From: an uncultured Gammaproteobacteria bacterium
Lineage (GTDB): Bacteria > Pseudomonadota > Gammaproteobacteria > SURF-13
Length of the DNA: 58,096 nucleotides
Reading direction: 5' to 3'
Assembly (NCBI GenBank): GCA_963925015.1
Contig: CAWUTX010000030.1
Coordinates: 1 to 58,096 of the forward strand
How positions within the stretch are numbered: the stretch's first letter is position 1; each line of letters starts with the position of its first letter. Of this stretch, positions 1-58,096 are shown piece after piece. The notes under the pieces are model-generated. The model was not told the DNA's origin. It did no database searches and was given only the letters and a program-made list of their open reading frames with translations. Both the position numbers and the translations under genes were made by a program.

Positions 1-404
1 GTTTGGCTCTCGATGAGGTCGGCGATGGCCTCGGCCTGCGCGAGATCGATTTTCCCGTTCAGAAATGCGCGCTCGGAAAATTCGCCGGGCCGTGCGATTC
101 GCGCACCCAGCGCGACGGCGCAGCGCACCAGCAAGTCCAGCACGATGGGCGAGCCGTGCGCGTGCAGCTCCAGCACATCTTCGCCGGTGAACGAGTGCGG
201 CGCGGGAAAATAGAGCGCGAGGCCCTGATCGAGCGTCGCGCCGTGTTCGTCGCGGAAGGTGGTGTAGTGCGCGGAGCGCGGCGCGGGAAGTTTTTCGAAC
301 ATGTGCCGCGCGATGTGCGGCGCCAGCGGCCCGGAGATGCGCACCACCCCAATGCCGCCGCGCCCGGGCGGCGTGGCGATGGCGGCGACGGTATCTCTAG
401 TCAT
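1..404 (-). CDS. mnmE: tRNA modification GTPase MnmE, N-terminal part (gene runs off the left edge)
   Basis: My reverse-strand translation from the ATG at 404 reads [26 protein letters not shown]...[17 protein letters not shown]...[28 protein letters not shown], the conserved MnmE N-domain. It lies downstream of yidC, as in the conserved rpmH-rnpA-yidD-yidC-mnmE cluster. The 3..569 plus-strand ORF is its shadow. Confidence 0.85.
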
Positions 405-413
405 ACTGCCTTG

Positions 414-2069
414 CTACTTGTCACTTCCAACTATTTTACGCGTGATATGCCACTGTTGCAGAATCGAGATCGCGTTGTTCACCACCCAGTACAGCACCAG
501 CCCGGACGGGAAGAAGGCGAAGAAGAAGGTGAAGATGACCGGCAGCGCCATCATCACCTTGGCCTGTAGCGGATCCGGCGGTGCCGGGCTGAGCTTCATC
601 TGTATGAACATGGTGGCGCCCATGAGCAGCGGCAGCACGTAATACGGGTCTTTACCGGAGAGGTCGGTGAGCCAGAATATAAAATCCGCCTGCCTGAGCT
701 CGACGCTTTCGAGCAGCACCCAGTAAAGCGCGATGAACACAGGAATCTGCACCAGCACCGGCAGACAGCCGCCGAGCGGGTTGATTTTTTCGGTTTTGTA
801 CAGCTCCATCATCGCCTGGCTCATGCGCTGGCGGTCGTCGCCCAGGCGCTCGCGGATGCTCATGATGCGCGGTTGCAGCTTGCGCATGTTGGCCATCGAG
901 CGGTAGCTCGCCGCCGACAAATGATAGAACACGAGCTTGATGAGGAGCGTGAGCAGCACGATGGACCAGCCCCAGTTTTTCACCACGCCGTGGATGTATT
1001 CCAGCAGCCAGAACAGCGGCTGCGCCAGCACGGTGAGCATGCCGTAATCCACCGTGAGATCGAGGTTGGGTGCGACTTCTTTCAGATGATCCTGTATCTT
1101 CGGTCCGACGTAGAGTGTGAGCCCGAGCGTGGCGCTTTCGCCCGGCTTGATGCTGCGCTCTGTACTTACTAGGCCGAGAATGTAGCGCGGGATATCGACG
1201 CCTTCCTTAAGCGTCGTGGTGTAGTAGTGACTGGTTTCGTCGCGCGGCGGTATCCAGGCACTGACAAAATAATGCTGCAACATGGCGGCCCAGCCGCCCG
1301 CGATGTCGCGGCTCAGGTTTTGTTCCGCCATCTTGCCGAAGTCGATTTTTTCGTATTTGTTTTCCGGGCTTGAAACTACGCCGCCGGTGTAGGTGTAAAT
1401 AAAGTGCGACTGGCTGCTGGTATCTTCCACGCGCTGAAACTGCCCGTACGCGCGGCCCTGCAGTTCTTGCGCGGTGGTATTGTGTACCTGGTGCTCGATT
1501 TTCACCTCATAACTGCCGCGGCTGAAGGTGTATATCTTGTCGACCGGCACACCCTCCGGACTCACCCAGCGCAGGCGCACCTTGATCTCGTTCGCCCCCG
1601 GATCCAGGCGGTACTCCGCTTGCTCGGCCTTGAACTGGGCGTGGTGGTCGGGACCGTTGGCGCCCGCGAGCAGGCCCGTCTGCGCCACAAACAGCTTGGA
1701 AGCGGCTTCCGTCATCAGACGGACCGGCTCCGGTTTCCCCGCGACAGCGGGGTAGGCCAGCAGATCCAGGCGGCGCAGATCTCCGCCCACGGTATCGATC
1801 TCGACGTCCAGCACATCGGTCACTACGTGCACGCGCTGGGCGGTCGCTAATGCGGCGGGTGTAGCGGGGGCCTCTGTTGTTGTCGCGGCGGGCGCGGGCT
1901 GGGCCGTGGCGCCGGACGGCACATCGGCGACGCTGTTCGGCGTCAGCGTTGTTGTTGCCGCCTGGGCGGGCTCGGCGGGGGCATAATCCTTCTGCCACGC
2001 CTCCCAGATCAGGAACAGCACGAAACCCAGCGCCAGCAGCAGGATCAAGCGGAGATTGTCCCGGTTCAT
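414..2069 (-). CDS. yidC: membrane protein insertase YidC
   Basis: 551-aa ORF with an N-terminal TM, a large periplasmic domain and the conserved C-terminal core ([20 protein letters not shown]...). Synteny with yidD and rnpA. Confidence 0.95.
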
Positions 2070-2296
2070 ATCAGGCCTTCCTTGTGCTCCGGCACCGGGT
2101 CATACCCGCCAGCATGCCACGGGTGACAGCGGGCGAGGCGGCGCAGCGTCATCCATCCGCCGCTGAACGCGCCGTAACGCGAGATCGCCGTCTCGGCAAA
2201 ACATGAGCAGCTGGGATGAAAGCGGCAGTGATTGCCGAGCCACGGGCTGAAAAAATAGCGATAGCCGCGGAGCAGGAGGATCAGGAGTTTTTGCAT
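2066..2296 (-). CDS. yidD: membrane protein insertion efficiency factor YidD
   Basis: 76-aa ORF with the typical YidD pattern ([31 protein letters not shown]...[14 protein letters not shown]). 4-nt overlap with yidC. Confidence 0.9.
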
Positions 2297-2646
2297 CGGA
2301 TGAAACTGAACCAGACTTTATCAAGGGCGGCGTGTAGCTCGTGTTTGGTCTTCAGGTCGGCGCTGCTGCGGGCGATAACAATAAAATCCAGCGCCTCGAG
2401 CTGTTCACGCCGCAGGCGGAAGGTCTCGCGCACGATACGCTTTATGCGATTGCGTGCCACCGCATGTCGAACCGCTTTACTGGAAACCGCTAGGCCGAGG
2501 CGCGCCATACCGGCGTCGTTAGGCTGCGCGAGGAGGGTGAAAATTTTGTCGCCCGATTTTTTTTGCGGCTGGTCAAAAACCCGCTGGTATTGTGCCGCAG
2601 AAACAAGCCTGTGTTTCCTGTTGTGACGGCAGGGCGCCGACGCCAA
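2281..2646 (-). CDS. rnpA: ribonuclease P protein component
   Basis: Basic 121-aa ORF immediately downstream of rpmH with RnpA-like segments ([26 protein letters not shown]). The exact start is uncertain. Confidence 0.85.
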
Positions 2647-2656
2647 ATGCTGCGCG

Positions 2657-2791
2657 TCAGGCGCTTAAGCGGGATCGGCCCTTGGCGCGACGAGCATTCA
2701 GTATCTGCCGCCCGCTCTTTGTGGCCATGCGTGCGCGGAAGCCGTGCGTGCGTGCGCGCTTTAATTTGCTGGGTTGATAGGTTCTTTTCAT
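2657..2791 (-). CDS. rpmH: 50S ribosomal protein L34
   Basis: Below the ORF-track size cutoff. My translation is [44 protein letters not shown], 44 aa plus stop, a near-consensus L34. Confidence 0.95.
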
Positions 2792-2983
2792 AACGGGCTC
2801 CGCCGATGCCCCTCAAAGGCCCGGCTCCAAAATTAGTAAGGTGCGAAGTATGCCAAGTCTTGCACCAAGCTGTCAATGTATGTTTGGTGTTGCGGCCACG
2901 ACATCGGACTATGCGAACACCGCGTTACGGGTATACACTCCAGTGCTCGAATAAAGATACAACTGACAGCAGGATTGTGACCG

Positions 2984-4318
2984 GTGGGACTCTGGGAGGC
3001 GTGCCTCGGACACCTCGAAACGGGGCTGTCCGCGCAAGAATTCAATAATTGGATACGCCCTCTACAGGCGGTCGAGGACGGCGCGGGTATGCGCCTGCTC
3101 GCCCCCAACCGCTTCGTGCTCGACTGGGTGCATGACCGCTATCTCGCACGCATCATCGAGATTGTCGGCCACGTCAAAAACGGGGCCCCACTACAGATAA
3201 CGATTGAGGTCGGCGGGCGGACAACGCCCACCGTGGTGGTGGCGCCTGCGCTGCGCCCGAACACACGCAAGGCGGCGGACAACACCGACGCAGCGTATCA
3301 AAATACGCTCAACGCCGACTACACCTTCAACAACTTCATCGCCGGGAAGTCAAGCCAGCTCGCCCACGCCGCCGCCCGCCAGGTCGCAGCAAGCCCGGGC
3401 AGGGCCTATAACCCGTTGTTCATATACGGCGGCGTGGGCCTTGGTAAAACTCATCTGTTACACGCCCTCGGCAACCATATCCGGCAAAACAATCCCGCCG
3501 CGCGCGTGGTGTATCTCCCCTCCGAGCGGTTTGTCGCAGATATGGTGCGGGCGCTGCAGCACAATACCATCGCCGACTTCAAGCGCTTTTACCGCTCTGT
3601 GGATGTCCTGCTGATCGACGACATCCAGTTCTTCGCTGGCAAGGAGCGCTCACAGGAGGAGTTCTTCCACACCTTCAATGCCCTGCTTGAGGGCCAGCGC
3701 CAGGTGGTGCTCACCTGCGACCGCTATCCCAAGGAGGTGCGCGGTCTTGAAGAGCGGTTAGTGTCGCGCGTCGGCTGGGGCCTGTCCGTCATTATTGAGC
3801 CGGCCGAGCTGGAAACGCGCGTCGCCATTTTAATGAGCAAGGCCGCTGCCATACCGGCGCACTTGCCGCACGAGGTGGCCTTCTTCATCGCCAGGCGCTT
3901 TCGATCCAACATCCGTGAGCTGGAGGGTGCCTTGCGGCGTGTCGTGGCCAACTCGAGCTTTACCGGTCTCCCTATCACGCTCGACTTTGCCAAAGAGGCG
4001 CTGCGCGATTTGCTTACCATTCAGGACAAACAGGTCACTATTGAAAACATCCAGAAGACGGTAGCTGAATACTATAAAATCCGTGTGGCTGACCTGCTTT
4101 CACCTTTGCGGACGCGCGCGCTGGCGCGTCCTCGCCAAATGGCTATGGCGCTTTCCAAGGAGCTTACTAATCACAGCCTGCCCGAGATTGGCCGCGCCTT
4201 TGGAGGACGCGACCACACCACGGTCTTGCACGCCTCGCGCAAGGTGGCTGAGCTAAAGGGATCCGATCAACGCTTCGGTGAAGATCATTCGATACTGGTG
4301 CGGACGCTTACAACCTGA
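2984..4318 (+). CDS. dnaA: chromosomal replication initiator protein DnaA
   Basis: 444-aa ORF with a GTG start. It has the DnaA N-domain (FNNWIRPLQ), the AAA+ Walker A ([13 protein letters not shown]) and the C-terminal DNA-binding helix ([15 protein letters not shown]). Confidence 0.95.
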
Positions 4319-4342
4319 CTGGTGCGGACGCTTACAACCTGA
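4295..4342 (+). repeat. perfect 24-bp tandem duplication (2 copies) spanning the dnaA stop codon
   Basis: CTGGTGCGGACGCTTACAACCTGA occurs at 4295-4318 and again at 4319-4342, read directly. Copy 1 encodes the last 7 codons plus the TGA of dnaA. Confidence 0.95.
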
Positions 4343-4528
4343 GGATATCCTGTGGATACTTTCGCGGCCTTTTCTGCGACGGTTTTCCACCCCGGCACAA
4401 GATAGTTATCCACAGCCTTGCTCAAGCACATTTTATATGTAATGTATTGTTTATAATATGCTTATTGTTGTTGTTCAAGTATTCATAGCCCTTATTATAA
4501 CTATTAATAATTAAGTTAAGGTAACTCC
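4343..4528. other. candidate oriC / DNA unwinding element in the dnaA-dnaN spacer
   Basis: Contains TGTGGATAC (4351-4359, 8/9 to the reverse DnaA box), TTTTCCACC (4384-4392, weak) and a perfect TTATCCACA (4406-4414). A block with 18 G/C in 90 nt (4431-4520, hand count) follows, in an otherwise GC-rich window. Gene orientation diverges around dnaA. Confidence 0.5.
4406..4414 (+). promoter_or_regulatory. consensus DnaA box TTATCCACA
   Basis: Exact 9/9 match to the E. coli-type DnaA box consensus, read directly. Confidence 0.6.
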
Positions 4529-5644
4529 ATGATGAAACTCAGCCTCCAGCGCGAAGCACTATTAAAGCCATTACAGCTTGTGACCGGGGTGGTCGAACGC
4601 AAACACACCCTGCCCATATTGGCCAACATCCTCCTCCAAGTGGAACATGGGCAGGTGACCTTTGTCGGTACTGATCTTGAGATCGAGGCCAAGGTCACTA
4701 TTGCTCATACTCAAAAAGGCGGCCAGGAAGGGAGAACGACCCTGCCCGCGCGCAAACTGCTGGATATTGTCCGCACCCTACCGGAGCAGGTCATGATTGA
4801 TCTGGTGGAGGATAAGGGAAAGGTAACGCTGAAGGCGGGCAAAAGCCGCTACACCTTGGCGACGTTGTCGGCGGATGAGTTTCCCTTGGTTAGCGTCACA
4901 GAAGCAACGGGAAACCTGCAACTGCCGCAAAAAGAACTGAAGGAGCTCATCGAGAGCACACAATTCGCTATGGCACAGCAGGATGTGCGTTACTACCTGA
5001 ATGGCCTGCTGCTGGAGATGGCTGACGGCAAACTGAATGCCGTAGCTACGGACGGGCATCGTTTGGCCATGTGCAGCGTCGACCTGCTCGGCGACAAGGC
5101 CACGGCAGAATCACGGCAGGTGATAGTCCCGCGCAAGGCGGTGCAGGAGCTGGCGCGGTTGCTGGAAGATAGCGACCAGCCGGTAGCGGTAACGCTGAGC
5201 GCAAACCACATTCAGTTTGCTACCGACGGCGTCAGCTTGACCACCAAACAGATCGACGGGCGCTTTCCGGACTACCAGCGAGTATTACCCAAAGGCGGCG
5301 ACAAGGTGGTGATCGCGGAGCGCGAAGGCCTGCGCCAGAGCCTGGTGCGCATATCGGTGATCTCAAGCGAGAAGTTTCGTAGTGTCGCGCTGGAACTGAA
5401 GCCGGGGCAACTCAACCTCCATACGCACAACCCGGAGCAGGAAGAGGCTGACGAAGAGGTTGCGGTAGAGTACGGCGGCGCAGAGTTGCAAATCGGCTTC
5501 AATGTCACCTACCTGCAGGACGCCATCAGCGCCACCAAGGGGCCGCGCGTACAGATCACCTTCAGTGACGCCAACAGCAGTTGCCTAGTTCAGGCCGAAG
5601 GCGATGAGCGCAGCCGGTACGTCGTCATGCCGATGCGCCTCTAA
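4529..5644 (+). CDS. dnaN: DNA polymerase III beta sliding clamp
   Basis: 371-aa ORF starting MKLSLQREALLKPLQLVTGVVERKHTLPILANILL and ending YVVMPMRL, typical DnaN. Synteny after dnaA. Confidence 0.95.
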   Translation: MMKLSLQREALLKPLQLVTGVVERKHTLPILANILLQVEHGQVTFVGTDLEIEAKVTIAHTQKGGQEGRTTLPARKLLDIVRTLPEQVMIDLVEDKGKVTLKAGKSRYTLATLSADEFPLVSVTEATGNLQLPQKELKELIESTQFAMAQQDVRYYLNGLLLEMADGKLNAVATDGHRLAMCSVDLLGDKATAESRQVIVPRKAVQELARLLEDSDQPVAVTLSANHIQFATDGVSLTTKQIDGRFPDYQRVLPKGGDKVVIAEREGLRQSLVRISVISSEKFRSVALELKPGQLNLHTHNPEQEEADEEVAVEYGGAELQIGFNVTYLQDAISATKGPRVQITFSDANSSCLVQAEGDERSRYVVMPMRL

Positions 5645-5680
5645 CCACGTTCCACGTGGAACACGACGCCATAAAAAGCC

Positions 5681-5689
5681 TGTTATAAT
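5681..5689 (+). promoter_or_regulatory. possible extended -10 element (TGTTATAAT) just upstream of gyrB
   Basis: TGnTATAAT read directly, ending 11 nt before the gyrB ATG. No obvious Shine-Dalgarno lies in between. No -35 was assessed. Confidence 0.3.
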
Positions 5690-5691
5690 GA

Positions 5692-8118
<2,427 letters not shown>

Positions 8119-8237
8119 AACTGCGTGACGAGCTGATCGTGCGCCGCGCGCAAGGGCGTATGGACATGACCGAACTGCGCACGCAAACTTTTTCCATGCT
8201 GCCCGCAGCCCCCTTGGCCAAGCTGTAGTCTCCCCGC

Positions 8238-8660
8238 ATGGTCTGGGCGAAGGCATTTCATGTCATCTTCATGGTGAGCTGGTTTGCGGGGTTGTTTTAT
8301 CTCCCGCGACTGTTCGTCTACCACGCGCAATGTGAAGACGCAGCCGGTAACGAACGCTTCAAGCTCATGGAGCGCAGGCTGTATCGCTTCATCGCCCCAT
8401 GGGCGGCGCTCACAGTAATTCTCGGGCTATGGATGCTGTTTGACCATGCCTGGGCTGCGTATAAGGCGTCGGGCTGGCTTCACGTCAAGCTGGCGCTGGT
8501 GTTGGTACTAGTGGCCTATCACCTCTATTGCGGCAAACTGGTGGCGGATTTCAAGGCCGACCGCAACCGCAGAAGCCATGTATTTTACCGGTGGTTCAAT
8601 GAGTTACCCGTATTAATATTGATCGGGATCGTACTCTTGGCCGTGGGCAAACCCTTTTAG
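8238..8660 (+). CDS. hemJ: protoporphyrinogen IX oxidase HemJ-family membrane protein
   Basis: 140-aa, 4-TM ORF with the HemJ signature (WFAGLFYLPRLFVYHA...MERRLY...KPF at the C-terminus). Confidence 0.8.
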   Translation: MVWAKAFHVIFMVSWFAGLFYLPRLFVYHAQCEDAAGNERFKLMERRLYRFIAPWAALTVILGLWMLFDHAWAAYKASGWLHVKLALVLVLVAYHLYCGKLVADFKADRNRRSHVFYRWFNELPVLILIGIVLLAVGKPF

Positions 8661-8701
8661 ATATTCCGCTTGGAGCATTTAGGGCATAGAGCCACCCCCA
8701 T

Positions 8702-8734
8702 AAATGTAAACGATAATTGATACCATTTACATTT
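8702..8734. promoter_or_regulatory. inverted repeat AAATGTAAA-N15-TTTACATTT upstream of the porin gene (candidate operator)
   Basis: Perfect 9-bp arms at 8702-8710 and 8726-8734, read directly. The spacer contains GATAATTGATACC. Confidence 0.3.
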
Positions 8735-8793
8735 TAATATAAGCTAGCCTCCTGTTAGGCTGATAAACAACAGTTAAAGTAGGAGACAGTGAA

Positions 8794-9864
8794 ATGAAAC
8801 TACGTACACACGCAAAAATTCTTTTCATCGCACTGGCGGCGGCACTCACGGCCACAGCGGCGCAGGCGGAAGAGAACTACACCCTTTACGGCAAGGCGCG
8901 CATGTCCATAAACAGTACTGATAACGGCAGTACCCGAGCTAACGATGTCGCCAGTAACAGTTCGCGCTTGGGCTTCAAGGGCACTGAAGATTTAGGCAAT
9001 GGCTTGCGGGCGATCTTTCAGATGGAAACCCTGGTGACCATGGATGGCAGCGCCACCGATGGCTTGCTGTTTGGCAAGCCTCGCAACAGCTACATCGGCC
9101 TCGCCGCCCCGCTCGGCACGCTGGTGCTGGGCGTGACCGACAATGCCTACAAGCTCGCCACCAGCAAGCTCGACATCTGGAGCGACAGCATGGGCGACTT
9201 CAACACCATCATCGGCAGCGTGAGCCGAACGACCGGCCCAAAAACGCCGTTCAACGAGCGCGAGCCGAGCAGCATCAACTACTGGAGCCCGAAAATGAGC
9301 GGCTTCCAACTTCTCGCGGCCTACCGCCTGGATGAAGACGCTACCGTTAAGCGAGATAGGTACAGCGTGGCGGGTGTGTACGAAAACGGCCCCTACTACG
9401 CCAGCGTTGCCTATGAAAAGCACGACAATGACAACGTAGATGGCGCAGACGGTAATGACACCAACGGCCTGACAGCCGGTTTGGGTTACACCTTCAACGC
9501 GGACAAGACCAAGCTGGGCTTGGTATACGAATCGCTGTCGGAAGACAATGAAGCGAGCGTGTTCGACCGCAACGCCTGGTATGTTGCGCTTTCACACAAG
9601 ATGGATAGCAACACTGTCAAGATTGCGTACGCGAGGGCCGGCGACAACGACTACGCAAGCAACACGGGTGCGAACTGGTATGTAGTGGGTCTCGATCACG
9701 CACTCTCCAAGCGCACGGCCCTCTACGCCCTGTATGCCCGCAGCGACAACGACACCGGCGCGCGTTACGGTCTGGGCACGGGCGGCAGCACCGGTAACGT
9801 AACCTTGGTGGCAGCGGGCGCGAATCCCTCCACCTTCTCCATCGGCATCAACCACGATTTCTGA
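8794..9864 (+). CDS. outer-membrane general porin (Gram-negative porin family)
   Basis: 356-aa ORF with a signal peptide (ATAAQA/EE), YGKARMS...NSSRLGFKGTEDLGNGL near the N-terminus, alternating beta-strand pattern and a C-terminal aromatic F. Confidence 0.85.
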   Translation: MKLRTHAKILFIALAAALTATAAQAEENYTLYGKARMSINSTDNGSTRANDVASNSSRLGFKGTEDLGNGLRAIFQMETLVTMDGSATDGLLFGKPRNSYIGLAAPLGTLVLGVTDNAYKLATSKLDIWSDSMGDFNTIIGSVSRTTGPKTPFNEREPSSINYWSPKMSGFQLLAAYRLDEDATVKRDRYSVAGVYENGPYYASVAYEKHDNDNVDGADGNDTNGLTAGLGYTFNADKTKLGLVYESLSEDNEASVFDRNAWYVALSHKMDSNTVKIAYARAGDNDYASNTGANWYVVGLDHALSKRTALYALYARSDNDTGARYGLGTGGSTGNVTLVAAGANPSTFSIGINHDF

Positions 9865-9888
9865 GCCTTCACGTTGCCTTGGCTTGTG

Positions 9889-9919
9889 GCGGACACCTTA
9901 ACGGGTGTCCGCTTTTTTA
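9889..9919 (+). terminator. rho-independent terminator after the porin gene
   Basis: GCGGACACC-TTAACG-GGTGTCCGC followed by TTTTTT, read directly. Confidence 0.8.
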
Positions 9920-9990
9920 TTACAGCATTACTCTCCTTTTGGGGGCGCGGTGCGCCCCACTCTTTTTAAATCATTTATTGAGAAAGCCCC

Positions 9991-10467
9991 ATGAGATACA
10001 GCAACACAACCCGTTTATTGCTCTGCGGATTTATGGTCTGCGCGCCCATTGCGGCAGTGAGCGCGGAGGTGTTACCGCCCGGCGACGAAAAAGGCGCAGC
10101 GGCACATCACGAAATACCGCACGCGAACGCGGTACAGCAGGCAACGATCTATCTGCAAGAGTATCGCTTTGAACCCGCGCTAACCACGCTCAAGGCCAGC
10201 CAGCCCGCGCGCCTTGTTTTGATAAACAGGGGAACCACGGCGCATGAATTTGTGACCGATGCCCTGCATGGCGTGGCGGTGACCATGAAGGTGCAGGGCA
10301 CTCTGGCCGAGATGCAGGGCTTGAACGAGCTGGAGATTCCTCCGGGCGGCAAGGTCGTGCTGCGCTTCACGCCGGAGCAGCCCGGCGAGTTCGCCATCGC
10401 CTGTCATGCCAGCACGCCCAAAGACCACTTTAAGCAGGGCATGGTTGGCAAGCTGGTGATACGGTAA
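9991..10467 (+). CDS. periplasmic cupredoxin-domain protein
   Basis: 158-aa ORF with a signal peptide. Has a cupredoxin-like strand pattern and candidate ligand set (AHEF ... CHASTPKDHFKQGM). Confidence 0.6.
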   Translation: MRYSNTTRLLLCGFMVCAPIAAVSAEVLPPGDEKGAAAHHEIPHANAVQQATIYLQEYRFEPALTTLKASQPARLVLINRGTTAHEFVTDALHGVAVTMKVQGTLAEMQGLNELEIPPGGKVVLRFTPEQPGEFAIACHASTPKDHFKQGMVGKLVIR

Positions 10468-10490
10468 TCATAAGTTAGTAAGTAAGACCA

Positions 10491-10614
10491 CACTTCCCGC
10501 TACGTCCCAGCCCCCTGTTCAGGGGCGGGACAGGGTGGGGGTAAAGTAAACAGGGTTTTTGCTCAGGAGTCACATCAATTAATGTTGTAGCCTTATTTTC
10601 TGACTCCTGAGTAA
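10491..10614 (+). repeat. REP/MITE-like structured intergenic element, copy 1 (contains a G4 motif)
   Basis: Shares GGGGCGGGACAGGGTGGGGGTA, AGTAAAC, CTCAGGAG...CTCCTGAGTAAT with 41717-41826. Lies between the convergent cupredoxin and degP genes. Confidence 0.75.
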
Positions 10615-10639
10615 TCCGCGCGCGGTTGACCAGCGCCGC

Positions 10640-12040
10640 TTACGGTATCGAGATGAACAGCGCGCTGTCGCCGCGCCGCACGTTGAACAGCAGTGGGCCC
10701 TTGCGCTGCGTCGCACGCACCAGATCATCCGGCGTGCGCACCGGCTGGCGGTTGATCGAAAGCACCATGTCGCCCGGACGCAGGCCCGCCTGTGCGGCGC
10801 GGCTGCCGGGATCGACATCCATCACCGGGATGCCGGCGATCTTGCCGAACAAGGGCGAGCTCTCGTTGACGGCGCCGAAGACCACACCGGCGAGACGCGG
10901 GTCGTCGTGCTTGGCGCCGACGCGCGCCTCTTGCGGGCTTTCTTTCACAGCGACCTCGATGGCGCGCGATTTCCCGTCGCGCAGGACATTGAGCCGCACC
11001 TTGTCACCGAGACGTAGCAGCCCGATGGCATTGCGCAGCATACCGCCATCACGCACCGGCTGGCCGTTCACCGCAGTAACGATGTCACCGGCCTTGACGC
11101 CGGCCTTGTCCGCCGGCGAGCCCTGAGCCACCTGCGCGATAACGGCGCCTTGCAGGGCCGCGCCCGGCGCGAGATTGAAGGCCTGCGCCAGCTCCGGCGT
11201 GAGATCCTGCACCTGTATGCCGAGGCGCCCGCGCCGCACTTTGCCGGTCTCGATCAACTGCGCCATGATGCTGCGCGTCATGTTGATCGGTATAGCGAAG
11301 CCGATGCCGATGTTGCCGCCGCCCGGTGCCAGGATCGCGGTGTTGATGCCGACCAGCTCGCCGCGCAGATTCACCAGCGCACCGCCGGAGTTGCCGGGGT
11401 TGATCGAGGCGTCGGTTTGAATAAAGTCTTCGTAGCCCTCGATGCCGAGGCCGCTGCGCCCGAGCGCGCTCACGATGCCGGAGGTGACGGTCTGGCCGAG
11501 ACCGAAGGGGTTGCCTATCGCCACCACAAAATCGCCCACGCGCAGCTTGGCGGAATCGGCCAGCGGCAAGGCGGTCAGATTTTCCGCCGGAATCTGGATC
11601 ACCGCCACGTCGGCGTCAGGGTCGGAGCCGATCACCTTGGCCTTGACGCTGCGCCGGTCGCGCAGCGTCACCGTAATCTCGTCGGCGTTGTCGATGACGT
11701 GATGATTGGTGAGCACGTAACCACGCTTCGCATCCACAATGACGCCGGAGCCCAGGCTCTGCGGCTCGCGTTCGCGCGGCTGGTCGGGGCGATCAAAAAA
11801 ACGCCGGAAAAAGGGATCGTTCTGGTGCGGATTATTTTGTATCGCCACCCGTCCGCGCGTGGCGATGTTGACCACCGCAGGCGTCGTCTGCTCGATCATC
11901 GGCGCGAGCGTGGGCAACGGGCTCTGCTGACTGTCGGTGGCAGGTAGCGCGGCGTAGGCGCCGGATAGGGCAGCAAGGGGAAGCGCGCTCACCAAAAGAG
12001 TAAGCAGAGCAGTCCTGAGCGGGCGGAGTAATGCGGTCAT
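10640..12040 (-). CDS. degP: periplasmic serine endoprotease, DegP/DegQ (HtrA) family
   Basis: 466-aa ORF with a signal peptide, a trypsin-like catalytic domain (GNSGGALVNLRGELVGINTAI) and two PDZ-like regions. Confidence 0.9.
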   Translation of the reverse strand: MTALLRPLRTALLTLLVSALPLAALSGAYAALPATDSQQSPLPTLAPMIEQTTPAVVNIATRGRVAIQNNPHQNDPFFRRFFDRPDQPREREPQSLGSGVIVDAKRGYVLTNHHVIDNADEITVTLRDRRSVKAKVIGSDPDADVAVIQIPAENLTALPLADSAKLRVGDFVVAIGNPFGLGQTVTSGIVSALGRSGLGIEGYEDFIQTDASINPGNSGGALVNLRGELVGINTAILAPGGGNIGIGFAIPINMTRSIMAQLIETGKVRRGRLGIQVQDLTPELAQAFNLAPGAALQGAVIAQVAQGSPADKAGVKAGDIVTAVNGQPVRDGGMLRNAIGLLRLGDKVRLNVLRDGKSRAIEVAVKESPQEARVGAKHDDPRLAGVVFGAVNESSPLFGKIAGIPVMDVDPGSRAAQAGLRPGDMVLSINRQPVRTPDDLVRATQRKGPLLFNVRRGDSALFISIP

Positions 12041-12070
12041 ATGGATTCCTGTGGAGAGGACTTTCGCTAA

Positions 12071-12099
12071 TTAAGAGGGCCGCAGGCGCCGAAAGTTCC
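12071..12099 (-). promoter_or_regulatory. candidate sigma-E type promoter for degP
   Basis: On the minus strand GGAACTT, a 16-nt spacer, then TCTTAA. The -10 ends about 30 nt before the degP ATG. The -35 matches the RpoE consensus exactly and the -10 only approximately. Confidence 0.4.
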
Positions 12100-12225
12100 C
12101 GCCCTTTGGACATAGGGCGTCAGTCGTTGACCTTCACGCTGATCTTACGCTGTTGCTGCCGTTCGTGCTGGTGTTCTCGACGGCCGGATTTGCTACCATG
12201 AGGCGCGGACAGCACGCCGCGCGCA

Positions 12226-12657
12226 TTGGCTCCCATAACCCAACAAGGAGATCGCACCATGACATGCAATCAGTTGAACCAATACGGCCCCCTCGTCGGA
12301 CGCATCTTTCTGGCGCTGATTTTCATCCTCGCCGGCTATGGCAAGATCAACGGCTGGGACGGCACGCTGGGTTACATGGCCAGCAAGGGCTTGCCGATGC
12401 CCGAGGCGCTGCTCGCGCTTACCATCCTCATCGAACTGGGTGGCGGGTTGCTGCTATTACTGGGTTTCCAGGCACGCTGGGCGGCGCTCGCCCTCTTCCT
12501 GTTTTTAATCCCGGTGACGTTAATCTTTCACCCGTTTTGGGCGGATCCCGAGCAGTATAATGCCTTCATGAAAAATCTCGCCATCATGGGCGGCATGCTC
12601 TACATCATGACCTTTGGCAGCGGGCCTTACAGTCTCCAGAAAGAAAGGTACCCATAG
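12226..12657 (+). CDS. DoxX family membrane protein
   Basis: ORF with DoxX-like segments (GRIFLALIFILAGYGKI...ELGGGLLLLLGF...FHPFW). The true start may be the ATG at 12259. Confidence 0.8.
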   Translation: MAPITQQGDRTMTCNQLNQYGPLVGRIFLALIFILAGYGKINGWDGTLGYMASKGLPMPEALLALTILIELGGGLLLLLGFQARWAALALFLFLIPVTLIFHPFWADPEQYNAFMKNLAIMGGMLYIMTFGSGPYSLQKERYP

Positions 12658-12664
12658 GACAAAA

Positions 12665-13189
12665 GTGTTAGGCACACGGTTTTGTGCAGCCATTGAACGC
12701 ATGGACGCGTTCAATGGCGCAGACCCCAACCACGAAATCGTTGCAGGCCAAGAATATCCCAAGGAGCTGCTCTACGCCGAGCGCATGACGGCGTGGCTTG
12801 CGCGTCTCGCGCCGGAGGCCTCCGAGGCGCTGCGCCTCGCGGCGCGCAGCCAGCACATCGGGCGCTGGACGATACCGCGCAGCCACTATCCGATGGACCG
12901 GCGCGGCTATCACCAATGGCGCACCGCCCACGCCCAAACCGCGCGCGAAATCATGCAGCACACCGGCTACGATGAGGCGACTATCGTCCGCGTTGAAAAT
13001 TTACTGAAAAAGACCCACCTCAAAAACGACCCCGAGGCGCAACGGCTGGAAGACACCGCCTGCCTCGTTTTTCTCGAACACTATTTTTCCGCCTTCGCGC
13101 AAAAACACGACGAGCAAAAACTCATCGAGATTCTGCAAAAGACATGGAAAAAATGTCCGCGCAAGCCCAGCAGACCGCGCTTACATTGA
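12665..13189 (+). CDS. DUF4202-family protein, 3' end apparently frameshifted
   Basis: In-frame GTG at 12665. Helical protein with ...RLAARSQHIGRWTIPRSHYPMDRRGYHQWR.... After TGGAAAAAA (A6) the frame yields an unnatural KCPRKPSRPRLH tail. The +1 frame continues MSAQAQQTALTLTLADADIALIERALSAI to a TGA at 13240-13242. Confidence 0.7.
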   Translation: MLGTRFCAAIERMDAFNGADPNHEIVAGQEYPKELLYAERMTAWLARLAPEASEALRLAARSQHIGRWTIPRSHYPMDRRGYHQWRTAHAQTAREIMQHTGYDEATIVRVENLLKKTHLKNDPEAQRLEDTACLVFLEHYFSAFAQKHDEQKLIEILQKTWKKCPRKPSRPRLH

Positions 13190-13318
13190 CGCTTGCGGAT
13201 GCTGACATAGCATTGATCGAAAGGGCGCTATCAGCTATTTGAACAAATAGGCTGTATAAGTCGGCTCAATGGAAGGCTGGGATCAGTCGGCTGGGCAAGG
13301 GGCATCTAACGCCGCAAA

Positions 13319-14034
13319 TCAGCCGAGCCGCTTTTTGGCGCCAGCCGGATTTGCCTGGCTAGATAATTTTTTGTCAGCTTCGAAACCTAGTTCCCAGAAA
13401 TACATGTCTACTAGCTTCATAGGGGGGTAATTAACACCGCTATTTTCTAGTATTTTTGCATTTACGTAATCAAAGCTCTGCTTGTTTTCCAGATAGAATT
13501 TGACAACAGCAAGAAAGTTGTTTGGCTTTAACCCAGAATAACTTAATCCCTTAGCTCTCAATCCATCAATAAAATAACGATCATATGCTGGAACACAACC
13601 GAGAGTGCCTAATATTATTTTTTTTGCCAGCGTATCAGTAACATTAATTTTACGAGCAACGCCATTAATGCTTTTGATATTGTTTCGATACCAATTCTTT
13701 ATCCAGTCAATGAGAATAAATATTTCTTCTATATGCGCTTTTCCAGAGGCTTGGTAATTTATTTTTTGAAGATGCTTGTTTTGTAAGATGTGCTCTACAG
13801 CTTCCTTATGAATAAGATAGTCTTTCTAAAGCAAGAAACTTGATCCGCGATACATTCCCTAGCTGGCCAGATAAAAAGACATGTGCAAACAAGCTATATC
13901 TACATCAATTTCATTTCCAGTAAAGTAGTTATAACAGTGCTCCCATGACTTGTAGCGATGATTTTCATCTGACTCAAGCTGAGTATGGAACGTTAATATC
14001 TTATTGCGAATATCATCTATAGTGTTTTTATCAT
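13319..14034 (-). pseudogene. disrupted gene of unknown function in an AT-rich islet (2 in-frame TAG codons plus 1 homopolymer frameshift)
   Basis: My minus-strand translation is one continuous frame ...HRYKSWEHCYNYF...FYLAS*GMYRGSSFLL*KDYLIHKEA... ending in the 80-aa ORF 13319-13561. The TAGs lie at 13859-13861 and 13826-13828. The ATG at 14034 is out of frame by one nt across an A5 run (plus-strand T run 14025-14029). Confidence 0.7.
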
Positions 14035-14044
14035 CTAGCTAGAA

Positions 14045-15931
14045 TTATGCACCAAGCTCCACCAACCGCTGGTTCAGTCGGCGCACGAAGGCCGCCGGGT
14101 CTTCGAGCTGGGCACCTTCCGAGAGTTGGGCTTGGTCGAACAGGATGTGTGCCCAGTCGGTGAAGCGGTCGTTGTCGGCTTCATGGGTGATGCGCACGAC
14201 GAGTGGGTGCTCCACATTGATTTCCAGTATCGGTTTGCTGCCCGGTATCGCCTGCCCGGCAGCCTTGAGAAGGCGTTCGAGGTGTGCGCCCATGTCGTGC
14301 GCCTCGCTGACCAGACACGCGGGCGAAGTGGTGAGGCGGCGGCTGACGCGCACCTCCTTCACGCGGTCGCCGAGCGCGGTCTGGATGCGTTCGATCAGGC
14401 CCTGGAATTCATCGGCGGGCTTGTTCTGTTGCTCGGTGTCGCTTACACCTTCGATTTTGCCAAGATCAAGCTCGCCCTTGGCGACGGACTGTAGCTGTTT
14501 GCCTTCGAACTCGGAAAAGTGTGAGGCCAGCCATTCGTCGACGCGGTCGTACATCAGCAGCACCTCGACGCCGCTCTTGCGCAGCAGTTCGAGGTGCGGG
14601 CTGTGTTTTGCGGCGGCGAAGGTGTCGGCGGTGATGTAATAGACTTTGTCCTGCCCCGGCTTCATGCGCGCGACATAATCGGCGAGCGTCACATCCTGCG
14701 CGTCGGTGTCTTGGTGCGTGGAGGCGAAGCGCAATAGTTTTGCAATACGTTCGCGGTTGATGTGATCTTCCACTACGCCCTCCTTGAGCACAAGCCCAAA
14801 CTCTTTCCAGAATTTGGCGTATTTCTCGGCGTCGCCCGCCGCGACATCTTCCAGCAGCGCCAGCACTTTCTTGACCGACGCCGCGCGCATGGTTTCGACC
14901 ACCTTGCTGCCCTGTAAAATCTCGCGCGATACGTTGAGCGGCAAGTCGTTGGAGTCGATCACGCCGCGCACGAAGCGCAGATAATGCGGCATGAGCTGTT
15001 GCGCGTCTTCCATGATGAACACGCGCCGCACATACAGCTTCACGCCGTGGCGGCTGTCGCGATCCCACAGGTCGAACGGCGCGCGCGCCGGAACATACAG
15101 CAGCAGCGTGTATTCCTGCTTGCCTTCGACGCGGCTGTGCACGTGCGCGAGCGGCGGCTCGAAGTCGTGCGCCACGTGCTTGTAAAATTCAGTGTATTCG
15201 TCCGCGCTGATGTCGGCCTTGGGGCGCGTCCACAGGGCCGAGGCGCGGTTGACGGTTTCGTAGGCCTCGTTTTTCTCTTTGTCTTCCGACGGCAGCAGGA
15301 TGGGAACGCTGATGTGGTCGGAGTAGGTGCGGATGATGCCGCGCAGGCGGAAGCCGTCGAGGAATTCGTCCTCGCCCGCGCGCAGGTGCAGCGTGACCTC
15401 GGTGCCGCGCGTCTCTTTTGCGACGGTTTCGATGCTGTAGTCGCCCTCGCCGCCCGATTCCCAGCGCACGCCGTGTTCCGCGGTGAGCCCGGCGCGCCGT
15501 GTGGTGAGCGTGACCTTGTCGGCAACGATGAAGGCCGAATAAAATCCGACGCCGAACTGGCCGATGAGGTGTGCGTCTTTCGCCTGGTCGCCGGTGAGTT
15601 TTTCGAAGAACGCGCGGGTGCCGGATTTGGCGATGGTGCCGATGTTATCCACCACTTCGGCGCGGGTCATGCCGATGCCGTTGTCGGCGAGGGTGACGGT
15701 GCGCTGCTTTTTGTCGTAGTGCACATGGATGTTGAGCTCGCTGATGCCTTCGTAGAGGGCGTCGTCCGTGAGCGCCTCGAAGCGCAGTTTGTCGATGGCG
15801 TCGGAGGCGTTGGAAATCAGCTCGCGCAGGAATATTTCCTTGTTGCTGTAGAGCGAGTGAATCATGAGGCCGAGCAACTGCTTCACCTCGGCCTGAAACC
15901 CCAGCGTTTCCTTGTGCGTCGCAACCGTCAT
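14045..15931 (-). CDS. htpG: molecular chaperone HtpG (Hsp90)
   Basis: 628-aa ORF starting ...[44 protein letters not shown], a canonical Hsp90 N-domain. Confidence 0.97.
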
Positions 15932-15972
15932 GCAATACCTTCCTTCATTAAGTGAGTGTAACTGTGCTTATT

Positions 15973-16004
15973 ATACTGGGGATCACGGGCCGCGACTTCA
16001 AGGG
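15973..16004 (-). promoter_or_regulatory. candidate sigma-32 heat-shock promoter of htpG
   Basis: Minus strand reads CCCTTGAA, a 15-nt spacer, then CCCCAGTAT, against the consensus CCCTTGAA-N13-17-CCCCATnTA. The -10 lies about 40 nt upstream of the htpG ATG. Confidence 0.55.
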
Positions 16005-16078
16005 CGGCAGCTATCTACCATGGCTATCTATAGGCCAAGCAAGTAGGGTAAGCTTTCCGAAAAATCAGGAGCACCCTC

Positions 16079-16891
16079 ATGCAGCCCTTACTCCCTCTCG
16101 TGGTCGAGCCCGCGCAGTTGGCGGAGCAGCTCGGCGCACAAAAACTTTTGATAGTTGATCTGTGCAGGCCGGAGACCTACGCCAGCCAGCATATTCCCGG
16201 CGCCGTGCACCTGGAGTACACGCAACTCATCACGGCGCAGCTGCCGGTGATGGGCCTGCTGCCGGATGACGTGCACCTCAGCCAGGTGTTTTCGGCGCTG
16301 GGCCTTGCCCCCGGCATGCATGTGGTGGCTTACGACGACGAGGGCGGCGCCAAGGCCTGCCGTCTGCTGTGGACGCTGGACGTGATCGGCCATGCGCACT
16401 TTTCACTGCTGAATGGCGGACTACGCGCGTGGCTCGCGGGGCGGCATCCGGTGAGCAATACGCCCGCCCGGCCCGGCGCAAGCCGCTATCGGGCGGCGCG
16501 CTCAGGCGGCGCGCTGGCGGACAAGGACTACATCCTCGCGCATCTGGCAGACTCGCAGGTGAAGCTGCTCGATGCGCGCACGCCGGGCGAGTATCGCGGC
16601 ACCGACAAACGTGCCCAGCGCGGCGGCCACATCCCCGGCGCGGTTAATATGGACTGGACCGAGGCGCTCGACATGCAAAACAGCGGACGCCTCAAACCCG
16701 CCGATGCGCTGCGCGCGCGACTTGACGAGATCGGGGTAACGCCGGACAAGGAAGCCATCGTGTACTGCCAGACCCATCAGCGCTCGTCGCACACCTATAT
16801 CGTGCTCAAGTCGCTCGGCTACCCGCGCATCAAGGGCTATCCGGGGGCGTGGTCGGAGTGGGGCAATAGCTTCGATACGCCGGTGGAGTAA
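16079..16891 (+). CDS. tandem-rhodanese sulfurtransferase (thiosulfate/3-mercaptopyruvate type)
   Basis: 270-aa ORF with two rhodanese-like halves and the active-site loop CQTHQRS in the second. Confidence 0.85.
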   Translation: MQPLLPLVVEPAQLAEQLGAQKLLIVDLCRPETYASQHIPGAVHLEYTQLITAQLPVMGLLPDDVHLSQVFSALGLAPGMHVVAYDDEGGAKACRLLWTLDVIGHAHFSLLNGGLRAWLAGRHPVSNTPARPGASRYRAARSGGALADKDYILAHLADSQVKLLDARTPGEYRGTDKRAQRGGHIPGAVNMDWTEALDMQNSGRLKPADALRARLDEIGVTPDKEAIVYCQTHQRSSHTYIVLKSLGYPRIKGYPGAWSEWGNSFDTPVE

Positions 16892-16917
16892 CGGCTCAGC
16901 CGACGGCGGTATCCGCC

Positions 16918-17448
16918 TCATCCATCGTGCAGAAAATCCAGCACGCCCTGCAAGGCGGCAAACACGGCCTGACGCCGCACCGCCTCACGATCACCGGAGA
17001 AGTGCCCGGTGCGGCTGCGCGTTTCGCGTCCGCATCCGGCCCAGGCCAGACATACGGTGCCGAGCGGTTTGGTCTGGGTGGCGCCGCCCGGCCCGGTGAT
17101 ACCGCTCACCGCAAGGCTTATCTGGGCATGACTATGGCGCAGCGCGCCCTCGGCCATGCGGCATACCGTAGCCTCGCTCACCGCGCCGTGCGCACGCAGC
17201 GTGGCAGCCGGTACGCCCAGCATCTCCTGTTTGGCGATGTTGGTGTAGCTGATAAAGCCGCGCTCAAACCACGCCGAGCTCCCGGGTACCGCCGTGACGG
17301 CCTGGGCTACCCAGCCGCCGGTGCATGATTCCGCAGTGACGAGCAGAGCGCCGTGCCGCTTGAGCCTCTTGCCCACACGCACCGCCAAGGCTGCGAGCGC
17401 CGCTGGGCGCAGGCGAACTGGTTTAAGAGAAGTGGTGGAGACAGGCAT
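16918..17448 (-). CDS. pncC: nicotinamide-nucleotide amidohydrolase, CinA C-terminal domain family
   Basis: 176-aa ORF with LVTAESCTGGW...ERGFISYTN..K...LGV....L...GAVSE.....MA.GA, typical of PncC/CinA. Confidence 0.8.
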   Translation of the reverse strand: MPVSTTSLKPVRLRPAALAALAVRVGKRLKRHGALLVTAESCTGGWVAQAVTAVPGSSAWFERGFISYTNIAKQEMLGVPAATLRAHGAVSEATVCRMAEGALRHSHAQISLAVSGITGPGGATQTKPLGTVCLAWAGCGRETRSRTGHFSGDREAVRRQAVFAALQGVLDFLHDG

Positions 17449-17548
17449 TTCCTTCCTGAGGCTAGCGATGGAGGCTTAAGGAGGCGCAGCAGGAGGTTGT
17501 GTCGATGGCCGCGCAGATCAAGACGGCGCAGACATAATTCAAAGAGGA

Positions 17549-17592
17549 AAAATAAAATAATGATGGCTGGCAGAAAAAGCTGCCAGCCATCA
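17549..17592 (-). terminator. rho-independent terminator after the small lipoprotein gene
   Basis: 13-bp perfect stem (17561-17573 with 17580-17592) and a 6-nt loop. On the minus strand it is followed by TTATTTTATTTT. Confidence 0.7.
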
Positions 17593-17605
17593 TCAGATAC
17601 CAATG

Positions 17606-17818
17606 TTACTTGGCGGCGCCTTCAGCAGGTGCGGCCGGTGCCGGTTCAGCGGCCGGTTCAGCAGGAGCGGCCATTGCCGGTGAGGCATCAGGCGCCTCAG
17701 CAGCGGGTGCCTCAACAGCGGCCGCCGGCGCTTCGCTGGCTTCTTCAGCCTTGTTGCAACCAGCAAGACCTAAGGCAAACAGCGCGGCACCAAGCAATAC
17801 GAGAATTTTCTTTGTCAT
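17606..17818 (-). CDS. small Ala/Pro-rich lipoprotein
   Basis: 70-aa ORF with a signal peptide and lipobox (LGLAGC), a low-complexity AP/E tail, and its own terminator. Confidence 0.6.
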   Translation of the reverse strand: MTKKILVLLGAALFALGLAGCNKAEEASEAPAAAVEAPAAEAPDASPAMAAPAEPAAEPAPAAPAEGAAK

Positions 17819-17940
17819 TTACTTACCCCTCAAAAAAATAATAATCGAACCTGTAAATTAACACGATTCATCTATGGTGATCAAGGGCAAACTAGCGAAA
17901 TGTTAGCCCCAAGTAGTAATGTCCGCTTTGATTAAACTCG

Positions 17941-17960
17941 GCCCCTGTTAAAACAGGGGC
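17941..17960. repeat. hairpin GCCCCTGTTAAAACAGGGGC resembling the first hairpin of the REP-like element
   Basis: Resembles CCCCTGTT-N-AGGGGCGG in the two full copies. Sits directly at the edge of the ISNCY-like remnant. Confidence 0.35.
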
Positions 17961-17968
17961 GGATATTT

Positions 17969-18706
17969 TTGAAGCGGCTGGCCAAGGGTTATCAGGCTGG
18001 GCTAACGGCACTGATCAGCAAAAAGCGCGGCAGAGCCTCCCGCGGGCGGCTGAACGAAGCCACGCGCACCACGGCCGTCGAACTCATAGCCGCGCACTAC
18101 GGCGACTTCGCCCCGACGCTGGCCAACGAGAAACTGGCCGAATTGCACGGCATTCGGATGTCCGTCGAGAGCGCACGCCAGATGATGATCACTGCTGGCT
18201 ACTGGCACACCAAAAAGGGTGGCACGGCCTGCACCTACCCCATGCGTGAACGCCGCCCTCGCTTCGGCGAAATGATCCAGATCGACGGCAGCCCGCACGA
18301 CTGGTTTGAAGGACGCAGCGCGTCTTGCAGCCTGCTGGCGTTCATTGACGATGCCACCGTAAAGGGGCCGCCGCCAGACACTCGCCCTGCGGGCGGTCTT
18401 GGCGCAGCCACCCGCAGCACCAGGCCGGGGCTGAGAGGGGCGAAGGTCACGGTGCATGAACACTTTGACGGCCGCTGCGAATTGTTCTGGCAAAGGCGCA
18501 AACTGAGCTATAGCGCGATGGATAAACCGCTGCGTCAGGCACCGGCGGCAGACGGCAAGGCGGTCAATGTGCGAGCGGATACAGCGGTGATGCGGCGCAG
18601 TACGGGACACCAGCCCGCAGCGGATCATCCGTGGAGAAACATGCCTGTCGGCAAGTCCCCCAACGATGGGCAATGCGCTACTTGGCAGCAAGGAGAGAAA
18701 AGGTGA
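17969..18706 (+). pseudogene. ISNCY-family-like transposase remnant (5'-truncated, internal deletion)
   Basis: Translation carries ...ERRPRFGEMIQIDGSPHDWFEGRSASCSLLAFIDDAT, which I recognise as the ISNCY-type catalytic-core start. It then runs into unnatural Gly/Pro/Arg-rich sequence and a short C-terminal-like piece. No N-terminal HTH region and no terminal repeats were seen. Confidence 0.55.
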
Positions 18707-18788
18707 AAGCGGACATTTCTGCTTTGCAGGAAAGAGGACATTTCCATTTGGCGTTGACAGTCAGGCGGCGGAGAGTGTCGGCTGAGCG

Positions 18789-18938
18789 TACAATGACGCT
18801 GCCATCCATTTTACCGTGAGCGCGGGCGTGGCGTTTCTCGACAGCAAGGGCGACGACGAGCTGTTGTTTAAAAGGGCCGACGACGCGCTCTATCAGGCCA
18901 ATGCCGAGGGCCGTAACCGCGTCCGCCTCGCCGTCTGA
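18789..18938 (+). pseudogene. C-terminal fragment of a GGDEF diguanylate cyclase
   Basis: My translation is AYNDAAIHFTVSAGVAFLDSKGDDELLFKRADDALYQANAEGRNRVRLAV*. This is the last roughly 50 aa of a GGDEF domain, with a stop immediately upstream. Confidence 0.6.
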
Positions 18939-18960
18939 TCCCGCTACAGGATTTTCCCTT

Positions 18961-19535
18961 TCAGTCTTCCTGCCATGCGCGCACCGCTTCGGATGCGGGC
19001 ACGCCTGTTTTGTCGCCTGCGCGGTAGAGGTAGGCGCGCGTGATGGGCGCCGCGTCCAGACGGTGCGTGAGCTGCAGCTGAAACACCACCAAGTCACGCC
19101 AGCGGAACGCCGCCTCGCACGAGGCGAGATAAAACTCTCACATGCGGCAAAAACGCTCGCCCATGCGTTGCGCGACCTTGGCACAATGCGAGTGAAAGCG
19201 CTGATGCCATAAGGCCATTGTCTTGGCGTAGTGCGGCCGCAATATCTCGATATCGCAGATCACCAGGCCGGAGCTCTCATCACTGCATCCCACGCACCGT
19301 CCATGTAGGTTTCGCCCAGCATCAGCTCGGTATCGCGCAGGATGCGCCTGAGCGCGCCGTCATCGTGCAGCACAATACCCACGCGCGGGCCGTCAGCGCC
19401 GAAGCTGTGCGTCCGGCCATCGGCAAGGGTGATGTCCAGCCGTCCGTGCCGGATATTTTTTTGCAACTGACGGAGATGAATATTGTTCATGGCACCCCCC
19501 GCCCTCTTGAGTGATGGCTTTACCAGCACACGCAC
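18961..19535 (-). pseudogene. cfa: cyclopropane-fatty-acyl-phospholipid synthase remnant (core deleted, frameshift, in-frame TGA)
   Basis: N-terminal piece is ORF 19260-19535 (...ITLADGRTHSFG...LGETYMDGAWD). It abuts, in another frame, a C-terminal piece ICDIEILRPHYAKTMALWHQRF...GERFCRM*EFYLASCEAAFRWRDLVVFQLQL... (TGA at 19138-19140). The SAM-methyltransferase core is missing. Confidence 0.65.
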
Positions 19536-19577
19536 GCCGTGGGCAATGAGTAGGCGTGGCGGCAGTGCCAGCCAAGC

Positions 19578-19853
19578 TTATTTTCCTGCTGGCGGCACGT
19601 AACCCGACGGCTTCGCCGAGCCTTCGCCAAAAAAGAATTTTTCCAGCTCAAGCGCGAGGAATTCGCGCGCCTTGGGGTCAATCATACTCAACCGGTTTTC
19701 GTTGATGAGCATGGTTTGATGACCGACCCACAGCTTCCACCCCTCGGCGGAGACGGCTTCAAAAATCCGCTTGCCGAGCGCGCCGGGATACGGTGGCAGT
19801 GTGAGGCCTTCGGCCTCGCGGCCCAGTTTTACGCAGTTCACCATTCGCGTCAT
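19578..19853 (-). CDS. yggX: Fe(2+)-trafficking protein YggX
   Basis: 91-aa [47 protein letters not shown], canonical YggX, downstream of mutY as in many proteobacteria. Confidence 0.85.
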
Positions 19854-20947
19854 GAATTTTCCTTGCGGGATACCCCCGCTAACTTAGCTAATAAACGTTT
19901 CACCGGCGCGGCGAGGCCGCGCGCGTCAGGCTTTGTGATGTTATACCAGACGGCAGGCCGTGTTTCCATGACGGCGGGCCGCTGACCGGTTACCTCCGCG
20001 ACCATGGGCAGGATGTCGAGATGAAAATGGCTGAAGCTGTGGCGCAGCGCATCATGGCGCTCGACCTGCCCGACGATAAGGCCGAGCTCACTTTCACACC
20101 AGCGCTGAATTTTCCGTCCGCTGCGGTGGGTGCATTCAGGCAGACTCCACAGCCCGCCCCATAGGCCCGCAGGCGGGCGCTGCACAAGCCGCACCGCACC
20201 CTCCTGGTTGCGCAGCATCACCAGCGTGACTTGGCGCACCGGCTTTGCCGCGCGCGGTTTGGGCGCGGGAAAATCCGTCGCGCGCCCTGCGGTGTGCGCT
20301 GCACAGTCGTCCGCCAGCGGGCAGCGTGTGCACGCGGGTTGCGCGCGCGTACACACGGTGGCGCCCAAATCCATGAACGCCTGCGTATGGTCGCGCAGGC
20401 GTGTTGCAGGCAGATGCGCCTCGGCCAGCGCCCACAGTTTTTTTTCAACCAAGCGCGCGCCCGGCCAGCCTTCGATAGCGTGAAAACGCGCCAGCACACG
20501 CTTCACATTACCGTCGAGTATGGCGTGACGCTCGCCGTGCGCAAGCGCGAGCAGCGCGCCTGCGGTCGAGCGCCCGATGCCGGGCAGTTGCATGATCAGA
20601 TTGATGTCACGCGGCGGTTCACCGTGGTGGTGCTCGCGTATGATGCGCGCCGCGCGGTGCAGGTTGCGCGCACGCGCGTAGTAGCCTAAACCCGTCCACA
20701 GGTGCAGCACCTCGTCCAGCGAGGCGCGCGCAAGCGCGCTCACATCCGGGAAGCGCTCGATAAAGCGCAGGTAATAAGGGATGACGGTCGCCACCTGCGT
20801 CTGCTGCAGCATGATCTCGGACACCCATACCCGATAGGGTGAGGGGTTGATCTGCCAGGGCAAATCCTTGCGGCCAAAGCGGTCGAACCACGTCAGTAGC
20901 CGCACGCTCAGTGCGGGCGACGACGAGGCGGCACACGTGTGTGTCAT
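19850..20947 (-). CDS. mutY: A/G-specific adenine DNA glycosylase MutY
   Basis: 365-aa ORF with the HhH-GPD domain ([16 protein letters not shown]...[11 protein letters not shown]), the 4Fe-4S cluster loop (C..C..C.....C) and a NUDIX-like C-domain. Confidence 0.92.
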
Positions 20948-23097
20948 CGGCTAAGCAGGTCTTTGAGTTTATCCTGCAAGCGGTCGCGCAGCCCTTGTTT
21001 CTTTTCGTCCAGCTTTTGCTGCACCTTGGCCTTGGCGGTGTCGCCAATCATGGCGTTGATGTCAGGGCGGTAGGCAAGAGCGGAAAACGGCCCGCTGATG
21101 CGCACCGGAATGGTGAGCCCTTTGAGGTCGGTCAGCGCCTTGCCGCCCTGGCCCTCGAGCGTGCTTACCACGGTGACGCTGATCAGATAGTCCATCTGCT
21201 CGCGCACGAGATCCGCCTGGCCTTTGCCGGCGACGCCCAGCAGCGGCGATTTTGCGGCGAGATCGTCGTTGTGCGCGACGCCGTTGACGAGCGTGAGCGT
21301 GCCGCTCAGTTCGCTGAAATCAGCCTGATTGGGCGTGCTGTTGTCCGCTGCCACTGCGCCATCTTTCAGTTTGGCCTGTGCATCACGTAGCAGTTGTGCA
21401 ATGTTGACGCCCTTCACGGCACCGTCGGTGATGCTAAACGCGGCATTGCCCGAGAGTGTGCGCTTCAGCGCCTCCGGTGTGGCGCCTTGGGCGGTAAGTT
21501 TGGCGCTGAGCGTGGCGCGGCCTTCGAGACGATCCTTGCCATATAAATCCTTGAGCAGCAGCCCGATCTGCACGCCGGATAGCGATTCGTCCAGCGTAAG
21601 CTGCGGGACTTTACCGCGCACATCGAGACCCGCGCCGCCGCTGTATTTGCCTTGATAGAGATTCGCGCTCAGTGGCCTCAACTTGATATCGCCACTGTGC
21701 GCAACAAGCACGACCAGCGCATCGGCCAGCCGCAGATTTTTCACCCGGAGCGTTTTGACGCGCAGCGTAGCGTCGAGGTTCAGCTTGCGCAGAAGCTCGA
21801 CCGGCAGCGCGCTTGCCGCTGCCGCTGCGACACTCGCCGGTGTGGCGGCGGATTTTTTACCCCCCTGCGCTGATGACGGCGCCGGTGACAGCGTCGGCGG
21901 CAGATAGCGGTCGAGATCGAGCGTATTCAGCGCAAGCGCCAACACCGGCTGAGGTCTGGAAAGATTGTTGATGCCAAGGCTGCCGGTGGCCGTGGTGTCA
22001 TCCAGGCGCAGACGCAGGTTGCTCAATCGCAGATGCTGCGCGCTGGCGTCGATCTGCGTCTCGAGGGCGATCTTGGTCAACACGGCGGGGTCGGCGGTTG
22101 CGGGCGGCGTGACGCCGAACAGCGGCATCAGCGCGCGCGGGTTCAACTCCGTCACCTTGAGGTTGCCGTTGAAGGTCGGCGCGTCGACAATCTGGCTACC
22201 CTTGAAGCTGCCGCTGGCCGTCACGCCAAGGCCGCTCAGTTTTACGTCGCTGAGCGTGAGCGTCTGCTGCGGCCACTCCATGTTAAGCCGCGCGGACAGG
22301 CTGAGAGCCGATTTGGCGTCAGAATTTTTACCCTGCACGACAGTTTTGAGCAGCATGCCCTGAAGCTGGTAGTGTTGCTGCGCGATGTCGAACTTACCTT
22401 TGCCCTTGGCGGAAAACCGCGCACTCAGCGCAGGCTGCTTGCTTTCGAGCGCAAAATCGAGCGCGACATCAAACGGCGTATTATCGGCAAGCGCGCCGGT
22501 ACGCAGATTTATTTTGTCGAGCGCGTAATGCGCACCCGTTCCCCGGTCGTCATAGGTGACGGCGGCATTACTGATGCCCACGCCGCCGATGGCCAGCGCC
22601 GCGAGATTGGCGAGCGGATTTTTGGCCTCCGTTTTTTCATTTCTGGGAATGAGATCAGCCCAGTTCGTTTTGCCGGATTTATCCTTGCCGAGATTGAGCA
22701 CCAACCCGCGCAACGACACGGTGTCCAGCCGCACCTCTTTGCGCAGCAGCGGCAGCAGTTTTACGCGCACCTCGGCGGCCTCGGCGCTGACCAAGGGCTG
22801 CTTGCCGAACCCCGGCGCGTTGCCGAGCGCGAGCGCGCCGGTCTTTACACCCAGCCACGGAAACACCGACAGCGTAATGTCGCCCTGCAAGGTAAGTTCG
22901 CGCCCGGTTTTTTCCTGCACCAGTTGCACGATCTGCGGCTTGAAATCGTTCGGGTTGAAAAACAGCGGCAGCGCGATGGAGGCGACGACAATCACCAGCA
23001 GCACAATGCCGACGAGCCAGGCGAAAATTTTCAGCCCTTTGAGCATGCGGAAATCCTGATGGTGCAGCGTTGAATTATGGGGCAGAAACAGGCCCAT
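20944..23097 (-). CDS. asmA: AsmA family outer-membrane assembly protein
   Basis: 717-aa ORF with an N-terminal TM anchor, a long beta-rich repetitive body and a conserved AsmA C-terminal region. Confidence 0.8.
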   Translation of the reverse strand: MGLFLPHNSTLHHQDFRMLKGLKIFAWLVGIVLLVIVVASIALPLFFNPNDFKPQIVQLVQEKTGRELTLQGDITLSVFPWLGVKTGALALGNAPGFGKQPLVSAEAAEVRVKLLPLLRKEVRLDTVSLRGLVLNLGKDKSGKTNWADLIPRNEKTEAKNPLANLAALAIGGVGISNAAVTYDDRGTGAHYALDKINLRTGALADNTPFDVALDFALESKQPALSARFSAKGKGKFDIAQQHYQLQGMLLKTVVQGKNSDAKSALSLSARLNMEWPQQTLTLSDVKLSGLGVTASGSFKGSQIVDAPTFNGNLKVTELNPRALMPLFGVTPPATADPAVLTKIALETQIDASAQHLRLSNLRLRLDDTTATGSLGINNLSRPQPVLALALNTLDLDRYLPPTLSPAPSSAQGGKKSAATPASVAAAAASALPVELLRKLNLDATLRVKTLRVKNLRLADALVVLVAHSGDIKLRPLSANLYQGKYSGGAGLDVRGKVPQLTLDESLSGVQIGLLLKDLYGKDRLEGRATLSAKLTAQGATPEALKRTLSGNAAFSITDGAVKGVNIAQLLRDAQAKLKDGAVAADNSTPNQADFSELSGTLTLVNGVAHNDDLAAKSPLLGVAGKGQADLVREQMDYLISVTVVSTLEGQGGKALTDLKGLTIPVRISGPFSALAYRPDINAMIGDTAKAKVQQKLDEKKQGLRDRLQDKLKDLLSR

Positions 23098-23112
23098 GAT
23101 ACACTAGGCCGT

Positions 23113-23511
23113 ATGCCACAAATCGAGCGGCAACCTGTCGTAATCAAAAGCAATGACGGCGGCGCGCAGCCGGGCGCACTGCACGTTACCGCGTATAGTC
23201 CGCGCGCGCGAGTAGTGCGCGCGGCAAAGGTGTGGGCCGTGTGCTGGGTGCTGGCGCTGCTCGCGCTGCCCATCATCGGCCTGCACTGGATTCTGGTGCC
23301 CGCCCTCACCCTTGCCGGAGTGTTGCTGGGTTACCAGCGTTACCGCGCCACCACCACCAGCCAAAAAATAGAAGGACTATGCCCCGTGTGCCATAGCACT
23401 ATCGAGATCAAACTGGAGCCCGCAGAGCGCCCGCCGTTGTGGAAATATTGTCCCGCATGCAGCGCAGCGTTTTTTATCGAAACGCCCGCCCACGAAATGG
23501 CGGTAACCTGA
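23113..23511 (+). CDS. hypothetical membrane protein with a C-terminal double CxxC (zinc-ribbon-like) motif
   Basis: ATG at 23113 is preferred because the 23077 start would overlap the asmA start. Two TM segments, then CPVCHS...-N20-...CPACSA. Confidence 0.5.
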   Translation: MPQIERQPVVIKSNDGGAQPGALHVTAYSPRARVVRAAKVWAVCWVLALLALPIIGLHWILVPALTLAGVLLGYQRYRATTTSQKIEGLCPVCHSTIEIKLEPAERPPLWKYCPACSAAFFIETPAHEMAVT

Positions 23512-23618
23512 TGGGACGCGGTATCTACGCGCTGTTTCTGCTGCTGATCATCGGCGTCTGCGGCGCCGTGGCGCTTTATATTCTGGGCTACAACCTGATC
23601 GTGTGGTTTGTGAATTAG
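23511..23618 (+). CDS. 35-aa single-TM peptide, translationally coupled (TGATG overlap)
   Basis: My translation is MGRGIYALFLLLIIGVCGAVALYILGYNLIVWFVN*. Its start overlaps the stop of the preceding ORF. Confidence 0.35.
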   Translation: MGRGIYALFLLLIIGVCGAVALYILGYNLIVWFVN

Positions 23619-23652
23619 CGCGGTAGTTTCAAGAGCCAACGCTCGCTACTAT

Positions 23653-23946
23653 TTATAAATTGGACAGACCCCGCTTTACCGCAAGCACCGCGCCCCACGC
23701 CACCCAGCCGCGCTCCAGCCATTGCGCCACACGCTTGGGACGCCGCAGCACCGCCATCAAGGCCACCACGCCCACCAGCAACGCAGGATGGCCCCTGATG
23801 TAACGCAGCGCCACCAACCCTTGATCCACTATCGCCAGCGGCCCGCGCCAGGGCGCATAGGCCTGCGACAGCGTCGCGCGCTGGGCGGCGGCTCTTGCTA
23901 CCAGAGTCGCCCGGCGCTGAGCCAATTCGGTCAGCCTCGCGTTCAC
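23653..23946 (-). CDS. YqjK-like protein
   Basis: GTG at 23946 overlaps the upstream stop (GTGA). Sequence is VNARLTELAQRRATLVARAAAQRATLSQAYAPWRGPLAIVDQGLVALRYIRGHPALL.... Third gene of a yqjD-yqjE-yqjK type operon. Confidence 0.6.
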   Translation of the reverse strand: MNARLTELAQRRATLVARAAAQRATLSQAYAPWRGPLAIVDQGLVALRYIRGHPALLVGVVALMAVLRRPKRVAQWLERGWVAWGAVLAVKRGLSNL

Positions 23947-24335
23947 GAGCGGGAGGTCAACTGTTCGCAGTCCTTGGACAACTCCCCGAGGCTGGCCGCA
24001 AACGGGCGCGGCTTGGCTCTGGCCTTGCCGATCACCACCGCGCACGCCAGCGCCGCCACGAAGAGAAACAGAATCGCAGCAGTGCCCAACGCCAGCAGGC
24101 GATGGGTGTCCCAGAAAAAGACCACCACGAACAGCGTCGCAAGCACGACGCCGAGACCGGCGCAAAACAGTGCGACCAGCGTCCATAGCAGGATGGAACT
24201 GATCCGCATCCGCTCCTCTTCGATCTCGGTGGAGAGCAGCTCGAGCCGTGTGCGGCCGATGGCGAGCAGGGTGGCCGCCAGCGCCTTCACGGAATTGAAC
24301 AAGCCTCCGCCGGGGCCGTGCGCTTCAGAAACCAT
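23943..24335 (-). CDS. YqjE-like inner-membrane protein (holin-X/DUF1469-like)
   Basis: 130-aa ORF with ...RTRLELLSTEIEEERMRISSILLW... and two TM helices. Sits between the ElaB-like and YqjK-like genes. Confidence 0.7.
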   Translation of the reverse strand: MVSEAHGPGGGLFNSVKALAATLLAIGRTRLELLSTEIEEERMRISSILLWTLVALFCAGLGVVLATLFVVVFFWDTHRLLALGTAAILFLFVAALACAVVIGKARAKPRPFAASLGELSKDCEQLTSRS

Positions 24336-24344
24336 GCGCCCGGA

Positions 24345-24674
24345 TCAGCGGCGCGCGATCAACATGCCGAGCACGACGCCCACCGCAGCGGCGACGCCCA
24401 CCGACTGCCACGGATTGGCGCGCACATACTCATCGGTGGCCATTGCGGCCTCCTTGGTTTTTGCCACCACCGCAGCCTGCGCCGCGGCGAGCCCGGCCCT
24501 GGCGGACTTCAGCGATTCCTCCGCCTTGGCGCGCGCCGCCGCGATCCGCTCGCCGGTCTGGCTGGCAGTGGCTTTCAGCAACTCCTCCGCATCGGCCACC
24601 ACCGTCCGCAGATCATCCATCAGCTTTCCCGTGGTGACCTGCTCCGCGCCTGTTACTGATTTTGATATACGCAT
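24345..24674 (-). CDS. ElaB/YqjD/DUF883 family membrane-anchored ribosome-associated protein
   Basis: 109-aa ORF: a helical N-part, the ...YVRANPWQSVGVAAAVGVVLGMLIARR C-terminal anchor, typical of the family. Confidence 0.8.
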   Translation of the reverse strand: MRISKSVTGAEQVTTGKLMDDLRTVVADAEELLKATASQTGERIAAARAKAEESLKSARAGLAAAQAAVVAKTKEAAMATDEYVRANPWQSVGVAAAVGVVLGMLIARR

Positions 24675-24732
24675 ACGCTACCCCATATAGTTGTGACTCA
24701 AGGGTGACGCACTTCGATTTCACTCTAGCAGC

Positions 24733-25812
24733 CCGGTTTGTGTAAAGCTGAATTCAACAACTAAGTGCAACACTCGCGGCGAAAGGCTTCCGCGGGTGTT
24801 AAGTAGTTAAGGCACTTTCGCGGACGATTATTAAGACGCCGCTCGACATGCTTTATCTCACGTTTAGAGAGTCCGGTAAAGTCTGTGCCTTTGGGGAAGT
24901 AGCGCCGGACGAGGCCGACACTGTTTTCGACGGTACCCTTCTCCCAGCTGCGGTAGGGTTCGCAGAAGAAGGAACGGGTGCCGAGCGCAGCATTGATGTC
25001 CTGATGGTCGGTGTTCTCGGTGCCGTTGTCATAGGTCAATGTACGGCGTAACGACGTCGGGTATTGTGCCAGGGTGCGATTCACGGCGAGGCGGATGGAG
25101 CCGGCAGAGCGACGCGGCAGGCGCTGTAGTTTGATGAAGCGGGTCTTGCGCTCGGCGAGTACGGCCAAGGCGGCGGGCCCCTGACGGGAGACGGCGGTAT
25201 CGACCTCCCAGTGACCGGCCTGGCGGCGCAGCATGATAGAGACCGGGCGCTGCGCGAGCGGAACACGCCCTGGGATATGGGATTTGCGATGTTTGCGGCT
25301 ATGACCACGCGGCCAGCGCTTGCGGTGGGCGCGGGTTAAATGCGGGATCATTATACGGGCGTCGGTATAGAGCCATGGGTAGATAGCTTCGTGGCTGATC
25401 GTAGGCCATCGCGTCTGATGCCGGAGCCGGCCTGCGATCAACTCCGGCGACCAGCCCAGTTTCAGGCGTGACCGCACATGATGGCGCAGAGCCGCTGATT
25501 TGAGACGCGGCCGCTGATGGCTAACGCGCCAGCGGTGTCGGGCGCGGGCATGCGCCTTATGCGGGAGGTAATAGCCTCGGTGTAGCGGCGGCGCGTTGCG
25601 CTGTAACTCGCAGGAAAGGGTCGAAGGATTGCGCTGAAGCTGTCGGGCGATGGATCGAAGAGTACCCCCTTGGCTGCGCAGTACGGCGATTATATCTCGT
25701 TCATGTTTTGATAGGTGACTGTATTGTTTAGGCATAGTCCGCGCATCGTAGCGCGGATGCCTTCATTCACGAGGTGTTGCACTTTGAGATTGAACCTGGG
25801 AAAGCAAACCGG
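24733..25812 (-). mobile_element. IS30-family insertion sequence, apparently intact
   Basis: A single transposase ORF flanked by imperfect terminal inverted repeats: left CCGGTTTG...TTCAA...AAGTGCAACAC, and the right end in reverse complement CCGGTTTG...TTCAA...AAGTGCAACAC. Boundaries are good to a few nt. The target duplication was not resolved. Confidence 0.8.
24761..25735 (-). CDS. IS30 family transposase
   Basis: 324-aa uninterrupted ORF with an N-terminal HTH (LSKHERDIIAVLRSQGGTLRSIARQLQRNPSTLSCELQRN) and a DDE-type core (HWEVDT...YDNGTE...). Confidence 0.9.
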   Translation of the reverse strand: MPKQYSHLSKHERDIIAVLRSQGGTLRSIARQLQRNPSTLSCELQRNAPPLHRGYYLPHKAHARARHRWRVSHQRPRLKSAALRHHVRSRLKLGWSPELIAGRLRHQTRWPTISHEAIYPWLYTDARIMIPHLTRAHRKRWPRGHSRKHRKSHIPGRVPLAQRPVSIMLRRQAGHWEVDTAVSRQGPAALAVLAERKTRFIKLQRLPRRSAGSIRLAVNRTLAQYPTSLRRTLTYDNGTENTDHQDINAALGTRSFFCEPYRSWEKGTVENSVGLVRRYFPKGTDFTGLSKREIKHVERRLNNRPRKCLNYLTPAEAFRRECCT

Positions 25813-26075
25813 GGGTGGCGCGGAGTATTTCGCCAGATGCTTCGATGATACCCACGCGGCGGGTTACGGCGGGCTGACCCGATACAGGTTCTTCACTCAT
25901 GCTGCGATTCCCGTCGCCCAACTAGGAATAGGCACTAAATGGTGTATAACCCAACTCACACATCGGCTTCTAACTCTATCATTTCTCATACTCAAACCCA
26001 TGGAAACGATGTTGGGCGAATTAAAAACACCAAGCCTTGAAAAAGCACACCCATTTGGGCGGGCGCACATCACAT

Positions 26076-27596
<1,521 letters not shown>

Positions 27597-27700
27597 GGCC
27601 TAATTTAGCAGAAACCGGGCTAGGGCGTAAAACATAACCTTTATTTTCGGGGCGATAAGCGGGTATTCTTAGGGATGAAAGCAATAAGTGGGATGCAAGC

Positions 27701-28369
27701 ATGGCAAACGGGATGACAAAAGACGAAATGAAGCAGGCGGTGGCCAAGGCCGCCCTTGAATACGTTCAGGCGGGCGACGTGATCGGCGTCGGTACCGGCT
27801 CCACCGCGAACGCCTTTATCGACGCGCTGGCTACCATCAAGCACAAAATCGAAGGCGCGGTAGCCAGCTCCGAGGCCACCGGCAAGCGGCTGAAGGAGCG
27901 CGGCATTCAGGTGCTGGAGCTGAACGAGACCGGCGACCTGTCGCTCTATGTCGATGGCGCGGACGAGGCTACTAAACACCTGCACCTTGTTAAAGGCGGC
28001 GGCGGCGCGCTCACGCGCGAGAAGATCGTCGCGGGCGCCAGCCGCAAATTCATCTGCATCGCGGACGAATCCAAGTTGGTGGACGTGTTGGGCGCCTTCC
28101 CCTTGCCGATTGAAGTCATTCCCATGGCGCGCAGTTTCGTGGCGCGCGCTATCGTGAGGCTCGGCGGCGAGCCGGTGCTGCGTGAGGGGTTTACCACCGA
28201 CAACGGCAATGTGATCCTCGACGTGCACGGATTAAAAATAATGGAACCGGCGAAGCTCGAAGCCGAACTCAACAACATCCCCGGCGTGGTGACGAACGGA
28301 TTGTTCGCGCGGCGCCCGGCCGACGTGCTACTGCTCGGCACGCCCGCCGGCGTGCGCAAGCTCACGTAA
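27701..28369 (+). CDS. rpiA: ribose-5-phosphate isomerase A
   Basis: 222-aa ORF with ...[15 protein letters not shown]...YVDGADE......[13 protein letters not shown]... Confidence 0.93.
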
Positions 28370-28384
28370 GGGCGCCCGCAAATC

Positions 28385-28585
28385 ATGCTGCGCTGGCTGA
28401 TTGCTCTGGGCGCAATCCTGGTATTGATCGGCCTGTGCTGGCCGTGGCTCAGCAAGCTGGGTTTTGGAAAGCTGCCGGGCGACATCATGATCGAGCGCAA
28501 CGGTACGCGCTTTTATTTTCCCGTCACCAGTTCGATAGTGATCAGCATCATTATCTCCGCCGTGCTTTTAATGCTGCGCAAATAG
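28385..28585 (+). CDS. DUF2905 family small membrane protein
   Basis: 66-aa ORF with ...LGFGKLPGDIMIERNGTRFYFPVTSSIVISI..., the family signature. Confidence 0.75.
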   Translation: MLRWLIALGAILVLIGLCWPWLSKLGFGKLPGDIMIERNGTRFYFPVTSSIVISIIISAVLLMLRK

Positions 28586-28593
28586 AAGGCTAT

Positions 28594-29067
28594 ATGACCA
28601 GGAAACCCGAAGTCAAAAAAGACCCCATGTATATGCTGCTGCGCGAAGGCAAAATGGCCGGTTTCAACTCGCGCAAGGCGCACAGCGAAAAATGCGACCT
28701 CACGTGGTGTGACTACCGTGGCCTGAATCTGCGCGGACTCGACGCCGCTGGCCTTGACTTCAGTCACAGCTATTTCCGCCAGGCCGACCTGCGCGGTGTA
28801 GATATGTCCACCTGCAAACTGGAGGGCGCCAGCCTCAACGGCGCGCGCATCTCCGGCACCTACTTCCACAGGGGATTGAGCGCCGATGAAGTCACTCTCT
28901 CACTCCTGCACGGCACACGATTGCGAAATATACATAGCGCCAGAAATCGTAGCGAGCGGCTTTGTCACTCCCGGCATCCTGCCTCTCGTGACACTAGCAC
29001 ATCCTTGTGCGTCGCAGGCGCGGGGGCGGTGGAGCGGAGGAACCGGAGTGTACATACAAGTACATGA
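28594..29067 (+). CDS. pentapeptide-repeat protein (3' end doubtful)
   Basis: In-frame ATG at 28594. Sequence MTRKPEVKKDPMYMLLREGKMAGFNSRKA...CDYRGLNLRGLDAAGLDFSHSYFRQADLRGVDMSTCKLEGASLNGARISG...LLHGTRLR. The last roughly 48 codons look non-protein-like. Confidence 0.6.
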   Translation: MTRKPEVKKDPMYMLLREGKMAGFNSRKAHSEKCDLTWCDYRGLNLRGLDAAGLDFSHSYFRQADLRGVDMSTCKLEGASLNGARISGTYFHRGLSADEVTLSLLHGTRLRNIHSARNRSERLCHSRHPASRDTSTSLCVAGAGAVERRNRSVHTST

Positions 29068-29131
29068 GGATTCCGAGCACCGCACGCACCCGCATCAAAG
29101 ACGCGCAGTAGATTTAGGGCGCTAGGCATAG

Positions 29132-30337
29132 TTGCCCGTGAAAATCGGCACACCGTTAAGCCTCTCCGCCACGCGCGTCATGTTGCTCGGCAGCGGCGAG
29201 CTGGGCAAGGAAGTCATCATCGCCTTGCAGCGGCTGGGCGTGGAAGTGATAGCGGTGGATCGCTACGCGAACGCGCCGGGGCATCAGGTCGCACATCGTG
29301 CGCATGTGATCAACATGGCCGACGGCGCCGCATTGCGTGAGCTGATAAAGAAAGAAAAACCGCATCTCATCGTGCCTGAGATTGAGGCGATTGCGACGGA
29401 CGCGCTGGTCGAGATCGAGCGCGAAGGTCTTGCCGAAGTCATTCCCACCGCGCGCGCCGCGCAGCTCACCATGAACCGCGAGGGCATACGCCGCCTCGCG
29501 GCGGAAGAATTGGCCTTGCCCACTTCGCCCTACGCCTTTGCCGAAACCTTGGCCGGGCTGCGCGCGGCGATAGCTAAAAAAATAGGCTATCCGTGCATCA
29601 TCAAGCCGGTGATGTCATCGTCCGGCAAAGGCCAGTCGCTGATTAAATCCGCACACGAAGTGGAGGCGGCATGGAGCTACGCGCAAAGCGGCGGGCGCGT
29701 GGGCCTGGGCAAGGTGATAGTCGAGGGCGTGATCGATTTTGATTACGAGATCACGCAACTCACCGTGCGCGCTGTCGGCGACTCAGGCGAGGTCGAGACA
29801 TTTTTCTGCGAGCCCATCGGCCATGTGCAAGTACATGGCGATTACGTCGAAAGCTGGCAGCCGCAGCCGATGAGTAAAGCGGCGCTCGCCAAATCGCGCG
29901 AGATAGCCAAAAAAGTTACAGACAATCTGGGCGGGCGCGGCATCTTCGGCGTGGAGTTGTTTGTGAAAGGCGATCAAGTGTGGTTTTCCGAAGTCAGCCC
30001 GCGTCCTCACGACACCGGCATGGTGACCATGGTCTCGCAGCTGCAAAGCGAATTTGAAATTCACGCGCGCGCGATTTTGGGCCTGCCTGTGTCCATCGAA
30101 ATACGTAGCCCCGGCGCCAGCGCCGTGATTTACGGCGGCATGGAAGCCAAAGGCATTGCGTTTGAGGGCGTGGACGAGGCGTTGCGTGTGCCGGGTGCTG
30201 ATATTCGTTTATTCGGCAAACCGGAATCGTTTATCAAACGCCGCATGGGTGTAGCGCTCGCAAGCGGGAAAGATATTGACGAAGCACGCCACCGCGCGAA
30301 ACTTGCGGCAAGCAAGGTCAGGCCGGTTGCGGGGTAA
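29132..30337 (+). CDS. purT: formate-dependent phosphoribosylglycinamide formyltransferase
   Basis: 401-aa ORF with [39 protein letters not shown] and an ATP-grasp body. The start is TTG at 29132 or GTG at 29138. Confidence 0.93.
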
Positions 30338-30737
30338 TGCGGGCGTTAAGCCGTTGACGAAGCACGCGAGGCCCGGGCGCCTCATGCGGCGCGGACTCAC
30401 GCAGCCGGGCAAACCAGACCGGATTCGGAAAGTGTGCATCATCTTTGTAGCGCGGAATTACGTGCCAGTGCAGGTGCGGTGTCTGGTTGCCGAGTGAGGC
30501 GAGGTTGATTTTGTCGGGCCGCAGCAGTTCGCGTAGTACGGACTCGACGGTAAATACCACCTGCATGAAATGCACGCGGTCGTGTTCGGAAAGATCGGTC
30601 ATTTCCTTTATGTGCGCATTCCAGATCACGCGGCAGTAGCCGGGATAATCGGGATCGTCGACGAGTATCACGCGACAGCATGCGTCTTGCCACAGCAGGG
30701 TTTCGTCGTGTGCGGCGCAGAGCGGGCAAGCGTTCAT
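30318..30737 (-). CDS. HIT family hydrolase
   Basis: 139-aa ORF with the histidine triad HLHWHVIPR. Confidence 0.8.
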
Positions 30738-30991
30738 GGTGCGGTGCGAATGAGGTTGAGTTTAAGCGGGCGCGGCAGCGTTCTGATTTCGTGTTCACGC
30801 CGCAGCGCCTGCGCGTGGCTTGCCGCCGGTTCGCAATACACCATTTTTACCGGTCTGCGCCCGCGCGTATACTTGGCGCCCGAGCCGTCGTTGTGCTGAC
30901 GTTCGCGGCGCGGCGGCTCGGTAGTGACGCCGGTATAAAGGCTGCCATCGGCGCACTTCAAGATATAACAAAACCAGGCTTGTTCACTCAT
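30734..30991 (-). CDS. GIY-YIG nuclease-domain protein (UPF0213 type)
   Basis: 85-aa ORF with WFCYILKCADGSLYTGVTTEPPRRERQHN.G.GAKYTRGRRP. Confidence 0.8.
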   Translation of the reverse strand: MSEQAWFCYILKCADGSLYTGVTTEPPRRERQHNDGSGAKYTRGRRPVKMVYCEPAASHAQALRREHEIRTLPRPLKLNLIRTAP

Positions 30992-31013
30992 CGCTTAATC
31001 TACCGGAGCCGCC

Positions 31014-31679
31014 GTGTCATCGCAGATATTGCCCGCTGTTGAGATTAACCCATCCACGCCGGTGACGGCCAGTGTGATTTTTCTGCACGGCCTTGGCGCG
31101 GACGGCCATGATCTGGCGCCGCTGGCCGCAGAGATGAATCTGGACGGCGTGCGCTTCGTGTTTCCGCATGCGCCGATCAAACCGGTGACGATCAACGGCG
31201 GTTATCGTATGCGTGCGTGGTATGACATTGTGGGCGCAGACATCACGCATGAGCAGGACTCAGTGGGCGTGCGCGAATCGGAGCAGCAGATAGGCGCATT
31301 GATTCAGCGCGAGCTGAAAAATGGCATATCGGCAGACCGCATTGTGCTCGCGGGCTTTTCACAGGGCGGCGCGATGGCGCTGCACACGGGCTTGCGTTAC
31401 CCGCAGCGGCTGGCCGGCATTGTTGCGCTGTCGTGCTATTTGCCGCTCGCGGCCAGCGTCAAGGCCGAGGTAAATGGCGCAAATTCACAGACGCCGATCA
31501 TGCTGCTGCATGGTACAGAAGATGACATTGTTCCGCTTGCGGCGGGCGAGCGTTCGCGGCGTTTATTGACTAGCCTCGGCTACAGCGTAACTTGGCGCAC
31601 CTATGGCATGGCGCACACGTTGTGTGTGGATGAAATTCAGGATATTGCGGGCTGGCTGAAAGACATATTGCAGGCGTAA
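31014..31679 (+). CDS. alpha/beta hydrolase, carboxylesterase/phospholipase family
   Basis: 221-aa ORF with FLHGLGADGHDL and the nucleophile elbow GFSQGGAMA. Confidence 0.8.
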   Translation: MSSQILPAVEINPSTPVTASVIFLHGLGADGHDLAPLAAEMNLDGVRFVFPHAPIKPVTINGGYRMRAWYDIVGADITHEQDSVGVRESEQQIGALIQRELKNGISADRIVLAGFSQGGAMALHTGLRYPQRLAGIVALSCYLPLAASVKAEVNGANSQTPIMLLHGTEDDIVPLAAGERSRRLLTSLGYSVTWRTYGMAHTLCVDEIQDIAGWLKDILQA

Positions 31680-31723
31680 AAAAGCGCGCCCCGCACCAGC
31701 GAGACGCGCCGTGTGAGTGTCGC

Positions 31724-32185
31724 TTAGTTGGAGATTTTCCAGCTGCCGTCACTCTGGCGGCAGGCCTCACCGTAAGCTGTCTGCTTCTTGCCGTCGACGG
31801 TGACGACAGTGGTGTATTCGCGGCAATTCTGGCCTGTGGTGTTCTTGTAGGTGCTTGTCGGGGTGACAGCCACATCGCGCCCGGTGTCCGGGTTGTGCCA
31901 GGAGGCCACTTGATTGACTTTGTTGTTCTCCAGGGCTTGCTGTGCCTTCAGTTGGTCGGTCTGATCCATGTATTTGCCGACTTCGCCGCCGATGATGGCA
32001 CCGATCAAGGTACCGGCAATGATGGCCGCCGTCTGCCCGCGGCCTCCGCCGACATTGGAGCCGAGCACGCCACCCAGCACGCCACCGAGCACGGCGCCGG
32101 TTTGCTGCTTGTCCGGCGGGGTCTGACAGCCGGCTACGGCCAGCGCTAACAGGCCGGCCACCAAAGTCGTAATGATCTTATTCAT
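31724..32185 (-). CDS. glycine-zipper / 17-kDa surface-antigen-like lipoprotein
   Basis: Start at MNKIITTL. Lipobox LAVAGC, glycine-zipper stretch GAVLGGVLGGVLGSNVGGG, and a C-terminal domain with ...CREYT...ACRQSDGSW. Confidence 0.7.
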   Translation of the reverse strand: MNKIITTLVAGLLALAVAGCQTPPDKQQTGAVLGGVLGGVLGSNVGGGRGQTAAIIAGTLIGAIIGGEVGKYMDQTDQLKAQQALENNKVNQVASWHNPDTGRDVAVTPTSTYKNTTGQNCREYTTVVTVDGKKQTAYGEACRQSDGSWKISN

Positions 32186-32299
32186 AAACTGGAATCTCCT
32201 GAGGGTGAGTACCAAGTGGCGTGCCTTGCGTTATTTTAACGTATGAGCAGGCAAAATGTTGACAAGTTCCCTGCGCGTGCTTAAAAAATATGGCCGTGG

Positions 32300-33172
32300 T
32301 TACAGGGCGGCATAGTGCAGCACAATACCGATAAAGACCGCCGCGCCGAGCAAGTTGTTGTTGAGAAAGGCCTTTAGGCACTGCGCTGGCAGGCGGTCTT
32401 TGATCAGGTATTGATGGTACACAGCAAAACCCACGCTGACGAGCAGGCCACCGTCATAGAACATGCCAAGCTTGGCCTGTACACCCACCAGCCAAAGACT
32501 GACGAAGAACGTAATCTGAAGCGCGCCGATAATCACGCGGTCGGCCTCGCCGAACAGGATGGCGGTGGATTTCACGCCGATGCGCAGATCATCCTTGCGG
32601 TCGACCATGGCATACATGGTGTCGTACACCGTGGCCCACAGCACGGTGGCGACGAACAGCAGCCAGCCGATCTGCGGCACGCTGTTGGTCTGCGCGGCAA
32701 ACACCATCGGCACCGCCCAGCCGAACGCCGCGCCGAGATGCACCTGCGGCAGATAGGTGTAGCGCTTGGCGAACGGATAACTCACGGCGAGCAACAGCGC
32801 GACCACCGCGAGCATGAGCGTGAGTGTGTTCATGAGCAGCACGAGGCCGAACGCCAGCAGGCACAGCACGCTGAATAAAATCAGCGCCTCGCGCGGCGCA
32901 ACCGCGCCGGTGGCGATGGGCCGGTCGCGCGTGCGCTGCACCTGCGGATCGATGTCGCGGTCGGCGTAGTCGTTGATCACGCAACCCGCCGAGCGCATCA
33001 ACACCACGCCCAGCACAAACACCACCAGCACAAGCCAGTCCGGCCTGCCCGCAGAGGCGATCCACAACGCCCACAGCATCGGCCACAGCAGCAGAAAAAT
33101 CCCGATCGGCCGGTGCAGGCGCGTGAGCAGGTAATACTGGTGAAGACGCTGCTTTATATAGTCGCGTTGCAT
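32300..33172 (-). CDS. ubiA: 4-hydroxybenzoate polyprenyltransferase
   Basis: 290-aa polytopic ORF with the NDYADRDID motif and the second Asp-rich motif ([13 protein letters not shown]). Confidence 0.92.
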
Positions 33173-33702
33173 GGGCGCATATCATGCAGAAATATCTCGC
33201 TCAATAACAGTGGCCGCTCACGCAGAAAAAACAGCGAGCGCCGCCCCCAGAGCGTGCGCGGTTTGCGCGCCAGCCGGTGCGTGGCGCGAGCGTAAAGCGC
33301 ATGCGTGGGTGCAAGCTGCGCCACATGCACTTCACCGCGCCGCATGGTGATGTCGGAGAACAACACCGCGCCGAGCGAACGGCTGCCGAGCCGCGTGAGG
33401 CGGCGGTATTTCCCGCTCAGAGTTTCACGCGGGATGACGGTGCGCGCAAACACCCACGGCTTTCCATCACACAACAGATAGACCTCGCGTACCAGTGCGC
33501 GCTGACTCGCGCGCAGACCCAGCGCGCGGATCTCGTCATGCGAGGGGCGCAGCCAGGCGCTCTGCAACACCTCCACCCGGAATTCGCCGCACACCGCCTG
33601 CAGCCGCTGCGTAAGCGAGGCCGGGTCGAGTAGCCAGTCCCACAGCACGGCGGGCCGCTCGGCCCGATGCACAGCGCGGGAAGGACGCCAGATTGAACGC
33701 AT
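33154..33702 (-). CDS. ubiC: chorismate pyruvate-lyase
   Basis: 182-aa ORF immediately upstream of and overlapping ubiA. UbiC-like segments ([10 protein letters not shown]...[18 protein letters not shown]). Confidence 0.8.
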
Positions 33703-33717
33703 AATGGCGGAATTTAT

Positions 33718-34089
33718 TTACGAAGCAGCAACATCTTGCTGCAATTCTACAAGATTTCCATCCGGGTCGCGCACGAATAACTGCGGAAAACCGCGCCGCC
33801 CTTCGCGGAAAGGAACACCGAGCTTTGTAAGCCGTGCCTTGGCCGCCTCATAGTCATCAATCAAAAACGCCACATGATAATCACGCCGAGGACGCTGCTC
33901 GGCAGGCGGCAAGGCATCGGCCACCACCATCAGGTGCAGTTCGTTTTCACCCAGGTCATACCACACGCCGTCAAAATCAAAACTGTGCCGCGGCTTCTCT
34001 TTCAGCCCCAACACATCTTCGTAAAAATTTTTTGCGCGCTGGAGATCGTTCACCAGCAGCGCCGCGTGCAGCAGTTTCGAGATTTTCAT
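33718..34089 (-). CDS. VOC (glyoxalase/bleomycin-resistance/dioxygenase) family protein
   Basis: 123-aa ORF with ...HAALLVNDLQRAKNFYEDVLGL...HVAF...V.DPDGN..EL. Confidence 0.8.
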   Translation of the reverse strand: MKISKLLHAALLVNDLQRAKNFYEDVLGLKEKPRHSFDFDGVWYDLGENELHLMVVADALPPAEQRPRRDYHVAFLIDDYEAAKARLTKLGVPFREGRRGFPQLFVRDPDGNLVELQQDVAAS

Positions 34090-34325
34090 GCTGCACTATG
34101 GTAAACCGCCAAGCGCAGTGTGCACAGCCCATGCTTTTTAAGGCGGCCTCTAACGAGCTTGATCGCAAGACGTGGTTTGACGCAGGATATGACGGGGTAT
34201 ATATTTCAAGGTGCGCGCCCCGAAACCCTGAGGGGGCGCGAAATAATGCCCCATTTAGGGTGTCTGCTCACGTTGGACGTCGCCACGAGCAAGATTCACG
34301 ACGATAGATCACAAAGGAAGTTCAG

Positions 34326-35258
34326 ATGTCAATCTATGAGCGCGATCCGCGGAAAATTGCTGCCAGCTATCGAGTGGAAAAAGACGAGAAAGGCAAGCTC
34401 GAGCTCTGCTCCGAACAAGGTTCCCCAGTGAATCTCAGCCACCATCGCGCTTTTCTAAATTTCAAGACGACACTCAACGCCGTGGGCTGGCATGCCGGAC
34501 ACTGGCATAGTGAGGGAGCGTTCTATGTTATTAATCTTCTTGTAGCGGAACTGAATATTGGTTTTCCCGGTGAGGAGGGGTGGTCTAGCGACCTTGTCGA
34601 TAACTGCTTCTTTGTTATTGATGGAGAGGCTCTGAGATATTTACCTTTAGCCCAGCTACGCATCGTGAGTGAAGCGCAGTTCAATATCGAGAAGGCGTGG
34701 GACGCATCCAATAAACTCGCAGTCGAGAACGCACGCCTCGCCGACGAAAACAGAGAGGAGTTTATTCCTGAAACTATAGGAGACGACGAGCCAGCCCCCT
34801 CCCCCTTTGGGCGAGGGACAATTACACATTGCCTTACTGCGCCTGAGCTTGATGTCGATGGATTTCTTGAGTGCACTATTGGTTTACCGCAAGCGTATTT
34901 TCAACAACTGCTTGACGGGTGTCTCAGTGAGCGCGTTTCAGTAGCCTATTTCCACGGTATTGGAGGAGCACTGTCATCCATGTTCTCGATGGGTGTTGCG
35001 AGGGATTTAATCCTTCTCGCTGGCCAGGGGTTTGATATCAGTATCGATTCGCTGTCGCTTGATTATCGTGTTGAGCCAGAAGCGCCTGCGAAGTCTGAAG
35101 AAGATATCGTGGAGGAACCTCGTAGCCTCCCAGAGACCGAGAAGATGCTGGCGGCACTGGAGCGTGTAACAACCGGCATCGGGGCGCTCCGCTCGACCGT
35201 CATCACAACCGCCTGGGTTCTGGCAGTCGCGCTAATCGTTGTCGCCTTTATCAAGTAA
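34326..35258 (+). CDS. orphan hypothetical protein with a C-terminal TM anchor
   Basis: 310-aa ORF preceded by AAGGAAG. I recognise no family. An acidic linker is followed by a single terminal hydrophobic helix (TTAWVLAVALIVVAFIK). It looks less GC-rich than the neighbours (not computed). Confidence 0.5.
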   Translation: MSIYERDPRKIAASYRVEKDEKGKLELCSEQGSPVNLSHHRAFLNFKTTLNAVGWHAGHWHSEGAFYVINLLVAELNIGFPGEEGWSSDLVDNCFFVIDGEALRYLPLAQLRIVSEAQFNIEKAWDASNKLAVENARLADENREEFIPETIGDDEPAPSPFGRGTITHCLTAPELDVDGFLECTIGLPQAYFQQLLDGCLSERVSVAYFHGIGGALSSMFSMGVARDLILLAGQGFDISIDSLSLDYRVEPEAPAKSEEDIVEEPRSLPETEKMLAALERVTTGIGALRSTVITTAWVLAVALIVVAFIK

Positions 35259-35362
35259 TCATAATTAGCGCGGTATTCGGCGAGAAAGACACAAAGATCA
35301 TTCGTGATTACTACGTGGCGCTATGTATAGGAATCCCCCCCCTCATGGATTGGAGAAAGCAT

Positions 35363-35587
35363 ATGCGTGAAAAACCGGATAGAGACATTGAAAAAGATTA
35401 TTCAACGGCCGAGTTTGTTGCCAAGCTCCGGCGTCTGGCTGATGCATTGGAAAAAGGCGAGAAGTTTGATATCCAGATCGCCGGAGAGAGAATATATGTG
35501 CCTGTTCGCGCCAAGTTCAATATTGAGCACGAGCGGGAGGGCAGCGAAGAGGAGGTTGAGTTTCAGATCAAATGGACCAACGAGTAG
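35363..35587 (+). CDS. amphi-Trp-domain-like small acidic protein
   Basis: ATG at 35363 preceded by GGAG. Has the pattern ...AEFVAKLRRLADALEKGEKFDIQIAGERIYVPVRAKFNIEHERE..EEEVEFQIKW typical of stand-alone amphi-Trp domains. Confidence 0.5.
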   Translation: MREKPDRDIEKDYSTAEFVAKLRRLADALEKGEKFDIQIAGERIYVPVRAKFNIEHEREGSEEEVEFQIKWTNE

Positions 35588-35627
35588 CTGCTTCGTCGTG
35601 CCGCAGCGCGGGCCGGCACGTCTTCAA

Positions 35628-36605
35628 TTACGCGGCCAGCGCCCGGTAAAGATTGTAGAGACTGAGGGCGCTGATCAACGTCCCCACCAGAATCAGTAGC
35701 GTCTTCGCATGGAGCTTCTTGCACAGCAATGCGGCAAACGGCGCGGCGAACAGGCCCCCGAATACCAAGCCGGCGATGATGGGCCAGGTGTTGGTTTCCA
35801 TCAGCAATGAAAAAACCGCGGCGCTGGCAAATGCCAGGAAGAACTCCGCGAAATTGACCGAGCCGATGGTGGTGCGCGGGTCGTTGCCCGAACTCACCAG
35901 CGTCGTCGTGACGACCGGCCCCCAGCCGCCGCCGCCCGCCGCATCAACGAATCCGCCAAACAGGGCGAGCTTGCCAACGTGTTTGGGCGCCTGTGTGCGC
36001 AGGCGCAGTTGGCGAAACGCCTTGCTGAGGATGTAGATACCCAGCAGCAACAGGTAGGCGGACACGAACGGTTTGAACATGGCGCCATCGACCTGTGTCA
36101 CCAGCACTGCGCCCAACACCGCGCCCAGAATACCCGGCACCAGCAAACGCACGAACAACTGTTTATTCACGTTGCCGAATTTGGTGTGGGCGATACCCGA
36201 AACGCCGGTGGTGAAAATCTCCGCAATATGGACGCTCGCGCTCGCCGCTGCGGGGCTGGCGCCTGCCGCCAGCAGAAACGTGGTCGCCGTGACGCCGTAA
36301 GCCATGCCTAGGGCGCCATCCACCACCTGCGCGAAAAACCCGACCGCCACCGCGCTCCAGAAGACGCTGCCGTTGAGCGTCTCGCCGATAATCTTCAAGC
36401 CGCCAGCCCAGTTATTGGGAAGGAAAAGGCGTCCCATCAAAAACAAGGTCAACGCAATCAACACCAGAGCGGTAAACCACACTGCAGCGCGCAGAAACGG
36501 GTGCGTGCCGGGGTGAGAGACGGGCTCCTCGACGGGCGGAAGCCCGAGTCGCCGGTGTTCCTCATTGATCGGATTGCGCGTCAGATCCAGGTTACGAATC
36601 TTCAT
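35628..36605 (-). CDS. sulfite exporter TauE/SafE family permease
   Basis: 325-aa polytopic ORF with internally duplicated 4-TM halves and Gly-rich helices typical of DUF81/TauE. Confidence 0.85.
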   Translation of the reverse strand: MKIRNLDLTRNPINEEHRRLGLPPVEEPVSHPGTHPFLRAAVWFTALVLIALTLFLMGRLFLPNNWAGGLKIIGETLNGSVFWSAVAVGFFAQVVDGALGMAYGVTATTFLLAAGASPAAASASVHIAEIFTTGVSGIAHTKFGNVNKQLFVRLLVPGILGAVLGAVLVTQVDGAMFKPFVSAYLLLLGIYILSKAFRQLRLRTQAPKHVGKLALFGGFVDAAGGGGWGPVVTTTLVSSGNDPRTTIGSVNFAEFFLAFASAAVFSLLMETNTWPIIAGLVFGGLFAAPFAALLCKKLHAKTLLILVGTLISALSLYNLYRALAA

Positions 36606-36724
36606 AAGCTCGGTTCCATGCTCTCCTTGGTGCGGGACACTATACCGATGCGCGCATATAACTAAAAATAACCTAATAGAATATGTTTATTCCTTTTAGT
36701 AAGTGTGGTGCCCGATGGGGTGTC

Positions 36725-38767
36725 TCATACCTCCCCATACTGCGCACCCTCGCCCAGCCAGCGGCGGATCAAGGGTGGCACATGATCGGGATGGTTATTG
36801 AGCAATAGCGCTGCGGTCTGTTCGATCTCCGGCAATAAATGCTGGTCGCGTGCGAGGTCGGCGATGTGTAGTTGCAGCAGACCGGCCTGGCGGGTGCCGA
36901 GCACTTCACCGGGGCCGCGCAGCTCCAGGTCTTTGCGTGCGATCTCGAAGCCGTCGTTGGTGGCGCGCAGTGCGGCGAGGCGTGCCTTGGCGTATTGCGA
37001 AAGCGGTGCGCGGTAAATGAGCACGCAGTGGCTCGCCGTCGCGCCGCGACCGACGCGTCCGCGCAACTGGTGTAATTGCGCGAGCCCCAAGCGTTCGGCG
37101 TTTTCGACAATCATCAGGCTGGCGTTGGGCACGTCGACGCCGACTTCGATCACGGTGGTGGCGACGAGCAGATCGATTTCGCCTTGCTTGAATTTGCGCA
37201 TGGCCTGATCCTTTTCTTTTGTCTTCATGCGTCCGTGTATCAGCGCCACGCGTAACTCAGGCAACGCGGCGGTGAGTTGCGCGGCGGTGTCGATGGCGGC
37301 CTGGCACTGCAAGGTCTCTGATTCCTCGATGAGCGTGCATACCCAGTAGGCCTGGCGTCCCGCGCGGCAGGCGGTGTGTACGCGTTCGACGACATCGCCA
37401 CGGCGCGTGTCGGCGACCACTACGGTTTCCACGGGCGTGCGTCCGGGCGGCAATTCGTCTATCACCGAACTGTCGAGATCGGCATAGCCCACCATGGCGA
37501 GCGTGCGCGGGATGGGTGTGGCGGTCATGATGAGTTGATGCGGATAGCGGCCGTGATTGAAACCCTTGGTGCGCAGCGCGAGGCGCTGATGCACGCCGAA
37601 ACGATGCTGCTCGTCGATGACCACCAGGCCGAGCCGAGCGAAATTTACATCCTCCTGAAACAGGGCGTGGGTGCCGATGACGAGCGCGCATGGGCCGGAG
37701 GCGATGTGCGCGAGCACTTCCGCGCGCGCCTTGCCTTTGAGTTTGCCGGTGAGCAGTGCGACTTCAAGTTTGAGCGGTGTGAGCCAGCGTGTGAAGTTGG
37801 CGAGATGCTGTTCGGCGAGCAGTTCGGTCGGCGCCATGAGCGCCACTTGATGGCCCGACTCGATGGCGTGCAGCGCTGCGCACGCGGCGACCAGAGTCTT
37901 GCCGGAGCCGACATCGCCTTGCACCAGACGCAGCATGGGGGTCGCCTGTGCAAGATCGCGGCGGATTTCGCCAATCACGCGCTGTTGTGCGCGCGTGAGG
38001 TTAAACGGAAGCTGCGCGAGCAGTGCGGCTATGAGCTTGCCGCGAGCTGCGAGCTCCGGCGCGGCATGCCGTTGCACGCGCTGACGCAGCAGACGCAGGC
38101 TCAGGTGATGCGCGAGCAGTTCCTCGAATGCGAGCCTGCGCTGCGCCGGGTGTGCGCCCTGCTCGATCAGCTCGAGCGGCGCATCGGGCGGCGGATAGTG
38201 CACGTAGGCTACGGCCTCGCGCAACGTGGGAAAATTCAGGCGCGCGAGCACAGCATCGGGCAGCCATTCGCGCAGCGTGTCCGGGTGGTTGTGCAAAAGA
38301 TCGAGTGCGCGCTGTGTGAGCGGCCTTAATCCCTGCTGGTGCAAGCCTTCCGTCGTGGGATAAACAGGTGTGAGGCACTCTTCCACCGCAGTGATGGAGT
38401 TTTCGGACACGAGGCGATATTCGGGATGCACCATCTCCGGCCCCGCTTTGCCAAAACGCACCTCGCCGAAACAGCGCACGCGCACGCCGCGCGCAAGTGT
38501 CGCTTGTTGCGCGGCGTTGAAATGAAAAAAGCGCAGCGTGATGCCGCCGGTGCCGTCGTGGAGTTGTGAAAGCAGCATACGCTTGCGGGCGAACTGGACT
38601 TGCGTGAGTTGCACCTCGCCCTCGATCACTGCCTCGATGCCGGGGCGCAGCGCGCCGATGGGTATGATGCGAGTGCGATCCTGATAACGCAGCGGCAGAT
38701 GGAACAGCAAATCCTGCACGGTGCGGATGTCGAGCCGCGCCAGCCGTTCGGCGAGACGCGGCCCCAC
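36725..38767 (-). CDS. recG: ATP-dependent DNA helicase RecG (N-terminus probably longer)
   Basis: 680-aa ORF with the wedge domain, helicase motifs (GDVGSGKT, DEQHRFG, TATPIPRT) and the TRG motif region. The frame stays open upstream of the GTG. Confidence 0.93.
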   Translation of the reverse strand: MGPRLAERLARLDIRTVQDLLFHLPLRYQDRTRIIPIGALRPGIEAVIEGEVQLTQVQFARKRMLLSQLHDGTGGITLRFFHFNAAQQATLARGVRVRCFGEVRFGKAGPEMVHPEYRLVSENSITAVEECLTPVYPTTEGLHQQGLRPLTQRALDLLHNHPDTLREWLPDAVLARLNFPTLREAVAYVHYPPPDAPLELIEQGAHPAQRRLAFEELLAHHLSLRLLRQRVQRHAAPELAARGKLIAALLAQLPFNLTRAQQRVIGEIRRDLAQATPMLRLVQGDVGSGKTLVAACAALHAIESGHQVALMAPTELLAEQHLANFTRWLTPLKLEVALLTGKLKGKARAEVLAHIASGPCALVIGTHALFQEDVNFARLGLVVIDEQHRFGVHQRLALRTKGFNHGRYPHQLIMTATPIPRTLAMVGYADLDSSVIDELPPGRTPVETVVVADTRRGDVVERVHTACRAGRQAYWVCTLIEESETLQCQAAIDTAAQLTAALPELRVALIHGRMKTKEKDQAMRKFKQGEIDLLVATTVIEVGVDVPNASLMIVENAERLGLAQLHQLRGRVGRGATASHCVLIYRAPLSQYAKARLAALRATNDGFEIARKDLELRGPGEVLGTRQAGLLQLHIADLARDQHLLPEIEQTAALLLNNHPDHVPPLIRRWLGEGAQYGEV

Positions 38768-38826
38768 GCCCTTGAGGTGCGTGACCGACAGGCTATCGAG
38801 TGTGGGGAGTTGCAGAGACGCTAGTC

Positions 38827-39213
38827 CTAGCCGCTCAAATCCATGACGCAGTCCATCTCGACACGCGCGCCTCGCGGTAGTGCGGCGACACCGACCGCCG
38901 CGCGCGCCGGGTAAGGCTCCGAAAAATAGCGCGCCATGATTTCGTTCACCAGCGGAAAGTGTACGAGGTCGGTGAGATAGACATTGAGTTTGACGATGTG
39001 GCCGAGATTACCGTCCGCCGCTTCGGCTACGGCTTTCAGATTGTCGAACACCTGCGTGATCTCCGCGCGCATGTCGCCCTGCACCAGCTCCATGCTGTGC
39101 GGCACGAGCGGAATCTGGCCGGAGAGATAGACGGTGTTGCCCACGCGCACCGCTTGTGAATAGGTGCCGATGGCTTTGGGGGCGAGGCCGGTAGTGATGA
39201 TGATTTTTTTCAT
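38827..39213 (-). CDS. ridA: RidA family reactive-intermediate deaminase
   Basis: 128-aa ORF with ...[26 protein letters not shown]......[16 protein letters not shown]. Confidence 0.9.
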
Positions 39214-39215
39214 GG

Positions 39216-41336
39216 CTATCCTCTTGCGCGCGCAATGCGCACCACTATCGGCACCGCGCGCAAGCGGCGCATGATGCGTGCGAGGTGGTCGCGGTCGTGT
39301 ACCGCGATGGTGAAGTTGATGGCGGTGTACATGCCGTCGTGTTCCTCGATGCCGACATTTTCAATGTTCGCGCCGCGCTCCGCAATGGCCGCCGCCAGTG
39401 TGGCGAGCGCGCCGCGCTGATTCGCTACCTCGACGCGGATATCCACCGCGAATTCGCCCACCATGCCCGGCGCCCATTCCACCTCGATCCACTTCTCCGG
39501 ATGCTTGCGGAAAACCGTCACGTTTTTGCACGACTCGGCGTGGATGACGACGCCGCGCCCCGCGCTCACGTAACCGAGAATGCGGTCGCCGGGAATCGGG
39601 CGGCAACACTTGGCGTAGGCCACCACCATACCTTCGGTGCCCTTGATGGCGAGCGGCTGGCCCATCGCCGCTACCGGCTCTACTCCGGCGCCGCTCTCGG
39701 CGGGCGGCACGAGATGACGCGCGACCAGCAGCGCGGGGCGATTGCCGAGCCCGATATCACCCAGCAGATCGTCCAGAGATTTGAATTTGAGTTCGCGCAA
39801 CAGGGTTTTGATGCGCGCCGCAGGCACGTCCGCCAGCTTGCGCGCGAACGTCGCCAGTGCCTGATTCAGCAGGCGGCGGCCAAGATCGACGGACTCGTCG
39901 TGTTTGAGGTTTTTCAGAAAGTGGCGGATGGTGCTGCGCGCCTTCGCGGTGACCACGAAATTGAGCCAGGCCGGATTGGGTCGCGCCTGTTGGGCGGTGA
40001 CGATTTCCACATACTGGCCGTTCGCCAGCGGCGTCGAGAGCGGCGCCAAGCGGCGGTCGATCTTGGCCGCGACGCAGGTGTTGCCGACGTCAGTGTGCAC
40101 CGCGTAGGCGAAGTCCACCGCGGTCGCGCCGCGCGGCAGCCCCATGATCTTGCCCTTGGGCGTGAACACGTAGACCTCGTCCGGGAACAGGTCGATCTTC
40201 ACGCTCTCCAGGAATTCGAGCGAGTTGCCCGCGTTCATCTGCATTTCGAGCAGGCCGCGCAGCCAGTCGTGCGCGCGCTGCTGCGCGCTGCCGCCCGCGC
40301 TGTCCCCGGCCTTGTACAACCAGTGCGCGGCGATGCCGGCCTCGGAGATGCGATCCATGTCCTGGGTGCGTATCTGCGCCTCGATCGGCACGCCAAACGG
40401 CCCGAACAGCGCGGTGTGCAGTGACTGATAGCCGTTGGCCTTGGGGATGGCGATGTAATCCTTGAGCTTGCCCGGCAGCGGCTTGTAGAGATTGTGCATG
40501 GCGCCCAGTACGCGGTAGCAGGCGTCCACCGAGTCCACGATGATGCGGAAGGCATAGACATCGGTGACCTCGGAAAAAGACAGATGCTTTTGTAGCATCT
40601 TGCGATACATGCTGTAGATGTGTTTTTCGCGCCCCAGCACCTCGCCGGGGAGTTTTTCCTCGCGCAGGCGGCGCTTGATGGCATTTTCGATCTTGCGCAC
40701 CACCTCCTTGCGATTGCCGCGCGCCTTTTTCACCGCTTCGACAAGAATGCGGTGGCGCATCGGATAGAGCGCGGCGAAGCCCAGATCTTCCAGTTCCACG
40801 CGTATCTGGTTCATGCCGAGACGGTTGGCGATGGGCGCGTAAATCTCCAGCGTTTCACGCGCGATGCGGCGGCGCTTCTCCGGCGGCATCGCGCCAAGCG
40901 TGCGCATGTTGTGCAGGCGGTCGGCGAGCTTCACCAGAATCACGCGGATGTCGCGCACCATGGCGAGCAGCATCTTACGGAAATTTTCCGCCTGCGCCTC
41001 GGCGCGGCTTTCAAACTGGATCTGGGTGAGCTTGCTGACACCGTCCACCAGCTCCGCGACCTCGGCGCCGAATTCGTGCGCGATCTGTTCCTTGGCGGTG
41101 GCGGTGTCTTCGATCACGTCGTGCAGCAGTGCGGCGAGGATGCTGTGGTGATCCATGCGCATCTCGGCCAGGATGCGCGCGACGGCGAGCGGATGATAAA
41201 TATAGGGTTCGCCCGAGAGGCGCTTCTGGCCCGCGTGGGCCGCTGCGCCGAACTCGTAGGCGCGACGAATCTCGGCCACCTGCCTGGGCTTGAGGTAGGT
41301 GCCGAGCAGCGCAGTCAGATCGTCAATGAGGTACAT
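39216..41336 (-). CDS. spoT: bifunctional (p)ppGpp synthetase/hydrolase
   Basis: 706-aa ORF with the HD hydrolase (HPLAVA.IL......LLHDVIEDT), RelA/SpoT synthetase, TGS and ACT domains. Synteny rpoZ-spoT. Confidence 0.93.
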
Positions 41337-41378
41337 AATAGTGTACCCCAGGGCAGCGTGGCCGCGAGGGCCACAGGC

Positions 41379-41657
41379 TTAAACCTCGGGGGTTGGTTCT
41401 GCAGGCACCGTGTCGGCGGCGATTTCGGCGACGGGCTCAGCGGGCGCCAGGGGTGCTGTCTCCCGGTCCAGGATGCTGCGGTCGATATGGCCGAGGGCGA
41501 TCTCGCGCAGCGCCACTACGGTGGCCTTGTCGTTTTCCCACGCCACATGCGCCTGCGCGCCGGTGGCGAGCTGGCGCGCGCGTTTGCTCGCTACTAGCAC
41601 CAGTTGAAAACGGTTATCTACATTTGCCAGACAATCTTCTACGGTGACACGTGCCAT
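41379..41657 (-). CDS. rpoZ: DNA-directed RNA polymerase omega subunit
   Basis: 92-aa ORF starting [30 protein letters not shown]. Confidence 0.93.
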
Positions 41658-41716
41658 GGGCGTACCTTTTGGGATAGTGAATTCAATTTACTCATCTGCC
41701 GGCAATTACGACCATA

Positions 41717-41826
41717 CTTTCCTACACGTTCCCGCCCCCTGTTGAGGGGGCGGGACAGGGTGGGGGTAGAGTAAACCGGGGGTTTTACTCAGGAGACACC
41801 GCGTTAGCGGTGTCTCCTGAGTAATT
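41717..41826 (+). repeat. REP/MITE-like structured intergenic element, copy 2 (contains a G4 motif)
   Basis: Three hairpins read directly: CCCGCCCCCT-GTTG-AGGGGGCGGG, GAGTAAA-N8-TTTACTC and CTCAGGAGACACCGC-GTTA-GCGGTGTCTCCTGAG. Shares a 22-nt identical core with copy 1. Confidence 0.75.
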
Positions 41827-42483
41827 TTACTCAACACGCGGCTCCGGCGCCAGCAAATCCTCAAGTAAATGCTTCAGCCGCACGGCCTGGGCCTCGCGCC
41901 GCAGCCGGTGTGCGTGGACAATCGCTCGTACATCGGCGAGTGCGGCGGCGAAGTCGTCGTTCAACACCAGATAGTCGAATTCGTCGCAGTGGCTGATCTG
42001 CTCCACCGCCTCGCGCATACGCTGGGCGATGACCTCGGCGCTGTCTTGGGCGCGTGCGTGCAGGCGCTGTTCGAGCGCGTCATGCGAGGGCGGCAGCAGG
42101 AAAATATGCACTGACTCCGGCAGCAGACGGCGCATGGCGCGCGCGCCCTGCCAGTCGATGACGAGGACGACATCGATGCCCTGGCTCAAGCGCTCCTCCA
42201 CCCAGCCGCGCCCAGTGCCGTAGCGGTTGCCGAACACCGTGGCGTGTTCGAGAAATTCACCTGCCGCGCACATCTCTTCAAACCGCGCCGGGCTGATGAA
42301 GTGATAGTTTACGCCGTCCTCCTCACCATGGCGGCGCGCGCGTGTGGTGTAGGAAACCGACATCTGCACGCTGGGCATGGACTCGAGCAGCGCCTGCGCC
42401 AGGCTCGATTTGCCGCCGCCGGAGGGCGCGGCGATGACGTAGAGCGTGCCGCGCGCGACGTTGGTTTGTTGATGGGTCTTCAT
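41827..42483 (-). CDS. gmk: guanylate kinase
   Basis: 218-aa ORF with the P-loop (APSGGGKSSL) and Gmk body (SVSYTTR..R.GE.DG..YHF). Confidence 0.93.
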   Translation of the reverse strand: MKTHQQTNVARGTLYVIAAPSGGGKSSLAQALLESMPSVQMSVSYTTRARRHGEEDGVNYHFISPARFEEMCAAGEFLEHATVFGNRYGTGRGWVEERLSQGIDVVLVIDWQGARAMRRLLPESVHIFLLPPSHDALEQRLHARAQDSAEVIAQRMREAVEQISHCDEFDYLVLNDDFAAALADVRAIVHAHRLRREAQAVRLKHLLEDLLAPEPRVE

Positions 42484-43406
42484 TCGATATTCTGGATTTG
42501 CTCGCGTACCTGTTCGATCAGCACCTTTAGGTCGATGGCGGCGCGCGCTGTTTCCACGTCTGCCGCTTTGGAACCGAGCGTGTTCGCCTCGCGGTTCAGC
42601 TCCTGCATTAGAAAGTCGAGCCGCCGCCCGGCGGGCGCCTTTGCGCCGAGCACGCGCAGCACCTCGTCGAGATGCGCCGCGAGCCGCGTGAGCTCCTCGT
42701 CGACGTCGATCTTTTGCAGCAACAGGAGCATCTCCTGCTCCATACGCGCGGGGTCAAACCCGGCCTTGAGCTCAATCACGCGTTCGGTGAGCTTCACGCG
42801 CAGGTGCGCGTGGATCTGCGGCAGTTGCTTGCGCACCTCGGCGACACGCGTCTGCATGGTCTGGCAGCGCTCCACGATCAGCGCTTCGAGTCGCCCGCCC
42901 TCGCGTTCGCGCGTGGCGACGAGCTCGACGAGCGCGAGATCGAGCAGTGCCAGCGCCTGCGTCGCAAGCTGTTCCTGATTCACCAGCGGCGTCTCCACCA
43001 CGCCGGGCCAGCGCAGGATGTCGAGCGCGCTGAGCGGCGCGGGGTGCTCCAGCAGTCCTTCCACTTCGCGGCAGGCGCGCGTGAGCGTCTCCGCCAGCGC
43101 ACGGTTGACGTGCAGGCCGGTGGCGGCGGCAGTGGCCGCGTCCGTTTGCAGGCGCAGGTTGCAGTCGAGCTTGCCGCGCGCGACGTGCGTGCCGGCATGC
43201 TCGCGCACCGCGCCTTCGAGCGCGCGCAGCTCTTCCGGCAGGCGCAGGGAAATTTCCAGATAGCGGTGGTTGACTGAGCGCAACTCCCAGCTCAGCGTGC
43301 CCCACTCGGTGTGTTGCTGTTGCCGCGCAAAGGCGGTCATGCTGCGTATCACGGTGCGCGGCTTTCCATTAACAAGATCGCCACATACTAGGGGCGTTGT
43401 CACCAT
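42480..43406 (-). CDS. yicC: YicC family stress-induced protein
   Basis: ORF with MTAFAR......G.LSWELRSVNHRYLE and the C-terminal ...LMQELNREANTLGSKA motif. The true start is probably internal, near the MTAFAR motif. Confidence 0.85.
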   Translation of the reverse strand: MVTTPLVCGDLVNGKPRTVIRSMTAFARQQQHTEWGTLSWELRSVNHRYLEISLRLPEELRALEGAVREHAGTHVARGKLDCNLRLQTDAATAAATGLHVNRALAETLTRACREVEGLLEHPAPLSALDILRWPGVVETPLVNQEQLATQALALLDLALVELVATREREGGRLEALIVERCQTMQTRVAEVRKQLPQIHAHLRVKLTERVIELKAGFDPARMEQEMLLLLQKIDVDEELTRLAAHLDEVLRVLGAKAPAGRRLDFLMQELNREANTLGSKAADVETARAAIDLKVLIEQVREQIQNIE

Positions 43407-43486
43407 TGTGCAACAGCACGGCGGCTGCGTCGCACCCGCCGAATGTGCTAGGCTACGCGCCTTCCAATTGAAGTAAAGGATTTCCC

Positions 43487-44218
43487 ATGCGCCCCAGCGG
43501 ACGCGCAGCCTCCGAGCTGCGCACCATCAAGCTCACCCGCCGTTACACCAAGCACGCCGAGGGCTCGGTGCTGGTGGAGTTCGGCGACACGCGCGTGCTG
43601 TGCAACGTGAGCGTGGAAGAGCGCGTGCCGCAGTTTCTCAAGGGCAAGGGGCAGGGCTGGGTGACGGCCGAATACGGCATGCTGCCGCGCTCCACCGGCA
43701 AGCGCATGGATCGCGAAGCGGCGCGCGGCAAACAGGCCGGACGCACGCAGGAGATACAGCGTTTGATCGGACGTTCGCTGCGCGCAGTGGTCGATCTCAC
43801 CGCGCTCGGCGAACGCACGCTCACCATCGACTGCGACGTAATCCAGGCCGACGGCGGCACGCGCACCGCCGCGATCACCGGCGGCTATGTCGCGCTGGTG
43901 GACGCGATCGAACACCTGCGCAAACAAAAAGTCATCAGCCGCAGCCCGATACACGGCTGCGTCGCGTCGGTGTCGGTGGGCATTTATCAGGGCCAGCCGG
44001 TACTCGATCTCGACTACATCGAAGATTCGCAGGCCGAAACCGACATGAACGTGGTGATGAACGACGCCGGCCATTTCATCGAATTGCAAGGCACCGCCGA
44101 GGGTCACGCGTTCCGCATGGACGAGCTCACCGCCATGATCGACCTCGCGCGCGGCGGCATCACCGACCTGCTGGCAAAACAGAAGGCAGCGTTGGGTCAA
44201 ACAGTGGCTAGTCGCTAG
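43487..44218 (+). CDS. rph: ribonuclease PH
   Basis: 243-aa ORF starting [12 protein letters not shown]...[19 protein letters not shown]. Confidence 0.95.
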
Positions 44219-44270
44219 TGGCGAGTGGCTAGGTAAAAACACTTTACTCGCTACTCGCCACTAGCCACTC
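44203..44270. other. rph-rdgB intergenic stem-loop built from reiterated GTGGCTAG/CTAGCCAC motifs
   Basis: CTAGTGGCGAGT (44215-44226) pairs perfectly with ACTCGCCACTAG (44253-44264). AGTGGCTAG occurs at 44203-44211 and 44224-44232, with CTAGCCACT at 44261-44269. No T-tract follows. Confidence 0.4.
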
Positions 44271-44282
44271 GATACTGTATTT

Positions 44283-44873
44283 ATGAAACGCATCGTACTC
44301 GCCAGCGGTAATCTGGGCAAACTGCGCGAGATACAGGCGCTCGCGGGCGACGCCTTCGATCTGGTGCCGCAATCCGACTTCAGCGTAAGTGAGGCGGAAG
44401 AAACCGGCCTGAGCTTTGTCGAAAACGCCATCCTCAAAGCACGCCACGCCGCGCAACACACCGGCCTGCCCGCGCTCGCCGACGACTCCGGTCTTGAAGT
44501 GGACGCGCTGAACGGCGCACCGGGCATCCACTCGGCGCGCTATGCCGGCCTCACCGCGAGCGACCGCGAAAATGTGGACAAGCTGCTGCACCAACTCGGC
44601 GCCACGCCCGAGCACCTGCGCCGCGCGCGTTTTCAATGTGTCATGGTGTATATGCGGCATGCGCTCGATCCCATGCCCATCATCGCGCAGGGCACGTGGG
44701 AAGGACGCATCCTGAATGCGCCGCAGGGCGAAGGCGGCTTCGGCTACGACCCGGTGTTCTTCGTGCCGACGCACCGCTGCTCCTCCGCCGAGCTTACTGC
44801 GGCAGTGAAAAACCAACTGAGCCATCGTGGCAAGGCGCTGCGCAAACTGCTGGAGATGGCCGCTGTCGTCTGA
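44283..44873 (+). CDS. rdgB: dITP/XTP pyrophosphatase (RdgB/HAM1 family)
   Basis: 196-aa ORF with ...VLASGN.GKLRE....L.........E.E.ETG.SFVENA..KA... Confidence 0.92.
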   Translation: MKRIVLASGNLGKLREIQALAGDAFDLVPQSDFSVSEAEETGLSFVENAILKARHAAQHTGLPALADDSGLEVDALNGAPGIHSARYAGLTASDRENVDKLLHQLGATPEHLRRARFQCVMVYMRHALDPMPIIAQGTWEGRILNAPQGEGGFGYDPVFFVPTHRCSSAELTAAVKNQLSHRGKALRKLLEMAAVV

Positions 44874-44880
44874 GTCAAAA

Positions 44881-46065
44881 ATGTTCCACTTCACCACCCT
44901 GCCGCCGTTGTCTTTGTACATACACCTGCCGTGGTGCGCGCGCAAATGCCCGTATTGCGATTTCAATTCGCACGAAGGCGAGGTGCAGGAGCGCGCCTAC
45001 GTCGACGCGCTGGTGAACGATCTGGAGCAGGATCTGCCGCGCATCTGGGGGCGGCCCGTGGTCTCCGTGTTCATCGGTGGCGGCACGCCAAGCCTGTTTT
45101 CACCCGAGGCGCTCGACCGTCTGCTGTGCGCAGTGCGCGCGCGGCCGCGCCTCTCGCCGCAGGCCGAGATCACGCTGGAGGCGAACCCTGGCAGCTCCGA
45201 ATATGAAAAATTCCGCGAGTTTCGCGCGCTCGGCATCAACCGCTTGTCGATCGGCGTGCAGAGCTTTGATGACGACAGTCTCAAGCGCCTGGGGCGCATC
45301 CACGGCCGCAGCGAGGCGTTGCGTGCGGCGGAGGCCGCGCACGAGGCGGGCTTTGAGAGCTTCAATCTCGATTTGATGTTCGGCCTGCCCGAGCAGACAC
45401 TCAAGCAGGCCGAGAGCGACATCGCCACCGCACTGGCGCTGGAGCCCGCGCACCTCTCGTATTATCAACTGACCCTCGAACCCAATACGCTGTTTCATCA
45501 TCAGCCGCCGCAGTTGCCGGAAGAAGACGTCATCGCCGCGATGCAGGAACGCGCCCAGGAGCGCATGGCCGAGCGCGGATTTCAGCACTACGAAGTCTCG
45601 GCCTATGCGCGCAAAGACGCACAGTGCAAACACAATCTCAACTACTGGCAGTTCGGCGATTATCTGGGGATAGGCGCGGGCGCACACGGCAAAATCACCG
45701 ACGCGCAACAGCAAGCCATCACGCGCCTGTGGAAACTCAAACAACCGCGCGACTATATAGAAAAAGCAGAAACACCCGAACGCATTGGCGAAGAAAGCCT
45801 GCTTACGCCCGCCGACGTCGCATTCGAGTTCATGCTGAACGCGCTGCGTCTCACCGAAGGCTTTACGTCGAATTTATTTACCGAGCACACCGGCCTGCCG
45901 CTTTCTGTTATCGATCAGCCATTAAAACAGGCCGAGGAGCGCGGTTTGATCGAAAGAAATGCACAAGGAGTGCGCCCCACTGCGCAAGGGCAGCTTTACC
46001 TCAACGATTTAACGGCGCTGTTTTTGCCGCCCAGCCCGCCAATCACCGGCGCTGCACGACGATAA
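44881..46065 (+). CDS. hemW: radical SAM family heme chaperone HemW
   Basis: Internal ATG at 44881 gives MFHFTTLPPLSLYIHLPWCARKCPYCDFNS, with the CxxxCxxC radical-SAM motif. Synteny rph-rdgB-hemW. Confidence 0.9.
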   Translation: MFHFTTLPPLSLYIHLPWCARKCPYCDFNSHEGEVQERAYVDALVNDLEQDLPRIWGRPVVSVFIGGGTPSLFSPEALDRLLCAVRARPRLSPQAEITLEANPGSSEYEKFREFRALGINRLSIGVQSFDDDSLKRLGRIHGRSEALRAAEAAHEAGFESFNLDLMFGLPEQTLKQAESDIATALALEPAHLSYYQLTLEPNTLFHHQPPQLPEEDVIAAMQERAQERMAERGFQHYEVSAYARKDAQCKHNLNYWQFGDYLGIGAGAHGKITDAQQQAITRLWKLKQPRDYIEKAETPERIGEESLLTPADVAFEFMLNALRLTEGFTSNLFTEHTGLPLSVIDQPLKQAEERGLIERNAQGVRPTAQGQLYLNDLTALFLPPSPPITGAARR

Positions 46066-46420
46066 CCTCGACCCGCCCGCGCGGGCCGATAAAATACGAC
46101 GCGAGCCACCCGGTCACGCTCACGACTATCGACCCGAACAACGCCGGCCAGAAGCCAGCGATGGTGAAGTTGTCAAACATCCACGCCACCAGCCCCAGCA
46201 TCGCCGCGTTGATCACCAACAGAAACAGTCCGAGCGTGAGCACGGTGGCAGGCAGCGTGAGGATGATCAGCACCGGCCGCACCACGGCGTTGACAATACC
46301 CAGCAGCAACGCCGCTCCGAGCAAAGTCCCCGCGCCTTTCACCTCAATGCCCGGCACCCACTCAGACGCCAGCCACAACCCAAGCGCCACAATCAGCAGT
46401 CGTAATACGAATCCGGCCAT
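46043..46420 (-). CDS. 4-TM phage-holin-IV/YvlD-like membrane protein
   Basis: 125-aa ORF with ...LWLASEWVPGIEV.G...........LGIVNAVVRPVL..LTLP....TLGLFLLVINA, typical of the family. 23-nt convergent overlap with hemW. Confidence 0.7.
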   Translation of the reverse strand: MAGFVLRLLIVALGLWLASEWVPGIEVKGAGTLLGAALLLGIVNAVVRPVLIILTLPATVLTLGLFLLVINAAMLGLVAWMFDNFTIAGFWPALFGSIVVSVTGWLASYFIGPRGRVEVIVVQRR

Positions 46421-46431
46421 GGTTTATATTC

Positions 46432-47398
46432 TCACTTTGAGTAAGGGCCCAAGAAACGGCTTCCATTGAGTTGCCATCTTGTTTCGACTTCTTTTATCAA
46501 TTGGTCAATAGCGGCCTGATCGCTGACTTCCACTGTCGCCAGTCGGGCAAGCTCCAACAACTGCTCGTGGCTCGGATAGCGCATCTGCCGCAGGTCTGTC
46601 GCGTTCACCTGTGTGTGGCCTGAAAAAACCCGGAAATGGGAATCCACCACCGTCGAATTCAGGAACAGCGCCAGACCGAGTGCGGTTTCCTTGTCCATGC
46701 CGCGCTTGGCGATATGAAAAAAATTCAGATGATTCTAGAAGCCATAGAACGGCGCGGGCAGCTCACTCGGGTCGATCACGAATGCGACGACCCGGCGGCG
46801 CTCTTCCTTGCCGGAGAATCGCTTGGTCAGGACATAGAAACCCTGCGGCATAAGCCATTTCCGGGTTGCCTCCGCTAACAGAATCGCATTCGGCTTCTTG
46901 TGTGCCTTGGGGTAAACAAGCTTCCCGTCGGAAAAATGATGAGCATAAATCAGGGGGGACCGTGCCGGATTCCGGTTCCTCGCGGCAATGCTCCCTCAGC
47001 CTGAAATCGACCACTGGGGCGGTGCAAACCTCGATGCCGAGTTCTTTCAGGCTATGACTGAACAACCCGTGTGCGCCATCGCCGGCATTGGCCAGTACGG
47101 GGATGTGAATGAAGCGCTCCGCGTCGCCATCCTTGACGATCTGGCCGAATGGCAAGGCCCGCGCGTGGTAATCGCTAAACGTAGCGTCGTGACTCTCGCT
47201 CACCGTTACGGCACCTTGTGCCCCGGCCTTCTTGAGCTTGACGATGATGTTCTCCTGCAGCACATCATCGTCGCTGAACGCCTTGTTGCGTGCCTCGAAC
47301 ACATGGATATGTTCGATGGCGCAGCTTTGCAGTAACTGCTCCCGAAACGGGCGGTAATAGGTCCCATTGCAAAAAGACCTCGAAACGCAAGCAACACC
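46432..47398 (-). pseudogene. remnant of an Eco57I/PglX-like N6-adenine DNA methyltransferase (5'-truncated, frameshift, in-frame TAG)
   Basis: My translation is ...NGTYYRPFREQLLQSCAIEHIHVFEARNKAF...APVVDFRLREH...GTVP, then a frameshift at the G6 run 46953-46958. It continues LIYAHHFSDGKLVYPKAHKKPNAILL...FYVLTKRFSGKEERRRVVAFV...YGF*NHLNFF... (TAG at 46735-46737) ...LNSTVVDSHFRVFSGHTQVNATDLRQMRYP. The catalytic N-terminal half is absent. Confidence 0.7.
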
Positions 47399-49546
47399 CT
47401 ATCCCGCCAGCTTCACACACCGCAACACCTCATACGAATACTGCCCACCCAATGCCTCGAACACTGGTTTGAGGGCCTGTTCGCCGTGGGTGTCCAGGGC
47501 GGCGTGGATGCGGGTTAGCTCTTCCTCGTCCAGCGGGACTACATCGCGCAGTTTGAGTTCGCCACGGGTGATGGCGAGGGTGAGGTGGTGGTAGACGGTG
47601 GTTTCTTTCAGGTCGCGGCGGTCGGCGATGGCGCGGGCGTCGAGGCCGAGGCGGAACAGGTGCAGGGTTTCGGCGGCGGTGTCTGAAAGAGCGCTGTTTT
47701 TGTCATCCTGTGCGAGGATGGTTTCGAGAAAATCTTCGCCGTAGGCGGCGAGTTTGCGTTCGCCGACGCCGGAGATGTGTGCGAGTTCTTCCAGCGTCTG
47801 CGGGCGGCGTTCGACCATTTCGGTGAGGGTGGCGTCGTGGAACACGACATAGGGCGGTACGCCTTGCGCCAAGGCGAGCTCGCGGCGGCGGGCGCGCAGG
47901 GCCTCCCACAGCATCAAGTCGGCTTCGCTGGTGAAGGTGTTGCTACGCTTGGAGGCTTTTGTCTCCGCCCTGCCCTCGCTCTTCAACGCTGAGGCTTTGG
48001 TTTTAATGGGGTCGCGGCGCAGCCACAGGCGCTCTTCGCCGCGCAGCACGGGGCGGCAGGCGTCGGTGAGTTGCAGCGCGCCGTGGCCTTCGATGTCCAC
48101 GGCGAGCAGGCCGCGCGCGATGAGTTGACGGAAGATGCTGCGCCATTCTTGCTGGCTCAAGTCCTGGCCGATACCGAAGGTGCTCGATTTGTCATGGCCG
48201 AAGCGCTGGATGCGCTCGTCTGTTTTGCCCATCAGCACGTCGAGCAGATAGTTGACGCCAAATCTTTGCCCGGTGCGGTGCACGCAGGAGAGCGCCTTCT
48301 GCGCGGGCACGCTGGCGTCCCAGGTTTCGGGCGGGTTGATGCAGGTGTCGCAGTTGCCGCAGGGGTTGGGCTGGGCGTCGTCAAAATACGCGAGCAGCGC
48401 CTGACGACGGCAGGTGGTGATTTCGCATAGGGCGAGCATGGCGTCGAGCTTGTGGCGTTCGACGCGCTTGCGCGCGGCGTCGGCCTCACCGGCTTCGAGC
48501 ATCTGGCGCAGCGTGATCACATCTTGCAGGCCGTAGATCATCCACGCGTCGGCGGGCAGGCCGTCGCGCCCGGCGCGGCCGGTCTCCTGGTAATAGGACT
48601 CGATGCTCTTCGGCAGGTTGAGGTGCGCGACGAAGCGCACGTTGGGCTTGTCTATGCCCATGCCGAAGGCGATGGTGGCGACGATGATGACGCCTTCCTC
48701 GTTGATGAAGCGCGACTGGTTGCGCTTGCGCACCTCGGCGGCCAGCCCGGCGTGATAAGGCAGCGCGTCCAGCCCTTGAGCTGCGAGCCAGGCGGCGATT
48801 TCGTCCACGCGCTTGCGCGACAAGCAGTAGACAATGCCGGCGTCGCCTGCGTGTTCGCTGCGGATGAAGCGCAGCAGTTGTTCGCGCGCGCTGTTGCCAC
48901 GTCCACTGTCGGCTTGTGCGATGCGGTAGCGGATGTTGGGGCGGTCGAAGCCGCTGATGAAGATGCGCGCGTTTTCGAGGCCGAGGCGGGCGATGATCTC
49001 GCGCCGCGTAGGTTCGTCGGCGGTGGCGGTGAGCGCGATGCGCGGGATATTTGGGAAGCGCTCGTGCAGCACCGAGAGCTGGATGTACTCGGGGCGGAAG
49101 TCGTGGCCCCATTGCGAAACGCAGTGCGCCTCGTCGATGGCGAACAGCGCAATGTTCGAGCGCGCCAGCAGGTCGAGCGTGCGCTCGGTCATCAGGCGTT
49201 CGGGTGCGATGTAAAGCAAGTCGAGTTCGCCGCGCAGGAGTTGCTGTTCGACCGCGCGCGCCGTGGTGGCATCAAGCGTGGAATTCAGAAATGCCGCACG
49301 CACGCCAGCCTGTTTCAGCGCAGCCACTTGATCCTGCATCAGCGAAATCAGCGGCGAGATGACCAGGCCGGTGCCGGGGCGCACGATGGACGGAATCTGG
49401 AAGCACAGCGATTTGCCGCCGCCGGTGGGCATCAGCACCAGCGCATCGCTGCCCGCCATGAGGGCATGGATGACTTCGTCCTGCGGCGCGCGGAAGCGTT
49501 CGTAGCCGAAGACGGTGCGCAGAATGTGAAGGGGCTGTTCGTTCAT
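47399..49546 (-). CDS. recQ: ATP-dependent DNA helicase RecQ (long form with an extra C-terminal HTH-like domain)
   Basis: 715-aa ORF with [45 protein letters not shown], the Zn-binding Cys cluster, RQC and HRDC, plus about 100 further aa. Confidence 0.95.
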
Positions 49547-49631
49547 GGCGGATGCGCGGCTACTTTACCAGCCAGACAGCTTCAAGAAATCTATTTTGTG
49601 CTTCAAGCCGTTCAGTCGGAGGGGAAGACTA

Positions 49632-50393
49632 TCAGTGCAGCCAGACGTATAAGCCCGCCGCGAGTGCGCCGGTGCCCGCGAGCACGGGTTTCCAGTGCCT
49701 GCGCAAAAAGGTCTTGAGTACGAAGTAGGCGTTGGGCTCGACCTTCACATTGCACTCCGGCCAGCTGAAGTGGAGCGCTTCTTCACTGCTCGGTATCTTG
49801 AGCCACAGCTCAAGCTCAAGCGCAAGCCTGCGGCGGCCGGCCTTGAGCGGCAGGACTTTCCAGGCCCATTGCAGGTCAGTGTTTGCCAGGCCTTGCTCGG
49901 CGGGGGTGAGCGGCGTGATGCTAAAGCCGTCGCCGGAGAGTTGCGCAGTGAGGTGGGCCCCGATCTTGAGCGTGGTCACCTTGGCGTGGGCCTGATTGAG
50001 GGCGCGGGTGATGGGGCTGACGATATTCTGCGTGAGCACTAGCTCCAGCCGCGCCGGTTCGCCCACCTGGAGGTCGTGCGGGGCGATGAAGCGCACATCC
50101 TCCAGATTGAGGTGGCCCAGCTCGCGCCGCATAATGAGGGGCGAGTCCTGTAACTCGTGCGCCAGATTGCCGTGCAGGTGGCTTACCGCAGACAACTGTG
50201 GCGCCGGGTCGTGATGGCGCAGTTGGGCGGAAAAGGCCGGCTCGTCCGCGCTCGCGGGCTGGTCGTGAATCTCGTCGGCGTGGCTCTTGCCACGGATGCT
50301 CTTCACCATCAGCCCCTTCATCACCACCACATAGAACAGTAGGTCGGCAAAGATAAACAGGATGATGATGACGATTATGCCTTTAACATCCAT
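49632..50393 (-). CDS. hypothetical protein with N- and C-terminal TM segments
   Basis: 253-aa ORF. I recognise no family. Hydrophobic helices at both ends. Confidence 0.45.
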   Translation of the reverse strand: MDVKGIIVIIILFIFADLLFYVVVMKGLMVKSIRGKSHADEIHDQPASADEPAFSAQLRHHDPAPQLSAVSHLHGNLAHELQDSPLIMRRELGHLNLEDVRFIAPHDLQVGEPARLELVLTQNIVSPITRALNQAHAKVTTLKIGAHLTAQLSGDGFSITPLTPAEQGLANTDLQWAWKVLPLKAGRRRLALELELWLKIPSSEEALHFSWPECNVKVEPNAYFVLKTFLRRHWKPVLAGTGALAAGLYVWLH

Positions 50394-50563
50394 TAGGTTT
50401 ATTTCCAGTGGGCGTGGGCTGCGGACGCTCCCGCAGCGTCACAGTTTTCGGGCGTGGGAGTGCAATCAGAGCCACCGCCCGCTTGCGGGGGTAAATATCT
50501 CGTGTCATAATCTTAGAAATTTCTAGGCAACCATGAAAGCATATTGGGCAATGGAGGTGTAGC

Positions 50564-50707
50564 TTGTTTGATTTATCGGTAAATTTGGCCAAAGAGTCAA
50601 TCGAGTACAGCACGGGTGATGTGCTCTCACTGTACGGTATCATTTTGGCCGTAGTGCTGACGATACTCGTCGTCGCATTCAAGACAGCGACCAAAAACAA
50701 ATCCTGA
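50564..50707 (+). CDS. speculative 47-aa single-TM ORF (TTG start)
   Basis: GGAGG lies 6 nt upstream of the TTG. Translation is (M)FDLSVNLAKESIEYSTGDVLSLYGIILAVVLTILVVAFKTATKNKS*. It competes with a dubious 140-aa minus-strand ORF. Confidence 0.25.
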   Translation: MFDLSVNLAKESIEYSTGDVLSLYGIILAVVLTILVVAFKTATKNKS

Positions 50708-50878
50708 ACTGTGCGGGGCGTCGGAGTTGACACGCCGGGAAACTTTGCGCCCGTCACGCGGTCTATTGAGCTATTGGACTTTAACGGATGGTTGAGGTCG
50801 CCCACAGCAAATCAAGGCGGGCTGTGATGCGGTTGCCCGAATAAAAATTTTGGCTTAAAAAATCTGGAGGATGTTTAT

Positions 50879-51745
50879 ATGCGTCTGTTTTCAACAGCAT
50901 TATTTGCGGCGCTGTCGCTGTGCGGGATTGCCCTCGCTGTGGCGGAAGATCAGGCCGCTGCTCCTGCGCCCGCCCCTGCCGCTGATGTCGCCGCCCCTGC
51001 GGCCGCAGCAGCACCGGCCGCCCCCGCTCCTCACCCGATGCCGACGGGTTCGCTCAAGCTGGTAGGCAATCCTGAGAGTGGCAAAAAGATTTTTAATGAA
51101 GGCAAGGGCGAGGCTCCGCCTTGCATGTCTTGCCACGGTGAGAAAGGCCTCGGCGATGACAACATGGGCACGCCGCGCTTGGCCGGACAGGGCTTTGTCT
51201 ATCTCAGAAAGCAGTTGTATGAATTTGCCACCGACCGCCGCACCGATACCACCATGGGTGTGATGAACGGCATCGCCAAGGCACTGTCCGAGCAGGACAA
51301 GCACGACATCGCCGCTTATGAGTCCAGCATACATGGGGGCGCCCTCGCTGCGGCCTCAAATCTGGATGAGATCAAGACCGCTGGCGCCGTGCCGGTGGGT
51401 GAGAAGCACCTCGGCAAGGGCATCGTTATGCATGGCATCCCTGAGCAAGGTGTGACGGCCTGCGTGAGTTGCCACCAGTACAATGGCCGTGGCGCGTGGC
51501 CGGTCTACCCGACCATCGGCGGCCAGCGCTATGTTTACCTCGTCAACCAGCTGAAGAAGTGGCGCGACGGCAGCCGTGCCAACGATACGCTGGCGCAGAT
51601 GCGTGCGGTGGCGGGCAAGTTGACGGATGCAGACATCTACAATGTTTCGGCTTACCTCACCAGCGCGCCGCCCATTTCCGGCGGCAATTCACGCGAGCCG
51701 CATCAGCCGAAGCCTGCGACAGCCGGAGCGTCGGCGGCACACTGA
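50879..51745 (+). CDS. diheme cytochrome c4-type protein with N-terminal hydrophobic segment and an Ala/Pro-rich tether
   Basis: 288-aa ORF with two CxxCH motifs (CMSCH, CVSCH), each followed by a c4-like ...RL.GQ...Y...QL..... pattern and Met candidates. A roughly 30-aa AP-rich linker follows the signal/anchor. Confidence 0.85.
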   Translation: MRLFSTALFAALSLCGIALAVAEDQAAAPAPAPAADVAAPAAAAAPAAPAPHPMPTGSLKLVGNPESGKKIFNEGKGEAPPCMSCHGEKGLGDDNMGTPRLAGQGFVYLRKQLYEFATDRRTDTTMGVMNGIAKALSEQDKHDIAAYESSIHGGALAAASNLDEIKTAGAVPVGEKHLGKGIVMHGIPEQGVTACVSCHQYNGRGAWPVYPTIGGQRYVYLVNQLKKWRDGSRANDTLAQMRAVAGKLTDADIYNVSAYLTSAPPISGGNSREPHQPKPATAGASAAH

Positions 51746-51775
51746 CCCAACCAGACTGGTTTATAGTTGTCCCAT

Positions 51776-51805
51776 AAAGGGCGGGTTGACCGCCCTTTAT
51801 CTTTA
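51776..51805 (+). terminator. rho-independent terminator after the cytochrome c4 gene
   Basis: AAAGGGCGG-GTTGA-CCGCCCTTT followed by ATCTTT, read directly. Confidence 0.7.
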
Positions 51806-51836
51806 ATTAGATCAAGTCACTTTACTGCGGTAAGCA

Positions 51837-52436
51837 TTGATGGAGCGCAAACAATTACTCAAACCCGGTGAAAAGCTGCTGTTTGCCGTGTTTGGCGCAT
51901 TCCTGCTGCTCGCGGTGGTCGGTCTCGTGGTTATGGAGGTGGTGCGCGCCCAGATGTCGGAGCCGATGTTTGCCGCGCGCTCCTCTTTCAATCTGGGTGT
52001 CGCAGGTCAGCGTGGCTCCAAGCTGTTTCGTGAGGCCGGTTGCACCGCCTGCCACCGCGCTTTGCGCAATGGCACCAACCATGGCATCCGACTGGACGGC
52101 GTCGGCTCGCTCCGCAGCCAGCCATGGCTGGAGGTCTTTCTCAAGCATCCCGAGGCCAATTGGGCGACCGTGACCATAGATCACGGCCAACCGCCCAAGG
52201 AGGCGGCCTACGTCGCGCAATTGCCGCCGCAGGACTTGCACGACATCGCGATGTTTCTCTCCGAGTTGAAGGCTGAGCCGGGTTCGGCGACGTCCGCCCT
52301 GCCGCCGCCCGAGATCGCGCGGTCGGGCTTCGTCAATAGCATGACCGAGATGTGGGCGCCCGAGGTGTGGAAAGAGAAATATCAGGATATCCGCCACAAA
52401 AAACCAGCGGAAGGAGAAACGAATGAGACCCAATGA
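51837..52436 (+). CDS. membrane-anchored monoheme cytochrome c, shortened CcoO/FixO-like
   Basis: 199-aa ORF with an N-terminal TM and GSKLFREAGCTACHR (CxxCH). Then GIRLDGVGSLRSQPWLEVFLKHP, which parallels the CcoO segment GPDL..VG.R.S..W...HL.NP. Confidence 0.7.
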   Translation: MMERKQLLKPGEKLLFAVFGAFLLLAVVGLVVMEVVRAQMSEPMFAARSSFNLGVAGQRGSKLFREAGCTACHRALRNGTNHGIRLDGVGSLRSQPWLEVFLKHPEANWATVTIDHGQPPKEAAYVAQLPPQDLHDIAMFLSELKAEPGSATSALPPPEIARSGFVNSMTEMWAPEVWKEKYQDIRHKKPAEGETNETQ

Positions 52437-52938
52437 GGCCTATGGCCAGGAAACCGAGTACCGGCGCTACATTCTGTGGTTTATCGCGGCCTGCGTCATT
52501 TACAGCATCATCGGTTTTTCATGGGGCGTGACGGTGGGCATGCTGCCCGATCTGCGCGAGTTCATCAACCACCAGCCGCACGCACACCTCATCATGCTCG
52601 GCCACGCCCATATTAACCTGCTCGGCTGGGTGGAGATGGCGATCTTCGCGGCGGTGTACTACATCGTTCCGCGCATTGCGCAGCGCAACATCTACAGCCT
52701 GCGCCTGGTCAGCATTCATTTCTGGATACATAACTTCGGCCTGCTCGGCATGGTGGCGTCGTTTGTGCTCGCGGGCAGCCTGGGCGGGCTCGCCAGCCAG
52801 ACCATGGACATCAACGAGGTCAATAAAATCGTGCGCCCATTCATGATCGCGGTGGGAATGTTCGGCAGCCTGGTGCTGCTCTCCAACCTCATTTGGGCCT
52901 ACAACCTTTGGCGCACCGCGCGGCGTTGGCAGCCATAG
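52423..52938 (+). CDS. 171-aa, 4-TM 'mini-CcoN' homologous to helices IX-XII of heme-copper oxidase subunit I
   Basis: Alignable by eye to the C-terminus of the 469-aa CcoN in this window. LGHAHINLLGWVEMAIFAAVYYIVPRIAQRNIYSLRLVSIHFWIHNFG aligns with VAHAHLALLGFSTFIEVAAVYYGLQVLMKRKLYSLALANFHFWMLLIG. 14-nt overlap with the upstream cytochrome gene. Confidence 0.7.
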   Translation: MRPNEAYGQETEYRRYILWFIAACVIYSIIGFSWGVTVGMLPDLREFINHQPHAHLIMLGHAHINLLGWVEMAIFAAVYYIVPRIAQRNIYSLRLVSIHFWIHNFGLLGMVASFVLAGSLGGLASQTMDINEVNKIVRPFMIAVGMFGSLVLLSNLIWAYNLWRTARRWQP

Positions 52939-52942
52939 TATT

Positions 52943-53434
52943 ATGCGAGTTACGGGCCTCCTGTGCGCCGCCTTGCTCCTTGCGGCTTGCGATACCGGCT
53001 CCAGGGTCAAGGTCGGTCAACAGGCGCCGGCTATCGCCACCAAGACCCTGGCTGATGTGGGCGGCGACTTCGGCAAGATCACTACCTACCGCCATCCCGA
53101 TGCGCGCATGTACCAGTATTCGATCGACCAGGCGCTTAAAGAAGGCAAGCCCATCGTGCTTGCCTTCGCCACGCCCGGTCACTGCACGCCGTGCGACCAG
53201 CAGTTGCAGATGCTGAAGTCGATGATCGACCGGCATCAGGATCGCGTGCTGTTTCTGCACCTGGATCAATACCAGAATCCGCAGGCCTTCAAGGCCTTCG
53301 GCGTGATGGGCGACCCGTGGACGTATATCGTCGACGCGCAGGGCACGGTGCGCTATGTGCAGGCGGGGCGCGTGTTGCGCGGCGAGTTGGAGGCGGCGCT
53401 GATGCCGGTTCTGGCGCAGACAGCGCAACCATGA
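52943..53434 (+). CDS. TlpA/ResA-like thioredoxin-fold lipoprotein
   Basis: 163-aa ORF with lipobox LLLAAC and a thioredoxin-fold CxxC (ATPGHCTPC). Confidence 0.75.
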   Translation: MRVTGLLCAALLLAACDTGSRVKVGQQAPAIATKTLADVGGDFGKITTYRHPDARMYQYSIDQALKEGKPIVLAFATPGHCTPCDQQLQMLKSMIDRHQDRVLFLHLDQYQNPQAFKAFGVMGDPWTYIVDAQGTVRYVQAGRVLRGELEAALMPVLAQTAQP

Positions 53435-53880
53435 GCGCGCGCTATGTGTTGCAGCAGGATCGCACCGGTCTGGTCTGGGATCTGATGCTCTATGTACCTA
53501 CTGTGGGTGTGCTCGGCCTGCTGGCCGTCAAGCTCTGGTATGGCGCTAATCAGGGTGCGGCCTACGTGCTGTTTTTCATGGCCTCTTTTTTTTTCATCGC
53601 CGGCGCCAACCGCATCCTCAAGACCCGTCTCATGCTGCTGCCGACAGCGCCAGTTGCGCTTGAAGTCGAGGCCGGTCAGGTGCGGCTGGGTCTGCGCAAC
53701 GGTGAGTACATCAGCATGGTAAAGGACGTGCGCTTTTACATCGACACGCAGGGCAAATCGTTCGGACTGTCCGGCAAGGATATGCTCGGGCGCCCGCAGC
53801 AACACGTTTTTCATCGCGGGCAGTTCGCCGATGAGAAGGGTTACCATGAAGCTGTGCTGGCGCTGCAGCCGTATAAATAG
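53431..53880 (+). CDS. hypothetical 2-TM membrane protein with a soluble C-terminal domain
   Basis: ATG at 53431 overlaps the preceding stop (ATGA). 149 aa. I recognise no family. Confidence 0.5.
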   Translation: MSARYVLQQDRTGLVWDLMLYVPTVGVLGLLAVKLWYGANQGAAYVLFFMASFFFIAGANRILKTRLMLLPTAPVALEVEAGQVRLGLRNGEYISMVKDVRFYIDTQGKSFGLSGKDMLGRPQQHVFHRGQFADEKGYHEAVLALQPYK

Positions 53881-53886
53881 CGGCTC

Positions 53887-54084
53887 TTATGAGCCCCTGC
53901 GGCGGCGCGTGACGATATCCCAGCCCATATAAGCGAGGCAGGCCGCGCCGATCAGGCAGACGATGAGGATCACGGTGCGCTCGGTGTCTGGGCTCACTAA
54001 TCCACCGATAAACATGTGCACTGAATACCCAAGAACCACGAGACCGCCCAAGGCAGCCAGACCGTAAAGTAAAAGTTCTTTCAT
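53887..54084 (-). CDS. hypothetical 65-aa 2-TM protein
   Basis: ORF-track ORF with two clear hydrophobic helices and a basic tail. It is the only minus-strand ORF in the cluster. Confidence 0.4.
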   Translation of the reverse strand: MKELLLYGLAALGGLVVLGYSVHMFIGGLVSPDTERTVILIVCLIGAACLAYMGWDIVTRRRRGS

Positions 54085-54197
54085 GCAGGTGTTGAAAATG
54101 TCCTGTCACCTAGGGTACATTAAGTATAGATATAAACTGCGGCTGCAGGGTGAGTAGGCAACCGCTAGACAGACTTATTTTTGATGTGGAGACTGGG

Positions 54198-54494
54198 ATG
54201 GCAAAGCAAGTCAGCATGGTAAGAAAGTCCCTCATTCTGAGCCTGGTGGTAGGCATGGTGGTGGGCATGGGTAACGGTAGCGTGTTCGGCATTTATCTCA
54301 TGGCGAACCTGGGCCGCGGAAGTTTTGCGGAGTGGGGCGGCTGGGGTGTGCAGTCTTACAGCCCATTTGGCTACTTCAACGGCTTTATGACATGGACCAT
54401 GCTGGTGTTCGGCGTCGCGTTCGTATGGATATTATTGTCCGCCCTTCATGGCCATGATAAAATGTCAAAAATTCAAGAGGGCGGCGGGCACTAA
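54198..54494 (+). CDS. hypothetical 98-aa 2-TM protein
   Basis: ATG at 54198 preceded by GGAG. Gly/Trp/aromatic-rich loop between two TM helices. Confidence 0.45.
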   Translation: MAKQVSMVRKSLILSLVVGMVVGMGNGSVFGIYLMANLGRGSFAEWGGWGVQSYSPFGYFNGFMTWTMLVFGVAFVWILLSALHGHDKMSKIQEGGGH

Positions 54495-54554
54495 GCCGTT
54501 CACTGTCAAGATTATACAGCGAATTCTCGCTGCAAATTCTGGGAGCAAACAACG

Positions 54555-54713
54555 ATGTTAGCAAAAATAGCCGCCGTATTAAGCATGGTCGCCGCCTTCT
54601 CCAGTATGTGGCTCGCCTGGTACCTGATGATCCCTTGCATGGTGTGCGGCAAGGTGGGTAATCGTGGGCTGGTGACACCCTGCTGCCAGGCGCCCGTCAA
54701 GAAGAAGACCTAA
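54555..54713 (+). CDS. 52-aa single-TM, Cys-rich peptide directly upstream of ccoN
   Basis: Below the ORF-track cutoff. My translation is MLAKIAAVLSMVAAFSSMWLAWYLMIPCMVCGKVGNRGLVTPCCQAPVKKKT*. GGGAG lies about 10 nt upstream. Confidence 0.35.
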   Translation: MLAKIAAVLSMVAAFSSMWLAWYLMIPCMVCGKVGNRGLVTPCCQAPVKKKT

Positions 54714-54769
54714 GGCCGTTCTAGCCCGAATCTTAAAATATTTTTGAAATTTAATTTGAGGTAGCTCGC

Positions 54770-56179
54770 ATGTTGATAAAATATCTGTTCGGCAAGAACG
54801 CGGACATCCCGCCAGGCACCGCTGCGGTTTTTTTCTCCTTCTCGGCCATCGTCTGGTTCATTATCGGTACCGGCCTCGGTTCATTTAATGCCGCCAAGCT
54901 CGCGTTTCCTGACTGGGTAACCGGTTTTGAGTTCTTCGCCTTCGGCAAGATGCGCCAAGTGCATGTGATGGCGGTGATCTTCGGCTGGATCTCCATGGCC
55001 TTCGCCGCCGCCATGATGTATATCACCCCCGCGCTCGGCAACACCAAGCTGTGGTCGGAGAAGCTCGGACTGTGGAGCTGCATGAACTGGAATATCGGCC
55101 TCGCGCTCGGCCTGTTCACGCTGTGGATGGGCATGACCTCGGGTCGTGAATATTCCGACTTCATCTACCCCATCGACCTGATTCTGACGTTTGCTGTGCT
55201 GATCCCGGTGGCGCTCAACGTGTGGATGACCATCGCCAAGCGTCGCACCCAGGGTATTTACACTACCAACTGGTTCTTCGCCGCCTCGATCTTCATGCTT
55301 TTGATCGTGCTGCTGGTGGGCAACCTGCCTGAATACTTCCACCTCACCGGCCTCACCGAGGCCTATCTTACCTGGTGGAACGCGCACAACATTCTGGGCC
55401 TGTGGATCACCCCGGTGGCCGCCGCCATTGCCTATTACATCATCCCCAAGATTACTGGCAACCCGCTCTACTCGCATCGTATCGGCCACCTGCACTTCTG
55501 GTCGATCGTGATTTTCTACTCCACGCCCGCCGCGCATCACCTGATGTCCGCGCCGCTGCCGGAGTGGCTGAAGTCCTTCGCTTCGGTGGAGGGCGTGCTA
55601 ATTCTGGTGCCGGCGATTGCCTTCGTCTCCAACATCCTGCTCACCTTGCAGGGCAAGTGGAACATGTTCGTGGAGAACATCGAAATTCGCTTCACCGTGA
55701 CCGGCGTGCTGCTCGCCATCCCGCTCAATATGCAGGGTGGCTTCCAGCAGACCCGATCCATCAATTGGTACATACACGGTACCGGCTGGATCGTGGCGCA
55801 TGCTCACTTGGCCTTGCTCGGCTTCTCAACCTTCATTGAAGTCGCCGCCGTGTACTATGGCCTGCAAGTGCTGATGAAGCGCAAACTTTACTCGCTCGCG
55901 CTCGCCAACTTCCATTTCTGGATGCTGCTCATCGGCTTCTCAATCTACTGGATTTCGATGACCATCGCCGGCCTGATTCAGGGCGCGGGCAAGATTTATG
56001 AAGTGCCGTACATCGACATCGTGGCCGCGGAGCATCCGTACATGATCGCGCGCTGGTTCGGTGGCACCCTGGTGTTCCTCGGCAACTGCGTGTGGCTGTA
56101 CAACATGTACATGACGGCGCGTGAGGGCACCCCGGTGCCCGCAGGCCGCATGGTGCATGAGCTGGCCTACCAGCGTTAA
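54770..56179 (+). CDS. ccoN: cbb3-type (C-family) heme-copper oxidase subunit I
   Basis: 469-aa, 12-TM ORF. Helix II His (FGKMRQVHV), CuB His (WWNAHNILG; AAHHL), the helix-VII Tyr six residues before HH (IFYSTPAAHH) as in the cross-linked Tyr of cbb3, and helix X HAH (VAHAHLALLGF). Confidence 0.9.
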   Translation: MLIKYLFGKNADIPPGTAAVFFSFSAIVWFIIGTGLGSFNAAKLAFPDWVTGFEFFAFGKMRQVHVMAVIFGWISMAFAAAMMYITPALGNTKLWSEKLGLWSCMNWNIGLALGLFTLWMGMTSGREYSDFIYPIDLILTFAVLIPVALNVWMTIAKRRTQGIYTTNWFFAASIFMLLIVLLVGNLPEYFHLTGLTEAYLTWWNAHNILGLWITPVAAAIAYYIIPKITGNPLYSHRIGHLHFWSIVIFYSTPAAHHLMSAPLPEWLKSFASVEGVLILVPAIAFVSNILLTLQGKWNMFVENIEIRFTVTGVLLAIPLNMQGGFQQTRSINWYIHGTGWIVAHAHLALLGFSTFIEVAAVYYGLQVLMKRKLYSLALANFHFWMLLIGFSIYWISMTIAGLIQGAGKIYEVPYIDIVAAEHPYMIARWFGGTLVFLGNCVWLYNMYMTAREGTPVPAGRMVHELAYQR

Positions 56180-56206
56180 TTCTGGAAAAATTTAAAGGAG
56201 CTTAAC

Positions 56207-57157
56207 GTGGCTTTTAGAGAATATCGAATCGGCGCCGTGATGTTCGGCGCAGCACTCAGCTTGTCCATGTTCATCACGCTGGTGGTGCCGAGCATCAACA
56301 TCTTCTCGGTAGGGTCTACGGCGCTTGCCCTGGAGAAGCAGTTGACCTACGGCTTCAACAGCGGCTGGAACACGGATGATATGTTCTTGGCTGGCAAAAA
56401 CAAACCGCTTAAGGTTCTGCTAAAGCAGGACCCACAGACGGACGCCGTGATGGAGCCGGTGCATGCCTACGTGTTCCCTGCCAATGCACGCTTTCCGAGC
56501 GGCATTCTGCACCCCAAGGTGTTGGGCGCCGGGTCTGACGTGCTGAGTGTAGAGCAGGGCAGGATCAGCGAGGCCAGCGAGGCGCGGGGCGCCGTGTTTG
56601 TGGTGCGCAGCGGCGAGCAGAACGGCAAATCCTATCCCTATATCGAAAACGCCAGCGCTACGCGCGGCTGGAGCCCGGATGCCGTACTAAAGGCCGCCGG
56701 TGATGCCAACACCAGCCATGCCGGTGCGGGCAAGACTATCTTTGTGCGTGAGGGCTGCTGGTGGTGCCACACCCTGCTGCCCGAGCAGACGCAGGACTTC
56801 CAGTATTTCGGCGCGCCGCCCTACCTGGGCGACTTCAACGGCGAATCCCCGACCGCGTTCGGCTCTGACCGCAAGGCCCCTGACCTGCTGCATGTGGGTT
56901 CGCGCAACTCATCGAAAGAGTGGCTGATGATGCACTTCTTCAATCCGCGTCTGGTGCAGCCGCACTCGCTCATGCCGCGCTTTGACTACCTGTGGGGCAA
57001 GACCGACGCCGCTGGCAACACGATCGATTACGCCGCCTGGCGCAAGGAATTCGTGGAGTACCGCAACGGCGAGCGCGTCACGCCGCCTGAGGTGCCGAAC
57101 TACCGTGCCGATAGCAAGATTCGCTATCTCATAGACTTTGTCTTGAACCTGAAGTAA
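56207..57157 (+). CDS. ccoO: CcoO-like monoheme subunit with a large N-proximal insertion
   Basis: 316-aa ORF with GTG start after AGGAG. TM anchor, then CxxCH only at residues 184-188 (REGCWWCHT). Then the CcoO signature GSDRKAPDLLHVGSRNSSKEWLMMHFFNPRLVQPHSLMPRF. Confidence 0.85.
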   Translation: MAFREYRIGAVMFGAALSLSMFITLVVPSINIFSVGSTALALEKQLTYGFNSGWNTDDMFLAGKNKPLKVLLKQDPQTDAVMEPVHAYVFPANARFPSGILHPKVLGAGSDVLSVEQGRISEASEARGAVFVVRSGEQNGKSYPYIENASATRGWSPDAVLKAAGDANTSHAGAGKTIFVREGCWWCHTLLPEQTQDFQYFGAPPYLGDFNGESPTAFGSDRKAPDLLHVGSRNSSKEWLMMHFFNPRLVQPHSLMPRFDYLWGKTDAAGNTIDYAAWRKEFVEYRNGERVTPPEVPNYRADSKIRYLIDFVLNLK

Positions 57158-57170
57158 TAGGAGGAGTGTC

Positions 57171-57860
57171 ATGACCTGGAGATTTGATAATCCGCTGCGC
57201 ACATTGACCAGTGATGAGCAAAACAAGACCGCCATGGAAGTATGGGAGGCGGAGAGCATGGGCGGGATTATGGAAAACAATAACCGTCTGCCGCAGCCGG
57301 TGGTTTATTTGCTGGTGCTGACCATCATATCTGCCTATCTCATTACCTTCCCGTTGTGGGGTCAGCGTCCTACCGCTGCGATCTACGCAGAGTTTGTGGC
57401 TGAGATGGACAGCGCCCAGGTTGAGGCGCTGCCGAATGACGCCGCGCGCATGAACTACCTGCTGAAGAAGGCGCAGACAGACGGCTCAAAATACGTCACT
57501 CCGCATATCAATCACCCCATCAGCATGGATGATCTGCGCGTGCTGCGTCCCCAGATCGAGGCACTGAAGGCCCAGGGCGTGGTGCTGGATGACTACACGG
57601 TGGTAGGCAACAAGGTGGTGCTGGCCAATTTCGAAGGCAATATGCGCGCAGACGGTACCCAGGAGCGCCAGCAACCGTGGTGGGACAAGGGCTATACCAT
57701 CGACATCTTCTACGTGATCTACTTCTGTATCGCGGTATTGATTGTGGTGAAGCGCCTGCCCCCCAATACCGTACAACCGCGCCACGGCAATGAACTCATG
57801 CTGAGTGACGCCGAGATTGCTGAGCTGAGCGTGCATGGACAAAAGAGGAGAGTAGCATGA
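57171..57860 (+). CDS. heme-less membrane protein with a CcoP/FixP N-terminal-like anchor
   Basis: 229-aa ORF after AGGAGG. GIMENNNRLPQPVVYLLVLTIISAYLITFPLWG parallels the FixP_N segment GIEEYDNPLPRWW...YPG. There is no CxxCH anywhere. A second TM lies near the C-terminus. Confidence 0.6.
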   Translation: MTWRFDNPLRTLTSDEQNKTAMEVWEAESMGGIMENNNRLPQPVVYLLVLTIISAYLITFPLWGQRPTAAIYAEFVAEMDSAQVEALPNDAARMNYLLKKAQTDGSKYVTPHINHPISMDDLRVLRPQIEALKAQGVVLDDYTVVGNKVVLANFEGNMRADGTQERQQPWWDKGYTIDIFYVIYFCIAVLIVVKRLPPNTVQPRHGNELMLSDAEIAELSVHGQKRRVA

Positions 57861-57982
57861 TAGATCTCGACAACCCGCCGCTGGTGCTGGCCGCAGTATC
57901 GTTAATAGCTTTGCTGGTGCCGGTGCTGTACAGCTTTATCGTTGATCGTTACGCGCCCAACCTGTACAAAAAGAAAAAATAA
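57857..57982 (+). CDS. 41-aa single-TM peptide in the CcoQ-like position
   Basis: Below the ORF-track cutoff, with ATGA overlap with the preceding stop. Translation is MIDLDNPPLVLAAVSLIALLVPVLYSFIVDRYAPNLYKKKK*. Confidence 0.4.
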   Translation: MIDLDNPPLVLAAVSLIALLVPVLYSFIVDRYAPNLYKKKK

Positions 57983-58096
57983 GCAGGCGGCGCTGCGCCG
58001 GTACTTCGGGGATCGCGGGGATTACGTGGGAAAGGCAAAGCACCCGATTGCGCTGTTCCGTCGAAATCTGCGCCAGTACCGCGCCACCGGTCCGCC

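Follow-up and report, generated by a model that had tools for sequence, protein, structure and literature searches.

An overlapping pair of genes, encoding a membrane-anchored cytochrome c and a small four-helix protein related to oxidase subunit I, was found together with other redox-related genes in a 58,096-nucleotide stretch of DNA (hereafter the window) from an uncultured Gammaproteobacteria bacterium. The following features were identified, with positions counted from the first letter of the window.

50879–51745, plus strand: diheme class I cytochrome c, 288 aa, with two CxxCH motifs (Pfam Cytochrom_C, E-value 9.7e-16)
51774–51800, plus strand: terminator-like hairpin with a T-rich tail in the gap between the diheme cytochrome gene and the operon (11-pair stem, 6 GC pairs)
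51837–52436, plus strand: membrane-anchored monoheme cytochrome c, 199 aa, starting at TTG 51837 or at ATG 51840 (Pfam Cytochrom_C, E-value 1.8e-9)
52423–52938, plus strand: mini-COX1, a four-helix protein of 171 aa (Pfam COX1 match, repeat homology and AlphaFold model)
52943–53434, plus strand: periplasmic thioredoxin-fold lipoprotein, 163 aa (Thioredoxin and AhpC-TSA Pfam matches)
53431–53880, plus strand: membrane protein, 149 aa, with two helices predicted near the N-terminus; its C-terminal domain is conserved (conserved motifs)
53887–54084, minus strand: conserved 65-aa two-helix ORF, found by phmmer in most loci including those of Zetaproteobacteria
54770–57860, plus strand: neighbouring divergent C-family oxidase, with a CcoN-like protein of 469 aa, a CcoO-like protein of 316 aa and a 229-aa protein (COX1, E-value 4.8e-77; FixO, E-value 1.8e-17)

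The observation of an intact overlapping pair with a four-helix oxidase-like ORF is confirmed. The 171-aa ORF starts with ATG at 52423 and the 199-aa ORF ends with TGA at 52434–52436, giving the 14-nt overlap reported in the preliminary description, and a Shine-Dalgarno sequence (GAAGGAG) lies 6 nt 5' of the mini-COX1 ATG. That description treated the locus as a two-gene pair. Judging from the gene arrangement, the pair is instead the core of a four-gene operon, predicted to be translationally coupled, which contains the cytochrome, mini-COX1, the thioredoxin lipoprotein and the 149-aa membrane protein. The start of the 149-aa gene overlaps the thioredoxin stop codon (ATGA), and the start/stop overlaps in the operon are conserved across related loci. 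The 163-aa thioredoxin carries the active-site motif H-C-T-x-C-D, with CxxC present in at least 95% of 88 sequences. Its CTPC aligns over the WCGPC site of thioredoxin 1nw2 and not with the CxxxC of Sco, so a Sco-like copper chaperone was rejected. The 149-aa membrane protein has no significant match in Pfam, NCBIfam or PDB, and the 65-aa ORF on the opposite strand has none among Pfam or NCBIfam profiles.

The divergent oxidase downstream, probably a "distal" cbb3 oxidase, is context and not part of the module proper. Its 469-aa CcoN-like protein scores 241 against the ccoN equivalog, far under the cut-off of 583, its 316-aa CcoO-like protein carries an N-terminal extension of approximately 170 aa, and the adjacent 229-aa protein matches only the N-terminal anchor of FixP. 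The diheme cytochrome gene lies directly upstream of the operon in 64 of 74 genomes and is absent in Zetaproteobacteria; it is a frequent but not obligatory neighbor. By its place in the locus, this cytochrome corresponds to Cyc1 of Ca. Tenderia electrophaga, in which the gene at the matching position (Tel_00405; ALP51722.1) carries that label. No multiheme cytochromes were found in the rest of the window.

Mini-COX1 belongs to the COX1 (heme-copper oxidase subunit I) superfamily, matching Pfam COX1 (PF00115) above the curated cut-off (63.9 bits against 34.8; E-value 1.6e-17) over profile positions 299–431 of 436. It shares 35% amino acid identity with residues 331–455 of the 469-aa COX1 protein in the window (BLASTP, E-value 7e-18) and aligns with residues 332–463 of cbb3 CcoN (3mk7_A). 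The TIGR00780 equivalog, which represents functional cbb3 CcoN, is matched only over positions 332–458 of 474, with 57.9 bits against a cut-off of 583. The AlphaFold monomer model (pLDDT 94.8) has four long helices (residues 10–40, 56–85, 93–124 and 130–166) and superposes on CcoN chains with a query TM-score of 0.82–0.85. These results bear out the earlier view that the ORF corresponds to CcoN helices IX–XII. The helix-X H-x-H pair, also noted earlier, is retained as H61 and H63, located on helix 2 close to its periplasmic end and invariant down to 30% identity. H61 and H63 are the only invariant ligand candidates; among close homologs, conservation extends to H53, H99 and H103, H99 being near the cytoplasmic end of helix 3. 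The absence of the CuB histidines was likewise described correctly: of the features that mark functional cbb3 CcoN (one CuB-ligating His in helix VI, two in helix VII, and the helix VII Tyr), the mini-COX1 family lacks the helix VII His-His ligands and an equivalent of the cross-linked Tyr, and helix 3 has no His-His pair. Homologs are consistently 165–185 aa in length, and a length of about 170–180 aa recurs in hundreds of clusters.

The 199-aa partner protein is a class I c-type cytochrome (Pfam PF00034, 39.2 bits versus 21.3), and all 29 of its homologs examined match the same profile. It has a hydrophobic N-terminal anchor with invariant F16, F22 and A26, a single CxxCH (C69, C72 and H73, all invariant) and a conserved C-terminal tail (W173-A174-P175..W178). 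No conserved Met occurs anywhere in the family, which extends to the whole family what had been noticed in the single protein. H116 is the sole invariant candidate for a distal ligand. Because H116 is invariant and a conserved Met is lacking, the heme ligation is probably His/His, with His73 and His116 as candidate ligands. The cytochrome was previously regarded as a shortened CcoO. This was not borne out: at E-values up to 1 the protein has no match to FixO (PF02433), 12 of the 29 homologs give FixO matches that are sub-threshold (best 2e-4), and no CcoO chain was retrieved in a PDB profile search. The family aligns with the CcoO-like family of the locus itself at a hhalign probability of only 1.3%, over 44 columns around CxxCH, versus 91% (E-value 1e-6) with the neighbouring Cyc1-like diheme cytochrome. 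The G..LDGVG..RS..W motif is also present in ActA and in Sco-cytochrome c fusions. A CcoO origin was rejected on these grounds, and the similarity is an architectural analogy only.

Mini-COX1 was retrieved from at least 553 species genomes. They belong to Gammaproteobacteria and Zetaproteobacteria, and Ca. Tenderia and Mariprofundus ferrooxydans PV-1 are among them. Operon order was examined in 80 of these genomes and is invariant. In the neighbourhood survey of homologs, the cytochrome gene lies directly upstream of mini-COX1 (76/76 genomes), the thioredoxin gene directly downstream (79/79), and the 149-aa gene after the thioredoxin gene (75/76). The dN/dS ratio of mini-COX1 is 0.10–0.23 in six comparisons and 0.44 in a seventh, and that of the partner cytochrome is 0.15–0.26. 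Both genes are under purifying selection, in line with the earlier suggestion of a maintained module with two intact ORFs. The divergent oxidase is present in the flank of the module in 44 of the 53 genomes with enough flanking sequence, and in the other 9 the module occurs without that oxidase nearby. It stands alone in Mariprofundus ferrooxydans PV-1, other Zetaproteobacteria and some Gammaproteobacteria. In Mariprofundus, a sigma-54 two-component system is located about 4 kb upstream of the module; it is not a conserved neighbor elsewhere.

In each full-length oxidase subunit I examined, the profile of the mini-COX1 family picks out three repeats. In the 469-aa oxidase of the window these repeats span residues 19–126, 165–248 and 322–451, and mini-COX1 matches the third, second and first units with decreasing significance (BLASTP E-values 7e-18, 2e-7 and 7e-5, respectively). 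The third unit is also the strongest match in 3mk7_A and across oxidases. From these alignments, mini-COX1 represents a single copy of the four-helix unit of which oxidase subunit I contains three. It belongs to the single-unit class of oxidase homologs. The histidines follow the same register: the heme ligand of helix II corresponds to H61, the CuB ligand of helix VI to H63, and helix X carries both. With the ligand assignments of the oxidase sites, which we take to be those of 3MK7, pairing the first His of any unit k with the second His of the preceding unit (k-1) yields both the heme b and the heme b3/CuB sites of real oxidases.

Relatives with more than one unit were also identified. Triple-repeat relatives of about 411–419 aa consist of three tandem mini units with H-x-H in each; of the six histidines, five are invariant and the remaining one is conserved to 90% or more. 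They are related to the mini family with a hhalign probability of 99.8%. One of them was modelled (pLDDT 91.7, pTM 0.91), and the model superposes on whole CcoN with TM-scores of 0.80 (query) and 0.72 (target). They share with mini-COX1 the four-helix unit with its H-x-H and have a predicted CcoN-like fold, but their three units are fused, they occur mostly in MAGs of delta-type Proteobacteria and they lack the anchored cytochrome c partner. One triple-repeat relative adjoins a SCO1/SenC copper chaperone and a small cytochrome c, a hint that copper might be bound by some members. There are two-repeat relatives as well, about 281 aa long, and a search of representative sequences also gave more distant single-repeat families. 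In a low-resolution neighbour-joining tree of 118 repeat units (100 bootstraps), whose deep nodes are poorly supported, the mini-COX1 family falls inside the third-repeat clade of oxidases in only 4 of 100 replicates, which speaks weakly against an origin by recent truncation of CcoN.

The mini-COX1 gene is not new to the literature. Reportedly, single-unit oxidase homologs with four helices were described in 2014 by Pei, Li, Kinch and Grishin (Protein Sci 23:1220), who are said to have proposed that trimers rebuild the 12-helix core, and to have linked many oxidase homologs to denitrification and NO detoxification. Mini-COX1 (171 aa) resembles those homologs, as they are reported, in having four helices, a gene of its own and a conserved His pair, and in being most similar to helices 9–12 with detectable similarity to units 1–4 and 5–8. 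It differs from them in its coupled anchored cytochrome c, thioredoxin lipoprotein and 149-aa partner, and in its location in a Cyc1/cbb3 cassette of iron- and electrode-oxidising autotrophs, not in a denitrification context. A haloarchaeal paper also sums up the Pei et al. 2014 link as one to detoxification of nitrogen compounds.

The second precedent comes from Ca. Tenderia electrophaga, in which the gene was listed as a "truncated CcoN" and the region named "Complex IV (1)" or "cbb3-1" (Eddie et al., 2017, mSystems; Eddie et al., 2022, bioRxiv). A Ca. Tenderia sp. genome is among the loci found to carry the module. The gene order in Tenderia is the same as in the window, with the diheme cytochrome, the monoheme cytochrome, the truncated CcoN and the thioredoxin, and CcoN and CcoO further on. 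Those papers give annotation and transcript levels only and do not cover its nature as one repeat unit, its His register, its oligomeric state or how widely it is distributed. A literature search, which included truncated subunit I in Zetaproteobacteria, found nothing on the mini-COX1 family beyond the Tenderia annotations, He et al. (2017) do not mention it, and no characterised function was found, in agreement with the preliminary description, which knew of none.

The first three genes of the module are transcribed at similar levels in Tenderia (logCPM 9.3, 8.7 and 9.6), compared with 12.4 for Cyc1 and 13.7 for the very highly expressed neighbouring oxidase, labelled "Complex IV (2)". The hairpin at 51774–51800 fits the approximately 8- to 12-fold lower transcripts downstream of Cyc1 and may act as a terminator. 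Module transcripts are about 30-fold below those of the neighbouring oxidase, which argues that the module is not a stoichiometric subunit of that oxidase; together with the stand-alone occurrences, this makes such a subunit role unlikely. Module expression does not change significantly with electrode potential (FDR 0.56–0.64).

Compared with cbb3 CcoN/CcoO (3MK7), mini-COX1 has the fold of helices IX–XII with the helix-X H-x-H, and an adjoining gene encodes a monoheme cytochrome c anchored by a single helix. Unlike CcoN, it comprises one of three units, without the CuB histidines and the cross-linked Tyr. The gene order is the reverse of ccoNO, and the cytochrome, probably with His/His and not His/Met ligation, shares no homology with CcoO other than the general fold of class I cytochromes.

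A monomer would be unable to hold a heme with both histidines, because the spacing of two residues between H61 and H63 on helix 2 makes them face different sides. The best model is a trimer with hemes between subunits. Three mini-COX1 proteins would assemble as a ring, either a homotrimer or, where a paralogue is present, a mixed trimer, and would thereby rebuild the 12-helix oxidase core. At each interface the first His of one subunit and the second His of the next could ligate a heme, so that the ring would carry at most three b-type hemes, each bis-His, close to the periplasmic face. The anchored cytochrome c, with its probable His/His heme, would sit on top as CcoO does on CcoN, though not derived from CcoO. 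Since such a ring would lack CuB ligands, and none of its heme sites is obviously open, we propose a copper-free electron-transfer module. It would act on the periplasmic side, in the electron route from Cyc1 to the oxidase of iron- and electrode-oxidising autotrophs, and not as a proton-pumping oxygen reductase. The thioredoxin would most likely serve maturation by keeping the heme-binding cysteines reduced. A dimer, considered possible in the preliminary description, appears less likely than a trimer given the repeat profile, the His register and the predicted triple-repeat fold. Heme binding by mini-COX1, the trimer, its stoichiometry and its role are all inferred from sequence and models; the trimeric copper-free electron-transfer module with anchored cytochrome c is the best explanation as a whole, and we are evenly divided on whether it is correct. 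Several observations count against it: the two-repeat relatives do not fit a simple ring of three, the SCO1/SenC neighbour of a triple-repeat relative hints at copper in some members, and the tight link to the thioredoxin and the 149-aa membrane protein is unexplained by a pure electron-wire role. The conserved H53, H99 and H103 could also serve another ligation scheme.

Several other explanations were weighed. A copper-free catalytic enzyme, in which an asymmetric trimer holds one five-coordinate interface heme that takes electrons from the anchored cytochrome c to reduce NO, O2 or peroxide, would make the module an alternative complex IV or a detoxifying reductase. The H61/H63 register fits both the heme b site and the catalytic heme b3/CuB site, a triple-repeat relative adjoins SCO1/SenC, and the reported NO and denitrification link of oxidase homologs points the same way, as does the haloarchaeal summary. 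Eddie et al. moreover propose the region as "a sort of alternative complex IV". We nevertheless consider such an enzyme unlikely: the family has neither the helix VII CuB ligands nor a cross-linked Tyr equivalent, a trimer with six equivalent histidines would rather hold three six-coordinate hemes, the conserved neighbourhood showed no genes related to NO or nitrite, and expression in Tenderia does not respond significantly to electrode potential. A bolder reading, which we regard as rather doubtful, is a three-fold symmetric 3+3 complex with three b and three c hemes. Such a complex would correspond, in a living organism, to the ancestor of heme-copper oxidases before triplication. In iron- and electrode-oxidising autotrophs it would be an independent copper-free redox enzyme at a terminal or branch point (e.g., reducing O2, NO or quinone with electrons from cytochrome c) and would not serve the neighbouring oxidase as a helper.

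A helper role is the core of another explanation, an accessory or assembly factor for the divergent cbb3-type oxidase, such as a heme or helix-bundle chaperone that matures CcoN/CcoO together with the thioredoxin. TlpA- and Sco-type proteins are known oxidase biogenesis factors, and the constant attachment of a thioredoxin-fold protein, the proximity to oxidase genes in most genomes and the sub-stoichiometric expression relative to the oxidase in Tenderia would all suit this role. Against it stand the modules that occur alone, the triple-repeat relatives with no oxidase nearby, and the module's own cytochrome c, whose invariant heme ligands would be superfluous in an assembly factor; we judge it rather unlikely. 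The preliminary description had also suggested a sensor. In such a role, heme bound by a mini-COX1 oligomer would signal the redox state of the periplasm, O2 or NO to the membrane protein of 149 aa. The conserved non-membrane domain of that protein and the two-component system of Mariprofundus are compatible with this, but none of the four proteins has a recognisable signalling domain and two-component genes are not conserved neighbors, making a sensor quite improbable. That mini-COX1 is a decaying fragment of a duplicated ccoNO without a function of its own is hardly credible. The best sequence match to the last third of CcoN and the annotators' name "truncated CcoN" would agree with decay, which is ruled out by the dN/dS ratios, by the distribution over at least 553 species genomes with constant length and invariant ligand histidines, and by transcription in Tenderia; the rare placement in the third-repeat clade also argues against it.

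Heme-copper oxidases are life's main oxygen-reducing enzymes, and the 12 helices of their core have long been regarded as three similar arcs of four. Mini-COX1, widespread and expressed, is exactly one such arc, with both ligand histidines and its own cytochrome c, which makes it a natural test object for the origin of the oxidase core and for the question whether hemes can be held between three separate subunits. In iron-oxidising Zetaproteobacteria and electroautotrophic Tenderiales, the module is part of the electron-uptake cassette, together with Cyc1 and the divergent cbb3 oxidase that is expressed at very high levels. Knowing its role would fill the labelled but empty "Complex IV (1)" box in models of the electron path to oxygen and NAD+ in these autotrophs. 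Automatic annotation names the 170-aa proteins "cbb3-type cytochrome c oxidase subunit I", the name PGAP also gives to the triple-repeat relatives, and this can inflate oxidase counts in metagenome surveys.

The mini-COX1 gene and the features around it in the window are as follows.

50879–51745: diheme cytochrome c gene (Cyc1-like), preceding the operon
51774–51800: strong terminator-like hairpin (11-bp stem and T-rich tail) between the diheme cytochrome gene and the operon
51837–52436, + strand: upstream cytochrome, 199 aa, with one CxxCH and a 20-residue hydrophobic segment
52423–52938, + strand: mini-COX1, 171 aa, ATG start at 52423
52943–53434: thioredoxin-fold lipoprotein, with CTPC aligned to the WCGPC of thioredoxin
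53431–53880: 149-aa membrane protein, whose ATG overlaps the thioredoxin stop (ATGA)
54770–57860, running past the window end: divergent C-family oxidase cluster

The mini-COX1 protein matches the Pfam COX1 profile significantly, over the C-terminal part of the profile only (positions 299–431 of 436; E 1.6e-17; 63.9 bits, cut-off 34.8). In the ccoN equivalog model only positions 332–458 of 474 are covered, with a score far below the model cut-off. It shares 35% amino acid identity with residues 331–455 of the 469-aa COX1 protein whose gene lies 2 kb downstream (BLASTP, E 7e-18). Among solved structures, CcoN chains are the top matches, e.g., residues 332–463 of 3mk7_A. An AlphaFold model built with 32 homologs as input has four long helices (pLDDT 94.8) and superposes on cbb3 CcoN as a monomer with a query TM-score of 0.82–0.85. 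All significant structural matches of this model are oxidase or NO-reductase catalytic subunits. The profile match, the CcoN alignment and the superposition establish that the 'mini-CcoN' proposed from the sequence is real.

The stop codon of the upstream cytochrome (TGA, 52434–52436) lies beyond the mini-COX1 start, giving a 14-nt overlap, and a ribosome-binding site (GAAGGAG) is located 6 nt 5' of the mini-COX1 ATG. The operon junctions are −14, +4 and −4 nt in gene order. The lipoprotein contains a conserved H-C-T-x-C-D motif, and no family assignment was found for the 149-aa protein. At least 553 species-level genomes encode a mini-COX1 relative, and the loci of 80 of them were compared. 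The cytochrome immediately precedes mini-COX1 in all 76 loci with enough flank. The thioredoxin immediately follows in 79 of 79 loci, and the 149-aa protein comes next in 75 of 76. Independent gene calls give cytochrome/mini-COX1 start/stop overlaps of 8, 11, 1, 4 and 4 nt. The preliminary description had proposed a two-gene module; the pair stands, but the actual unit is a four-gene operon that also includes the thioredoxin and the 149-aa protein. The diheme cytochrome gene precedes the operon in 64 of 74 genomes, and in no Zetaproteobacteria.

The locus closest to the window is L008 (92% protein identity). A RecQ helicase gene (47399–49546, − strand) and a gene for a 253-aa hypothetical protein (49632–50393, − strand) lie upstream of the cytochrome genes. 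Their placement is shared by the closest relatives alone (L001, L002, L008, L009 and L012), which puts them outside the module. In most loci the space separating the module from the oxidase cluster holds two conserved small ORFs, 53887–54084 (− strand, 65 aa) and 54150–54494 (+ strand, up to 114 aa), both with membrane helices predicted; no family was found for either. The 65-aa ORF also accompanies the module in Zetaproteobacteria.

The upstream cytochrome had been described as a shortened CcoO, and this origin is not supported. The window's protein has no FixO match in Pfam, and matches in 12 of 29 homologs are below threshold. When PDB was searched with the profile, the N-terminal cytochrome domain of ACIII ActA ranked first (2.8e-6); CcoO chains were missing from the hits, and NorC reached only E 0.5. 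In hhalign comparisons, the cytochrome family matches the CcoO-like family of the same locus with 1.3% probability (44 columns around the heme motif), as against 91% (86 columns) for the neighboring diheme cytochrome family. The motif on which the CcoO assignment relied (G..LDGVG..RS..W..FL..PE) also aligns with ActA and with a Sco-cytochrome c fusion. The likeness to CcoO is architectural, an anchor helix and one heme domain beside a COX1-type gene, and not by descent. The earlier observation is confirmed; its interpretation is borne out in part, for the mini-CcoN but not for the origin of its partner. Its remark that no Met ligand was obvious is borne out, as no Met is conserved in the 29 homologs. 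H116, in a T-x-D-H-G motif, is the sole invariant candidate for the sixth ligand, making His/His heme ligation likely from the alignment. F16, F22 and A26 within the hydrophobic segment are also invariant in these homologs, favoring a retained membrane anchor over a cleaved signal peptide.

Mini-COX1 matches each of the three four-helix units in oxidase subunit I, not just one: residues 13–109, 208–246 and 332–463 of 3mk7_A, and 65–99, 168–244 and 331–455 of the in-window oxidase. The mini-COX1 family profile finds three units in each full-length oxidase tested. Pei and colleagues are said to have described in 2014 four-helix oxidase homologs closest to helices 9–12, and to have proposed homo- or heterotrimers. 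One-unit (130–190 aa), two-unit (~281 aa) and compact three-unit (~390–440 aa) forms also occur. The closest three-unit family (411–419 aa) keeps H-x-H in every unit and matches the mini-COX1 family with an hhalign probability of 99.8%. A model of one member has 12 helices (pLDDT 91.7, pTM 0.91) and superposes on the whole CcoN (TM 0.80/0.72); three copies of this unit can thus build an oxidase core.

The graded series comprises P0124 and P0422–P0445 (three units), P0447–P0454 (two units) and P0455–P0456, with loci L088–L090. Automatic annotation names all of these forms 'cbb3-type cytochrome c oxidase subunit I'. One three-unit gene adjoins SCO1/SenC and a small cytochrome c, and in two forms of ~325 aa a single unit is fused to a PF08984 domain.

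All oxidase and mini units were aligned to the mini-COX1 family profile to compare their His register. The oxidase helix II His aligns with H61 (first His) and the helix VI His with H63 (second His); helix X has both positions. In 3MK7, heme b is ligated by the His of helix II together with the second His of helix X, and heme b3 by the first His of helix X; the helix VI His ligates CuB, across heme b3. With these ligands, both sites obey a cyclic rule in which the first His of unit k faces the second His of unit k−1; oxidases lack His at the positions of the third site, which is therefore empty. By this register, a ring of three identical mini-COX1 subunits would contain three such sites, all equivalent. 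With only two residues between them along the helix, H61 and H63 point ~200 degrees apart, so a single monomer cannot bring both to the same heme; H99, which lies where helix 3 meets the cytoplasmic side, cannot pair with either. If the invariant His residues bind heme, oligomerization would be all but required. A second, more divergent paralogue (170–172 aa, H-x-H kept; L005 10684–11196, L052 and Tel_00520 of Ca. Tenderia electrophaga) makes mixed trimers possible. It is located at the other end of this region, past the window end, with a CcoG-like polyferredoxin and a small monoheme cytochrome close by.

A neighbor-joining tree of 118 units (98 columns, 100 bootstraps) separates the three oxidase units into three groups and the mini family into its own. 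The mini family is monophyletic in 84 of 100 bootstraps and falls inside the oxidase third-unit group in 4. The 169-aa P0164 is placed within the third-unit group and appears to be a genuine fragment, indicating that the method can separate fragments from independent units. Since the deep nodes are weak (27–47% for the three oxidase groups), the claim on origin is limited to the tree showing no sign of a recent ccoN truncation.

A word-indexed search retrieved 746 protein clusters, the best 120 of which are all 169–202 aa. Gammaproteobacterial carriers are uncultured Chromatiales, Ectothiorhodospiraceae, Thiohalomonadales and Ca. Tenderia; zetaproteobacterial carriers include Mariprofundus ferrooxydans PV-1 (WP_009851773). 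The metatranscriptome of Ca. Tenderia electrophaga lists the same gene order.

Expression of the corresponding genes in Ca. Tenderia electrophaga (Eddie et al., 2017, Table S1)
Tel_00405: Cyc1, logCPM 12.4
Tel_00410: monoheme protein, 'Complex IV (1)', logCPM 9.3
Tel_00415: 'cytochrome oxidase CcoN', 525 bp, logCPM 8.7
Tel_00420: thioredoxin, logCPM 9.6
Tel_00440: 'Complex IV (2)', logCPM 13.7

The similar values for Tel_00410, Tel_00415 and Tel_00420 indicate that the first three operon genes are co-expressed. Their transcript is ~10-fold below Cyc1, with the drop at the position of the window's hairpin, which fits a terminator there.

The reading we favor, with about an even chance of being right, is a copper-free heme complex for electron transfer. 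Mini-COX1 would form a trimeric ring with b hemes at the subunit interfaces, capped by the anchored His/His cytochromes c, and the thioredoxin would serve maturation. The complex would be an electron-transfer module facing the periplasm in the Cyc1/oxidase route. A symmetry-broken catalytic reductase is unlikely. A role as assembly factor for the neighboring oxidase is slightly less likely still. The oxidase cluster is downstream of the operon in 44 of 53 genomes and absent within 10 kb of the module in several Gammaproteobacteria. In M. ferrooxydans PV-1 it was not seen beside the module, on a contig that stops ~2 kb downstream, and the upstream neighbors are unrelated (ClpB and a sigma-54 two-component system). 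The operon transcript in Tenderia, ~30-fold below that of the neighboring oxidase, speaks against a stoichiometric subunit role. A sensor, suggested earlier as one option, is improbable. Decay is hardly credible: pairwise dN/dS against seven relatives is 0.10–0.23 for mini-COX1 (one pair 0.44) and 0.15–0.26 for the cytochrome, and the breadth of carriers and the Tenderia transcription likewise agree with a maintained module rather than debris. None of these readings accounts well for the invariant 149-aa partner, the conserved 65-aa ORF on the opposite strand or the SCO1/SenC gene beside a three-unit relative.

The kind of protein is already known, and the gene was earlier annotated as 'truncated CcoN'. 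For Ca. Tenderia electrophaga, a di-heme cytochrome, monoheme cytochrome, truncated CcoN and thioredoxin, then CcoN and CcoO, and later another truncated CcoN have been listed, in a region called conserved in Tenderiales and some iron oxidizers and suggested to be 'a sort of alternative complex IV' (Eddie et al., bioRxiv 2022, 10.1101/2022.05.06.490989). Synteny with M. ferrooxydans was also noted, with reference to Barco et al. on a cassette that is conserved among neutrophilic iron oxidizers (Eddie et al., 2017). Our literature search found no experiment on mini-COX1. It is a new, well-defined single-unit oxidase homolog with a distinctive partner set, abundant and well suited to experiments on the construction of the oxidase core. 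The module bears on an unexplained box in electron-transport models of iron oxidizers and electroautotrophs.

The neighboring oxidase is probably of the 'distal' cbb3 type. Its 469-aa CcoN-like protein scores 241 bits against the ccoN equivalog cut-off of 583. The helix II, VI and X His residues align, and the canonical heme/CuB His motifs and helix VII Tyr appear by eye to be kept. This protein is extremely conserved (91–97% identity, dN/dS 0.03–0.08; neighboring genes 60–80% identical). The CcoO-like partner is extended by ~170 aa at its N terminus, and a third protein matches FixP in the N-terminal anchor only and carries no heme motif. The cluster corresponds to 'Complex IV (2)' in Tenderia, among the most highly expressed genes there. 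Downstream of it, past the window end (L001 14785–15828, with matching positions in most loci), an FGE-sulfatase-domain protein, which in Tenderia is annotated as a serine/threonine kinase, and a ~870-aa spermine-synthase-like protein are conserved.

Follow-up and report, generated by a model that had tools for sequence, protein, structure and literature searches.

Gene clusters that hold ccoNO without ccoQP have already been noted in published genome descriptions of Ferrovum JA12, Tenderia, Sideroxydans ES-1 and the Zetaproteobacteria. For 'Ferrovum' JA12, subunits I and II only were reported, with the suggestion that co-localised cytochromes could stand in for subunit III (PMC4725956). A conserved 26-gene region has been drawn for Ca. 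Tenderia electrophaga, which has the loci cbb3-1 and cbb3-2 (bioRxiv 10.1101/2022.05.06.490989, Fig. 2B; also PMC5371394). The division of cbb3 enzymes into 'proximal' and 'distal' subtrees (Ducluzeau et al. 2008) is applied to Zetaproteobacteria, Sideroxydans ES-1 and Gallionellaceae in PMC7029218, PMC8788666 and PMC10734462. High expression has been published for both ccoNO types of Sideroxydans ES-1, a carrier that has the canonical enzyme as well, and the non-canonical 'complex IV-2' is among the top-expressed genes of Ca. Tenderia; neither report is tied by locus tag to the clade described below. In the literature searched we found no purified or solved enzyme of the CcoP-less variant.

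Here we analyse an operon in a 58,096-nucleotide stretch of DNA (the window) from the metagenome-assembled genome (MAG) of an uncultured gammaproteobacterium. The operon is a further member of the already published CcoP-less cbb3 cluster of iron-, nitrite- and cathode-oxidising bacteria.

Organization of the locus

Four close-packed genes on the + strand, at 54770-57982, encode a CcoN homologue, a long form of CcoO (CcoO'), a protein that we call X and a small peptide, S. These genes and the conserved ones upstream of them are as follows.

50879-51745, + strand: dihaem cytochrome of the c4 type, hydrophobic at its N-terminus and containing an Ala/Pro linker; upstream in 43 loci
51837-53434, + strand: companion module of an anchored monohaem cytochrome c, a 171-aa truncated 'mini-CcoN' and a thioredoxin-like protein (Pfam)
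54150-54494, + strand: p114, a 114-aa membrane protein; 5' of ccoN in nearly all loci, 40-89% identity
54555-54713, + strand: pep52, a 52-aa single-TM peptide; in the same place in 72 loci by tblastn
54770-56179, + strand: CcoN, 469 aa, the catalytic subunit (haem b; haem b3-CuB site); Pfam COX1 260 bits
56207-57157, + strand: CcoO', 316 aa, GTG start; FixO match of 64 bits (cut-off 29.6)
57171-57860, + strand: X, a probable haem-less CcoP-anchor homologue, 229 aa; FixP_N 23.8 bits over residues 32-64
57857-57982, + strand: S, a single-TM peptide of 41 aa, coupled translationally to X through an ATGA overlap

The four open reading frames described in an earlier sequence-only reading of this DNA are confirmed. 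That reading also proposed one tightly coupled unit, and this is supported by strong ribosome-binding sites and by short spacers that recur across loci. The ccoO' gene starts 27 nt 3' of ccoN, and the junctions read AAGGAG-N7-GTG for ccoO', AGGAGG-N6-ATG for X and GAGGAG-N6-ATGA for S, the ATGA being the overlap of the X stop with the S start. Some 65-80 loci that we retrieved have the same gene order; they belong to Gallionellaceae, Ca. Nitrotoga, Ferrovaceae, Zetaproteobacteria, Ca. Tenderia and Chromatiaceae. Because N-O'-X-S recurs with similar spacers in 65-80 independent loci (22-36, 10-20 and -4 to +37 nt, in gene order), the four-gene arrangement is not a product of chance.

Conservation extends upstream of the operon. 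The loci of the clade share the gene order p114, pep52, N, O', X, S as well as the upstream module. The 114-aa protein has no family match in profile searches (Pfam, NCBIfam). Conservation of the 52-aa peptide is limited, outside the closest relatives, to residues 1-27, which form its helix; lying just 5' of ccoN, it is possibly a further small subunit or an assembly factor. Most loci keep the module of cytochrome c, mini-CcoN and thioredoxin-like protein 5' of the oxidase genes, and the Tenderia figure (bioRxiv 10.1101/2022.05.06.490989, Fig. 2B) lists the same module as a monohaem cytochrome, a truncated CcoN and a thioredoxin. The c4-type cytochrome contains Pfam Cytochrom_C in two stretches together with Cytochrome_CBB3 (40.5 bits). 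It is also the top match in the genome to the ccoP model (TIGR00782), at a sub-threshold 28 bits against a 180-bit cut-off, and is a candidate for a tethered electron donor to the oxidase.

Past the right edge of the window the cluster continues on a second contig, C49, which carries CcoS-like, FGE-like and CcoG-like genes and, three genes downstream, the gene of a monohaem cytochrome c with a membrane anchor. These downstream genes are shared with one of the retrieved loci (L009) and with the Tenderia figure, and the CcoS-like, CcoG-like and monohaem cytochrome genes have the same order on C49 as in L009. Of ccoGHIS, which the earlier reading had suggested looking for past the right edge, CcoS-like and CcoG-like genes are present there and ccoH is not; ccoP, ccoQ and ccoH are all missing from the continuation on C49. 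A standard dihaem ccoP immediately downstream, which the earlier reading had named as contrary evidence, was looked for and not found.

CcoN retains its ligands and differs near the active site

Residues H65, H206, Y250, H256, H257, H344 and H346 of CcoN correspond to H60, H207, Y251, H257, H258, H345 and H347 of the P. stutzeri protein (3MK7_A), and the six His ligands and the helix-VII cross-link Tyr are invariant in 81/81 CcoN sequences of the clade. Because every ligand and the helix-VII Tyr are kept, an O2-reducing enzyme of the C family is to be expected, as had been predicted.

The description of this CcoN as canonical was, by contrast, an overstatement. It scores 241 bits against the NCBIfam equivalog for ccoN (TIGR00780), below the cut-off of 583, and across 300 genomes of the class the scores against this model fall mainly into two groups, canonical proteins at 600-800 bits and the variant at ~240, with a few in between. 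The variant protein is ~30% identical to ccoNOQP-type CcoN, and the two differ at 83 positions, each fixed within its clade. In a CcoN tree contrasting the variant clade with ccoNOQP-type sequences of the same class, the branch separating the two has a support of 100/100. Within the clade, which is shallow, CcoN identity is 77-95% (120+ database clusters, 80 loci).

The fixed differences include S240G, Y317A and E323Q (P. stutzeri numbering; G239, A316 and Q322 in the window), which are present in 81/81 variant sequences, while 34/34 canonical ones have S240, Y317 and E323. Across those 34 canonical proteins E323 is the sole membrane Glu that never varies, and it is replaced by Gln throughout the variant. 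The proton-channel residues T215, Y223, H243, N289 and T293 are kept. We take the residue list of the single K-analogue channel, and the position of a Glu near the haem b3 His, to be those familiar from work on P. stutzeri and V. cholerae, and the roles of E323, S240 and Y317 are presumably, in part, those indicated by the P. stutzeri structure and mutants. Searching the literature by residue number (E323, Y317) gave nothing usable, the only relevant statement being one in a review, which gives no residue numbers, that haem b3 owes its low potential to a conserved Glu forming a hydrogen bond with its His ligand (PMC8398457). Because E323Q would remove the Glu that hydrogen-bonds to this His, the clade-wide substitution would be predicted to raise the potential of haem b3. 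A remodelled proton path is likewise predicted because of S240G and Y317A, and proton pumping is not assured because two K-channel-analogue residues are absent.

An extended CcoO and a probable haem-less relative of the CcoP anchor

CcoO' is ~1.5 times the canonical length (316 versus 202-209 aa), as the earlier reading had noted. It consists of an N-terminal TM helix, a ~140-residue periplasmic insert, a monohaem c domain and a C-terminal extension, and the full length, including the insert, is kept in 79 loci. The match to the FixO HMM is confined to residues 174-271, within which lie the haem c site, a single CWWCH (C184-W-W-C187-H188), and a conserved Met256. In an AF2 model, residues 60-170 are beta-rich with pLDDT values of about 78-96, and the 51-60 block is at 66. 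The haem domain is poorly modelled (pLDDT 25-47), as expected without haem. No known fold could be assigned to the insert or to X, because Foldseek searches with the CcoO' and X models gave no PDB match at E<=0.001.

X has two TM helices on either side of a ~110-residue periplasmic helical domain, and contains no CxxCH or other cofactor motif. Its FixP_N (PF14715) score of 23.8 bits lies below the gathering score of 24.9, and 37/53 orthologues match this family at E<=0.01. Searches of PDB chains with the single X sequence and with an X profile missed CcoP, so that profile-profile comparison was needed to detect the relation. In this comparison (hhalign), X aligns to canonical CcoP with a probability of 89% and an E value of 2.2e-6, residues 23-95 of X falling onto residues 46-133 of CcoP, and the invariant Glu, Asn-Asn and Pro of the two proteins line up, as do the residues of the FixP_N motif (W-D/E...E-x-N-N-x-L-P, followed by a TM helix). 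By these sequence comparisons X appears to be a homologue of the anchor part of CcoP, its motif close to the cytoplasm and its TM helix, which supports the earlier view of the third gene as a FixP-like anchor from which the haem motif is absent. We assume that the invariant CcoP Glu aligned with Glu35 of X lies where the single proton channel opens in the P. stutzeri structure.

The invariant residues of X include W25, E26, G31, G32, E35, N37, N38 and P41, and the motifs PLWGQRP, QPWWDxGY and KRLP are also invariant. Five orthologues (L040, L052, L076, L077 and L080) were excluded on account of an internal stop in the automatic extraction; these stops probably reflect tblastn alignments running into the overlapping S frame. 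The family is small, with just 40 representative clusters among 1.84 billion proteins, and X is present in 69/401 sampled genomes of the phylum.

The 41-aa TM peptide that had been proposed to follow X proved to be real, since it is conserved directly 3' of X in 65 loci, in the window with the ATGA overlap. Its motif is MI(D/E)xD...P..YSF(F/I)(V/I)D, in which M1, D5, P22, Y25 and D30 are invariant. We considered whether S is a displaced CcoQ and reject this for now, an hhalign comparison with the CcoQ profile giving a probability of 1.8% and no detectable homology.

The variant is the only full-length haem-copper oxidase found in its genome

In the 1.45 Mb MAG we found no other full haem-copper oxidase, no cytochrome bd and no FixH. 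Six canonical CcoP proteins used as tblastn queries returned nothing better than E 0.002, and six CcoQ queries returned no match. The canonical ccoNOQP layout is therefore absent, as had been stated, neither ccoQ nor ccoP being found. In another genome of this genus, which is 100% complete, the variant type is likewise the only one seen. Because a search of this streamlined genome found no full-length haem-copper oxidase other than the variant and no cytochrome bd, and because high expression of non-canonical cbb3 genes has been published, the variant probably serves as the terminal oxidase at the end of the electron chain in neutrophilic iron oxidisers, in nitrite oxidisers of the Nitrotoga type and in cathode oxidisers.

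The novelty implied by the earlier reading is not upheld, because this CcoN falls in a clade with the same accessory genes that is known from Ferrovum, Ca. Tenderia, Ca. Nitrotoga, Sideroxydans/Gallionellaceae and Zetaproteobacteria, and the cluster has been published. This is in essence the second outcome that the earlier reading had itself named as speaking against it.

Models for the function of the complex

We consider it likely that the operon encodes a working cbb3-type O2 reductase, CcoN-CcoO'-X-S, a variant lacking CcoP and CcoQ that has been kept in lithotrophs using high-potential donors (Fe(II), nitrite and cathodes). X would sit on CcoN at the site of the CcoP anchor, with Glu35 in the place of the invariant CcoP Glu, and electrons would enter directly at the haem c of CcoO'. 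In favour of the model, electron transfer is reported not to require the dihaem subunit (PMC8398457). The donors would be the membrane-tethered c cytochromes of the supercluster, namely the dihaem c4 (50879-51745) and the anchored monohaem cytochrome c on C49, and the beta-rich insert of CcoO' together with the periplasmic domain of X would form a docking surface, the role of the CcoP haem domains in the canonical enzyme. Donor identity and docking are here purely what we infer. We also put forward, tentatively and as possible rather than probable, that the complex is a distinct C-family subtype in which X and the additional CcoO domain replace the dihaem subunit, with E323Q, Y317A and S240G retuning the haem b3 potential and proton path for high-potential electrons.

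The same genes could instead specify a two-subunit CcoN-CcoO' oxidase, with X, S and the upstream peptides serving as assembly or maturation factors in the manner of CcoS and CcoH. Many genes of the supercluster are indeed of the maturation type (CcoS-like, CcoG-like, thioredoxin-like and FGE-like), no cofactor motif is present in X, and ccoNO is reported as the conserved core of cbb3 enzymes in a paper citing Ducluzeau 2008. However, X retains the motif by which CcoP contacts CcoN, and in 65+ loci it occupies the gene position of ccoP, with a 10-20 nt spacing and coupling to S, whereas canonical maturation genes are mostly in a separate operon. We regard the two-subunit oxidase as unlikely.

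A different possibility is that the enzyme is a functionally normal three-cytochrome cbb3 oxidase whose CcoP is split, the tethered dihaem c4, whose gene lies 3 kb upstream, being bound permanently and rebuilding a CcoP-like subunit together with X. The c4 is, however, encoded separately, 5' of another module, and has a hydrophobic N-terminus of its own; in many loci, such as those of the Ferrovaceae type, a search of the 6 kb upstream did not find it. It has a Cytochrome_CBB3 domain and is the best ccoP-model match of the genome, although that match is far from the cut-off (28 versus 180 bits); it is kept upstream in 43 loci, and a cyc1-type cytochrome is reported to be associated with the ES-1 cbb3 cluster. 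On balance we think a split CcoP improbable, somewhat more so than the two-subunit oxidase. The fixed S240G, Y317A and E323Q substitutions, and the NO-reductase side activity of cbb3 enzymes (PMC8780969), could also suggest that the complex is not mainly an O2 reductase, and that it reduces NO or is a scavenging oxidase that does not pump protons. This is very hard to reconcile with an intact CuB His triad and cross-link Tyr, which do not form a NOR-type FeB site, with the status of the complex as the sole candidate O2 reductase in the MAG and in the complete genome of the same genus, and with carriers that include obligate microaerophilic iron oxidisers. The CcoP-less O2 reductase CcoN-CcoO'-X-S thus remains our preferred model.

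An enzyme that appears to manage without CcoP yet retains a CcoP-like anchor is of interest for the mechanism of these oxidases. The natural Gln in place of the Glu beside the haem b3 His provides a ready test of the effect of this Glu on haem potential and perhaps on O2 affinity. For annotation, X, S and the long CcoO could be named, in place of 'hypothetical protein'.

Comparison with known systems

The fold of CcoN matches that of canonical CcoNOQP (P. stutzeri 3MK7/5DJQ; Rhodobacter capsulatus 6XKW) over residues 22-456, with 228 bits. Common to the canonical enzyme and the variant are the haem and CuB ligands, the helix-VII Tyr, the Ca-site Glu122, the monohaem c domain of CcoO and, by the profile-profile alignment, the CcoP anchor motif in the product of the third gene. 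The variant differs in a CcoN of ~30% identity with 83 fixed differences (S240G, Y317A and E323Q among them), in the ~140-residue insert and C-terminal extension of CcoO, and in the absence of the CcoP haem domains, CcoQ and CcoH.

The closest described systems are the Ferrovaceae and Tenderia loci, which belong to the same clade and encode CcoN proteins 80-81% identical to that of the window. The papers on Ferrovum and Tenderia leave the genes after ccoO unnamed and do not describe the homology of X to the CcoP anchor, the CcoO insert or the fixed substitutions adjacent to the active site; in the literature searched we found no description of these subunit-level and residue-level features. 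The gene order is the same as well: dihaem and monohaem cytochromes, a truncated CcoN and a thioredoxin are followed by CcoN and CcoO, and these by unnamed genes, a monohaem cytochrome, CcoG and another truncated CcoN. Between the 'Ferrovum' JA12 and Tenderia clusters and the locus described here there is no essential difference.

An operon with a divergent CcoN and non-canonical partners

Gene calls, Pfam searches and alignment to Pseudomonas stutzeri CcoN (3MK7_A) bore out the sequence-only reading of four same-strand open reading frames with the CcoN ligands in place.

Genes of the operon
54770-56179, forward strand: ccoN, 469 aa; Pfam COX1, 260 bits
56207-57157, forward strand: ccoO', a long ccoO, 316 aa, GTG start; Pfam FixO at residues 174-271 only
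57171-57860, forward strand: X, 229 aa; Pfam FixP_N at residues 32-64, 23.8 bits, just below the threshold of 24.9
57857-57982, forward strand: S, 41 aa; no Pfam match

The junctions read, in order, AAGGAG-N7-GTG, AGGAGG-N6-ATG and GAGGAG-N6-ATGA, the last being a stop/start overlap between X and S, and no convincing terminator is present in the window sequence inside the four-gene unit.

Relative to 3MK7_A, CcoN keeps all metal ligands and the helix-VII Tyr (H60, H207, Y251, H257, H258, H345 and H347), together with the Ca-site Glu122. The earlier description of this subunit as canonical holds for these residues but not for the protein as a whole, which scores 241 bits on the ccoN equivalog model against a cut-off of 583, shares ~30% identity with the CcoN encoded by ccoNOQP operons within its class and falls in a separate clade. 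Scores on this model across 300 genomes of the class form mainly two groups, a canonical one at 600-800 bits and a variant one at ~240 bits, with a few intermediates. In a maximum-likelihood tree, a branch with 100/100 support and a length of ~10 substitutions per site splits 27 variant sequences from 34 canonical ones, and the variant clade is internally very shallow.

Aligning 81 variant with 34 canonical sequences gave 73 shared invariant columns, among them the ligands and T215, Y223, H243, N289 and T293, and 83 fixed differences. The latter include S240 to Gly, Y317 to Ala and E323 to Gln. Of the Glu residues embedded in the membrane, E323 is the only one invariant across the canonical set. 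Going by the P. stutzeri structure and mutant work in Vibrio cholerae and Rhodobacter sphaeroides, E323 is probably the conserved Glu tied to the haem b3 His, and S240 and Y317 presumably line the proton channel. The enzyme is a distinct C-family variant.

CcoO', X and S

Alignments divide CcoO' into a transmembrane (TM) helix (residues ~3-34), a conserved insert of ~140 residues, a haem domain (CWWCH, 184-188) with an invariant Met256, and a conserved C-terminal extension. AlphaFold2 models the insert confidently as four strands and short helices (pLDDT ~78-96 across residues 60-170 and 66 in block 51-60), and the PDB yielded no fold match for it.

X begins with an invariant cytoplasmic motif (W25, E26 ... 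G31, G32, x, x, E35, x, N37, N38, x, x, P41), followed by a TM helix, PLWGQRP, a helical periplasmic domain of ~110 residues, in which His115-Pro116 is invariant and an ANFEG motif occurs, then QPWWDxGY, the second TM helix and finally KRLP. Its AlphaFold2 model (mean pLDDT 72) likewise has no fold match in the PDB. A profile of 53 X sequences aligned with one built from six canonical CcoP sequences (X 23-95 to CcoP 46-133; probability 89%, E 2.2e-6) over the HVWD..LQE.NNPLPRWW motif and the next TM helix, and FixP_N matches 37 of the 53 orthologues at E<=0.01.

When 1.84 billion representatives were searched exhaustively with a profile, the X family came to just 40 clusters, three of them full-length. 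The same search recovered short two-helix relatives of 93-183 aa with the frame YDGIxEG..P - TM - PLWG.R ... PWWD.GY - TM. One such paralogue lies on C49, a separate contig of the same genome, with the frame E.I.E...VP.W - TM - FPFWGDRP ... WFDWGF - TM and nearly without a periplasmic loop; many genomes of the Zetaproteobacteria type carry similar short paralogues ~8 kb away from X.

Judged by the invariance of M1, D5, P22, Y25 and D30 in 23 aligned sequences, S is a real gene. It was also considered as a CcoQ homologue, and no homology was found.

Gene neighbourhood

Features upstream of ccoN
51837-53434: module of an anchored monohaem cytochrome c, a mini-CcoN and a thioredoxin-like protein
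53431-53880, forward strand: two-helix protein, 149 aa, coupled to the thioredoxin-like gene
53887-54084, reverse strand: two-helix ORF, 65 aa
54555-54713: single-TM peptide, 52 aa, directly upstream of ccoN; position kept in 72 loci

In the first module, the cytochrome gene overlaps that of the 171-aa mini-CcoN, which is reduced to roughly the last four helices and retains the H-x-H motif, and the thioredoxin-like gene follows. The 52-aa peptide has a Cys-rich tail (CxxC...CC), but this is not a family feature, because beyond the closest relatives only residues 1-27 (the helix) are conserved. The 149-aa and 65-aa ORFs, situated between two oxidase-related modules, are each kept in ~61-63 loci and gave no family match.

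The window is an entire contig of a small genome (1.45 Mb, 117 contigs, ~60% G+C, 92% complete). In a close relative (locus L009), the genes after S encode a small membrane protein, a FixS/CcoS-like protein of 85 aa, a monohaem cytochrome c with a TM anchor, a protein resembling FGE-sulfatase and membrane proteins, and the end of C49 encodes these proteins in identical order. Pfam matches there include FixS (21.5 bits, sub-threshold), a Cytochrome_CBB3-type monohaem domain (27.2 bits) and a CcoG-like polyferredoxin.

Features on C49 (locus L084)
8648-9712, reverse strand: FGE-sulfatase-domain protein, 188 bits
5210-7948, reverse strand: polytopic membrane protein with a spermidine-synthase domain, 912 aa
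3366-3785, reverse strand: short X paralogue, 139 aa, directly after the CcoG-like gene
1966-2475, forward strand: second mini-CcoN, 169 aa

The first two are encoded between the genes for the anchored cytochrome c and the CcoG-like protein, as in L009, and both mini-CcoN genes are parts of the conserved supercluster. The L009 gene order and the C49 gene content show that no standard dihaem ccoP lies downstream. Of the ccoGHIS genes that the sequence-only reading listed for a check beyond the right edge, CcoS-like and CcoG-like genes are on C49; FixH was not found anywhere in the genome.

The only COX1-model matches in the genome are the window ccoN and the two truncated CcoN genes, a pattern repeated, with the best E at variant level, in a congeneric genome that is 100% complete. 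No cytochrome bd subunit I, A- or B-family oxidase or canonical cbb3 was found in the genome, and tblastn with canonical CcoP and CcoQ gave no significant match. The best match to the ccoP equivalog model (28 bits) lies at 51077-51340, on the dihaem c4 gene (50879-51745).

Conservation across genomes

A protein search returned hundreds of clusters of CcoN 77-95% identical to that of the window; those labelled by source are from Gammaproteobacteria or Betaproteobacteria MAGs, Mariprofundus and Zetaproteobacteria. Scanning species-representative genomes gave 210 loci. The 80 that were kept come from Ca. Nitrotoga, Gallionellaceae/Sideroxydans, Ferrovaceae, Zetaproteobacteria, Ca. Tenderia, Chromatiaceae and Ectothiorhodospiraceae. 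The closest CcoN sequences (90-95%) are from Gammaproteobacteria MAGs, whose isolate labels (for example GFS, SURF and SMAG) are the sole hints of environment. By tblastn with the window proteins, the order of a 114-aa membrane protein, CcoN, full-length 316-aa CcoO, X and S is common to essentially all kept loci, and the cytochrome c/truncated CcoN/thioredoxin-like module is also upstream in most. Spacers are typically 22-36 nt (ccoN-ccoO'), 10-20 nt (ccoO'-X) and -4 to +37 nt (X-S).

Proposed complex and alternatives

The sequences show an intact O2-reducing binuclear site, a haem c partner, a probable CcoP-anchor homologue at the ccoP position and strict cross-family synteny, with no alternative oxidase found in the genome. 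The proposed complex consists of CcoN, CcoO', X and S. X would occupy the CcoP-anchor site, with Glu35 near the proton entrance. Tethered c-type cytochromes encoded in the supercluster would pass electrons to the haem of CcoO', with the insert of CcoO' and the periplasmic domain of X as a putative docking surface. E323Q may raise the haem b3 potential, which would suit high-potential donors.

The main rival is that X and S are assembly factors; the resemblance of X to the CcoP anchor and its place at the ccoP position favour a subunit. Less probable, though conceivable, is a 'split CcoP', in which X pairs with the c4 cytochrome encoded upstream: the c4 gene is the best ccoP-model match and X supplies an anchor, but that match is only 28 bits. 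A non-oxidase role, which the three fixed substitutions might suggest, is unlikely given the intact binuclear site and the lack of any other oxidase found in the genome. We favour the four-subunit oxidase.

Comparison with known systems

A preprint on Tenderiales describes a conserved 26-gene region that matches the window cluster in content and order, calls it 'a sort of alternative complex IV', notes its previous observation in freshwater iron oxidisers and leaves the genes past ccoO without names (10.1101/2022.05.06.490989); both mini-CcoN genes correspond to its 'truncated CcoN' entries. In Ca. Tenderia, canonical ccoNOPQ is weakly expressed, whereas the non-canonical 'complex IV-2' ranks with the most strongly expressed genes (PMC5371394). 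A cyc1-type cytochrome has been associated with a cbb3 cluster in Sideroxydans ES-1 (PMC8788666 and its own preprint), and surveys of Zetaproteobacteria and Gallionellaceae also distinguish proximal from distal cbb3 (PMC7029218, PMC10734462). Because the cluster is widespread and already reported from genomes, the novelty implied for the operon is not supported, and the window is a further example, not a new kind. The X-CcoP anchor homology, the folded CcoO insert, the conserved peptides and the three clade-wide substitutions are not mentioned in the literature we located on the cluster, and all are testable in cultured carriers.
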